40,435 bases of DNA. Origin: Candidatus Tepidifontimicrobium thermophilum. GTDB taxonomy: Bacteria > Sysuimicrobiota > Sysuimicrobiia > Sysuimicrobiales > Sysuimicrobiaceae. The position numbers and the translations under genes are program-made. The notes beneath the pieces were generated by a model, which did no database searches, was not told the origin of the DNA, and saw nothing but the letters and a program-made list of their open reading frames with translations. Position 1 is the stretch's first letter, and each line of letters begins with the position of its first letter. The stretch covers positions 1-40,435 of the forward strand of contig JAVKHO010000020.1 of assembly GCA_031459915.1 (NCBI GenBank). Reading direction: 5' to 3'. Shown here piece by piece: positions 1 to 40,435 of the stretch.

Positions 1-163
1 GAGTGAGCCGGCCAACGTCAAAGTAGCCGAAACCGCCGCTACCCGAAAAGCCTACGCTCGGCTACCAACCCGGGGCCGATCGCCGCCTCCACCCCACCCC
101 GAAGGGCTCCGTCAGCTGTCCGACCGGCCATCCGAACGATACCCACATGGGCGCCGCGGTGGT

Positions 164-193
164 TTGACACCCACCGTTCCCTTCTGGTAGTCT
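164..193 (+). promoter_or_regulatory. Putative sigma70 promoter of the lipoprotein gene
   Basis: TTGACA (164-169), 18-nt spacer, TGg-TAGTCT extended -10 (185-193), about 70 nt before ATG 264. Confidence 0.6.
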
Positions 194-263
194 TTGCTTC
201 CGCTTGCAGGGGGACCGGGGCCGCCGGCGGCGGTCAGGCTTCACTGGATCGGGAGGGCTTCAG

Positions 264-1532
264 ATGGACGGCTTGCCGCACTCCGCGCGTTTCGCGTCCA
301 CCCTCATCCTGCTCGCAGCTCTCACCTCCTGCGGGGCCGTGGGATCCCCGCTGGTAGGAACGCCCCCTACGCCGCCCGTGCAGCGGACGGAGGTGTCCCC
401 GTGGGGAGCGCTTCTGGTGAACGGGCAGCCTGCCGTGGTCACCAGCTTGAACAAGTTCGCCGGATGGGCGGGCCTGGGCTGGCTGCGCAGTCAGGCGGAC
501 TACGAGCAACGCCTCCGGGAAGCCAAGGCGGCCGGGTTCAACACCCTGTGGGTCCGGGACATTCCCTCGCAGTTCTGGAACACCTGGTCCATGTGGTCCA
601 CAGCCAACGCCTACGAGCTCCAGGGCAGCCGGGAAGTCTTCAACCCTGACCGCGTGGCCCGTATCGCCCGCGACCCCGCCATGCTCTTGTGGTTCCTGCA
701 CAGCGAGTTCCACGGGATGACGAGCAGCTACTCGGACTGGACGGTCACGAAGAACCAGGTCAAGGCCGTCGACCCCAACCACGTAGTGGGAGACCTCGTG
801 ATGTACCAGGCCGGGTACCCGTCCGACACCACCAACCCCTACGCGGTGATGGACTACCCCATGCCCGAGTTCACCATCTCCGAGTTCGCCCCGCACACCC
901 AGATCCTCCATATCGTGAACGAAGCTCAGTACGCCCAGCGTATCCGCTCGCGCGGCGCACGATTCGTCAACGCCGCGTCCGTGACTGTAGTCAGCGAGTT
1001 CGCCACCTACATCAACGGAGGACGGCCCACCATCCCGTCCCGGGAGGAGATCTTTCGAGCCTTCCTCCTGCTTGTGGCCCTGAACTACCGGGCTTTCGAC
1101 GTCCTCTGGGGTGCAAACCAAGTGATCTACAGCAACGAGCAGGAGCGTCAGCAGCTGTTCCAGAACCTGGAGCAGCTCCGGCCCGCTATCGACCGGGCCT
1201 GGTCCGACACCCTGGACGCCTTTCGCCTCGTCACCGGCCCCCTGTACTCGGTCGTGGCGGAACCCGCGGATTTCACCCAGATCCTCGACGCGACTCCCCG
1301 GTTCCAGCTGCAGTTCGACCGCTACGTGGGCGTCTACGCAGCGCAGAAGCCTGCAGGAGGCGCCTCGTACGTGGTCGCGGTGAACCCGCAAGACGGTCCC
1401 CTTTCGGTCTCCATCCCTGTGTCGGGGAGCAGCGCCACTGAACTCGTCACCGGCCAGGCCGTGTCCCTGACCGGGGGGCGGATCTCCGTAACCCTCCCGG
1501 CCCGTGCGGCCCGCGTCTACGCCGTCCGGTAA
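264..1532 (+). CDS. Lipoprotein with putative glycoside-hydrolase-like TIM barrel and C-terminal beta-sandwich (422 aa)
   Basis: GGGAGG RBS at 251-256, ATG 264; hydrophobic signal with lipobox LTSC (Cys23); LREAKAAGFNTLWV resembles the clan GH-A beta2 motif; C-terminal YVVAVN...VTLPARAARVY resembles a GH accessory beta domain. Confidence 0.6.
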   Translation: MDGLPHSARFASTLILLAALTSCGAVGSPLVGTPPTPPVQRTEVSPWGALLVNGQPAVVTSLNKFAGWAGLGWLRSQADYEQRLREAKAAGFNTLWVRDIPSQFWNTWSMWSTANAYELQGSREVFNPDRVARIARDPAMLLWFLHSEFHGMTSSYSDWTVTKNQVKAVDPNHVVGDLVMYQAGYPSDTTNPYAVMDYPMPEFTISEFAPHTQILHIVNEAQYAQRIRSRGARFVNAASVTVVSEFATYINGGRPTIPSREEIFRAFLLLVALNYRAFDVLWGANQVIYSNEQERQQLFQNLEQLRPAIDRAWSDTLDAFRLVTGPLYSVVAEPADFTQILDATPRFQLQFDRYVGVYAAQKPAGGASYVVAVNPQDGPLSVSIPVSGSSATELVTGQAVSLTGGRISVTLPARAARVYAVR

Positions 1533-1535
1533 GCC

Positions 1536-3851
1536 TCACCGGTCGCAGCCCGCAGCCAGGGTCGGGCCCTGGCCCAAACGCGGCCGGTAGACGGCCTCGA
1601 GGGAGGCCACCATGGCCTCCGCGGACAGGTACCCGGCCACGTGTGCCCTCGCCGCGGCCCTCATCTGCGTCAGGGTCGCGCCATCCTCGGCCAGGGAGCG
1701 AATGGCCGCGGCGAGGGCCGCGGGATCTCCCGGCGGCACCAGCCGTCCGGTCAGTCCTTCTGCCACCAGGTCCGGCACCCCACCGACCCGGGCCGCCACC
1801 ACCGGCACGCCCGCAGCCTGCGCCTCCACGAGGACCCGCCCCATCCCTTCGTTGCGAGAAGGCAACACCAGGATGTCGAACACCGGCAGGAGGTCCGGCA
1901 CGTCCCGCCGGAGGCCCAGGAAGTGCACGCGTTCTCGTACCCCGAGCTGCTCCGCAAGCTTCTGGAGGACTCCCCGCTGAGGCCCGTCGCCTACCAGGAC
2001 GAGGTGGACCGGGGGTGTCAGGTCCACGAGTCGCGCGGTGGCCGCGATGGCATCCTCGATCCCCTTGACCGGCACCAACCTGGCCACGCATCCCACCACG
2101 AAGGACGGCTCGGGCAGCCCCAGGTCGCTCCGGCGGAGGGACGCCGGTTTCCGGTACCGCTCGATCTCCACCCCGCTGGGGACCACGCGCCACTGCTCCG
2201 GACGTCCCACCTTCTCCGCAAGGTGCTCGCGCCGTTCGGACTCCGTGAGCGCGACGAGGACGTCCGTCCACCGCGCCAGCACCCGTTCCACCCACGCAAA
2301 CAGTCGGCTGCGTACCCTCCCTCCGTAGCCGTGGTACACGTGCCCGTGTGGGGTGTGCACGACGACAGGAACCCGCGCCAGGCGCGCGGCAATCCGGCCC
2401 AGGACACCCGCCTTGGAGGTGTGCGTGTGGACCACGTCGTAACCCCGCCGCATGAGCCGGTAAAGGTCCCAGAGCGCCCGCAGGTCTGCAACAGGCCGGA
2501 TCTCCCGGACTAGGGTGGGAATGCGGTGGAACACAATCGCCTCCGGCACGGGCAGCACTCCCTCCGAGCCCGTCTCCGGACCTGCGGCGAGCTCTACTTC
2601 GTAGCCACGAGCCTGTAACCCGCCCACCGTCAGCAGGGTGTTCTCCTGAGCCCCGCCCACCACAAGCCGTGTGATCACGTGCAGGACGCGAGGCGGCCTC
2701 GGGCTCGGGGGTGTCCAACCGGAACTCTGCCACAGCTGCAGCACGGCCTGGCGGGCGTCCTGGCCAGCACGGCGCCGCCCTTCTGCCCCCATCTTCCGGG
2801 CCTCGTCGGGGTCGCGGACGAGCCGCCAAATGGCGCCGGCAAGGGCCGCAGGGTCGTCGGGCGGCACCAGAAACCCCGTCCTGCCGTGCTCCACCGCCTC
2901 CGGAATGCCGCCGGTGGCGGCACCTACCACCGGAAGGCCGGCCGACCCGGCCTCCAAGAACACGATACCGAACCCTTCCACCCCGTCCCGATCCGTCAGT
3001 CGGCGGCTGGGGAGCACGAAGGCGTCCGCGGCTGCGTAGTAGTCCACCAGGACGTCGTCCGGAACAAACCCAGCGAAGCACACCCGGTCCGCGATCCCCA
3101 GCTCGCGCGCCAGGGTCTCCAGGCGAGCCCGCTGCGGGCCTTCGCCGACCAGAACCGCTGCGACAGGCTCCCCAGTGTGCACGAGCCGGGCGAGGGCGCG
3201 CAGGACCACGTCGTGCGCCTTGCGGGGCACCAGCCGCCCCACGCTCAACACCACGAACTGCCCGTCCAAACCCAAAAATTCACGCAGCCGCCGCCGGGCG
3301 TCCGCCCCCGCTTGGTACCGTCCCGGGTCCACCGTGGGGGGGACGCGCACCGTGCGCGGCAGGTGGAAGCCCAACTCGACGAAGTGCCTGCGGGTGAACT
3401 CGCTGTTCACCCCCACCGCCGCCGCGCCGCGCAACCAACGCCCGAACACGGCCCGGGCCACGCGCCACCTCAGCAGGCCAGGCGACTCCCCGCCGTGCAG
3501 GTAGACCGCGTACGGGAGGCCGAACAGCCGGCGCATCAGGACTCCAATGGGGAGCTGGTACAGGTGGCCCAGGTGCACTGCACAGAAATCCCCACGCCGC
3601 ACCAGCCGGGCTGCGTGCCAGGCGAGGAGGAAGGACTGCGCAAGGCGGGGGAGGGGTTTCGGGCTCGTGGGGACGTTCCTCCGGTGGACAGGCACAGGCA
3701 GCGCCGCGTCCACGTGTTCCCAGCCCGGAAGCCGCGGTGCGAGGACCTCCAGGGAGCCCTCCGGCGCCTGCTGGGACAGCCGCTGGTAGTAGCGGGAACA
3801 CCCACCCGCCATCGGGGGAAAGTCGTTCGTCACCAGCAGCACTTTCTTCAG
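1536..3851 (-). CDS. Tandem double-domain GT4 (GT-B) glycosyltransferase (771 aa)
   Basis: Domain 1: KKVLLVTNDFPPMAGG, SVGRLVPRK, EGFGIVFLEA. Domain 2: RVLHVITRLVVGGAQ, VARLVPVKG, EGMGRVLVEA. Start placed at CTG 3851 (GGAGG 7 nt upstream); GTG 3842 is an alternative. Confidence 0.88.
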   Translation of the reverse strand: MKKVLLVTNDFPPMAGGCSRYYQRLSQQAPEGSLEVLAPRLPGWEHVDAALPVPVHRRNVPTSPKPLPRLAQSFLLAWHAARLVRRGDFCAVHLGHLYQLPIGVLMRRLFGLPYAVYLHGGESPGLLRWRVARAVFGRWLRGAAAVGVNSEFTRRHFVELGFHLPRTVRVPPTVDPGRYQAGADARRRLREFLGLDGQFVVLSVGRLVPRKAHDVVLRALARLVHTGEPVAAVLVGEGPQRARLETLARELGIADRVCFAGFVPDDVLVDYYAAADAFVLPSRRLTDRDGVEGFGIVFLEAGSAGLPVVGAATGGIPEAVEHGRTGFLVPPDDPAALAGAIWRLVRDPDEARKMGAEGRRRAGQDARQAVLQLWQSSGWTPPSPRPPRVLHVITRLVVGGAQENTLLTVGGLQARGYEVELAAGPETGSEGVLPVPEAIVFHRIPTLVREIRPVADLRALWDLYRLMRRGYDVVHTHTSKAGVLGRIAARLARVPVVVHTPHGHVYHGYGGRVRSRLFAWVERVLARWTDVLVALTESERREHLAEKVGRPEQWRVVPSGVEIERYRKPASLRRSDLGLPEPSFVVGCVARLVPVKGIEDAIAATARLVDLTPPVHLVLVGDGPQRGVLQKLAEQLGVRERVHFLGLRRDVPDLLPVFDILVLPSRNEGMGRVLVEAQAAGVPVVAARVGGVPDLVAEGLTGRLVPPGDPAALAAAIRSLAEDGATLTQMRAAARAHVAGYLSAEAMVASLEAVYRPRLGQGPTLAAGCDR

Positions 3852-4990
3852 GTGGACGCCTCCAGGTAGCGGAACTTGCCCGCCGCGCCCCGGGGGAGCC
3901 GTTCTTCCACCGCCGCCCGCGTCTGCAGTCCAAGCCGGTTCGCAGCCTGACACAACGCCTCCAGAGCGAGGCGGTCCGCTTCCTCCGCGCGCAAAGCCCA
4001 GGCGCCGTTGAACTTCGCCACAAAGCGGGCCGGCAGGGGAGCCTCCGCCGCGGCCAACTCCGTGCACGCCTCGAAAGCCCGCCAGAGGGGCGACAGCCGG
4101 CGCGGGAGCACCACTCGCGGGAGCACACGGCCGCAGGTGCACGTGCCTCCTTCTTCAGAGACGGGTTCGTCCAGGGGGTACCGGAGGAGTGGCACCGGTC
4201 GGCGTACGAGGGAGCTGGCCAGCGTTGCCGTTGGCTCCGCTTCCAGCCACACTTGCTCCGCGACCAGGTGCAGGGATCCCCGAGGGCACTCAAACGCCAC
4301 CGCTCCGATCTCGGTACACCCGAACTCCTCCACGAGCGTTGCCCCGAACGCCTTCTGGACGGCTCTCCTCTGGAAGCCGAACGGGGGCTCGCCCGTGGCG
4401 ATTACCACTCGCGGCGACCACCGCAGCTCCACACCGCGCACCGCCAGCTCGTACAGCGCAGAGGGGTAGCCGTACACGTATGCGAACCGGCACCGTGACA
4501 GCAACGCTCGTGCCTCCCGAAGCCAGTCCGTCCCGTCCCGGACGAGCACCCTCCGCGCTCCCAACGCGCCGTCCTTCAAGCGCAGCAGCCACAGCCGTGC
4601 TGCGTGACCCTGCGCGCCCAGCAATACCAAGCCCGGCGCACCCGGTTCCACGCCCCACCAGCTCAGCGCCCGCCAGAACGCGGCCAGGAGTTGCGCGTAC
4701 CCGCCCCTCCCGACGGACACCTCCGCCGCCTTCCCGGAGGAGCCGCTGGTACGGCGGCGCATCGCCAGGATCGGCCCCTGGACCCCAGACCGGTGCCCTC
4801 GAGGGACTCGTTCTAGAACCTCCTGCACGGAGGCTTCGCCCGCCGCGTACCCCGCCTGCTGGAGGACCGCTTGCAGCCGGGCTCGCCGCGTCGCCTCGAG
4901 CAGCTCCACGGAGCCCTCCGTCCCGCGCAGGACGGACAGCTCCTCCCAGAACCGCCGACCCAGCACCAGGGAAGCGCCAGCAGCCCTCAT
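3848..4990 (-). CDS. CapK / phenylacetate-CoA-ligase-like adenylate-forming protein (380 aa)
   Basis: RTSGSSG P-loop, YVYGYPS, ATGE, EEFGCTE, PLLRY, CTCGR, GKFRY; ATG 4990 overlaps upstream TGA and has a GAGGAGG RBS. Confidence 0.75.
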   Translation of the reverse strand: MRAAGASLVLGRRFWEELSVLRGTEGSVELLEATRRARLQAVLQQAGYAAGEASVQEVLERVPRGHRSGVQGPILAMRRRTSGSSGKAAEVSVGRGGYAQLLAAFWRALSWWGVEPGAPGLVLLGAQGHAARLWLLRLKDGALGARRVLVRDGTDWLREARALLSRCRFAYVYGYPSALYELAVRGVELRWSPRVVIATGEPPFGFQRRAVQKAFGATLVEEFGCTEIGAVAFECPRGSLHLVAEQVWLEAEPTATLASSLVRRPVPLLRYPLDEPVSEEGGTCTCGRVLPRVVLPRRLSPLWRAFEACTELAAAEAPLPARFVAKFNGAWALRAEEADRLALEALCQAANRLGLQTRAAVEERLPRGAAGKFRYLEAST

Positions 4991-5808
4991 CCCTGCACCT
5001 CCTCGCGGTGCAGCTGCCCGCTGACGTAGCCGGCCAGGTAAGACACCTGGGCCGCCAGGCCGACCCACTGAAACGTTACGAGTCGCTGCACCAAGCGCAG
5101 CGCGTGCCGCGCTGCCCGGTACGGGCCTGTGCGGCGTTCCTGGAAGCGGGACAGGTGGCCGTCCGGATTCTCCAGGGCCAGGTCCGGAGCCTTCCGGACC
5201 GCTCGAGCACTCTGGCGCCCGTTCCGGTAGGACGTGCGGCACAGGTCCAGCAAACCGGCCGGCATCGGGTGGTAGAACCAGGCGTTGGGAACCACCACCG
5301 TCCGCCAGCCCGCCTGGCGGAGACGGTGGCGGAACTCGGGGTCGACACCCCGCGGGATGTCCTCACGGAAGCCTCCGAGCTCCCAGAACAGGTCGCGGCG
5401 GATCGCGCAGCACGCGGTCACCACCATGTCGCTGTCCGTAGGCACGGTCACCACGGGCGAGGTGCTGCGGGGGATCTGCCGGGCTGCGGCCCGCTGGAAC
5501 CACGTGGACCCAGGCGGCAGCAGCTGGGCCGCTCCCACCATCCCAGCCCGGTCCACTGTCTGGAGGCACCAGACCATGGTCTCCAGCACGCGTTCGTGCC
5601 CCAGCCGCACGTCGTCGTCCAGGAACACCAGGACTTCGCCCCGGGCCCGGCGCGCGCCCTCGTTCCGCGCCCGGCCGCTGGGGCAGACGTCCCGCACCAC
5701 GTGCACCTCGAAGGGTCGCAGCGTCTGCCGCTCTAGGTCCCCGAGCAGCGCGCGCACGTTCCGCTCGCGCTCCGGCCTGCCGGAGGGCACCACCGCGCTG
5801 ATCACCAC
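4987..5808 (-). CDS. GT2 family glycosyltransferase (273 aa)
   Basis: ARNEGA...GEVLVFLDDD, LGGF, GVDPEF..RL motifs; overlaps neighbouring stop/start codons. Confidence 0.85.
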   Translation of the reverse strand: MVISAVVPSGRPERERNVRALLGDLERQTLRPFEVHVVRDVCPSGRARNEGARRARGEVLVFLDDDVRLGHERVLETMVWCLQTVDRAGMVGAAQLLPPGSTWFQRAAARQIPRSTSPVVTVPTDSDMVVTACCAIRRDLFWELGGFREDIPRGVDPEFRHRLRQAGWRTVVVPNAWFYHPMPAGLLDLCRTSYRNGRQSARAVRKAPDLALENPDGHLSRFQERRTGPYRAARHALRLVQRLVTFQWVGLAAQVSYLAGYVSGQLHREEVQG

Positions 5809-7688
5809 CGCACCTCGAGCGCGTCCAGGTCCACCACCGCGGCATCCTCACCCACCCGCACCACCAGCCCGTCCGGGGAGGTCTCGCAAGACGTCTCGAC
5901 GTCGCTGACCACCAGGGCGGCCACGGCTGCCGTGTCGTTTCGCAGGGCGTACCGGATCACGTACGCCAGACCGTTGCTCGTGAACGCCTCCTCAACCTCG
6001 GGAGCCGCCGACACGCCGTACAAAAACCGCAGCTCGCCCTGCAGGCCCCGGCAGTCGAAGCGCAGTTGATCCTCGCCCGGTACGGGGGGTGCCGCGACCC
6101 GGACCGTGGCCCACACTGCCTCCGCCCCGCCACGGAACCGGTCGGCACAGACCAGACATCCCGCGTCGCTGAACCACACCAGGGCCCTGCGCACCTCCGC
6201 GCCGCGAAGCACCGCCTCCCGGTACGCGGCCGTCGGACGGACACCCAGCCGCCGGGCCGCCAGGCGGGCGCCGCGCATGACAAACCCGAGCCAGGTTCCC
6301 CGCTCTGCGGTCCGGGCCGCCTGGTGCCCAGCCGTCCTCCACAGGTGCGCCGGCACTCCCCGCCCCACGAACGCCACGCCCCTCGAAGAGGGGAAGGTGC
6401 GGACCTCCTCGTACCGCCGGACAGCCCACGCAACGCCTGCTGCTTCCACCACGGGCATGAAGCCTACCCACCGGGGCTCCGTGGGGTGGGACATCTCGTG
6501 CGGCGGCGGTGGTACCACGGTACGGCCTCGGTGCTTCCAGCTCAGCACCTGCAGCCCGCTGTACCGGGCGTCGGCGAACAGGTACGAGCCGGGGTGGAAC
6601 TGTCCCCGGGTGGAGAACGCGGCGAAGCGGTCGCCGTCCCGTTCCACCCACAGCCCGGCTTCCTCCGCGCGCCACCACACCGGCTTTACCGGTCCCTGGA
6701 GGGGGCGCCCGTCCGGGGTCTGCACGAGGAGGAACGCAGCGAAGGCGGCGTAGTCCAGGCCCTCCACGTAGTCGTCCCAGCCCAGCCGCTCGCGCTCGAA
6801 GGGTGTCGGGTAGGTCCGGAAGGCCCCGTCCGCCCCCACCAAGTGCCCTAGGAAGCGGGCGGCCCGCGAGGCCGCCGCCGCCACGCACGCGGCTTCCTCC
6901 CCGCCCACCACCGCTTGCTCCAGCGAGCGACGCAGGGCGTACAGGGCGGCGGCGTAGCCGTACAGGGAGTTGCAGCTCCGCCCGAAGTATAGGGTCTCGC
7001 CGTCCGGCGCGCACAGGTGCCCAAGGGCGACGACCCCTCGGCGCAGGGCGTCTCGCACCTGAGCGTCCGGGAGCTCCAGGAGGAACATGGCCAGCATGGC
7101 GCAGAACTTCGCGTGGTAGGTGAGGGGCGTGCACCGGTCGCCCGCCGACCCGCGCGGCGGGTAGTCCGCGAACAGTCCGGATCCGCCCTGCAGGGGCAAC
7201 ACCTCGTGCTGCATGCAGCGTCGGGCGGCTTCCACGTCCGCGGCACGCCCCAGGGCCAGGCCCCGCTGCAGGAGGCAGACGGCCCGCATGGCATGCCAGT
7301 TGTTCGTAGCACGGCCGGTCACAGACGCAAAGGGCATGCGGAGGAGGTAGCTGGTGAGCCGCCCTCGTAGCTCGTCGGGTACCGTGCGCCCCCAGACACG
7401 GTACAGGGCGAGCAACCCCAGGTGGTTCAGTTCTGGGGCACCCCGCACCCGCGCCGGAAGGCCGAGGAAGTAGCGCACCGCACGTTCCGCCGGTTCCCGG
7501 AGGTCCTCCTCCCCTGACATCGCACACGCACCCGCGAACAGGGAGACCGCGTAGTGGGAAGGCGCAAGGGGGTGCCCGGTCACGGGGTCGCGCAGGTTCC
7601 CCGTCCCGTCCTGGCAGTCCGTGAGGCGGCGCAACAACTTCACTCCCCTCGTCCGCGCCTCAAGCTCATCCACGGCTACGGCCGCCAC
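5802..7688 (-). CDS. Hypothetical polysaccharide-cluster protein, probable alpha/alpha toroid plus beta domain (DUF2264-like or lyase-like), about 628 aa
   Basis: Long in-operon ORF overlapping both neighbours; TNNWHAM, YHAKF and PDGETLYFGRS motifs; start GTG 7688 or 7673 uncertain; fold is inference. Confidence 0.55.
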   Translation of the reverse strand: MAAVAVDELEARTRGVKLLRRLTDCQDGTGNLRDPVTGHPLAPSHYAVSLFAGACAMSGEEDLREPAERAVRYFLGLPARVRGAPELNHLGLLALYRVWGRTVPDELRGRLTSYLLRMPFASVTGRATNNWHAMRAVCLLQRGLALGRAADVEAARRCMQHEVLPLQGGSGLFADYPPRGSAGDRCTPLTYHAKFCAMLAMFLLELPDAQVRDALRRGVVALGHLCAPDGETLYFGRSCNSLYGYAAALYALRRSLEQAVVGGEEAACVAAAASRAARFLGHLVGADGAFRTYPTPFERERLGWDDYVEGLDYAAFAAFLLVQTPDGRPLQGPVKPVWWRAEEAGLWVERDGDRFAAFSTRGQFHPGSYLFADARYSGLQVLSWKHRGRTVVPPPPHEMSHPTEPRWVGFMPVVEAAGVAWAVRRYEEVRTFPSSRGVAFVGRGVPAHLWRTAGHQAARTAERGTWLGFVMRGARLAARRLGVRPTAAYREAVLRGAEVRRALVWFSDAGCLVCADRFRGGAEAVWATVRVAAPPVPGEDQLRFDCRGLQGELRFLYGVSAAPEVEEAFTSNGLAYVIRYALRNDTAAVAALVVSDVETSCETSPDGLVVRVGEDAAVVDLDALEVRW

Positions 7689-8869
7689 TCCGCCACCCTC
7701 TCCCGGCGGGCGGTGCGTTCCTCGCGCCGCGAGCACACACCCGCGCATACGGCCCGAACCTCCTGCGCCCTACGCTCCCAGCTGTGGCAAGCGGCGAACC
7801 GCCGTCCCGCCTCGCCCATACGCGCCCGCAACTGCGGATCCAGCAACAGCACACGCAGCGCGCGGACCGCGGCCTCCTTGTCCCCCTCCGGCACCAGGTA
7901 GCCTGTCACCCCGTGCCGGACCGCCTCCACCGCGCCTCCTGAGGCGCCCCCCACCACCGGCCTGCCACACGCACCGGCTTCCAGGAACACCATCCCGAAT
8001 CCCTCCACGTCTCCGTCAGGAGTCGTGCGGTTCAGCATCACGAACACGTCGCAGGCGGAGTACAGAAGGGGAAGCTCGGCATCTGGGACTACGCCCAGGA
8101 GCCTCACGTGGTCCTCCACCCCCTCCTCCCGGGCGACGCGCTGTAGGCGGCGGCGTTCCTCCTCCGTTCCCTCCCCCGCGACCCAGTACACCACCGGCAC
8201 GTGCCGCAACAGGCCCGGCAGCAGCCGGATCACCGTGTCCTGGCCCTTCCGCGGGATCAGGCGCCCCACCGTGAGCAGCACCGCCCCGTCGCGGACACCG
8301 TGCTGGGCTCGAAGCCCGCCTCCGTCCGCGGGCTGGAACCTGGCTAGGTCTACGCCCGGTCGTGCGAGGCGGATCTTGCTCCCGGGCACGCCGAACCGTC
8401 GCACCTGCCGTCCGGTAAACCGGCTGTTCACGAACACCGCCGCCGCCTGTGCCAGCACAGTCCGTATCGCCCGGCGGGCCAGGCGTTTCCGCCCTAGGGT
8501 GGTGAGCTCCTCACCGTGCACGTACACCACGTAGGGTACGCCGGTGAGTCTATGCACCACGTACACGGCCAGGCCCACAGGGAACAGCTGCCCCGCGTGC
8601 AGCACGTCCACCCCCTCCCACACCGTGAGCCACAGGCTGACCAGGAGGTGGGCGAGCCACTCGACGGCCATCCGCACCTTGGGGAGGGGTGGAAAGGGGG
8701 TGCGGATGACCCGGAAGGGCTGCCGTCGGTCGAACGCTCGCGCTTCCGGGTGCCGTCGCGCCACTACCGTCCACCGCACGTCGGCCATGCGGCGGACCAG
8801 CTCGTAGTAGTAGACCGCGGTGCCGCCCGGGTGCGGGGCGAAGTACTCGGTGACGAGCAACATGCGCAC
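7676..8869 (-). CDS. GT4 family glycosyltransferase (397 aa)
   Basis: MLLVTEYFAPHPGG, YVHGEE, TVGRLIPRKG, EGFGMVFLEA. Confidence 0.9.
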   Translation of the reverse strand: MRMLLVTEYFAPHPGGTAVYYYELVRRMADVRWTVVARRHPEARAFDRRQPFRVIRTPFPPLPKVRMAVEWLAHLLVSLWLTVWEGVDVLHAGQLFPVGLAVYVVHRLTGVPYVVYVHGEELTTLGRKRLARRAIRTVLAQAAAVFVNSRFTGRQVRRFGVPGSKIRLARPGVDLARFQPADGGGLRAQHGVRDGAVLLTVGRLIPRKGQDTVIRLLPGLLRHVPVVYWVAGEGTEEERRRLQRVAREEGVEDHVRLLGVVPDAELPLLYSACDVFVMLNRTTPDGDVEGFGMVFLEAGACGRPVVGGASGGAVEAVRHGVTGYLVPEGDKEAAVRALRVLLLDPQLRARMGEAGRRFAACHSWERRAQEVRAVCAGVCSRREERTARRERVAEWRP

Positions 8870-8880
8870 GGTGAGCCCCC

Positions 8881-10767
8881 CTACACCGCCGCAGGCACGC
8901 GGTCCAGGTACTCCCGCGCCCAGATCTCAAGACCCAAGACGGCGTACAGCCGGTGTCCGTGCTCGGCCCCGCCCGAGCGGTGTTCCTCCAGCAGTCGTTC
9001 CACGGCTTCCGGCCGCAGCCAGCCGCGCTGCCGGGCCCGGGCGTCCAGCAGGAGGTCCCGCGCCGCCGGGAACAGCGGACCCCGGAGCCACGGCCCCACA
9101 GGCACGCTGAAACCCTGCTTGCGCTTCCGGAGCAGGTCGCGCGGCAGGAGGTCCCGTACGGCGCGGCGCAGCAGGTACTTGGACGTAACCCCCCGGAGTT
9201 TCCACTGCGGAGGTATACTGGCCAGGAACTCCACCAGTTCGTGGTCCAGCAAGGGCACCCGGGCTTCCAGGGACCACGCCATGGTCATACGGTCCACCTT
9301 CACCAGACAGTCCTCCGGGCAGTAGAAGTGGGTGTCCGCGTACAGCATGCGGTTCCGGAAGTCCGACTCCGGGAGCGCGTCCAGCCACATCCGCAACGGC
9401 GCGAGACTCTCGTGCCCGTCCAGCGCCGCCCTGAAGCCGCTGGAGTACAGTTCCCGCCGGAGCTGGCGGTCGAAGAGGGTCATGCGCCGCAGGTAGCCAT
9501 CTGCGGGGTGGAGGGCCACGTCCGCGAGGAAGCCGGCTGCACGCTGCCGCCACGGCCCGGCAGGCAGCAGGCCGGCAAGCCGCGGCGCGCGGGCGCGCAG
9601 GGCGAAGGGGAGTCGGTGGAACGGCCGGACCATCTGGTGGCGGCGCTGCCACTCGTAGCCGCAGAACACCTCGTCCCCGCCGTCCCCGGTCAGCACCACC
9701 GTCACGTGCTGGCGGGCCAGTTCGGCCACCAGGTACGTGGCGATGGCCGAGGAGTCGCCAAAGGGCTCGTCAAAGTGCGAGAGCAGCTCCGGCAGCCGCC
9801 GGGCCACCTGGGGTTCCACCACCAGCTCCCGGTGGTCCGTCCCGTAGCGGCGCGCCACCTGCCGGGCGTAGGGCAGCTCGTCGAACCGTGCCTCCCGGAA
9901 CCCGACGGAGAACGTCCGGACCGGGTGAGCGCCCGCCAGGCTCATCAGGGCCACCACCGTGCTGCTGTCCAGTCCCCCGCTGAGGAACGCCCCCACGGGC
10001 ACGTCGCTGACCAGGTGCGACCGGATCGCGTCCTGCAGCCGCGCCCGCAGCTCGGCCACGGACTCCCGGAGAGGCCTCGAGGGTCGCTCCGCCGGGACGA
10101 AGTCCCAGTAGTTCTGCACGCGCGCCCCTGCCTGATCTAGGACCAAAACGTGGCCCGGGGCGAGTTTGCGCACACCGCGGAAGGGCGTCCAGGGAGCCGG
10201 TACGTAGCCGTACGTCAGGTACAGGTCTACAGCTTCCGGGTCCACCTCCCGCGGGAAGTCCGGCAGTTTCAGCAGGGATTTCAGTTCGGAAGCGAAGGCG
10301 AGGCGGCCGCCCTTCTGCCAGTAGTACAGCGGCTTGATGCCGAGGCGGTCCCGGGCCAGAAGGAGCCGCTGCTGCCTCCCGTCCCACAGGGCGAAGGCGA
10401 ACATGCCCCGCAGCCTCGTCACCACCTCCACGCCGAAGGCCTCGTAGCCGTGCACCACCACCTCCGTGTCCGACCGAGTCCGGAAGCGGTGCCCCCTCGC
10501 CTCCAGCTCGTGCCGCAGCTCGCGGAAGTTGTACACCTCACCGTTGTAGACGAGCCAGACGGACCCGTCCTCGTTGCCCATGGGCTGCGAGCCGCCCGCA
10601 GGGTCAATCACCCGCAGGCGGCACATGGCCAGGGCCACGTGGGGTGCCTCACGGTAGCCCTCCTCGTCCGGCCCTCGGTGCCGCAGGGCCCGGTTCATCC
10701 GCTGCAGGACCCCCGCGTCCACCGGCCGCTCGAGGTCGAGATCCACAACCCCGCAGATTCCGCACAT
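8881..10767 (-). CDS. asnB: Asparagine synthase (glutamine-hydrolysing) family amidotransferase, likely acting on the polysaccharide (628 aa)
   Basis: N-terminal MCGICG (Ntn Cys2), HRGPD, NGEVYNF, RDRLGIKPLY, LSGGLDSS, GDGGDE, KVDRMTMA.SLEARVP, KQGF. Confidence 0.93.
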   Translation of the reverse strand: MCGICGVVDLDLERPVDAGVLQRMNRALRHRGPDEEGYREAPHVALAMCRLRVIDPAGGSQPMGNEDGSVWLVYNGEVYNFRELRHELEARGHRFRTRSDTEVVVHGYEAFGVEVVTRLRGMFAFALWDGRQQRLLLARDRLGIKPLYYWQKGGRLAFASELKSLLKLPDFPREVDPEAVDLYLTYGYVPAPWTPFRGVRKLAPGHVLVLDQAGARVQNYWDFVPAERPSRPLRESVAELRARLQDAIRSHLVSDVPVGAFLSGGLDSSTVVALMSLAGAHPVRTFSVGFREARFDELPYARQVARRYGTDHRELVVEPQVARRLPELLSHFDEPFGDSSAIATYLVAELARQHVTVVLTGDGGDEVFCGYEWQRRHQMVRPFHRLPFALRARAPRLAGLLPAGPWRQRAAGFLADVALHPADGYLRRMTLFDRQLRRELYSSGFRAALDGHESLAPLRMWLDALPESDFRNRMLYADTHFYCPEDCLVKVDRMTMAWSLEARVPLLDHELVEFLASIPPQWKLRGVTSKYLLRRAVRDLLPRDLLRKRKQGFSVPVGPWLRGPLFPAARDLLLDARARQRGWLRPEAVERLLEEHRSGGAEHGHRLYAVLGLEIWAREYLDRVPAAV

Positions 10768-10774
10768 CGCGTCC

Positions 10775-11809
10775 TCACACCACGCACAGGACGCGGTGGC
10801 GCAAAGACCCCACCACCGTCCCCGCCGTGAACAGGGGGAACTCCGCCACATGCAGAGCCGTCACCGCGGCGAGCTCCCAGGTGGCCAGCGGCACGTGACG
10901 ACGACGTGCCAGGCTCCGCAGGCGCCAGGCCAGCCGTACCGCATAAGCGCCCAAGAGCGCGGCCGCCCAGGGCTCCAGGACCGACACGGCCAGGAGGGCT
11001 GCGAGAACCCGGTCCGGGGTAGCCAGGTTCACCCAACCCGGCCGGCGGAACCACCGCAGGCGCACGCTCCGGTCCCCGGGCAACGTGACCCACAGCCCGG
11101 GTTCCCCGTGCTTGCGGAACCAACCGGGCAGGCCGGTCCCGTACTCGAACAGCCGCCGCGCGGCCTTCCGCAGCGAGTCACGCTGCACGTGCGCCACGAC
11201 CACCCGGGGCTCGTAGCGAATCCGGAACCCCGCACGTAAGAGGCGTACACACAGCGCCACGTCCACACCGCCGCGCAACCCCTCGTCAAAGGGGCCCACC
11301 CGTTCGAGGACCTCCCGCCGCACGCACAGGTTGGCCGTGTAGAAGGTGGAAGGAGGGAACCTGAGCCCGCACACGACCTGACCATGTCCGGATGCGGGGA
11401 AAGCGCAGACGGTCAGGTACTTCTCCACGAGCCGCACGGGCCGGTAACCCGTCACCTCACCGGCCACCGCGTGACAGGGTGGATCTTCCTCCAACGCCTC
11501 CAGAGCCCGCGCCAGCCACTCCTCGTGGGGCACGCAGTCCGCGTCCGTGAACGCGATCACGTCTCCCGTCGCCTCCGCCACCCCCCGGTTCCGCGCGACA
11601 GCCTCGCCGGGTCGGGGCTCACAGACCACCCGCAGCCCGGGCAGCCGGTCCCGGAAACTCCGGGCGACGTCGGCTGTGGCGTCCGCGGAACCGTTGTCCA
11701 CCAGCACCACCTCATCCGCCGACCGCACCTGCCGGACGAGTGCCTCCAGGCAGGCGGGCAAGGTGCCGGCCGCATTGCGCGCGGGGATCACCACCGACAC
11801 CCGCATCAC
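10775..11809 (-). CDS. GT2 glycosyltransferase with C-terminal membrane segments (344 aa)
   Basis: VSVVIPARN, VDNGSAD, ARNRG, FTDADC, FYTANL, FDE; GTGA overlap with upstream stop. Confidence 0.9.
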   Translation of the reverse strand: MMRVSVVIPARNAAGTLPACLEALVRQVRSADEVVLVDNGSADATADVARSFRDRLPGLRVVCEPRPGEAVARNRGVAEATGDVIAFTDADCVPHEEWLARALEALEEDPPCHAVAGEVTGYRPVRLVEKYLTVCAFPASGHGQVVCGLRFPPSTFYTANLCVRREVLERVGPFDEGLRGGVDVALCVRLLRAGFRIRYEPRVVVAHVQRDSLRKAARRLFEYGTGLPGWFRKHGEPGLWVTLPGDRSVRLRWFRRPGWVNLATPDRVLAALLAVSVLEPWAAALLGAYAVRLAWRLRSLARRRHVPLATWELAAVTALHVAEFPLFTAGTVVGSLRHRVLCVV

Positions 11810-12771
11810 CGGGAGCTCCCCGCGTCCGATTCAAGGAGGGCCGCCACGGACTTGCTGTTTCCCCCGACCCTTTCGCGCCACGACCCCCTGACGGAGCGTC
11901 CCGCGAATCCCGCCCAGTACCCGGCAGCGTAAGCGAGCCCGCGAACCACGTCCAGCACGGGGTTCGCGAACCGACCTCTCTTCTCGGCCCGCACCAGCCG
12001 CGCCGCCACCCGGAAGGGGGCCAGTCCGGCCGTCCCGAGTGCCCGGGCGCCGTGGGTCAGGCACCCCCGCGCCGCTGCTCCTCGGCCGAAGAGCAGGAGA
12101 TCCACCTGCGCCCGGCCCACGCCGTATCCGAACCACTGCGCGTACAGCTCGCGGACCGTCCTCGGGTGCGCATGGTACACCACCGCGGTCGGGCGGCTGA
12201 GGAGTCTGCACCGTCCGTCCCGCGCCACCCTCCACGCCATCTCGAGGTCCGAAGAACCCCTAAGCCCTGGTACGAACCCGCCCAGACGTTGGAAGACTTC
12301 TCGGCGGTAGGCAACGTTCGCGGTCACGAACACCGGCCACGGACGGACCTGCTGGAGTCGGTCGAGGCGGAACAGACGGACCTCTTCCTCCAGGTAGCGC
12401 GCAACCCACGAATCGCCCACCCCCAGCACGTCCCCGCCACAGACGCCGACCGCCGGGTCCTCAAACGCGGCCACGAGCTCAGACAGCCATCGCCTCGGGG
12501 CGATACAGTCCGCGTCCGTGAAGGCCACTAACGCGCCGCGGGCGTGGGACAGCCCGAGGTTCCGGGCCGCCGCGCCGCCCCGGTGGGCCTGCCGTAGCAA
12601 CATGACCTCGAACCCCGCCGCCACCTCGGCGGTGCGGTCCGTCGACCCGTCGTCCACCACGATCACCTCGTAGGCGTCCCGCGGGTAGTCCTGCGCCAGG
12701 AGCGCCCGCAGGCACGCACCGATCCGCGGCTCCTCGTTCCGCGCCGGCACCACCACCGACACCCGCAACAC
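11806..12771 (-). CDS. GT2 glycosyltransferase (321 aa)
   Basis: VSVVVPARN, VDDGSTD, ARNLG, FTDADC, TANVAYR; GGGAG RBS 7 nt before GTG 12771. Confidence 0.9.
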   Translation of the reverse strand: MLRVSVVVPARNEEPRIGACLRALLAQDYPRDAYEVIVVDDGSTDRTAEVAAGFEVMLLRQAHRGGAAARNLGLSHARGALVAFTDADCIAPRRWLSELVAAFEDPAVGVCGGDVLGVGDSWVARYLEEEVRLFRLDRLQQVRPWPVFVTANVAYRREVFQRLGGFVPGLRGSSDLEMAWRVARDGRCRLLSRPTAVVYHAHPRTVRELYAQWFGYGVGRAQVDLLLFGRGAAARGCLTHGARALGTAGLAPFRVAARLVRAEKRGRFANPVLDVVRGLAYAAGYWAGFAGRSVRGSWRERVGGNSKSVAALLESDAGSSR

Positions 12772-12788
12772 GCAGCTACTCCCAAACG

Positions 12789-13679
12789 CTACACAGCAGC
12801 TCCCACCGTAACCCCGTACCGCGACCGGTACCACTCCACCGTGCGGCGGAGGCCTTCCTCGAGGGGCGTTGCGGGCACGTACCCAAAGTACCGCGCCGCC
12901 TCAGCCGGGCTGCCGACCGTCCGCGACCGGGGCGGTTCTCCCCTCCGCATGGGCAGGTGGACGATCGGCACCGCGGGGTTCACGAGCTGACGGATGCGCT
13001 CGGCCACCTCGTTCACACGCATCGCCTGCCCCGTGGCCGCCTGTACCTGCCCGTGGACCGGGTCGGGAGCCAGCGCCGCCCTCCCCAGGATCTCCGCTAC
13101 GTCCTCCACGTACACCAGGTCCACCTCCTGCTCGCCGTCCCCGTACACGGGGAGTGGTTCTCCCCGCAGCGCGGCGCAGATGAGGGTGGGGACCAGCTTC
13201 TTCGTCCCGTCGGCCTTCTGCCGCGGCCCGTACCCGTTCATGGCACGCACCACGGTCACCGGAATGCCGAACTCCCGGTCGTACATGAGCCCGAAGCGGA
13301 CCGCCGCCTGCTTCGTGATGGTGTACGGGTTGTCCCAGTCGTTGCCCACGTTGATGAGCACCACCCGCACCCGCCGCCGCTTCGCCTCCTCCAGCACCCG
13401 CAGCGAGCCGATCAGGTTGTTGTCCACCGTTTCCACGGGGGAGTCCACCGTCAGGTCCGTCCCGAGCACCCCCGCCAGGTGGACGACTACCCTGGAACCG
13501 TCCATGGCCGCGGCCACCGAGTCAGGGTCCCGTACGTCAGCCACGTGATACAGGGGTTCGACCGCCAGCCCCTCGGGCCGCACGAGGTCCAGCACCACGG
13601 GCTCTACCCCGCGTCGGGCCAACCACTCCACCACGTAGCCCCCGATGAACCCGGACCCTCCCGTCACGAGCACGCGCAT
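12789..13679 (-). CDS. NAD-dependent nucleotide-sugar epimerase/dehydratase (296 aa)
   Basis: VLVTGGSGFIG, HLAG, YxxxK (YTITK), NGYGPRQ, GDGEQ..D.VYVED, LEEGLRRTVEW. Confidence 0.9.
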   Translation of the reverse strand: MRVLVTGGSGFIGGYVVEWLARRGVEPVVLDLVRPEGLAVEPLYHVADVRDPDSVAAAMDGSRVVVHLAGVLGTDLTVDSPVETVDNNLIGSLRVLEEAKRRRVRVVLINVGNDWDNPYTITKQAAVRFGLMYDREFGIPVTVVRAMNGYGPRQKADGTKKLVPTLICAALRGEPLPVYGDGEQEVDLVYVEDVAEILGRAALAPDPVHGQVQAATGQAMRVNEVAERIRQLVNPAVPIVHLPMRRGEPPRSRTVGSPAEAARYFGYVPATPLEEGLRRTVEWYRSRYGVTVGAAV

Positions 13680-13707
13680 CGGTCGCCTCCTCCGTAGACG
13701 CAGAGTT

Positions 13708-14742
13708 TCAAAAGCAGATGACCCGGTGACGGGCCGAAGCCAGCAGACTGCCCACGTTGACCGCGGCGAACTCGGCGACGTGCAAAGCAGCCCAAGCGGC
13801 CACCTCCCACCCGGACCGTGTGTCCACTCCCCGCTCGCGACCGGCCCGCGCCACCTTGAGCCCCAACCGCACCAGGTAGGCTCCCAGCGGCGCGAGGAAC
13901 CACGGCACCCACAGGCTCAGAGCTCCCAAGGTCATGCAGACCTTCTCCGGCGACGTCAGGTTCAGGCAGCCTGTGGGCCCGCCGCGCCACACCCACTGCC
14001 GGCGGCCCACGAGAGCGTAGAAGGTCCCCTCGCAGTTCTTCCGCAACAGTTTCGGGCGGGACGCGCCATACTGGTATAAGCGCACCAGCATCGCCCACAG
14101 ACGCGACCGGTGGACATGCCCCACCCGCGCCGCGGGCGTGTAGGCGATCCTCCAGCCCGCCCGCAGGATCCGGCAACAGAGGTCCAAGTCGTCCGCGGGC
14201 GGCATGGCCTCGTCGAACCCGCCGACCCGGCGGAGGACCTGCGCCCGCGCGGACAGGTTCGCCGTGTAGAAGGCCACGGTGGGGAACTCGTACCCCTCGG
14301 CCACCTGGGCCTCCCGGGGCGTGGGGAACGCCGCCACGGACAGGTAACGCTCCACCAGATTCCCGGGCGCATGCCCCACCACCGCCCCAGCTACCGCCCC
14401 GACCCTTTCGTCCCCGTACTCCTCAACGAGCCGTTCCAGCCAGGTGGGCTCCGGTACACAGTCCGCGTCCGTAAAGGCGACCACTTCGGCCTCCACACCG
14501 GGCAGAGCCGCGTTGCGCGCCGCCGCCTGGCCGCGACGGAACTCCCGCAGCACCCGCAGCCGCGGCTGTTCTTTGGAGCGCTCCAGAAGCCACTCGTAGG
14601 TCCCGTCCGTAGACCCGTTGTCCACCACCCACACTGCCTGAGGCAGCACGGTCTGGCGCAGCAGGGCGTCGATGCAACCGGCGAGGGTTCGCCGCCCGTT
14701 GTAAACGGGCACGATCACTTCCACCCCTACCGGGCTCGACAC
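13708..14742 (-). CDS. GT2 glycosyltransferase with C-terminal membrane segments (344 aa)
   Basis: VIVPVYN, VDNGSTD, ARNAA, FTDADC, FYTANL, GGFDE; GGGAGG RBS before GTG 14742. Confidence 0.9.
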   Translation of the reverse strand: MSSPVGVEVIVPVYNGRRTLAGCIDALLRQTVLPQAVWVVDNGSTDGTYEWLLERSKEQPRLRVLREFRRGQAAARNAALPGVEAEVVAFTDADCVPEPTWLERLVEEYGDERVGAVAGAVVGHAPGNLVERYLSVAAFPTPREAQVAEGYEFPTVAFYTANLSARAQVLRRVGGFDEAMPPADDLDLCCRILRAGWRIAYTPAARVGHVHRSRLWAMLVRLYQYGASRPKLLRKNCEGTFYALVGRRQWVWRGGPTGCLNLTSPEKVCMTLGALSLWVPWFLAPLGAYLVRLGLKVARAGRERGVDTRSGWEVAAWAALHVAEFAAVNVGSLLASARHRVICF

Positions 14743-14890
14743 AGAGCACCTCCCTGTCCGCCGGTGTGGATAGGGAGCAGGACTGCACACGGCTCCAGGA
14801 AGCTCGGTGCGAGCCCGACTGCGCACCCCCAGTCGGCCGCCGTCCACCCCCGGCCCCTCTCTCCGCCACCGCCCTCCGCTGCCCGCCCCC

Positions 14891-15928
14891 TCACAGGCAC
14901 ACCACCCTCCGCCGCAGGGATTCCACGAGGGTCTGTCCGTTGAACGCTGCGGATTCCAGGATCTGCAAGGCGACCATCAAAGGGAGTTCGGAGGCCCTCG
15001 GAGGCTGGCCTCCACTTCTGCCCCCGGCCCGCCAGATCCGGCCCCCCAGATAGGCCACGTACGCAGGCAGCAGAAACCACGCCCACCGCCACCGCAGACC
15101 GGCCGCGAGGAGCGCTAGGACCACTTTCTCCGGGGAGGTCAGCTGGAGGCTAGCTGTGATGGGCCCGCTCGTCACCACCCGACGGCCCAGGGCGGACAGG
15201 AAGATCTGTCCGCGGAAGTGCCGACGCAGGATCGCGGGGCGCCCGCGCGCGTACTTCGTAGCCAGCCGCAGCAGGTCCCCCACGCTCCGTTCCCGGTGCA
15301 GGTGGTGCACGACCGCACCGGCGGTGTATCGGAGCCACCAGCCGGCCCGGAGCAGCCGCAGGCCCAGGTCCCAGTCCTGTGCTACGTAGAACGACTCGTC
15401 GAACAGCCCGACTTCCTGCAGGGCCTGAGCGCGCACGCAAGCGTTACCCCCAGCGATCCCCTCATCCAGCGCGACGGAGGAAGCCACGCGTTCCGTCGCG
15501 CCGGGGTCCACGGCGCTCACCGCCAGGTAGCGGCCCACCACGCTATCCGCGACGGACGGCCGGATGTGGCCCGTCACCGCGCCGATCCGGTCGTCCGCGA
15601 AACCCTGGCGCAACGCCTCGAGCCAGCCCTCCTCGGCCACGCAGTCCGCGTCTGTAAACGCCACGAACGCCGGGCGGACCTCTTCCAGGGCCGCCCGGAC
15701 ACCTGCGTTCCGCGCCGCGCCCGGCCCACGTCGGACCTCCCGCAAGACCCGCAGACGCGCCTCCCCTTCTGACAGCCTCTTCGCCCACTCGTACGTGCCA
15801 TCTGTGGAGCCGTTGTCCACCACGTACACCGCCCGCGGCGGTCGTGACTGACGGAACAGCGCCCGCAAACACTCAGGCAGCGTGAGCCGGCCGTTGTAGA
15901 CGGGTACCACCACCACGGTGTCGCTCAC
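14891..15928 (-). CDS. GT2 glycosyltransferase with C-terminal membrane segments (345 aa)
   Basis: VVVPVYN, VDNGSTD, ARNAG, FTDADC, GLFDE; GTG 15928 overlaps wzx TGA, AGGAG RBS. Confidence 0.9.
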   Translation of the reverse strand: MSDTVVVVPVYNGRLTLPECLRALFRQSRPPRAVYVVDNGSTDGTYEWAKRLSEGEARLRVLREVRRGPGAARNAGVRAALEEVRPAFVAFTDADCVAEEGWLEALRQGFADDRIGAVTGHIRPSVADSVVGRYLAVSAVDPGATERVASSVALDEGIAGGNACVRAQALQEVGLFDESFYVAQDWDLGLRLLRAGWWLRYTAGAVVHHLHRERSVGDLLRLATKYARGRPAILRRHFRGQIFLSALGRRVVTSGPITASLQLTSPEKVVLALLAAGLRWRWAWFLLPAYVAYLGGRIWRAGGRSGGQPPRASELPLMVALQILESAAFNGQTLVESLRRRVVCL

Positions 15929-17391
15929 GACGCTCCTACCCTCAAACCCCTGCCCTCCAGAAGCGCGCGCGGCTGTCGGGGCCAGAGCCCGAACCCGGCG
16001 GTCGCAACAAGATAGGCGCCTCCCCCCAAGAGTGCCGAGGCCCACGGCCCCAGGAAAGTCGACCCGGCCGCCGCAGCCCCCATGCAAACGGTGGCCGCCC
16101 CGGCGCGCAGGACGAAACCCAGCTGCAGCTGCAGTCCCAGCCGCGCCCGTACCACGACGTAGGCAGCCGCCAGGACCGCGGCTTCCGCACCCAGGGTGGC
16201 CCAAGCGGCACCCACCAGCCCCCAGCGGGGGATCCACCAGAGGTTGAGCAGCACGTTCACCACGGCACCGGCAACCAGGAGCGCCAGGTGCGCGCCTTGC
16301 TGTCCGCCGGCCACCAGCAGCTGCCGGCAGGTGCGCGCCGCGAACATGAAAACGGCAGCCCACAGGAGGACCCGGAGGGGCTCCGCGGCCGCCTCGAAGC
16401 CGGGGCCGTAGACCGAGCGCACGAGGGAGGAGGCCAGGAACGTGCCCCCCGTGGCGAGGGGCAGCGCCACCAGGATGAGGTAGTCGAACGCACGCTGGAA
16501 GACCACCTGGGCCGTCTCCCGATCCTCCTGCATCCTCGCCAGGACAGGGAACACCGCCGCGTTCACCACGTAAGGGAGCGCCAGCACTAGGTTGAGGAAC
16601 TTGTACGCGGCGCTGTACAGGCCCACGGCCTCGTAGCCCGCAAGGCGCGCCAGCAACACACCGTCCACGCGTCCGTAGACGAGGGCCACCACGGACGCCA
16701 GGCCCAGGGGGACGGATTGAGCCAACAAACCCCGCGCCAGCTGGGGGTCGTAGCGGAACACTGGCCTTATGCGGTTCCGCACCAGCCAGAGGGTCAGGGC
16801 CAGCGGCACGGACTGGGCTAGAGCCGTCACCGCCACGAGGGCCAGCAGCCTGGCCCCTGCCAACGCAAACCCCACCAACAGCGCCACCTCCGCTACCCGC
16901 GAGGCGACCACGATGGCTTCTCGGAGCGGGTACTCCAGCCGCGCTGCCAGTACGGACCACAGGGGGACGTAGACGGCGGACAGCAGGAGGGGCGACACTG
17001 CCAGTACCGTACCCCAGGCTACCTGACGGTCCGCCTCGGCCCACTGGGCGGCGCCCACGCACACCGCCACCGCCGCAGCGGACAACAGCAGACGGAGGAG
17101 GATGGCGTTTCCAAGCAGTCGGTCCGCGCCACCGCGGCCCCGGCTTAACTCCCGGGTCAGGATGTCGTCCAGGCCGAAGGAGGCCAGCCCCTGGAACAGG
17201 GTGGCGTAGAGGAACACCAGGGAGTAGCGGCCGTAGTCCGCCACCCCGAGGGTCCGGGCCAGGACCATGGAGGAGACCATGGCGGTCGCTGTGGCCGCCA
17301 CGTTCCCCGCCAAAAGCGCGCCGACTCCCACCAGGATCCTTCGGACGAGACCGGGCCGGGGAAGCGGGTCGGGCGCGGACACGCGCCTCAC
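15925..17391 (-). CDS. wzx: Wzx-type oligosaccharide flippase (488 aa)
   Basis: Many hydrophobic helices; LARTLG..DYG.Y, FGL, D..LL......AVGLYSAA, VFP, NVLLNLWWIPRWGLVGAAWAT; GTGA overlap with upstream gene. Confidence 0.88.
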   Translation of the reverse strand: MRRVSAPDPLPRPGLVRRILVGVGALLAGNVAATATAMVSSMVLARTLGVADYGRYSLVFLYATLFQGLASFGLDDILTRELSRGRGGADRLLGNAILLRLLLSAAAVAVCVGAAQWAEADRQVAWGTVLAVSPLLLSAVYVPLWSVLAARLEYPLREAIVVASRVAEVALLVGFALAGARLLALVAVTALAQSVPLALTLWLVRNRIRPVFRYDPQLARGLLAQSVPLGLASVVALVYGRVDGVLLARLAGYEAVGLYSAAYKFLNLVLALPYVVNAAVFPVLARMQEDRETAQVVFQRAFDYLILVALPLATGGTFLASSLVRSVYGPGFEAAAEPLRVLLWAAVFMFAARTCRQLLVAGGQQGAHLALLVAGAVVNVLLNLWWIPRWGLVGAAWATLGAEAAVLAAAYVVVRARLGLQLQLGFVLRAGAATVCMGAAAAGSTFLGPWASALLGGGAYLVATAGFGLWPRQPRALLEGRGLRVGAS

Positions 17392-18752
17392 GCCGGTCGC
17401 TCCTCCGCTCCGGTCTCCCGCGACGCTACGTACAGGCCCGCCACTACGCCGGCGGTGAGCCAGAACACGCCTGCGGACCGGATGGCGGTCAGGTTGGTCG
17501 CGGTGATGCCCTGGACCATGGCGCCCACGAATCCCCCCAGGAAACCCCAGCCGAAGGCCCGCATCCAGGCCTCCGGAGCTCGCCGGGCCACCTCCGCGCC
17601 CATCCGCCACAGGCCGACCAGTACCAGGACGTACAGCGCCAGCCCCACCACGCCGCCGTAGTAAAGTTCCTTGATCAGTTCGTTGTCGATCCACCCCAGG
17701 GGCAGAGCTCCCATCCCGTACCCCACCAGCGGTTGCGACACCATCTGGCCGACCACCATATGCCAGGCGCCCAGACGCGCCGCCCACGACTGGGTGGTCC
17801 GTTCCGGCGCTCCGAAGACCACCGCGACGCTGGACGCCCGCTCTTGCACCTCCGCCGGCAGAATGGCGGACGCGAAGACCACCAGGAGGGCCAGCGCCAC
17901 CAGGAGCGCCCGGCTCCGCCGCAAACCCAGGAAGGCCAGGGCGGCCACCATCCCCACGTACGCGCCGCGTGAGTACGTGTACAGCAGGGGCACCGCAGCC
18001 ACCAAAGCCACCGCCAGCAGCCCGATTCGCTGCCACCAGGGCCGCAGCGTGACCGCCATCCCCAGACAGACGCTGGCGAGGAACACCAGCACCGCCGCGA
18101 ACGTGGCTCGCTCCCCCGGCCGGACACCGGACACGATGAACTCCGGCCCGAAGGTCAGCCGCTGCTGGAGCCCCACCAGGGCCGTCACCGCGAACCCGAC
18201 CAGCAGCGCCGCCACCATCCACCGGCCCCAACGCCGGTCCCGCGCCACCTGAAGGGCAAGGAAGAACAGGAGCAGGTACTCGATCCGCTTGAACAGGAAG
18301 AAGAACCCCAGGGGCGGTTGTGGCATCGTACCTCGAAGGATTCCGAGAGAAGTGGACACGAGGCCGGACAGCAGGAGCACCAGGACCAGCCCGCTCACAG
18401 GCGTCCGCGCCCAGCCTTCCCGCGTGCCCGCCACGTGCACCACCCAGCCGAGGAGCACCAGGGGCAGCAGCACGTCCTCGACCCGCAGGCGGGCGACCCC
18501 GGCTCCGAACTCGGGCGAGAGGAGGATCGCGAACGGGAGCATCCACACTCCCAGCCGGTAATCCACCATCACCGCCGCCGTCAGGAGCGCCACGCCCAGG
18601 GCAGCCACCGGCAGCACCCCGTCCACCCCGCCCGCCCGGTACGCCAAGCCGGCTGCCGCTACCAGCGCCGCCACACAGACCACGAAGGTGGGCCGCAGGC
18701 TGCTTCCGGCGCGGGACGCCACGCCAGTCGCGGTCACCGTCCCAGCGCCCAT
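17388..18752 (-). CDS. wzy: O-antigen ligase / Wzy polymerase family membrane protein (454 aa)
   Basis: Polytopic; TYSRGA, S...RL..W, PLVGYG.G, DNELI..L..GGVVG motifs. Confidence 0.8.
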   Translation of the reverse strand: MGAGTVTATGVASRAGSSLRPTFVVCVAALVAAAGLAYRAGGVDGVLPVAALGVALLTAAVMVDYRLGVWMLPFAILLSPEFGAGVARLRVEDVLLPLVLLGWVVHVAGTREGWARTPVSGLVLVLLLSGLVSTSLGILRGTMPQPPLGFFFLFKRIEYLLLFFLALQVARDRRWGRWMVAALLVGFAVTALVGLQQRLTFGPEFIVSGVRPGERATFAAVLVFLASVCLGMAVTLRPWWQRIGLLAVALVAAVPLLYTYSRGAYVGMVAALAFLGLRRSRALLVALALLVVFASAILPAEVQERASSVAVVFGAPERTTQSWAARLGAWHMVVGQMVSQPLVGYGMGALPLGWIDNELIKELYYGGVVGLALYVLVLVGLWRMGAEVARRAPEAWMRAFGWGFLGGFVGAMVQGITATNLTAIRSAGVFWLTAGVVAGLYVASRETGAEERPA

Positions 18753-18765
18753 CCGTCCCCTCCTT

Positions 18766-20103
18766 TCAAAGCGTCACGACGTTTCCATTGCGGACACCGC
18801 GCAAGGCGTTGCGGGTGTCCACCACCAGCCGCGCACCGCCCGCGATCCAGACGTAGTCGTAGCACCGGTGGTTCGTAGCGATCACCACGCAGTCCGCGGA
18901 ACGCAAGACCTCCTGTGTAAGTTCCACGGCCCGCAGGCAGGTCCCGGGGTTCGGCAGGACGACCTCCGCTACGTACGGGTCGTGGAAGCTGACTTCGGCT
19001 CCCCGCTTGCGCAGCAGCGCCATCACCTTCAGCGCGGGGGACTCCCGTACGTCCGGGACGTCCGGCTTGTAGGTGGCGCCCAGGACCAGGACCCGCGCAC
19101 CCTGGATGCTCTTGCCGTGGCGGCTGAGTGCCGCCACGACCTTGGAGCAGGTGTAGTAGGGCATGCTGTCGTTCACCTGGGCCGCCACCTCGATGAACTT
19201 CAGGTGGAAGTCGTGCTCCCGCGCCTTCGCCGCCAGGTAGTAGGGGTCCACGGGGATGCAGTGGCCGCCCACGCCCGGCCCGGGGTAGAAGGGCATGAAC
19301 CCGTAGGGCTTGGTCGCGGCGGCGTCGATGATCTCCCACACGTCCAGCTCCATACGGTCGCAGAGGAGCGCGAGCTCGTTGACGAGAGCGATGTTGACGT
19401 TCCGGAACACGTTCTCGTAGCACTTCACCATCTCCGCCACCGTGGGGCTGCTCACGGGCACCGTGCGGTCGACGACGTGTTCGTAAAGCTGGCACGCCAG
19501 CCGCGTGCACGCGGGGGTGTGGCCGCCGACGACCTTCGGGACCTCCCGGAACCCGGAACGGTTCCCCGGGTCCAGCCGCTCCGGTGCGAACGCCACGAAC
19601 ACCTCCCCGCCCACCACGAGCCCCGTCTCGCGGAGGCGGGGGAGCACCACCTCCTCCGTGGTTCCGGGGTAGGTGGTGCTCTCCAGGATCACCAGCTGCC
19701 CGCGCCGCACGGACCGGGCGATGCTGTCCACGGCCCGGTGGACGTACGACAGGTCCGGCTGTTTCGTGGAGGTGAGCGGGGTCGGGACGCAGATGATGAG
19801 GACGTCGCACTCCTGCATCCGCCCCTCGTCGACCGTGGCCTGGAGCCTTCTGCCTTTCACGAGAGGGGCCAGTACCTCGTCCGGGACGTCGCACACGTGG
19901 GACCGGCCCGCGTTCACCGCCTCCGCCCGGGCCGCGTCCACCTCAAACCCGAGCACGGGGAAGCCCGCCCGGGCGAACTCCACCGCCGTGGGCAACCCCA
20001 CATACCCTAGCCCCAGGATCCCCACACGCGCCGTGCGAGCCTCGAGCATGGCGCTGAGGTGTTCTGCGGGGCTCAGACCGGTGAGGACGATCTCCTGCAT
20101 CAC
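18766..20103 (-). CDS. Nucleotide-sugar 6-dehydrogenase (WbpA/WecC-like UDP-N-acetylhexosamine dehydrogenase, 445 aa)
   Basis: GLGYVGLP, ICVPTP, ESTTYPGTT, PERLDPG, AEMVK.YEN.FR.VNIA, GPGVGGHCIPVDPYYL, YKPDV.D.RESP. Confidence 0.92.
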   Translation of the reverse strand: MMQEIVLTGLSPAEHLSAMLEARTARVGILGLGYVGLPTAVEFARAGFPVLGFEVDAARAEAVNAGRSHVCDVPDEVLAPLVKGRRLQATVDEGRMQECDVLIICVPTPLTSTKQPDLSYVHRAVDSIARSVRRGQLVILESTTYPGTTEEVVLPRLRETGLVVGGEVFVAFAPERLDPGNRSGFREVPKVVGGHTPACTRLACQLYEHVVDRTVPVSSPTVAEMVKCYENVFRNVNIALVNELALLCDRMELDVWEIIDAAATKPYGFMPFYPGPGVGGHCIPVDPYYLAAKAREHDFHLKFIEVAAQVNDSMPYYTCSKVVAALSRHGKSIQGARVLVLGATYKPDVPDVRESPALKVMALLRKRGAEVSFHDPYVAEVVLPNPGTCLRAVELTQEVLRSADCVVIATNHRCYDYVWIAGGARLVVDTRNALRGVRNGNVVTL

Positions 20104-20134
20104 GTCTCCACCTCAGGTCTCCAGTCGTTCCGGC

Positions 20135-22201
20135 TCAGATGCGCGCCGTCGGGCCGAGGGAGGTGAACATGCTGCGGGCCCAGTGCCACCACGGCGCGTC
20201 CACGTACCACCCGACGGCCAGTCCCACCCCGAGAAGGAGGACCACAGCAGCGGTGGCCCCTGCGACCTGGGTGGCCAGGCGCGGGCGGGCCAGGTAGCGG
20301 GCGTACAGCGCGTACGTCTCGTCGTCGGGGCTGGACACGCGGTTGACCACGAGGCCCAGCAGCCTGGCCCGGGCGCGCACCAGCTGGTCCCGTACCCGCT
20401 GGCCGTCCGGCCCGACGGCCTGACCCGCTCCCACCACCAGCAGGGTCCCGTCCGCGTGGGGGGCCATAGCCAGGGCCTCCGGGTACGGCAGCGCCGCGGG
20501 CCCGTCCAGCACGACCATCTGCACCCGCTGCAACCACGCCGCTAGCAGCGCCGGCAACCTGGCGTGCAGCCGGCCGGACGGGTCTTCCGGTGCAGCGCCG
20601 GGGCGGACCACAAAGAGTCCGGGCACCTCGCCCTCCTGCAGGGCGTCCAGGGGGTCGCCTCTTCCGGCCAGGAGATCTCCCAGGCTCACCCGCTCTTCCC
20701 AGTTGTCGCTAGGCAGGCTGGGGTGCCGGAAGTTAGCGTCCACCAGGACCGTAGGGACTCCCGCGCGGGCGTAGGCCGCCGCCAGGTTCCGGGCCACCGT
20801 GGACGTCCCGCTGCCGGGGCGCACGCCCACCAGCAGCAGGCTCTTCAGCTCGCCCGCGGCGTTCAGCAAGTTATTGCGCAGGGCGGCGTACGCGTCCACC
20901 ACCGGTGGGTTGTGAGCCGGGATCGTCCCCAGGGCGGGGATTCCCACCACCCGCTCCGCGTCCTGGGTGGTCCGCACGGTGGTGTCCACGTAGTCTCGGA
21001 AGAACGCCGCGCCGACAGCCAGTGCCAACCCCAGCAGCAGCCCGATCCCCAGGCGGGTGGCCCGGTCCGACGGGATGGCGGCTCCGGACGCGGTGGCGGT
21101 GTCCAGGATCCTGGGACTTGTGGTGGCCAGGACTTCCTGCTCTTTGACCTGCGCCGCGTTCAGCTGGTCCTGCAGGGCCGTCACCATCCGCTCCGCAGAC
21201 TGGACCTCCCGGGTCAGGCGGGCCAGCTCCGCCTCGTTCCGGGACAGGGAGGGCAGGCGCGCCCGCATGCTCTGCAGGCTCGCCTCGATGCCCTGGATCC
21301 GGGCGCTCACGGAGGCCCGCTGGACCAACAGGTCCACGCGGCTGCCGAGCAGCCGGTCGTAGACGGGGTTGGCCCCCACGGTCTCGGACGTGAGGACCTT
21401 CCGCAGCTCTCCCGCCAGCATCCGCTCCAGCTGCGCGATGCGGGTCCGCAGGGCGATCACGTTCGGGTGCTCCTCGGTGTGCACCGCCAGCTCCGCGTTG
21501 AGGGCGATCTGCAGGCTGATCAACTCGCTCTCGATGCGCTGCGCGGCGGGGTTCTCCCGTACCACCCGCTCCGACCGGGTGCGTTGCTCCCGGCTGAGCA
21601 GGGCGTCGGTAGCCGCCAGCCGGGCCTCCACGTCCGCGCGTTCGGCGAGTGCCGCGTCCCGTGCGGACTCCAGGGCCAACGTGCGGTCCAGGGCCGCGGC
21701 TACCGTGGGGCTCAGGGCGGCCCCACTCCGGGCACGGAACCGGGCCAGGGCGGCCTCCGCTTGCTCGAGACGCGCCTGCGCCCGCCGTAGCTCGCCCTGT
21801 ACGAACTCCCGCTGTCGCGTGGCTCCCTGACGGATCAGCCCCTCGTACACGCGCAACCCCGTCACGACAAAAGCGTTGGCCAGCTTCTCCGCGCTCTCCG
21901 GGGTGTCCGCGATGGCCATGACCCGCACGAGCCCGCCGTCCCGGTCCTCCTTCACCACGATGCGGCCGTGGAGGGCGGCGGGCGCGGTCCCGAGTCCCTT
22001 CGCGGTCTCCGCGAGGACCGTCCGGCTGTTCATCACGGACAGCACCCCGGCGGGGCTGTCGGCCTTGACGGACGCGGTGGCCGCGTAGCCCGCGGGCGGC
22101 GGCTGGTACCCGTACATCACCGCGCCCACCGTCAGCAGCAGGACTGCCAGGAACATCCACTTCCGACGACGCAGGACCCGGTAGTACTGCCAGAATTCCA
22201 T
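20135..22201 (-). CDS. Wzz/Wzc-type polysaccharide co-polymerase with degenerate BY-kinase domain (688 aa)
   Basis: N-terminal Wzz motif and TM, coiled coil, HPNV..L, second TM followed by DTTVRT..D.E...G.P.LG.IP, AYAALRNNL, P-loop region. Confidence 0.85.
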   Translation of the reverse strand: MEFWQYYRVLRRRKWMFLAVLLLTVGAVMYGYQPPPAGYAATASVKADSPAGVLSVMNSRTVLAETAKGLGTAPAALHGRIVVKEDRDGGLVRVMAIADTPESAEKLANAFVVTGLRVYEGLIRQGATRQREFVQGELRRAQARLEQAEAALARFRARSGAALSPTVAAALDRTLALESARDAALAERADVEARLAATDALLSREQRTRSERVVRENPAAQRIESELISLQIALNAELAVHTEEHPNVIALRTRIAQLERMLAGELRKVLTSETVGANPVYDRLLGSRVDLLVQRASVSARIQGIEASLQSMRARLPSLSRNEAELARLTREVQSAERMVTALQDQLNAAQVKEQEVLATTSPRILDTATASGAAIPSDRATRLGIGLLLGLALAVGAAFFRDYVDTTVRTTQDAERVVGIPALGTIPAHNPPVVDAYAALRNNLLNAAGELKSLLLVGVRPGSGTSTVARNLAAAYARAGVPTVLVDANFRHPSLPSDNWEERVSLGDLLAGRGDPLDALQEGEVPGLFVVRPGAAPEDPSGRLHARLPALLAAWLQRVQMVVLDGPAALPYPEALAMAPHADGTLLVVGAGQAVGPDGQRVRDQLVRARARLLGLVVNRVSSPDDETYALYARYLARPRLATQVAGATAAVVLLLGVGLAVGWYVDAPWWHWARSMFTSLGPTARI

Positions 22202-22220
22202 GGCCCCCTCCTCCCTCCGC

Positions 22221-23120
22221 CTACCAGCGGATGAACGGGATGGTGAAGATGAAGCTCAGCCCGCGCAGGACGCTCTCCCAGTCGGGCGTGCGGGTCTCGG
22301 GCACGAAGACCACGTCGCCTGGCTGGAGCACGGGGTTCTGCGAGGCGTCCGCGCCCCGCAGGAACCGCAGGAGGTCGAAGGTCTGCACCCGCCCGCGGGG
22401 TCCTGCCTCCTGCCGGATCACGCCCACGGACTCCAGGGCCGCCCGCCGGTCCGGTCCTCCTGCCAGGCTAATGGCCTCGTGCAGCCGGGCCCCCTCGCCG
22501 ATCTCGTAGGCCCCGGGGCGGGCCACGAACCCGAGGACGAACACCCGGCGCAGCGGCGACTCCGGAACCACCACCACGTCCCCCGCCTCAAGGGCCGGTG
22601 CCTCCTGAGCTTCACCGCGGAGCAGCACCCGCTCCAGATCCACGGGGATCGCCTGGTTCTGCCGCAGCAGCTGGGACTTGCGCAAATCCGCCCGCGGGGT
22701 CACTCCTCCCGCGGAGGCGATGGCCTGCACCACGGTCCAGCCCCGCTGGATCTCATAGGCGCCCGGCCGCGCCACCTGCCCTACCAGGTACACGAAGGGC
22801 CGGCCGCGGGCGTCCCGCACGGAGACGGTCACCTGCGGCTGCCGGATGTACCGGGACAGCCCCTGGGTAATGCGGCCCGCCAGCTCCGAGGGCTTCAGCC
22901 CCGCCACCACCAGCTCGCCTAGCATGGGGTAGCTGATCCGCCCGTCCGGGCGGACCGTCAAAGTGACCGTCAGCGTGGGCTCCCCGAGCACCACGATGTC
23001 CACCACGTCACCGGGCCCGAGGGTGTACTCCTCGGGCGGCTGCGCCGCGGCTCCGGAGGCGAGCAGCACGAACACGCCCACCACCAGGGGCCACCACCGA
23101 GAGACCCTGGCTGTCTGCAT
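22221..23120 (-). CDS. Wza-like polysaccharide export protein with SLBB domains (299 aa)
   Basis: Signal peptide, YTLGPGD, VRPDGRISYP..G.L...G (Poly_export), two V.G.V.RPG.Y SLBB repeats; GGGAGG RBS before ATG 23120; no lipobox Cys seen. Confidence 0.88.
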   Translation of the reverse strand: MQTARVSRWWPLVVGVFVLLASGAAAQPPEEYTLGPGDVVDIVVLGEPTLTVTLTVRPDGRISYPMLGELVVAGLKPSELAGRITQGLSRYIRQPQVTVSVRDARGRPFVYLVGQVARPGAYEIQRGWTVVQAIASAGGVTPRADLRKSQLLRQNQAIPVDLERVLLRGEAQEAPALEAGDVVVVPESPLRRVFVLGFVARPGAYEIGEGARLHEAISLAGGPDRRAALESVGVIRQEAGPRGRVQTFDLLRFLRGADASQNPVLQPGDVVFVPETRTPDWESVLRGLSFIFTIPFIRW

Positions 23121-23134
23121 CGCGACCCCTCCCT

Positions 23135-23353
23135 TCATGGCTGTCCTGCCCCGGAAGACGTCCGGTCGTTCCCGCCGCTCAACACGCAGTACTCCTCCGA
23201 CTGCCCGGTGGCAGGGTCGTAGACCAGGTAGATCCCCACCACCCTCCACACCCGGTCCGCGTAGCGGACGCGGTCTCCCACCACCACCGGCCCGCCTCCG
23301 CCCGCCGGGTCCACCTTCCGGCAGTCCGCCACCCGCACGTTGATCTGCTCCAT
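23135..23353 (-). CDS. Small hypothetical protein (72 aa)
   Basis: Fills the gap between the leader terminator and wza; beta-rich sequence (VVVGDRVRY..RVWRVVGIY); weak RBS; TGA overlaps an ATG in the wza frame. Confidence 0.45.
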   Translation of the reverse strand: MEQINVRVADCRKVDPAGGGGPVVVGDRVRYADRVWRVVGIYLVYDPATGQSEEYCVLSGGNDRTSSGAGQP

Positions 23354-23369
23354 GGCACGCCCCGGCCGT

Positions 23370-23405
23370 CAAAATCGAAAGGCCTCCTGCGTCCGCAGGA
23401 GGCCT
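23370..23405 (-). terminator. Intrinsic terminator (attenuator) in the EPS operon leader
   Basis: Minus strand AGGCCTCCTGC-GGAC-GCAGGAGGCCT (11-bp perfect stem) followed by TTCGATTTT. Confidence 0.8.
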
Positions 23406-23429
23406 CCCGTTTCTTTTTCGGGTCAGCCT
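23400..23429 (-). promoter_or_regulatory. Putative antiterminator hairpin overlapping the terminator 5' arm
   Basis: AGGCU-GA-CCCG-AAAAAGAAA-CGGG-A-GGCCU; its 3' AGGCCU is also the first 6 nt of the terminator stem. Confidence 0.55.
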
Positions 23430-23468
23430 TTCTTCAGGTCCGCCCTCGCCGGGGCGGCCGGACTCTAC

Positions 23469-23651
23469 CTACTCGTACCGTACCTTCTCCGTCTTCTCCA
23501 CCTGGACGACCTTCCCGTCCTGGACCTTGATGAGGATGTGCCCGAACCGCATGCTCTCCGCCGCTTCTCGCACCGCGTCGAGAAGCCGGTCGGTCTCGGA
23601 GCCGCGGGTCGGCCTGTCCCTGGACCCGAGCTCCGGACGCACACCGGTCAT
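23469..23651 (-). CDS. Small DUF2292 / YezD / OscA-family protein (60 aa)
   Basis: L..V..A..SMRFGHILIKVQDGKVVQVEKTEKVR matches the family pattern as I recall it (FG.V...V.DG.V.QIE..EK.R); AGGGGGTG RBS before ATG. Confidence 0.8.
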   Translation of the reverse strand: MTGVRPELGSRDRPTRGSETDRLLDAVREAAESMRFGHILIKVQDGKVVQVEKTEKVRYE

Positions 23652-23805
23652 CGTTCACCCCCTGGCTCGACGTGCTCTCTTCATAGCAGCGCCCCCCCAA
23701 CAGCGGGAAGCCACCGATCGCCCCCAATCGGGCTGTCGAGCGGGCACTCCCGATCCTCCCGGTCGCATACCGGCACTCCGCCCGCTCGGCCCGTCGGAAC
23801 GGTGA

Positions 23806-23836
23806 TTCGGGTAGCGCCCCGTAGCCGATCGGCTAC
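23806..23836. promoter_or_regulatory. Putative transcription-factor site upstream of the EPS leader
   Basis: Perfect 16-bp palindrome GTAGCCGATCGGCTAC (23821-23836) plus adjacent TTCGGGTAGCG (23806-23816); the same words recur at 23-65. Confidence 0.5.
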
Positions 23837-23896
23837 GCGCCCTCGGCCTCTAGCGCCAGGTGCTCGCGTTGCAGACCGCGCGGACCGCCCCCGCGC

Positions 23897-24559
23897 TCAA
23901 CGCATGTACCCCTTGCGGATGGCGTACGCCGCGGCCTCCGCCCGGTCCCGGACGGAGATCTTGCGGAAGATGTTCCGCAGGCGGCTCTTGACGGTGCTTT
24001 CGGAGATGAACAGCTTCCGGGCGATCTCCTTATTGGTGGCGCCCTTGGCCACCTCCACCAGGATCTCGATCTCCCGTTCCGTGAGTCCGTCCCCGTACAG
24101 CCGGCCCCCCTCGGAGTCCTGCGTCATGAGGGACAGCCGGTCCAGCACGCGGCGGGCAATGCGGGGGTGCACCATGGTCTGGCCCCGCGTGATGGAGTGG
24201 ATGGCCCGTACGAGGTTGTCCGGCGTGATGTCCTTCAGGATGTACCCGGTGGCTCCCGCGCGGATGGCCTCGAACACCGTCTCGTCCCGGTCGTCCGAGG
24301 TCAGGACGAGGATCTCCGTCTGCGGGTGGTCGCGCTTGATAGCCTTGCACACCTCCAACCCGCTCATCCCCGGGAGGTTCACCTCCAGGATCACCAGGTC
24401 CGGGTGTTTCTCCGCGCACGCCCGGAGGGCCGACAGGCCGTCCGCGCAGACCGTGACCAGGTCTACGTCCGGCGCACTCTCCAGGACCGCCCGCAGCCCC
24501 ACCTGGAAGATGGGATGCGGGTCCACCGCCAGCACTCTTATGGGTGGCGACTCAGCCAT
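23897..24559 (-). CDS. NarL/FixJ-family response regulator with atypical aspartate-less receiver (220 aa)
   Basis: Receiver IRVLAVDPH...PDLVILEVNLPGMSG...VLTS...GYILKD plus LuxR HTH LTERE.EIL..VAKG.TNKEIA..LFISESTVK. Confidence 0.92.
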   Translation of the reverse strand: MAESPPIRVLAVDPHPIFQVGLRAVLESAPDVDLVTVCADGLSALRACAEKHPDLVILEVNLPGMSGLEVCKAIKRDHPQTEILVLTSDDRDETVFEAIRAGATGYILKDITPDNLVRAIHSITRGQTMVHPRIARRVLDRLSLMTQDSEGGRLYGDGLTEREIEILVEVAKGATNKEIARKLFISESTVKSRLRNIFRKISVRDRAEAAAYAIRKGYMR

Positions 24560-24646
24560 CGCACGCCCCCTGTGCTTGAAGTTAAGCGCCGGAGCGCCCG
24601 GCGATCAACGAGCCGGCCGCTGTACCAGGCCTCCCCAGGGAGCTTG

Positions 24647-24662
24647 AGCAACTTCCTTGCCA
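24647..24662 (-). promoter_or_regulatory. Putative sigma54 (-24/-12) promoter of the response regulator
   Basis: TGGCAAGGAAGTTGCT with exact GG-N10-GC spacing, intergenic, about 90 nt upstream of ATG 24559. Confidence 0.65.
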
Positions 24663-24730
24663 CGACCTGCCCACGCTCCCCTAAGAGTGAACGTCCTCGC
24701 AAAGGGACTTTCGAGCACGGGGATCCTGCC

Positions 24731-25870
24731 TTACTCCCACAGCCTGCGCGGGATCTGCGAGGTGAGGATCTCCCAGCCGTCGGGGACCACTACCACCACC
24801 TCCTCCACGCACACCCCGCCCCGCTCTGGAAGGTAGACCGCCGGCTCCACGCACAGCACCATCCCCTCCCGGAGCACCTCCGAGCTGTCGGGTACCAGGA
24901 GAGGGCCCTCCACGGTCTCCAGGCCGATCCCGTGCCCCAGAAACCGGGAGGCGTGGGGCCCGAGCCCGCGGTCCTCAAAGGCCCGCAGGGCCGCGTGCAC
25001 GACCTGTGCTACAGGCGCTCCCGGACGCACCGCCCGAAGGCAGGAGGCCAGCGCCCTCAAGACGGCATCGAACAACTCCCTCTGCCACGGCAGGACGTCG
25101 AACCCCACCAGGGTCGTGCGTCCCACGTCGAAGGCGTATCCCCCGCACGCTCCCACCGCGTCCAGCAGCACCAGGTCGCTCTTCTGCAACACCCGGCCGG
25201 TGGCCGGCGGCCACCGGGTGGGCCAGGCGCTCCAGGGGCCTGAGTGCACCCGCACGTACCGGACGAAGTCCGCCCCTGCCCGCAGGCCCGCAGCGGCTCC
25301 CTGCGCTGCCACCTCAACCTCGGTGGTCCCAAGCAGACACGCGCCGGCGCACGCGAGGAGCGCTTCCCGGGCGCACCCACACGCCCCTCGCAGCAGCTCC
25401 ACCTCTGCGGGGCTCTTGACCCTCCGCAGCTCCCGCACCACCGGGTCAGCGGCCACCAACCGCACTCCCGCTTCCTCCAGCGCACGGGCCCCTTCCCACG
25501 GAAGCACGTCGGAGCCCACGCACCCTACCGGGCCCGCAGTTCCCTGCAACAGCCGCGCAGCCTCCGCCCACACGTCCGAGGCCACCACCACCTCGGAGGC
25601 CACGACCAAGTCCTCACGGTACGCGGGAGTGTCCACCACGAGCGCGCAACGCCGGCCGTCCAGCACCACGGCTGCGTGCCCGGTCCCCCGCAGCTTCGTT
25701 TCGCTCTCCGCGGTCGGGAAGGGCGGGAAGTGGCCTGTCAGGTACGCCACGTCCCCGGGCCGGGCGTAGAAGGGCCCGCTCACGCACAGCACGGCCGCCA
25801 GGCCTGCGTCGGCTGCGCGCCGCCGCACGGCTTCCTGGCGCTGCTCGTACTCCTCCCGGGGAATCCCCAA
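24731..25870 (-). CDS. M24-family (Xaa-Pro peptidase/creatinase-like) hydrolase (379 aa)
   Basis: LRRVKS..E, D..G...GY..D.GRT, GHGIGL, VEP, GG...EE metal ligands; TTG start 3 nt after the patA stop. Confidence 0.85.
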   Translation of the reverse strand: MGIPREEYEQRQEAVRRRAADAGLAAVLCVSGPFYARPGDVAYLTGHFPPFPTAESETKLRGTGHAAVVLDGRRCALVVDTPAYREDLVVASEVVVASDVWAEAARLLQGTAGPVGCVGSDVLPWEGARALEEAGVRLVAADPVVRELRRVKSPAEVELLRGACGCAREALLACAGACLLGTTEVEVAAQGAAAGLRAGADFVRYVRVHSGPWSAWPTRWPPATGRVLQKSDLVLLDAVGACGGYAFDVGRTTLVGFDVLPWQRELFDAVLRALASCLRAVRPGAPVAQVVHAALRAFEDRGLGPHASRFLGHGIGLETVEGPLLVPDSSEVLREGMVLCVEPAVYLPERGGVCVEEVVVVVPDGWEILTSQIPRRLWE

Positions 25871-25873
25871 AGC

Positions 25874-27136
25874 CTAACTGGCCGCCTCGAGGGTTCCGGC
25901 CACCGCCTGCAACGCCTCGTCCAGCACCGCGCAGGCCCGCTCCACGTGCTGCCGCTCCACGATGAGGGGAGGAGCCAGCCGCACCACCTCGGGGCGGTTG
26001 AGGGAGAAGAAAAAGATGACCCCGCGGGCGATGGCCTCCGCGCTCGCCAGCAGCGCCACGTCGGGGTCGGTGAACTCCACGCCCACCAGCAGCCCCTTGC
26101 CCCGCACGTCCTGTACCCAGCGCGGGTGACGGGCCGCCACCTCCCGCAAGCCTGCCTGCAGCACTTCGCCCATCTGGGCCGCGCGCTCAGGCAGGTTCTC
26201 CTCCACCAGCACCCTCAGGGTGGCTACACCCGCAGCACAGGCCGCAGGGTTGCCGCCGAAGGTGGAGGAGTGCAGGTACGGGTCGTCGGAGAACGCATCC
26301 CACAGGTGGGGTCGCGCCACGAAGGCCCCGATGGGCATGACCCCGCCGCCGAGCGCCTTGGCCAGGGTCAGGACGTCGGGTACGACACCCCAGTGCTCGC
26401 ACGCGAACATGCGGCCCGTCCGCCCCAGGCCGGTCTGCACCTCGTCCACGATCAGCAGTGCGCCCGCGCGGTCGCAGATCTCCCGGACCCGGGGCAGGTA
26501 GTCGTCGGGCGGTAGCCGCACCCCGCCCTCTCCCTGGATGGGCTCCACGATCACCGCGGCCACCTGCTCGTCCACCGCCTCCGCCAGGGCGTCCGCATCG
26601 CCGAAGGGCACGTGGCGGAAGCCGGGCACCAGCGGTTCGAAGGGCCTGCGGTACTTGTCCCGGCCCGTGGCGGAGAGGGCGCCGAAGGTCTTGCCGTGGA
26701 ACGCCCCCTCCGTGGCCACGAAGTGCGGGCGGCCAGTGGCAACCCGGGCCAGCTTCAGCGCGCCCTCCACCGCCTCGGCCCCGCTGTTGCAGAAAAACGA
26801 GTACCTGAGGTCTCCCGGGGTGAGCTCTGCCAGCAGGGCGGCCAGCTCCGCCTCAGGCCGTCGGGGCATCGCCCGCACGGACATGGGCATGCGTTGGATC
26901 TGCTCCACCACCGCCTGCACGACCCTCGGGTGCCGGTGGCCGAGGGCGAACACCGCCGGGCCTCCGGAGAAGTCCAGGTACTCCCGGCCGTACACGTCCC
27001 GCACCACCACCCCCTGGGCCTCCCACTCTACGGTCTCCACCCCGCCGAAACGGTACAGCTTCACCAGTCCGGGGTTTACAAACTCCGCGTACTTGCGCAG
27101 GGTGTCTTCCACCAGCTCCTGGGGGTTCGGGACCAA
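25874..27136 (-). CDS. patA: Class III aminotransferase, putrescine aminotransferase-like (420 aa)
   Basis: VNPG..., TPGDLRYSFFCNSGAEAVE, FHGKT.GALS, EPIQGEGG, DEVQTGLGRTG, LAKALGGG.MPIG, HSSTFGGNP, resembling YgjG/PatA; GGAGG RBS before TTG 27136. Confidence 0.78.
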   Translation of the reverse strand: MVPNPQELVEDTLRKYAEFVNPGLVKLYRFGGVETVEWEAQGVVVRDVYGREYLDFSGGPAVFALGHRHPRVVQAVVEQIQRMPMSVRAMPRRPEAELAALLAELTPGDLRYSFFCNSGAEAVEGALKLARVATGRPHFVATEGAFHGKTFGALSATGRDKYRRPFEPLVPGFRHVPFGDADALAEAVDEQVAAVIVEPIQGEGGVRLPPDDYLPRVREICDRAGALLIVDEVQTGLGRTGRMFACEHWGVVPDVLTLAKALGGGVMPIGAFVARPHLWDAFSDDPYLHSSTFGGNPAACAAGVATLRVLVEENLPERAAQMGEVLQAGLREVAARHPRWVQDVRGKGLLVGVEFTDPDVALLASAEAIARGVIFFFSLNRPEVVRLAPPLIVERQHVERACAVLDEALQAVAGTLEAAS

Positions 27137-27138
27137 GG

Positions 27139-27606
27139 CTACCCTCCGGACGCTGTGAGGGAGGCAAGGGCCTGCTGGGCCCGCCGCAGGATCTCCCGGG
27201 TCTCCTTGTAGCGCACCCTCCGAAGCGCTTCCTCCAGCGGGACCCACTCCGCGCCCACGAAGCCCTCCTCGCGCTGCGGGGAAGGTTCCTCGCCGCCCTG
27301 CCACTCCAGCAGGTAGTAGTGCACGGTCTTGTCGTAGAAGGTCCGGTCCGGCCGCCAGTAGAACCGGTACCGCTCCTCGCCCAGGTCTGCCACGCGCTTC
27401 AGGTTCCGCAGCCCTGTCTCTTCCATGACCTCCCGCAGGGCCACCTGCTCGTCCGTCTCACCGGCCTCGGTGGTCCCCTTGGGGAGCATCCACCGGCCGT
27501 TCTCGTGGCGCAGGAGCAGGACCTCCGGCCCGGCCGGTGCCAGCCGGTACACCACGCCGCCCGCGCTGAAGGCCCGCTTCACCTTCTGGGTCTGCTGCCG
27601 CGGCAT
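27139..27606 (-). CDS. Nudix hydrolase (Ap4A-hydrolase-like, 155 aa)
   Basis: SAGGVV, W.LPKG, complete Nudix box G-TTEAG-E-TDEQVAL-REVMEETGL, KTVHYYL. Confidence 0.9.
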   Translation of the reverse strand: MPRQQTQKVKRAFSAGGVVYRLAPAGPEVLLLRHENGRWMLPKGTTEAGETDEQVALREVMEETGLRNLKRVADLGEERYRFYWRPDRTFYDKTVHYYLLEWQGGEEPSPQREEGFVGAEWVPLEEALRRVRYKETREILRRAQQALASLTASGG

Positions 27607-27676
27607 CCGACCACCTGCCCCCGTCCGCGCGCCAGCCCCCGCCGGCCTGTGTCCGCGGGAACCGTCCCCTGGCAGA

Positions 27677-28123
27677 CTAGGCCCCTAGGACCTCGCGGAC
27701 CAGCTCCGCCACCCGCCTGCCGTCCGCGCGGCCCTGCGCCCTGGCCATCACCCAGCCCACCACCCGGCCCGCGTCTTTGGGGCTTGAAGCGCCCGTCTCC
27801 TGCACGGCCTGGCGGACCAGGACCCGCAGCTCCTCGTCCGACAGCGGCTGGGGCAGGTACTCCATCAGGACCGCCATCTCCAGCTCCTCGCGCCTGGCTG
27901 CCTCCTCCCGGCCGCCTCGCCGGTAGGCCTCGATGGCCTCGCGACGGCGCTTCACCTCCCGGCGCAGGATCTCCTGGACCTCCCCGTCGGACAGGGGCCT
28001 GCCGCGCTCGATCTCCGCGTTGTGGACCGCGGCACGGGCCAGCCGCAGGGTCGACACCCGCACCTCGTCCCGGTTCTTCAACGCCTGCCGCAGGTCTTCC
28101 GCCAGCCGCTCCGCCAGAGCCAT
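27677..28123 (-). CDS. yqeY: GatB/YqeY domain protein (148 aa)
   Basis: L..DL..ALK..D..R.STLR, KRRREA...Y..GGR, E...L..YLP..LS, GRADG..V; follows rpsU. Confidence 0.9.
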   Translation of the reverse strand: MALAERLAEDLRQALKNRDEVRVSTLRLARAAVHNAEIERGRPLSDGEVQEILRREVKRRREAIEAYRRGGREEAARREELEMAVLMEYLPQPLSDEELRVLVRQAVQETGASSPKDAGRVVGWVMARAQGRADGRRVAELVREVLGA

Positions 28124-28133
28124 CCAGCCCTCC

Positions 28134-28167
28134 AAACGAACCGGGCTCCGAAGGGTTCGGAGCCCGG
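28134..28167 (-). terminator. Intrinsic terminator after rpsU
   Basis: 12-bp stem CCGGGCTCCGAA/TTCGGAGCCCGG (28141-28167) followed by TTCGTTT on the minus strand. Confidence 0.7.
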
Positions 28168-28192
28168 CCCTGTCGCCTCGCGGTGCGAGCCG

Positions 28193-28366
28193 TCAGCGGG
28201 CCTTGCGCGCCCGCTTGGCCGCCTTCCGCCTGCGTCGGTCGCTGGGCTTCTCGTAGTGCTCGTGCCGCTTGGCCTCCACGAGGATCCCGGAGCGCTGGAC
28301 CTGGCGCTTGAACCGGCGGAGGGCGCTGTCCAGCGACTCGTCCTTGCCCACCCGGACGGTAGCCAC
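28193..28366 (-). CDS. rpsU: 30S ribosomal protein S21 (57 aa)
   Basis: [18 protein letters not shown]...[29 protein letters not shown] before GTG 28366. Confidence 0.96.
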
Positions 28367-28418
28367 GTTCACACCTCCTTCCGGCACAGCGCGCGCTGCG
28401 TTGATGGCTGATGCTAGG

Positions 28419-28447
28419 ATTGTAGCACAGCCTGTCGGCTCCCCCAA
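28419..28447 (-). promoter_or_regulatory. Putative sigma70 promoter of rpsU
   Basis: TTGGGG-17 nt-TACAAT with TGn extension. Confidence 0.6.
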
Positions 28448-28506
28448 ACCCGCGTGCGGCTACGTTCTAATCAGGGGAAGCCCGGGAGAGGAGTGCGGGG
28501 GAACTG

Positions 28507-29814
28507 TTGACCTCCTCCCACACGCCCGAGGGTGCCGCGTCCCGGCCTGCGGCGGAAAAACCAGGGTTCAGGCGCCCGGCGGGCCACTCGGCTGCCTACC
28601 GCGCGTACGCGGCGGCGTGGGGCTTGGTGGGCCTGTTCCAGCTGCTGGTGGGCCTGCCGCAAGCCCTGGCCGCACCGCCCGGCCTGCTGGGCCTTCTTCT
28701 GGCCCTGTCCGCGGCGGGCAACCTGATCGTGGTCCGCTTTCCCGGAGAGGTGCTGTTCACCATGCAGGGGCCGGTGGCCCTGGCGGGTGTGTGGCTTGCT
28801 GGCTGGCCTGTGGCCCTGCCCGTCAACCTGGTCTCCGGAGCGATCCTCGCGGCCACCCAGCGCGCCAGTACCTGGCGGGGGGTGCTGTACTTCGGCAACG
28901 CCACCACGGGGATGCACGTGGCAGACGGGGTCTTCCGCGCTCTCGCAGCCGGCCCCCTCGCTCTGGCGGCTTCACCCGCGGACGTGGCCGCCCTTCTGGT
29001 GGCCGGGACCACTTTCGGCCTGGTCACCGGCGCTGTGGTTTCCGTGGGCAAGTTTCTGGACACCGGGGACCGGACGCACCTGAAGCCGGCTCGGTGGGCC
29101 CAGCTCGGGCTGGTCTCCCTGGTCCTCTACGTCCCCCTCTCGTTCCTGATGGTCACCGCCTTGCGCGTGGGGTCCGGTGGCAGTCTGCTGGCAATCAGCG
29201 TGTGGGTGCTGGCCAGCCTGGCGGTCAAGGGGTTGGCGGAGACCCGGGAAGCCAACCGCCGGCTGCAGGTGGCGCTGAAGTCCCTGGAAGAGCTGGCGGT
29301 CACCGACCCTCTGACGGGCCTGTACAACCGGCGCAGGTTCGACGAGGCCCTGGCGTGGGAGTGCCAGAGGGCCGCACGGTCCCGGAGTCCTGTGTCGCTG
29401 CTGCTGGCGGACGTGAGGGGCCTCAAGCGCACCAACGACCGGCTGGGCCACCAGGCGGGCGACGCCGTCCTGAGGGCGGTGGCGGACGCCGTCCGTAGGA
29501 CGGTACGGGCCACGGACCTTGGCTTCCGCATTGGCGGGGACGAGTTCGCAGTCCTCCTGCCGGACACCGACTCCGGCGGCGCAGCACTGGTGGCACAGGC
29601 GGTGGTGCAGGAGGTCGAACGCACGCGGGTCTGGTGGGAGGGGAACGAGCTACTGGCCCGGGTGACCCTCGGCACCGCCACGTGCCCGGACGACGGCACC
29701 ACACCGGGTCAGGTCACCCTGGCCGCGGACCTGGCCATGTACCGGGCCCGGGCCGCTGGCCGTTCCGTGGGCCAGGCCAGCGGTCCGCTGGCTCTGCCTG
29801 CCTCTGGCTTATAG
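28507..29814 (+). CDS. Membrane-bound diguanylate cyclase (GGDEF, 435 aa)
   Basis: Multi-helix hydrophobic N-terminus; TDPLTGLYNRR, KRTND..GH.AGD, RxxD I-site (RATD), intact GGDEF. Confidence 0.9.
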   Translation: MTSSHTPEGAASRPAAEKPGFRRPAGHSAAYRAYAAAWGLVGLFQLLVGLPQALAAPPGLLGLLLALSAAGNLIVVRFPGEVLFTMQGPVALAGVWLAGWPVALPVNLVSGAILAATQRASTWRGVLYFGNATTGMHVADGVFRALAAGPLALAASPADVAALLVAGTTFGLVTGAVVSVGKFLDTGDRTHLKPARWAQLGLVSLVLYVPLSFLMVTALRVGSGGSLLAISVWVLASLAVKGLAETREANRRLQVALKSLEELAVTDPLTGLYNRRRFDEALAWECQRAARSRSPVSLLLADVRGLKRTNDRLGHQAGDAVLRAVADAVRRTVRATDLGFRIGGDEFAVLLPDTDSGGAALVAQAVVQEVERTRVWWEGNELLARVTLGTATCPDDGTTPGQVTLAADLAMYRARAAGRSVGQASGPLALPASGL

Positions 29815-29822
29815 GCACACCT

Positions 29823-31058
29823 TCAGTCCCACCGCCGCTCGTCTACCAAGACGCGGTCCACCTGCCCCAGAGCGCCGGGAGGCAGGATCTCCACCTCAGC
29901 CCGCAGAGTGGTGAGCGCCTGCACGGATTCCGCGAACCGCCGTGCGAGGTCGGGGTCCTGCGGGTCTGCCTCCACCTTGGCCAGCAGCTCGTCGCGGTCC
30001 GCGGTGCGGCGGACCACGAACTGGAACCGCTGCACTTCCGGGTGCCTCGCCGCCGCCTCCCGCAGCTGTCCCGGGTGCACGAAGACGCCCCGCACTTTCA
30101 CTGCCTCCGCCACCCGGCCGAGGATCCCTGCGAGGCGCGGCGCGGTCCGGCCGCACGGGCAAGGCTGTTCCACCAGCACGGAGACGTCGCCGGTAGCGAG
30201 CCGCAGCAGCGGGTAGGTGGGATCCAGCAGGGTGACCACCACCTCCCCGGGCTGCCCGGGCGGCACCGGCTGGTGGGTGTGCGGGTCCAGGAGCTCCACC
30301 AGGCACCGGTCCAGCAGGTGCATCCCGTCCTTGCGGGGACACTCGTACGCCACCAGGCCCACGTCCGCGGTGCCGTACGCCTGCTGCGTGCGCAGGCCTC
30401 GGGCCTCGAACCTCGCCCTCAACGAAGCCGGAAGAGGCTCCGCGGTCACCAGGGCCACCTGGAAGTACGCGGGCAGTCCCAGGTCGTCCATGCGCTGCAG
30501 GAGGGTGGCGAGGAAGCTCGGGGTGCCCGCGTAGCCTGTGGCCCGCAGCTGCGAGGCCGCCCGCGCCTGGATCTCGGTGTTGCCCACCCCTCCCGGCACG
30601 ACCACCGCACCCAGGACCTGAAACCCGCCCTCCATCATCCACGCGGCGGGAGTGAGGTGGTAGGAGAAGGTGTTGAGGACCACGTCGCCCGGCCGGAAGC
30701 CCGCCGCGTGCAGCGCCACCGCACAACCCCAGTAGTCGGGGCCCGGCCCCTCCGGGTCGAAGATCGGGCCCGGGGACACGAACAGCCTGCGGACCCGCTC
30801 CCACCACACCCAGCCGCCCAGCGGCCACCGCTCGGCCTGCACCCGCGGCAGATCCTCCTTGCGGATCAGGGGCACCCGCCGGAGCTTGTCCAGGTTCACC
30901 TCCCCGTCCAGCAGTCCCGCCTGCTGCGCTCTCTCCCGCGCTGCCACAGCCCCCGTCTGCGACAACACCTCCTGTAACCGCTCGAGCTGGCGCGCGAGCC
31001 GGCGGTCAGGAGGCAGCGCCTCTTCGGGCGCGAACAGACGGTCGGTCCGGTCCACCAC
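29823..31058 (-). CDS. Phenylacetate-CoA ligase (PaaK/F390 synthetase-like) family protein (about 411 aa)
   Basis: F.SPGPIFDP, FSYHLTPA, YAGTPSFL, AYGTADVG, PLLRLATGD, CPCGRT, KVRGVFVHP; start uncertain. Confidence 0.85.
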   Translation of the reverse strand: MVDRTDRLFAPEEALPPDRRLARQLERLQEVLSQTGAVAARERAQQAGLLDGEVNLDKLRRVPLIRKEDLPRVQAERWPLGGWVWWERVRRLFVSPGPIFDPEGPGPDYWGCAVALHAAGFRPGDVVLNTFSYHLTPAAWMMEGGFQVLGAVVVPGGVGNTEIQARAASQLRATGYAGTPSFLATLLQRMDDLGLPAYFQVALVTAEPLPASLRARFEARGLRTQQAYGTADVGLVAYECPRKDGMHLLDRCLVELLDPHTHQPVPPGQPGEVVVTLLDPTYPLLRLATGDVSVLVEQPCPCGRTAPRLAGILGRVAEAVKVRGVFVHPGQLREAAARHPEVQRFQFVVRRTADRDELLAKVEADPQDPDLARRFAESVQALTTLRAEVEILPPGALGQVDRVLVDERRWD

Positions 31059-31125
31059 GCCGAACCCCACCTCGGTCCTGAGGGTTGGACGCGCAGCCCG
31101 CCCGTCCCTGCCTCTCCGTCCCCCG

Positions 31126-31154
31126 TTGCCCCCCAATCCCCCGCGCCCTACGAT
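31126..31154 (+). promoter_or_regulatory. Putative sigma70 promoter of the polyamine operon
   Basis: TTGCCC-17 nt-TACGAT, about 40 nt before ATG 31193. Confidence 0.55.
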
Positions 31155-31192
31155 AGGGTCTGTTGTTTAGGACCACCGGAGGAGGTACCTGC

Positions 31193-31654
31193 ATGTGGAG
31201 CGTACCGAGAGCCGTGACCGTCGCTACGGGTGCGGGCGAAGGGTCCACGGAGGTCAACGCCTTCGACCGGGCCCTACTGGACGCGGGGATCGCCAATTTG
31301 AACTTCCTGCGGGTCACCAGCATCCTCCCCGCGGGCGCCCGTCTGGTCCCCATGCGCCGGGTGCCGGAGGGGACCCTGATGCCCGCGGTGTACGCGCGCA
31401 TCACCAGCCACATCCCCGGGGAGCGCATCGCGGCCGCGGTGGGCGTGGGGTTCGGCGAGGACAGCTACGGGGTCATCATGGAGTACTCCCACAAGGGGAC
31501 CGCGGAAAACGCGGAGCAGATCGTCCGGCGCATGGTGCGGGAGGCGTTCGACGTCCGCGGCCTGCGGCTTCGGGAGGTCGTGGTGGGAGTCCGGGAGCAC
31601 GTGGTGGAGCGCATCGGCTGCGCGGTGGCCGCGGTGCTCCTGTGGCCGGACTGA
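31193..31654 (+). CDS. pdaD: Pyruvoyl-dependent arginine decarboxylase (153 aa)
   Basis: G.GEG.T..NAFD.ALLDAGI.NLN...VTSILP (T-S autocleavage site), YG.IME; GGAGGAGG RBS. Confidence 0.9.
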   Translation: MWSVPRAVTVATGAGEGSTEVNAFDRALLDAGIANLNFLRVTSILPAGARLVPMRRVPEGTLMPAVYARITSHIPGERIAAAVGVGFGEDSYGVIMEYSHKGTAENAEQIVRRMVREAFDVRGLRLREVVVGVREHVVERIGCAVAAVLLWPD

Positions 31655-31703
31655 GGCTCCGCTTGTCGGGGGTACATGCCGAAAGGCGTAGGAGGGAGGA
31701 GGA

Positions 31704-32546
31704 ATGACCGACTGGCTGTGGGACCACGGGGGCGAGGGATTCGCCCAGGCCTACCGGGTGGACGAGGTGCTGCTGGACCTCCAGTCTCCCTACCAGCGGA
31801 TCCGGGTCATCCGAACCCCGCTGTTCGGCCGCATGCTGATCCTGGACGACGCGGTGCAGACGTCGGAGGCGGACGAGTTCTGCTACCACGAAATGCTCGC
31901 CCACCCGCCGCTTTTCACCCACCCGCACCCCCGCCGGGTCCTGATCATCGGGGGTGGAGACGGCGGGCTCCTGGAGGAAGTCCTCAAGCACCCCGTCGAG
32001 CGGGTGGTGATGGTGGAGATCGACCGCATGGTGGTGGACGCCACCCTGCGCCACATTCCGGAGATCCCCGGCGGCGCGTTCGACGACCCTCGGGCGGAGC
32101 TGAGGATCGAGGACGGCTTCGCGTATGTGCGAAACACCCCGGAGCGGTTCGATGTGGCCCTGGTGGACTCCACCGACCCCCAGGGACCCTCGGTCCCGCT
32201 CTTCGGCGAGGCCTTCTACCGTGACCTGCACCGCGTGCTAGGCGAAGACGGTATTCTGGCGGTCCAGAGCGGTTCCCCCCTGTACCAGGCGGAACTCATC
32301 ACCCAGGTCCGGCGCAACCTGCGGCAGCACTTCCCCGTGGTGCGGACCCTGCTCACGTACGTGCCCAGCTACCCGGGCGTGCTGTGGACCTTCACCCTGG
32401 CGTCCAAGCGCCTCGACCCCGCGGAGCTGTCCGCTGACGAGGTCGACCGCCGCGTGGCCGGCTTCGGGCTCCGCTACTACACGGGCGCCCAGCACCGGGC
32501 GGCGCTGAACCCGCCGCCGTTTTTGAAGCAGGTGCTGGAAAGCTAA
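31704..32546 (+). CDS. speE: Polyamine aminopropyltransferase (spermidine synthase family, 280 aa)
   Basis: SPYQ.I, GRML.LD..VQ....DEF.YHEM, VLIIGGGDGG, VEID, VDSTDP, VPSYPG. Confidence 0.93.
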   Translation: MTDWLWDHGGEGFAQAYRVDEVLLDLQSPYQRIRVIRTPLFGRMLILDDAVQTSEADEFCYHEMLAHPPLFTHPHPRRVLIIGGGDGGLLEEVLKHPVERVVMVEIDRMVVDATLRHIPEIPGGAFDDPRAELRIEDGFAYVRNTPERFDVALVDSTDPQGPSVPLFGEAFYRDLHRVLGEDGILAVQSGSPLYQAELITQVRRNLRQHFPVVRTLLTYVPSYPGVLWTFTLASKRLDPAELSADEVDRRVAGFGLRYYTGAQHRAALNPPPFLKQVLES

Positions 32547-32561
32547 CCTGAGGGCAAACCC

Positions 32562-33410
32562 GTGGCGACGGCCTTCCTGGGCACGGGGGTCGGGGGCCCG
32601 GCCAGGGTCGCGCTGATCGGGGTGCCGTACGACCGGACCCAGTCCTTCCGCAGGGGAGCTGCGGCGGGGCCCGGCGCGGTCCGCGAGGCGTCGTGGAGCC
32701 TGGAGACGTACAGCCCCGTCCTGGAGGTGGACATGCTGGAGGCGGGAGTGCGTGACCTGGGAGACCTGGACGTGGCGGACCTGGACCCACCCGCCATGGT
32801 CCGACGTGTCCAGGAGGCGGTCGATGGACTCGCCCCAGGCGTTGTCCCGGTACTCCTGGGCGGGGACCATACGGTCACCGTGGGCGCGGTGCGGGCTCTG
32901 GCCGCCCGCTTCCCGCAGCTGCGGGCGGTGGTGTTGGACGCGCACCTGGACCTGCGCCACCACTACGAGGGGAGTCCGTGGTCGCACGCGTGCACGGTCC
33001 GGAGGCTCTGGGAAGCGCTCGGGGACGCGCGGGTGGTGCTGCTCGGCGTGCGCTCGGGCCTGAAGGAGGAGTGGGAGTTCGCCCGGCGCCACTGTCGGTG
33101 GGTGGGCGGGTCCCTGGCACTCCCGGAGGCCGTGCACGCGGAGCTGCGCGGGTACCCGGTCTACCTGAGCGTGGACTTGGACGTGGCCGACCCCGCGTAC
33201 GCCCCTGGGGTCGGGAATCCTGAGCCGGGCGGGCCTGCCCTGTCCGATGTCCTGCAGGCCCTGTACCTGCTCCGGGGCCTCCCCGTGGTTGGCATGGACC
33301 TTGTGGAGGTCGCTCCTGACCTCGACCCTTCGGGTGCCACCGCGGTAGCCGCGGCGAAGCTGGTCCGGGAGATGGTCCTGGCCTTTTGCGGTTCAGCGCC
33401 CGCCCGGTGA
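32562..33410 (+). CDS. speB: Agmatinase / aminopropylagmatine ureohydrolase (282 aa)
   Basis: GVPYD.T.SFR.G...GP..VR.AS, GGDHT, DAHLD, SHAC, S.DLDV.DP..APG.G.PEPGG, D.VEV.P. Confidence 0.92.
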   Translation: MATAFLGTGVGGPARVALIGVPYDRTQSFRRGAAAGPGAVREASWSLETYSPVLEVDMLEAGVRDLGDLDVADLDPPAMVRRVQEAVDGLAPGVVPVLLGGDHTVTVGAVRALAARFPQLRAVVLDAHLDLRHHYEGSPWSHACTVRRLWEALGDARVVLLGVRSGLKEEWEFARRHCRWVGGSLALPEAVHAELRGYPVYLSVDLDVADPAYAPGVGNPEPGGPALSDVLQALYLLRGLPVVGMDLVEVAPDLDPSGATAVAAAKLVREMVLAFCGSAPAR

Positions 33411-34634
33411 GGCACCCGGCGCGCCGGCCAGGACCCGCTCGAACCGTTCCATCTCCTCCACCAGGGACGGCACCACGGCGCGTGTGAGGGACCCTGCGGC
33501 CCGTTCTGAGGGCTGTCCCGCCAGCAGCACGCGCACCTGCCGGAACGTGAACCCGCGGTCCCGCAACTCCGCCACCCGCTCCGGCCTGACACCGAGAGCG
33601 TGCGCCAGCTCGGAGACCCGACGCGCCTCAAGCGAGGGGTCCGCCTCCGCGGAGGAGACGAACTCCCGGAGCACCCCGAGCGGCGCGTCTGCCACCGCGG
33701 CGAAACTCATCCCCCGCCGCTCCCATACCAGGAGCCGCAACAGCCCGGCCCCGTACGACCGGACCACCGTGCTCCCCACGCGGAGCACCTCGCCGCCAGG
33801 AGGACTGCCCACGCGTCCGGCGGGGACCTGGAAGAGCGACACGGTGCTGACGCCGTCCGAGTACTGGAGCAGCGCCGCCCTGGCGCTGCCCAAGACCGCG
33901 ACCCCGCCCCCGCGGTACCGGAAACCCTCGGGCAGGTCTGCCGGCGCGGCCAGGGGAAACCCCACCGCCCGGGCCAGCTCACTCAGCCGCCGGGCCCCCA
34001 GGGACGGCGCAGTGAGCTCCACCAGCCGGGCACCCCGGGGTCTGGGGACGCGGAACAGCTCCTCTGGCACGGGACCGAAACTGATCCGGGTGACGGTGCT
34101 GGCGTAGTACACGCCGCGTTCCGCGTCCCAGGCCTCGGACTTGAGCACCAGGCCCGTGGACCGGTCCACCCACAGCCGCCGGGTGGGGCCGCCTGAGGCC
34201 GGCAGCACCGCCAGCAGGTACGTGGCGCGGCCCGCCACCACGTCGGTGCCCAAAAGCCGCACCGTGGTGTTCTCCGGAAGCGGTAGGACCTTCCCCACCG
34301 CGGCCCTGGCCAGAGAGGGGCCGCGCACCAGGAGGTGCAGGGACGGTTCGTAGTGCCATGAGGAGAGCCCGTCGTCTACCAGCAACCGACCGGCCAGCCT
34401 CCGGGGGGCCAGGAACTCCATCCGGTAAGTTGCCGGCCGCCGGTGCCAGATAGCCACCCGCAACGTCTCCGCGCCTTCCGCCCGCGGGACCGTGAGCACC
34501 TGCAGCGCCTCGTAATCCGTCCGCAGGGGAGCCTCAGCGGCGCGGCGCAGCACCGCAAGGGGCGTGGGGGCCGGCCCGGACGCAGACGCGCCCAGCACCA
34601 CCGCCGCGGCCGCCAGCAGCGCGACAGCCTTCAC
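33393..34634 (-). CDS. MucB/RseB-like (LolA-fold) extracytoplasmic sigma-factor regulator (413 aa)
   Basis: Signal peptide; RMEFLAP, VAGR.TY.L...P, RLWVD..TGL.LK.E, LP.GF, YSDG.STVSLFQ; coupled to the anti-sigma gene. Confidence 0.78.
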   Translation of the reverse strand: MKAVALLAAAAVVLGASASGPAPTPLAVLRRAAEAPLRTDYEALQVLTVPRAEGAETLRVAIWHRRPATYRMEFLAPRRLAGRLLVDDGLSSWHYEPSLHLLVRGPSLARAAVGKVLPLPENTTVRLLGTDVVAGRATYLLAVLPASGGPTRRLWVDRSTGLVLKSEAWDAERGVYYASTVTRISFGPVPEELFRVPRPRGARLVELTAPSLGARRLSELARAVGFPLAAPADLPEGFRYRGGGVAVLGSARAALLQYSDGVSTVSLFQVPAGRVGSPPGGEVLRVGSTVVRSYGAGLLRLLVWERRGMSFAAVADAPLGVLREFVSSAEADPSLEARRVSELAHALGVRPERVAELRDRGFTFRQVRVLLAGQPSERAAGSLTRAVVPSLVEEMERFERVLAGAPGASPGGR

Positions 34635-35110
34635 CGCTGCTCCTCCGCCGGTCGCTCACCCAGCAGTTCCAGGGTGGCGTCCGTGAGGGCCACACCCAGG
34701 TACGCGCGGTCCACCAGGGGGTCGGTGGCGGTGTGCGCCACGTGCTGCCACGTGTAGCCGTGGACCCCAGGTTCCGACGCGCGCAGCCGGTCCAGCCCGC
34801 CCCGGACCAACGGGAACAGGCCCACCGCCGCAGCCGCCACCACCGCGCCCACCCACACAGCCTGCCGCATCCGGGCCGGCTTTGGCCCGGTGGCGCGACC
34901 CAGCGCCGCACGGAGGATCCGGCCCTCCAGGTCCGGCGGCGCAGGGCGCGGCGGCAAGCTGCGCAGGAGGTCGCGCAGCCGGACCAGCTCGCGGTACTCT
35001 GCCTGCGCCTCCGGGTCCTGCCGCAGCCACTCCTCTACCTGTCGGCGCTCCTCCGGCGTGACCTCTCCGTCCACGTAGGCGCTCAACAGGCGCTCCCACG
35101 CCCGGTTCAC
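34631..35110 (-). CDS. Transmembrane anti-sigma factor (zf-HC2-like, zinc ligands absent, 159 aa)
   Basis: LLSAYVDGE.TPEE...VE.WL..DPEA, LP...PP.DL..RI, single TM; GTGA overlap with sigma gene. Confidence 0.82.
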   Translation of the reverse strand: MNRAWERLLSAYVDGEVTPEERRQVEEWLRQDPEAQAEYRELVRLRDLLRSLPPRPAPPDLEGRILRAALGRATGPKPARMRQAVWVGAVVAAAAVGLFPLVRGGLDRLRASEPGVHGYTWQHVAHTATDPLVDRAYLGVALTDATLELLGERPAEEQR

Positions 35111-35772
35111 AGGACTCCCTCCCGAAGCACCGGGCCGAGTCTGTCCTTCAAGAAGCGCCGCGCCCGGTGCAATCTCGACTTCACGGTGCCCAAGGGTAAC
35201 CTGAGGATCTGCGCGATCTCCTCGTAGGCGAAGCCCTCCACGTCGCACAGCAGCACCACCGCGCGCAGCTCCGGACTGAGCTCGCCGAGAGCCCGCTGGA
35301 CCTCTGCGTCCAAAACCGGATCCACCACCAGGGCCTCCGGGTCTCCAGAGGGGTCGGGGACCGCCCGCTCCACCTCTCCCCCTGAACGCGTGGCAGCCGG
35401 TTGGTCCAGGGACTCCACCCTCACGCCACGCCGGCGCCGGACGGAGTCGATGAAGAGGTTGGTGACGATCCGGTAAAGCCACCCGTCCAGTGGCACCCCG
35501 GGCCGGATCCGGTCCAGGGACCGGAACACCCGCAGGAACGCCTCCTGGGTCAGGTCCTGCGCGTCCGCGTCGTTGCCCGTCATCCGGTACGCCAGGTTGA
35601 ACACCTGCCGGCTGTACCGCCGGACGATCTGCTCGAACCGCTCGGCATCCTGCCCGGCCTCAGCCGAACGTGCGTCCGGAGGATTCAAAAAGGCTTCCCT
35701 CGCGACCCCCACGCCCGTGGTTACGCTCCGGGCGCTTCGTGGGGTTCCCTGACCGTCTCTTCCGCGTTCCAC
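35107..35772 (-). CDS. ECF RNA polymerase sigma factor (RpoE/SigE-like)
   Basis: FE.IV..Y...VF.LAYRM.G...DAQDL.QE.F, WLYRI.TN..ID, L....R.VV.L.D.EG..YEEIA.IL..P.GTVKSRLHRAR; start GTG 35772 or 35712. Confidence 0.92.
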   Translation of the reverse strand: MERGRDGQGTPRSARSVTTGVGVAREAFLNPPDARSAEAGQDAERFEQIVRRYSRQVFNLAYRMTGNDADAQDLTQEAFLRVFRSLDRIRPGVPLDGWLYRIVTNLFIDSVRRRRGVRVESLDQPAATRSGGEVERAVPDPSGDPEALVVDPVLDAEVQRALGELSPELRAVVLLCDVEGFAYEEIAQILRLPLGTVKSRLHRARRFLKDRLGPVLREGVL

Positions 35773-35837
35773 CCCTCCCCTCCCGCTTCCTGGCGTTGGG
35801 CGGGATGTTGAGGGAAGACCCTACGTCCCGAATCGTC

Positions 35838-36191
35838 TTACGGCACCAGCAAGTAGGGTCTGAGCTTGTCCAACGTCTTACGGCCGATGCCCTTGACCCG
35901 CAAGAGGTCCTCCGGACGCGTGTACTGTCCGTTGCGGGCCCGGTCCTCGACGATGCGCCGGGCCAGCACCGGCCCGATCCCCGGAAGCCGCTCCAGCTCC
36001 TCCGCGGTGGCCAGGTTCACCGAAACCGCCAGCGGTCCCGGGGAGGCCGCAGGCCGCCAGGTGGCAGGTGGCTCGGGCGAACCCTCGACCACCACAGGAG
36101 GGAGGCCCGGGCGGACCCACGGCACGGCCAGGGCCGCCACCACCGCCCCGCACGCCAGGGCCAGGACCAGGGCCTCGTTGCGCGTGAACAT
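35838..36191 (-). CDS. comEA: ComEA-like helix-hairpin-helix DNA-binding membrane protein (117 aa)
   Basis: N-terminal TM, Pro-rich linker, VNLATAEELERLPGIGP.LA.RIV..R..NG.Y...EDL.RVKGIG. Confidence 0.82.
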   Translation of the reverse strand: MFTRNEALVLALACGAVVAALAVPWVRPGLPPVVVEGSPEPPATWRPAASPGPLAVSVNLATAEELERLPGIGPVLARRIVEDRARNGQYTRPEDLLRVKGIGRKTLDKLRPYLLVP

Positions 36192-36254
36192 CCTCCCGTG
36201 TAAGTAAACGCGGCAGCGGGCCCGGTTGGCACCTTCTCGAAAGGCGGAGTGCGA

Positions 36255-38735
36255 CTACCCCTTGGCCTCCGCGGGCACGGGCTCGGAGACGATGTTCACC
36301 ACCTTGCCGGGCACGTACACGACGTCCTTCACCACGCGGCCATCAAGGTGCTGGCGGACCCGCTCGCTGGCCAGGGCCAGGGCGCGGGCCTCCGCCTCGG
36401 GCAGGTCCTCGGGCACGGTCAGCCGGTCCCGCACCCGGCCGTCCACCTGCACCACCAGGGTCACCTCAGGCGTGCGGGCCAGCTCCGGGTCGTACGTGGG
36501 CCAGGCCTGCGTGTGCACGCTGTACGGTCCCCCGATCCGCTCCCACAGCTCCTCCGCCAGGTGCGGGGCCACCGGAGCCAGCATCAGGATCAGCGACCGT
36601 AATGCCTCCTCCCACGCGGGACTGCCCACAAGGCGCTCACGGACCCGGTACAGGTGGTTGGTCAGCTCCATCAGGGCTGCCAGGGCCGTGTTGAACCCGA
36701 AACGCTCGAAGTCCTCCGTCACCTTCCGGACGGTCCGGTGGGTGCGCCGGCGCAGCTCCAGCACCTCGTCCTCGGGCCAGGGACCCTGCAACCTCTGCGT
36801 CGGTCCGGTCACCAGGTCCCACACCCGCCGCAGGAACCGCGCCACCCCTTCGATGTCCCGGCTGCTCCACGGCCCCCCTTCCTCCCAGGGCCGCATGAAC
36901 ATGAGGTACGCACGCACCACGTCCGCCCCGTACCGGGCCACCTGCTCGTCGGGGTCCACCACGTTGCCCCGGGACTTGCTCATCTTCTCCCCGTCCTCGC
37001 CCAGAATCACCCCCTGGTTGAAAAGGCGCAGCATGGGCTCCCGGAAGGGCAGCAGGCCCAGGTCCGCCAGGGCCTTGGTGAAAAACCGCGTGTACAGCAG
37101 GTGCATCACCGCGTGCTCCGCCCCGCCCGTGTACTGGTCTACCGGGCACCAGTAGGCCACCTGCTCCGGGTCAAAGGGCGCCCGGTCCTCGTGGGGGGAC
37201 AGGTACCGGTACTGGTACCAAGAGGAGTCCACGAAGGTGTCCATGGTGTCCGTCTCCCGCTCCGCGGGACCCTGGCAGCGCGGGCAGTGGGTCCGCCGGA
37301 AGCCCTCGTGGTACTTCAGGGGAGACTCGCCCGTGGGCATGAAGTCCACGTCCTCGGGCAGCAACACGGGCAGGTCCTCGTACGGCACGGGCACGGTCCC
37401 GCACCGCTCGCAGTACACGATGGGGATGGGCGTCCCCCAGTACCGCTGCCGGCTGATGAGCCAGTCCCGCAGCCGGTAGTTCACCGCCCGCCTTCCGCGC
37501 CCCGTTTCCTCCAGCCACGCGATGACCCTGGGGATGCCCTCCGGTACCGGGGTGCCGTCAAACGGACCCGAGTTCACCATCCGGCCGGGCCCCTCGTACG
37601 CAGCCGCCAGAGGCTCCAAAAGCGGCTCCCCCGGCGGCTGGATCACCACCGGCACGGGCAGGCCGTACTTGCGGGCGAACTCGAAGTCCCGCTGGTCGTG
37701 GGCCGGCACGCCCATGATGGCCCCCGTCCCGTAGCCCATGAGCACGTAGTCCGCGATCCAGATGGGGATGCGCTGGTCGTTGACGGGGTTCGTGGCGTAG
37801 CTGCCCAAAAACACCCCCGTCTTCTCCCGCTCCGTGCTCATCCGGTCGATCTCGCTCTGACGGCGGGCCTGGTACGTGTACGCCTCCACCTCCGCCCGCC
37901 GGTCCGGAGCGGTGAGGACGGGCACCAACGGGTGTTCGGGCGCCAGCACCATGAAGGTGGCACCCCACAGCGTGTCGGGCCGCGTGGTGAACACCACCAG
38001 GGGGTGCTGGGAGCCGTCCGGCGCGTGGGCGGTGAAGGTGACCTCCGCCCCCTCGCTCCGTCCGATCCAGTTCCGCTGCATGGTGATGATCCGTTCCGGC
38101 CAGTCGATCCCGGAGAAGTCCAGCAGCTCGTCCGCGTATTTCGTGATGCGGAAGAACCACTGCTCCAGGTCCTTCTTCACCACCGGGGTGTCGCACCGCT
38201 CACACCGACGGTCTGCACCCACCACCTGCTCCCGCGCCAGGGTCGTGTTGCAGTTCGGGCACCAGTCCACCGGGGCCAGGGCCCGGTACGCCAGACCCGC
38301 CTCGTAGAACTTCAGGAAGAACCACTGGTTCCACCGGTAGTACTCCGGCTCGCACGTGACAATCTCCCGCGACCAGTCGAACATGGCCCCCATGGACCGC
38401 AGCTGGCGGCGCATCCGCTCGATGTTCCCCAAAGTCCACGTCTTCGGGTGGATCCCGTGCTTGATGGCCGCGTTCTCCGCCGGCAGCCCGAAGGCGTCAA
38501 ACCCGATGGGGAACAGCACGTTGTACCCCCGCATCCGCCGGTAGCGGGCCGCAGCGTCGCTGGGCGCCATGGCGTACCAGTGGCCGATGTGCAGGTCCCC
38601 GCTGGGATACGGGTACATGGTGAGGAAGTAGAACTTGGGCCGGTCGCTGCGGTCTGGGGTCCGGTACAGCCCGTCCCGCTCCCACCGGGCCTGCCACTTG
38701 GCCTCCAGGGCCCTCGGATCGTAGCGCTGGCTCAT
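36255..38735 (-). CDS. leuS: Leucine--tRNA ligase (826 aa)
   Basis: MYPYPSG.LHIGH, DAFGLPAENAAI, FTTRPDT editing motif, RLRDW.ISRQRYWG, TMDTF.DSSWY, KMSKS. Confidence 0.98.
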   Translation of the reverse strand: MSQRYDPRALEAKWQARWERDGLYRTPDRSDRPKFYFLTMYPYPSGDLHIGHWYAMAPSDAAARYRRMRGYNVLFPIGFDAFGLPAENAAIKHGIHPKTWTLGNIERMRRQLRSMGAMFDWSREIVTCEPEYYRWNQWFFLKFYEAGLAYRALAPVDWCPNCNTTLAREQVVGADRRCERCDTPVVKKDLEQWFFRITKYADELLDFSGIDWPERIITMQRNWIGRSEGAEVTFTAHAPDGSQHPLVVFTTRPDTLWGATFMVLAPEHPLVPVLTAPDRRAEVEAYTYQARRQSEIDRMSTEREKTGVFLGSYATNPVNDQRIPIWIADYVLMGYGTGAIMGVPAHDQRDFEFARKYGLPVPVVIQPPGEPLLEPLAAAYEGPGRMVNSGPFDGTPVPEGIPRVIAWLEETGRGRRAVNYRLRDWLISRQRYWGTPIPIVYCERCGTVPVPYEDLPVLLPEDVDFMPTGESPLKYHEGFRRTHCPRCQGPAERETDTMDTFVDSSWYQYRYLSPHEDRAPFDPEQVAYWCPVDQYTGGAEHAVMHLLYTRFFTKALADLGLLPFREPMLRLFNQGVILGEDGEKMSKSRGNVVDPDEQVARYGADVVRAYLMFMRPWEEGGPWSSRDIEGVARFLRRVWDLVTGPTQRLQGPWPEDEVLELRRRTHRTVRKVTEDFERFGFNTALAALMELTNHLYRVRERLVGSPAWEEALRSLILMLAPVAPHLAEELWERIGGPYSVHTQAWPTYDPELARTPEVTLVVQVDGRVRDRLTVPEDLPEAEARALALASERVRQHLDGRVVKDVVYVPGKVVNIVSEPVPAEAKG

Positions 38736-38748
38736 GGTCCCCGCCCCC

Positions 38749-39705
38749 TCAGTCCCCCGGCGACGGCGCCGGCTCCGAGCGACGGGCGGACCGCACGGGC
38801 GTGAGCCACCCGTGGCGATCCGGCACCCGCCCGGAGACCACGTCGTAGAACGCCTTCTGGACCTTCTCCGTCACGGGCCCGCGTCGGCCGGCACCCACCG
38901 GGATCCGGTCCACGCTCCTGACCGGTGTGATCTCCGCTGCGGTGCCCGTCAGGAAGATCTCGTCCGCCAGGTACAGCATCTCCCGCGGCAGGGAGACCTC
39001 CCGCACCTCGTAGCCGAGCTCCCGCAGGAGGGTGATCGCCACCTGCCGCGTGACCCCGGGCAGGATGGAGTGGGCCAGGGAGGGCGTGTACACCACGTCG
39101 TCCCGCACCACGAACACGTTCTCCCCGCTGCCCTCGCTGACATGCCCCTCCACGTCCAGGGCGATGGCCTCCGCGAAACCCCCGTCCCGCGCCTCCATGG
39201 TCATGAGCTGGGAGTTGATGTAGTTGCCCGCGATCTTGGCCATGGCGGGGTGGGTGGCAGGCGCCATGCGCCGCCACGTGGACACCACCACGTCCACCCC
39301 CTGCTCCAACGCCTCGGGTCCCAGGTAGGCGCCCCACTCCAGGGTCAGAATGGCGACCTCCGTCGGCGCCTTCCGAGGATCCAGCCCGAACGCGCCTGCT
39401 CCCCGGTAGACCAAGGGGCGGATGTAGCACGCACGGTGCTCGTTGTACCCCACCGTCTCCAGGATGGCCTGGCTGATCTGGTCGGGGCTGTAAGGGACCT
39501 CCATGCGGAAGACCCTGCAGGAGTCGAACAGGCGGCGGACGTGGGCTCCCAGGCAGAACACCGCGGGGCCCTGCGGGGTGTCGTACGCCCGGATCCCCTC
39601 GAACACGCTGCTCCCGTAGTGCAGGGCGTGGGCCGCCACGTGGACCGTGGCCTGCTCCCACGGCACCATCTTGCCGTTGTGCCACACGTACCGCCCCGGT
39701 GTCAT
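38749..39705 (-). CDS. ilvE: Branched-chain amino acid aminotransferase (318 aa)
   Basis: HALHYGS.VFEGIRAY, YIRP, AK..GNYINSQL, SEGSGEN.F, ILPG.TR, DEIF.TGTAAE.TP. Confidence 0.96.
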   Translation of the reverse strand: MTPGRYVWHNGKMVPWEQATVHVAAHALHYGSSVFEGIRAYDTPQGPAVFCLGAHVRRLFDSCRVFRMEVPYSPDQISQAILETVGYNEHRACYIRPLVYRGAGAFGLDPRKAPTEVAILTLEWGAYLGPEALEQGVDVVVSTWRRMAPATHPAMAKIAGNYINSQLMTMEARDGGFAEAIALDVEGHVSEGSGENVFVVRDDVVYTPSLAHSILPGVTRQVAITLLRELGYEVREVSLPREMLYLADEIFLTGTAAEITPVRSVDRIPVGAGRRGPVTEKVQKAFYDVVSGRVPDRHGWLTPVRSARRSEPAPSPGD

Positions 39706-39749
39706 GCGTCCCTCCCCTGCGGCCCAGCGGCCGAATAGACCTGCTCCTC

Positions 39750-39789
39750 AAAGCCGCGAGCCTCCGCCCGCCAAGGGACGGAGGCTCGC
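39750..39789 (-). terminator. T-box terminator hairpin
   Basis: GCGAGCCUCCGUCC-CUUGGC-GGGCGGAGGCUCGC (14 bp, one G.U) followed by GGCUUU; overlaps the antiterminator 3' strand; U-tract is weak. Confidence 0.65.
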
Positions 39790-39818
39790 CTCCGCGGTAC
39801 CACCCTCGTTGGCAAGTT

Positions 39819-39894
39819 TGGTGGAGCCAAGGGGACTCGAACCCCTGACCTCGTGCATGCCATGCACGCGCTCTCCCAGCTGAGCTATGGCCCC
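39819..39894 (-). tRNA. tRNA-Ala (anticodon GGC), CCA encoded
   Basis: GGGGCCATAGCTCAGCTGGGAGAGCGCGTGCATGGCATGCACGAGGTCAGGGGTTCGAGTCCCCTTGGCTCCACCA: 76 nt, full cloverleaf, G3.U70 alanine determinant, GTTCGA T-loop. Confidence 0.97.
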
Positions 39895-40080
39895 AGACCT
39901 GCCCTCTTGAAGCCCTTCACGCGGGCTGACGGCACCGGCTACCCCGCCTCGCGGATCGCCGGCGCGGCTCCCCGGGCGAGTTCTGCCGGGCTCCGGCTCC
40001 CCGGTCCCACCGCCCGGGGTCGCTGGCCAGCTTGGCCCGGCATACTACTCCCGGTCCTCGCCACCTCCATCCGTCCCCCA

Positions 40081-40110
40081 AGTATACGGAAGCCCCCGCG
40101 GGGGCGTCAA
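40081..40110 (-). promoter_or_regulatory. sigma70 promoter of the T-box/tRNA/ilvE-leuS transcript
   Basis: TTGACG (40110-40105), 18-nt spacer, TATACT (40086-40081), about 18 nt before Stem I. Confidence 0.8.
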
Positions 40111-40371
40111 AGCCGCCCGGGGATGAGAGCACAAGTGCTCCCACAGGCCCCCTTTCGTGCACCAGGGTTCTCCCCTGGTTCGCCCCCTCCCCCTGTGCCT
40201 CCCCCTGCCTCCCCTCCGTGGTTGTGTGGTGAGGTGATGGATGGTGGGTGGTCTGCGTTGTTTGTTCTGGTGGTATCGGGCGCCTTGGGCGGTTTTAGGC
40301 CCCTGGTGGGTTTCACAGGTCCCCCTTTTCTGGGCTTAGGGGGCCTTCTTCCTGGTGCTGGGGGGCTGTGT

Positions 40372-40387
40372 TGGCACGCAATTTGCT
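40372..40387 (+). promoter_or_regulatory. Putative sigma54 promoter facing out of the window
   Basis: TGGCACGCAATTTGCT matches consensus TGGCACG-N4-TTGCW. Confidence 0.7.
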
Positions 40388-40435
40388 CCACAGGCGCACC
40401 CCCATCCCGTCCCCTCTGGGTGTGGGCTTAGGGGG

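Follow-up and report, generated by a model that had tools for sequence, protein, structure and literature searches.

A tRNA-Ala(GGC) gene nested in Stem III of a leucine T-box leader

The tRNA-Ala(GGC) gene of Candidatus Tepidifontimicrobium thermophilum lies inside the Stem III loop of a leucine T-box riboswitch, in the leader of ilvE-leuS. In the window, as we call the whole 40,435-nt stretch analysed here, the structural features tested mark this leader as a T-box, the U-tract of its terminator being weak, and all features tested for a tRNA gene are likewise present. We consider it probable that one transcript serves as riboswitch and as pre-tRNA, doing two jobs that are loosely coupled. 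That a single RNA plays both parts had been proposed in a first-pass annotation, and it gains support from the sole Ala(GGC) gene of the genome, from its one promoter, from stranded reads that run on into ilvE and from conservation with covariation in several phyla. In what follows, G000 is the window's genome, other Gnnn labels denote compared genomes, Lnnn loci and Xn metatranscriptome runs.

On re-reading the sequence, all coordinates claimed by the first-pass annotation held. On the minus strand, the leader runs from a promoter through Stem I, Stem II, the Stem IIA/B region, AAGAG, GGCAGGU, CU, the tRNA, A, ACUUGCC and AA to an antiterminator with UGGUACC, a terminator hairpin, ilvE and leuS (Table 1). 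The RRRxG–Stem III–AA motif is thus present as AAGAG–stem–AA around the tRNA. TTGACG-18-TATACT is the sole sigma70-like site in 39600-40435 (shuffles gave 0.1 ± 0.3), in keeping with the earlier remark that no separate tRNA promoter is visible, and transcription would start near 40074. The RF00230 alignment upholds a canonical Stem I with a Leu specifier CUC, which agrees with the downstream ilvE-leuS; the UGGU of the bulge is complementary to the ACCA end of tRNA-Leu(GAG), a gene for which is encoded at G000:C23:40177-40261. CCGUCA, singled out in the first-pass annotation, is the start of Stem IIA, and the CCGUUA-type box aligns to GCGUGA at 39922-39917.

Table 1. Positions in the window of the parts of the nested leader and of the two genes that follow it
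Feature	Position	Strand	Basis
sigma70-type promoter TTGACG-18 nt-TATACT	40081..40110	-	promoter scan; RNA depth begins just below
T-box leader RF00230, full-length match around tRNA	39771..40067	-	46 bits, E 9e-9
Stem I: GA motif, AG bulge, GGUG loop, specifier loop	39967..40061	-	Rfam alignment, fold
specifier codon CUC (Leu), for tRNA-Leu(GAG)	39978..39980	-	Rfam alignment; CUC in homologues
Stem II	39932..39965	-	Rfam alignment, fold
Stem IIA/B region	39912..39931	-	Rfam alignment; pseudoknot pairing by eye
AAGAG, 5' purine flank (RRRxG) of Stem III	39904..39908	-	sequence; motif per available text of PMC11404447, PMC7778990
Stem III 5' strand GGCAGGU	39897..39903	-	Rfam alignment, fold, covariation
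tRNA-Ala(GGC), 76 nt, G3:U70, A73, CCA encoded	39819..39894	-	ARAGORN, Rfam
Stem III 3' strand ACUUGCC, then AA flank 39810-39809	39811..39817	-	Rfam alignment, fold, covariation
antiterminator, bulge UGGUACC at 39802-39796	39772..39808	-	-19.4 kcal/mol; Rfam alignment
terminator hairpin (39789-39776 with 39769-39756) and short tail, three U	39750..39789	-	-34.0 kcal/mol
ilvE, branched-chain amino acid transaminase, 318 aa	38749..39705	-	TIGR01122 409.5 bits, cut-off 245.55
leuS, leucine-tRNA ligase, 826 aa	36255..38735	-	TIGR00396 984.5 bits, cut-off 548.4

The match to RF00230 spans model positions 1-219, and the tRNA falls out of it as a loop precisely where Stem III lies. Its 46 bits lie below the gathering score of 93, which is a curation threshold and no structural feature; only 1 of the 13 T-box matches in this 71% GC genome is at or above that score, and an Rfam scan at gathering level misses the window T-box, which E-value mode reveals. 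Natural tRNA-free Leu T-box leaders of related genomes score 57-80 bits. Alignment and fold energy agree on the proposed pairing of GGCAGGU with ACUUGCC as a Stem III whose loop is the tRNA: with Stem III, the fold energy of the cloverleaf falls by 9.0 kcal/mol, from -31.7 to -40.7, and the stem forms in a folded 97-nt piece at 37 and 65 °C. Unconstrained whole-leader folds at 37 °C gave other pairings, with neither Stem III plus terminator nor the canonical antiterminator. The claimed antiterminator and terminator stood in part, as both hairpins fold and the terminator is the stronger (-34.0 versus -19.4 kcal/mol), but the U-tract consists of just three U and the terminator scan called none. 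Weak U tails are also found in several of ten other T-box matches of this genome.

Around the leader, positions 40111-40435 of the window form a purine- and C-rich stretch with short repeats that runs to the contig end and is unique in the genome; its place is taken in related genomes by the end of a protein gene. Three ORFs at 31163-33410 resemble, by eye, arginine decarboxylase, spermidine synthase and agmatinase, an ordinary polyamine cluster. Elsewhere in G000, the end of C16 (G000:C16:39013-39241) repeats part of a T-box at the start of C32 (G000:C32:282-556), probably an assembly overlap.

Both ARAGORN and Rfam call the nested gene Ala(GGC), at 63.6 bits against an RF00005 gathering score of 29. 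Alanine identity depends on G3:U70 and A73, plus a CCA end, and G3:U70 and A73 are present in the window tRNA. Among 49 tRNA calls, a search of the genome for tRNA-Ala(GGC) genes returned the nested gene and no other. The demand for it is considerable: in 495 long ORFs selected with a GC3 heuristic, GCC accounts for 43.8% of the alanine codons and for 5.2% of codons overall. RNase P RNA is encoded in this genome. An Ala(GGC) pattern applied to 50 carrier genomes (50 of 111 candidates, one row being the unpublished G081) matched in 48, in 45 of them once; the second matches in the other three were no tRNA, a near-duplicate nested locus and a free tRNA. The nested copy is the sole Ala(GGC) gene in 46 of the 48 matching genomes, a count in which copies can be missed because the pattern missed a known tRNA in 2 of the 50. 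A gap of 2 nt separates Stem III from the first base of the tRNA in the window, which may hinder RNase P. We rejected U at tRNA position -1 as a sign specific to nesting, given that it occurs in 106 of 146 nested loci but also in 28 of 32 other Ala(GGC) loci. The genome's tRNA calls also include two tRNA-SeC and one tRNA with an unresolved anticodon (C5:39873-39964, C16:8039-8131, C7:76084-76172).

The nesting extends well beyond this genome. As had been suggested, T-boxes were crossed with tRNAs across genomes, using a GTDB scan for any tRNA T-arm and CCA 3-33 nt before a T-box core, a pattern blind to tRNA type. It returned at least 120 stretches. Among the matches listed, ARAGORN found a tRNA in 117 of 120, and 113 of these 117 were Ala(GGC), the remainder being Pro, Val, Gly and Met. 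All 113 nested Ala(GGC) loci among the matches listed carry G3:U70 and A73, 110 have CUC in specifier context (by regular expression), and 96 are followed by leuS (94) or ilvE (10); 14 of the 17 with neither gene had less than 350 nt of downstream DNA. The UGGN bulge in these loci is no test, because the scan pattern required that box. When 16 of the 113 Ala loci were chosen by hand to represent different taxa, all 16 gave a full RF00230 match around the tRNA, at 50-131 bits and in 8 cases above gathering; 0 of 4 non-Ala loci did so.

Judged by record titles among the matches listed, the nested layout occurs in at least five phyla. Carriers include Bacillota (Syntrophomonadaceae, Peptococcaceae, Thermacetogeniaceae), Chloroflexota, Atribacteria, Coprothermobacterota and one Solirubrobacterales bin, with further bins titled Armatimonadota or Candidatus Fervidifonticultor, titles that may be wrong; Thermosyntropha lipolytica, Desulfofundulus thermosubterraneus, Desulfotruncus alcoholivorax, Tengunoibacter tsumagoiensis and Dictyobacter arantiisoli are cultured carriers. 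A metagenome scan for nested tRNAs lacking C36, restricted by its pattern to those with GCTCAG and a variable loop of 5 nt, turned up 10 matches, and a T-box was absent from all of them. Viral contigs held no nested match, and no plasmid record covers 80% of the leader. In five loci (L041, L045, L089, L096, L104), another tRNA gene, which is Ala-CGC in L041 and L045, precedes the T-box promoter and lies 260-390 nt upstream of the nested tRNA. Between the nested T-box and leuS of L069, L283 and other Limnocylindria/Chloroflexia loci there is a 211-aa ORF resembling, by eye, a GNAT acetyltransferase.

Covariation was assessed on 146 loci (152 minus 6 duplicates, as GTDB hits and relatives overlap), 135 of which were anchored on RAGNG and AA irrespective of pairing. 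Stem III pairs 1-5 are formed in 84, 86, 87, 77 and 83% of the 134-135 anchored loci, against strand-swap means of 72, 71, 58, 49 and 59%, and each observed value exceeds the maximum of 500 swaps. Pairing in the true register is 79%, compared with 35-38% in slid registers; the first anchor position is unpaired in 22 of 135 loci, partly through anchoring error. When 15 short-linker loci chosen by hand were aligned with MAFFT, 4 of 6 Stem III pairs showed two-sided changes, and the four tRNA stems were 100% paired, with all 21 pairs kept in 15 of 15 rows and two-sided changes among them. None of 500 shuffles reached the covariation score of this alignment; swap and shuffle controls overstate significance because kin share sequence. 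A duplex-energy test was weak, a locus's own flanks beating the swapped mean in 128 of 146 cases but 95% of shuffles in only 44. Both the nesting and the Stem III covariation that the first-pass annotation had suggested looking for among relatives are present, with pairing above controls in the 135 anchored loci.

Inserts of several kinds accompany the nested tRNA. In five loci (L198, L201, L208, L209 and L210, of G060, G021, G024, G066 and G067), related palindromic repeats of 50-110 nt lie between the tRNA and the Stem III 3' strand with the T-box intact, and two of these carry the repeat before the tRNA as well; Rfam reads G060 as an intact T-box with a long insert. The nested leader L023:1533-1900 (G016) has ~250 extra nt between tRNA and T-box core, comprising an inverted T-arm piece and a direct repeat of the tRNA 3' end, and these nt resemble a scar left by integration within the Stem III loop.

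Within the phylum, we tallied 73 genomes at least 85% complete (the unpublished G023 and G053 counting as one row each) using two complementary patterns, the second of which catches tRNAs with G37. The gene is nested in an intact Leu T-box in 39 of the 73 (G013 classed by eye), and two more loci, cut by a contig end, are consistent with nesting. Seven genomes (G004, G006, G007, G008, G010, G011 and G051) have an eroded T-box, with no RF00230 match at E 0.1, and retain the tRNA before a hairpin and ilvE. Five (G029, G038, G047, G048 and G023) are un-nested: the tRNA, with its own promoter, stands upstream of an ordinary tRNA-free Leu T-box followed by ilvE-leuS, and in G029 a second promoter lies ~85 nt past the tRNA. 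A free tRNA-Ala(GGC) is found in 16, of family f4; in the 12 f4 genomes checked (one contig-cut), the 1.5 kb upstream of leuS held no T-box core. Both genes could be placed in 10, and in 6 of these leuS lies 3.6-17 kb downstream of the tRNA on the same strand. The patterns found no tRNA in the remaining four. In family f1, identity to the window tRNA is 96-100% (98.7-100% in six eroded genomes), and eroded 5' leaders measure 55-139 nt, down from 186.

A quick LeuS tree of 43 rows, from which G023 was omitted, places the free, un-nested and eroded rows inside nested lineages. Nesting is therefore probably ancestral in the phylum; the root state of this tree is biased, as all six outgroups come from nested loci. 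An IlvE tree (43 rows) puts eroded f1 genomes in at least two places among intact ones. Un-nesting requires one to three events on the LeuS tree and may have proceeded by leader duplication and reciprocal loss. The un-nested, eroded and free states indicate that T-box and tRNA are separable and that the tRNA is real, and relatives with separated parts show that neither needs the nesting. Islands integrating at the tRNA were considered as the cause of the split f4 leader and found unsupported, 0 of 15 intervening ORFs scanned matching an integrase; the sole hint of integration at the tRNA comes from partial tRNA repeats in G016, G037 and G072. Single loci have features of their own. L237 (G051:C76, ~1950-2150) has cleanly lost Stems I and II and reads promoter, ~20 nt, tRNA-Ala(GGC), intact antiterminator/terminator, ilvE; L168, L169 and L170 (G011, G008 and G010) keep a hairpin with 5-6 U between tRNA and ilvE-leuS after T-box loss, in which case leuS may be expressed past a leaky terminator or by another promoter; and at L239 (G047:C14:25160) the gene after leuS is itself LeuS-like, with 63% identity across 96 N-terminal aa.

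These states bear on whether the embedded tRNA is ever released. A tRNA kept in place, as a structural domain or acting in cis on the antiterminator, would draw on the paper complementarity of its 3' ACCA to the UGGU bulge and on the proposal, in the available text of PMC12990946, that a GOLLD-embedded tRNA is kept from maturation. We think this very unlikely: the anticodon GGC mismatches CUC, the CCA is internal until cut, the gene is the sole Ala(GGC) gene in most carriers, the tRNA is unchanged after T-box loss, and kin have tRNA-free Leu T-boxes ahead of the same operon.

Metatranscriptome reads came from X1 and X8, and none from X6 or X7. In X8 (raw, 95 reads), first mates fell nearly all on the plus strand, which in most stranded libraries denotes minus-strand RNA. 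The RNA signal begins in bin 40026-40076 in both runs. In X8, coverage is nil at 40077 and above; the 5' leader has a depth of 3.8-7.9, the antiterminator and terminator 3.0-3.5 and ilvE 3.9-11.1, and the peak on the tRNA bins is mostly other organisms' tRNAs. X1 contributes a 454-nt contig over 39483-39936, free of mismatches, that spans the tRNA and antiterminator and reaches into ilvE. Contig depths in X1 are ~500-1000 for the leader, 191 for the spanning contig and 27-44 for ilvE, leader contigs thus being more than 10x deeper than ilvE contigs, in a run where contig depth is flat and DNA may be present. Together, these data support a single transcript that starts at the predicted promoter and continues across the tRNA into ilvE. 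As for attenuation, X1 hints at it, and X8 shows no leader excess. Neither run lists RNA start or end peaks at the locus, at low depth, so the reads do not bear out the idea that an RNase P cut gives ilvE-leuS a new 5' end.

The same reads help to judge two less favourable accounts of the locus. Lying 540 nt from a contig end in a 33-contig assembly, it might be an assembly chimera or a set of chance neighbours; the mismatch-free RNA contig that crosses it, and the same layout in 39 of 73 phylum genomes and in cultured isolates of other phyla, exclude a chimera and leave this reading a practically negligible probability. The T-box could, alternatively, be weak or vestigial here, in a leader that is mainly a tRNA gene with a leaky terminator before ilvE-leuS. 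That would fit the three-U tail, an X8 leader no deeper than ilvE and the loss of the T-box in 3 of 8 same-genus genomes and three more of the family. It seems quite improbable, however, as all T-box marks are intact in the window genome and in G001, G002, G003 and G005, the X1 leader contigs are far deeper than those of ilvE, and weak tails are common among this genome's T-boxes.

According to the available text of PMC11404447 and PMC7778990, uncharged tRNA binds the T-box specifier and UGGN bulge, Stem III and its purine flanks form a discriminator, and described Stem III loops have 4-10 nt; that of PMC11404447 adds that only the Stem III termini matter, so the tRNA occupies the tolerant slot. 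For the two-job transcript that we favour, we infer control by tRNA-Leu, termination, and the route and timing of processing. The single promoter would give a single leader RNA, the CUC specifier of which would bind tRNA-Leu(GAG) in trans. Pairing of the ACCA of uncharged tRNA-Leu with the UGGU bulge would hold the antiterminator and permit read-through into ilvE-leuS, and with no uncharged tRNA-Leu the terminator would form. Carried in the Stem III loop, where only the helix base and purine flanks should matter, the tRNA-Ala(GGC) would have left the polymerase before the switch is decided, during transcription and ~60-70 nt past its CCA, so that cutting should come after switching. Release of the tRNA by RNase P and 3' trimming would occur on terminated and read-through RNA alike, and the Stem III strands could, to judge by the fold, stay paired for some time after cutting. 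Terminated (Leu-replete) leaders had been put forward as the source of tRNA-Ala; as put, this is not supported, because the tRNA lies 5' of the terminator and read-through RNA carries it too. The tRNA would thus be made in both switch states, and its supply should not depend on leucine state. On balance, the tRNA would track promoter output and leuS would be under leucine control, with discarded leaders giving a needed tRNA.

A closer bond between the two jobs is credible, if unlikely. The processing of the riboswitch could itself be part of the switch: Stem III would clamp the 5' leader to the 3' trailer, and that clamp or tRNA-Leu binding would gate and time RNase P cleavage. Cleavage might equally act in control, splitting Stem I from the antiterminator, freeing the bound tRNA-Leu and setting the 5' end or half-life of the ilvE-leuS mRNA; we assign the two forms one joint, minor share of the probability. 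Among the matches listed, only Ala(GGC) is nested, only in a Leu T-box, and this is kept across phyla; no other tRNA class is nested, the ten metagenome matches all being without a T-box; the tRNA starts 8-13 nt past the Stem III anchor in 82 of 135 loci; and, per the available text of PMC7913692, leader cleavage sets mRNA stability in S. aureus met and B. subtilis thrS. Against this, T-box and tRNA have come apart on several occasions while leuS stayed intact (5 un-nested, 7 eroded and 16 free among 73 genomes), the 3' linker from CCA to AA flank varies from 2 to 114 nt in kin, and one ancient origin would account for the Ala/Leu pairing without function. If such a switch did exist, leucine charging would bear on how tRNA-Ala matures, on where leuS mRNA begins and on how stable that mRNA is, through an old device conserved in several bacterial phyla.

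On the looser, favoured reading, too, the arrangement matters. T-boxes are treated as tRNA sensors, not sources; here a tRNA in heavy use comes from the leader alone, which obliges the cell to get the order of folding, switching and cutting of a single RNA right. Nesting puts to a natural test the view that Stem III matters structurally only at its base, and it reveals a T-box slot able to carry a cargo of 76 to more than 250 nt. Ready-made controls exist within the phylum, where the same operon is preceded by nested, un-nested, eroded or free arrangements. In annotation, a tRNA call that overlaps a T-box call may be taken for a conflict and filtered out. The nesting is real, conserved and, as far as searched, undescribed: a search of open full-text papers yielded no description of a tRNA gene within a T-box, which does not prove its absence from print.

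Among known systems, the enterobacterial thrU-tyrU-glyT-thrT-tufB operon has tRNAs and an mRNA sharing one promoter, with termination between them. Its tRNAs stand in series and no riboswitch helix encloses them; the eroded relatives described here (promoter-tRNA-terminator-ilvE) resemble that arrangement. With the transcriptional T-box (RF00230, B. subtilis glyQS type), as far as available descriptions go, the leader shares Stem I and specifier, Stem II, IIA/B, RRRxG-Stem III-AA, the UGGN bulge, the antiterminator with a terminator hairpin, in the window followed by just three U, and a cognate synthetase gene downstream. It differs in that the Stem III loop is a whole tRNA gene, for another amino acid and the genome's only one of that anticodon. 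Stem Sa of the staphylococcal glyS T-box is likewise a conserved lineage-specific insertion in a working T-box, but, in the available text of PMC9177973, it is a 42-nt hairpin in the antiterminator/terminator domain, with no gene and no processing substrate. GOLLD RNA with tRNA-Phe also has a tRNA gene inside a larger structured non-coding RNA (available text of PMC12990946, citing PMC7549688), whereas GOLLD is a large phage-linked RNA of unknown function with no tRNA-sensing switch and a tRNA in some members only (PMC12990946, same text); positions 39500-40435 of the window gave no Rfam match to GOLLD at E up to 10. Finally, in nuclease-cut leaders, exemplified in the available text of PMC7913692 by S. 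aureus met (cut by RNase III), B. subtilis thrS and riboswitches cut by RNase P, a cut that follows the switch decision can determine how stable the downstream mRNA is, as it might here; in those cases the leader is lost to the cut, whereas the cut proposed here would release a functional tRNA.
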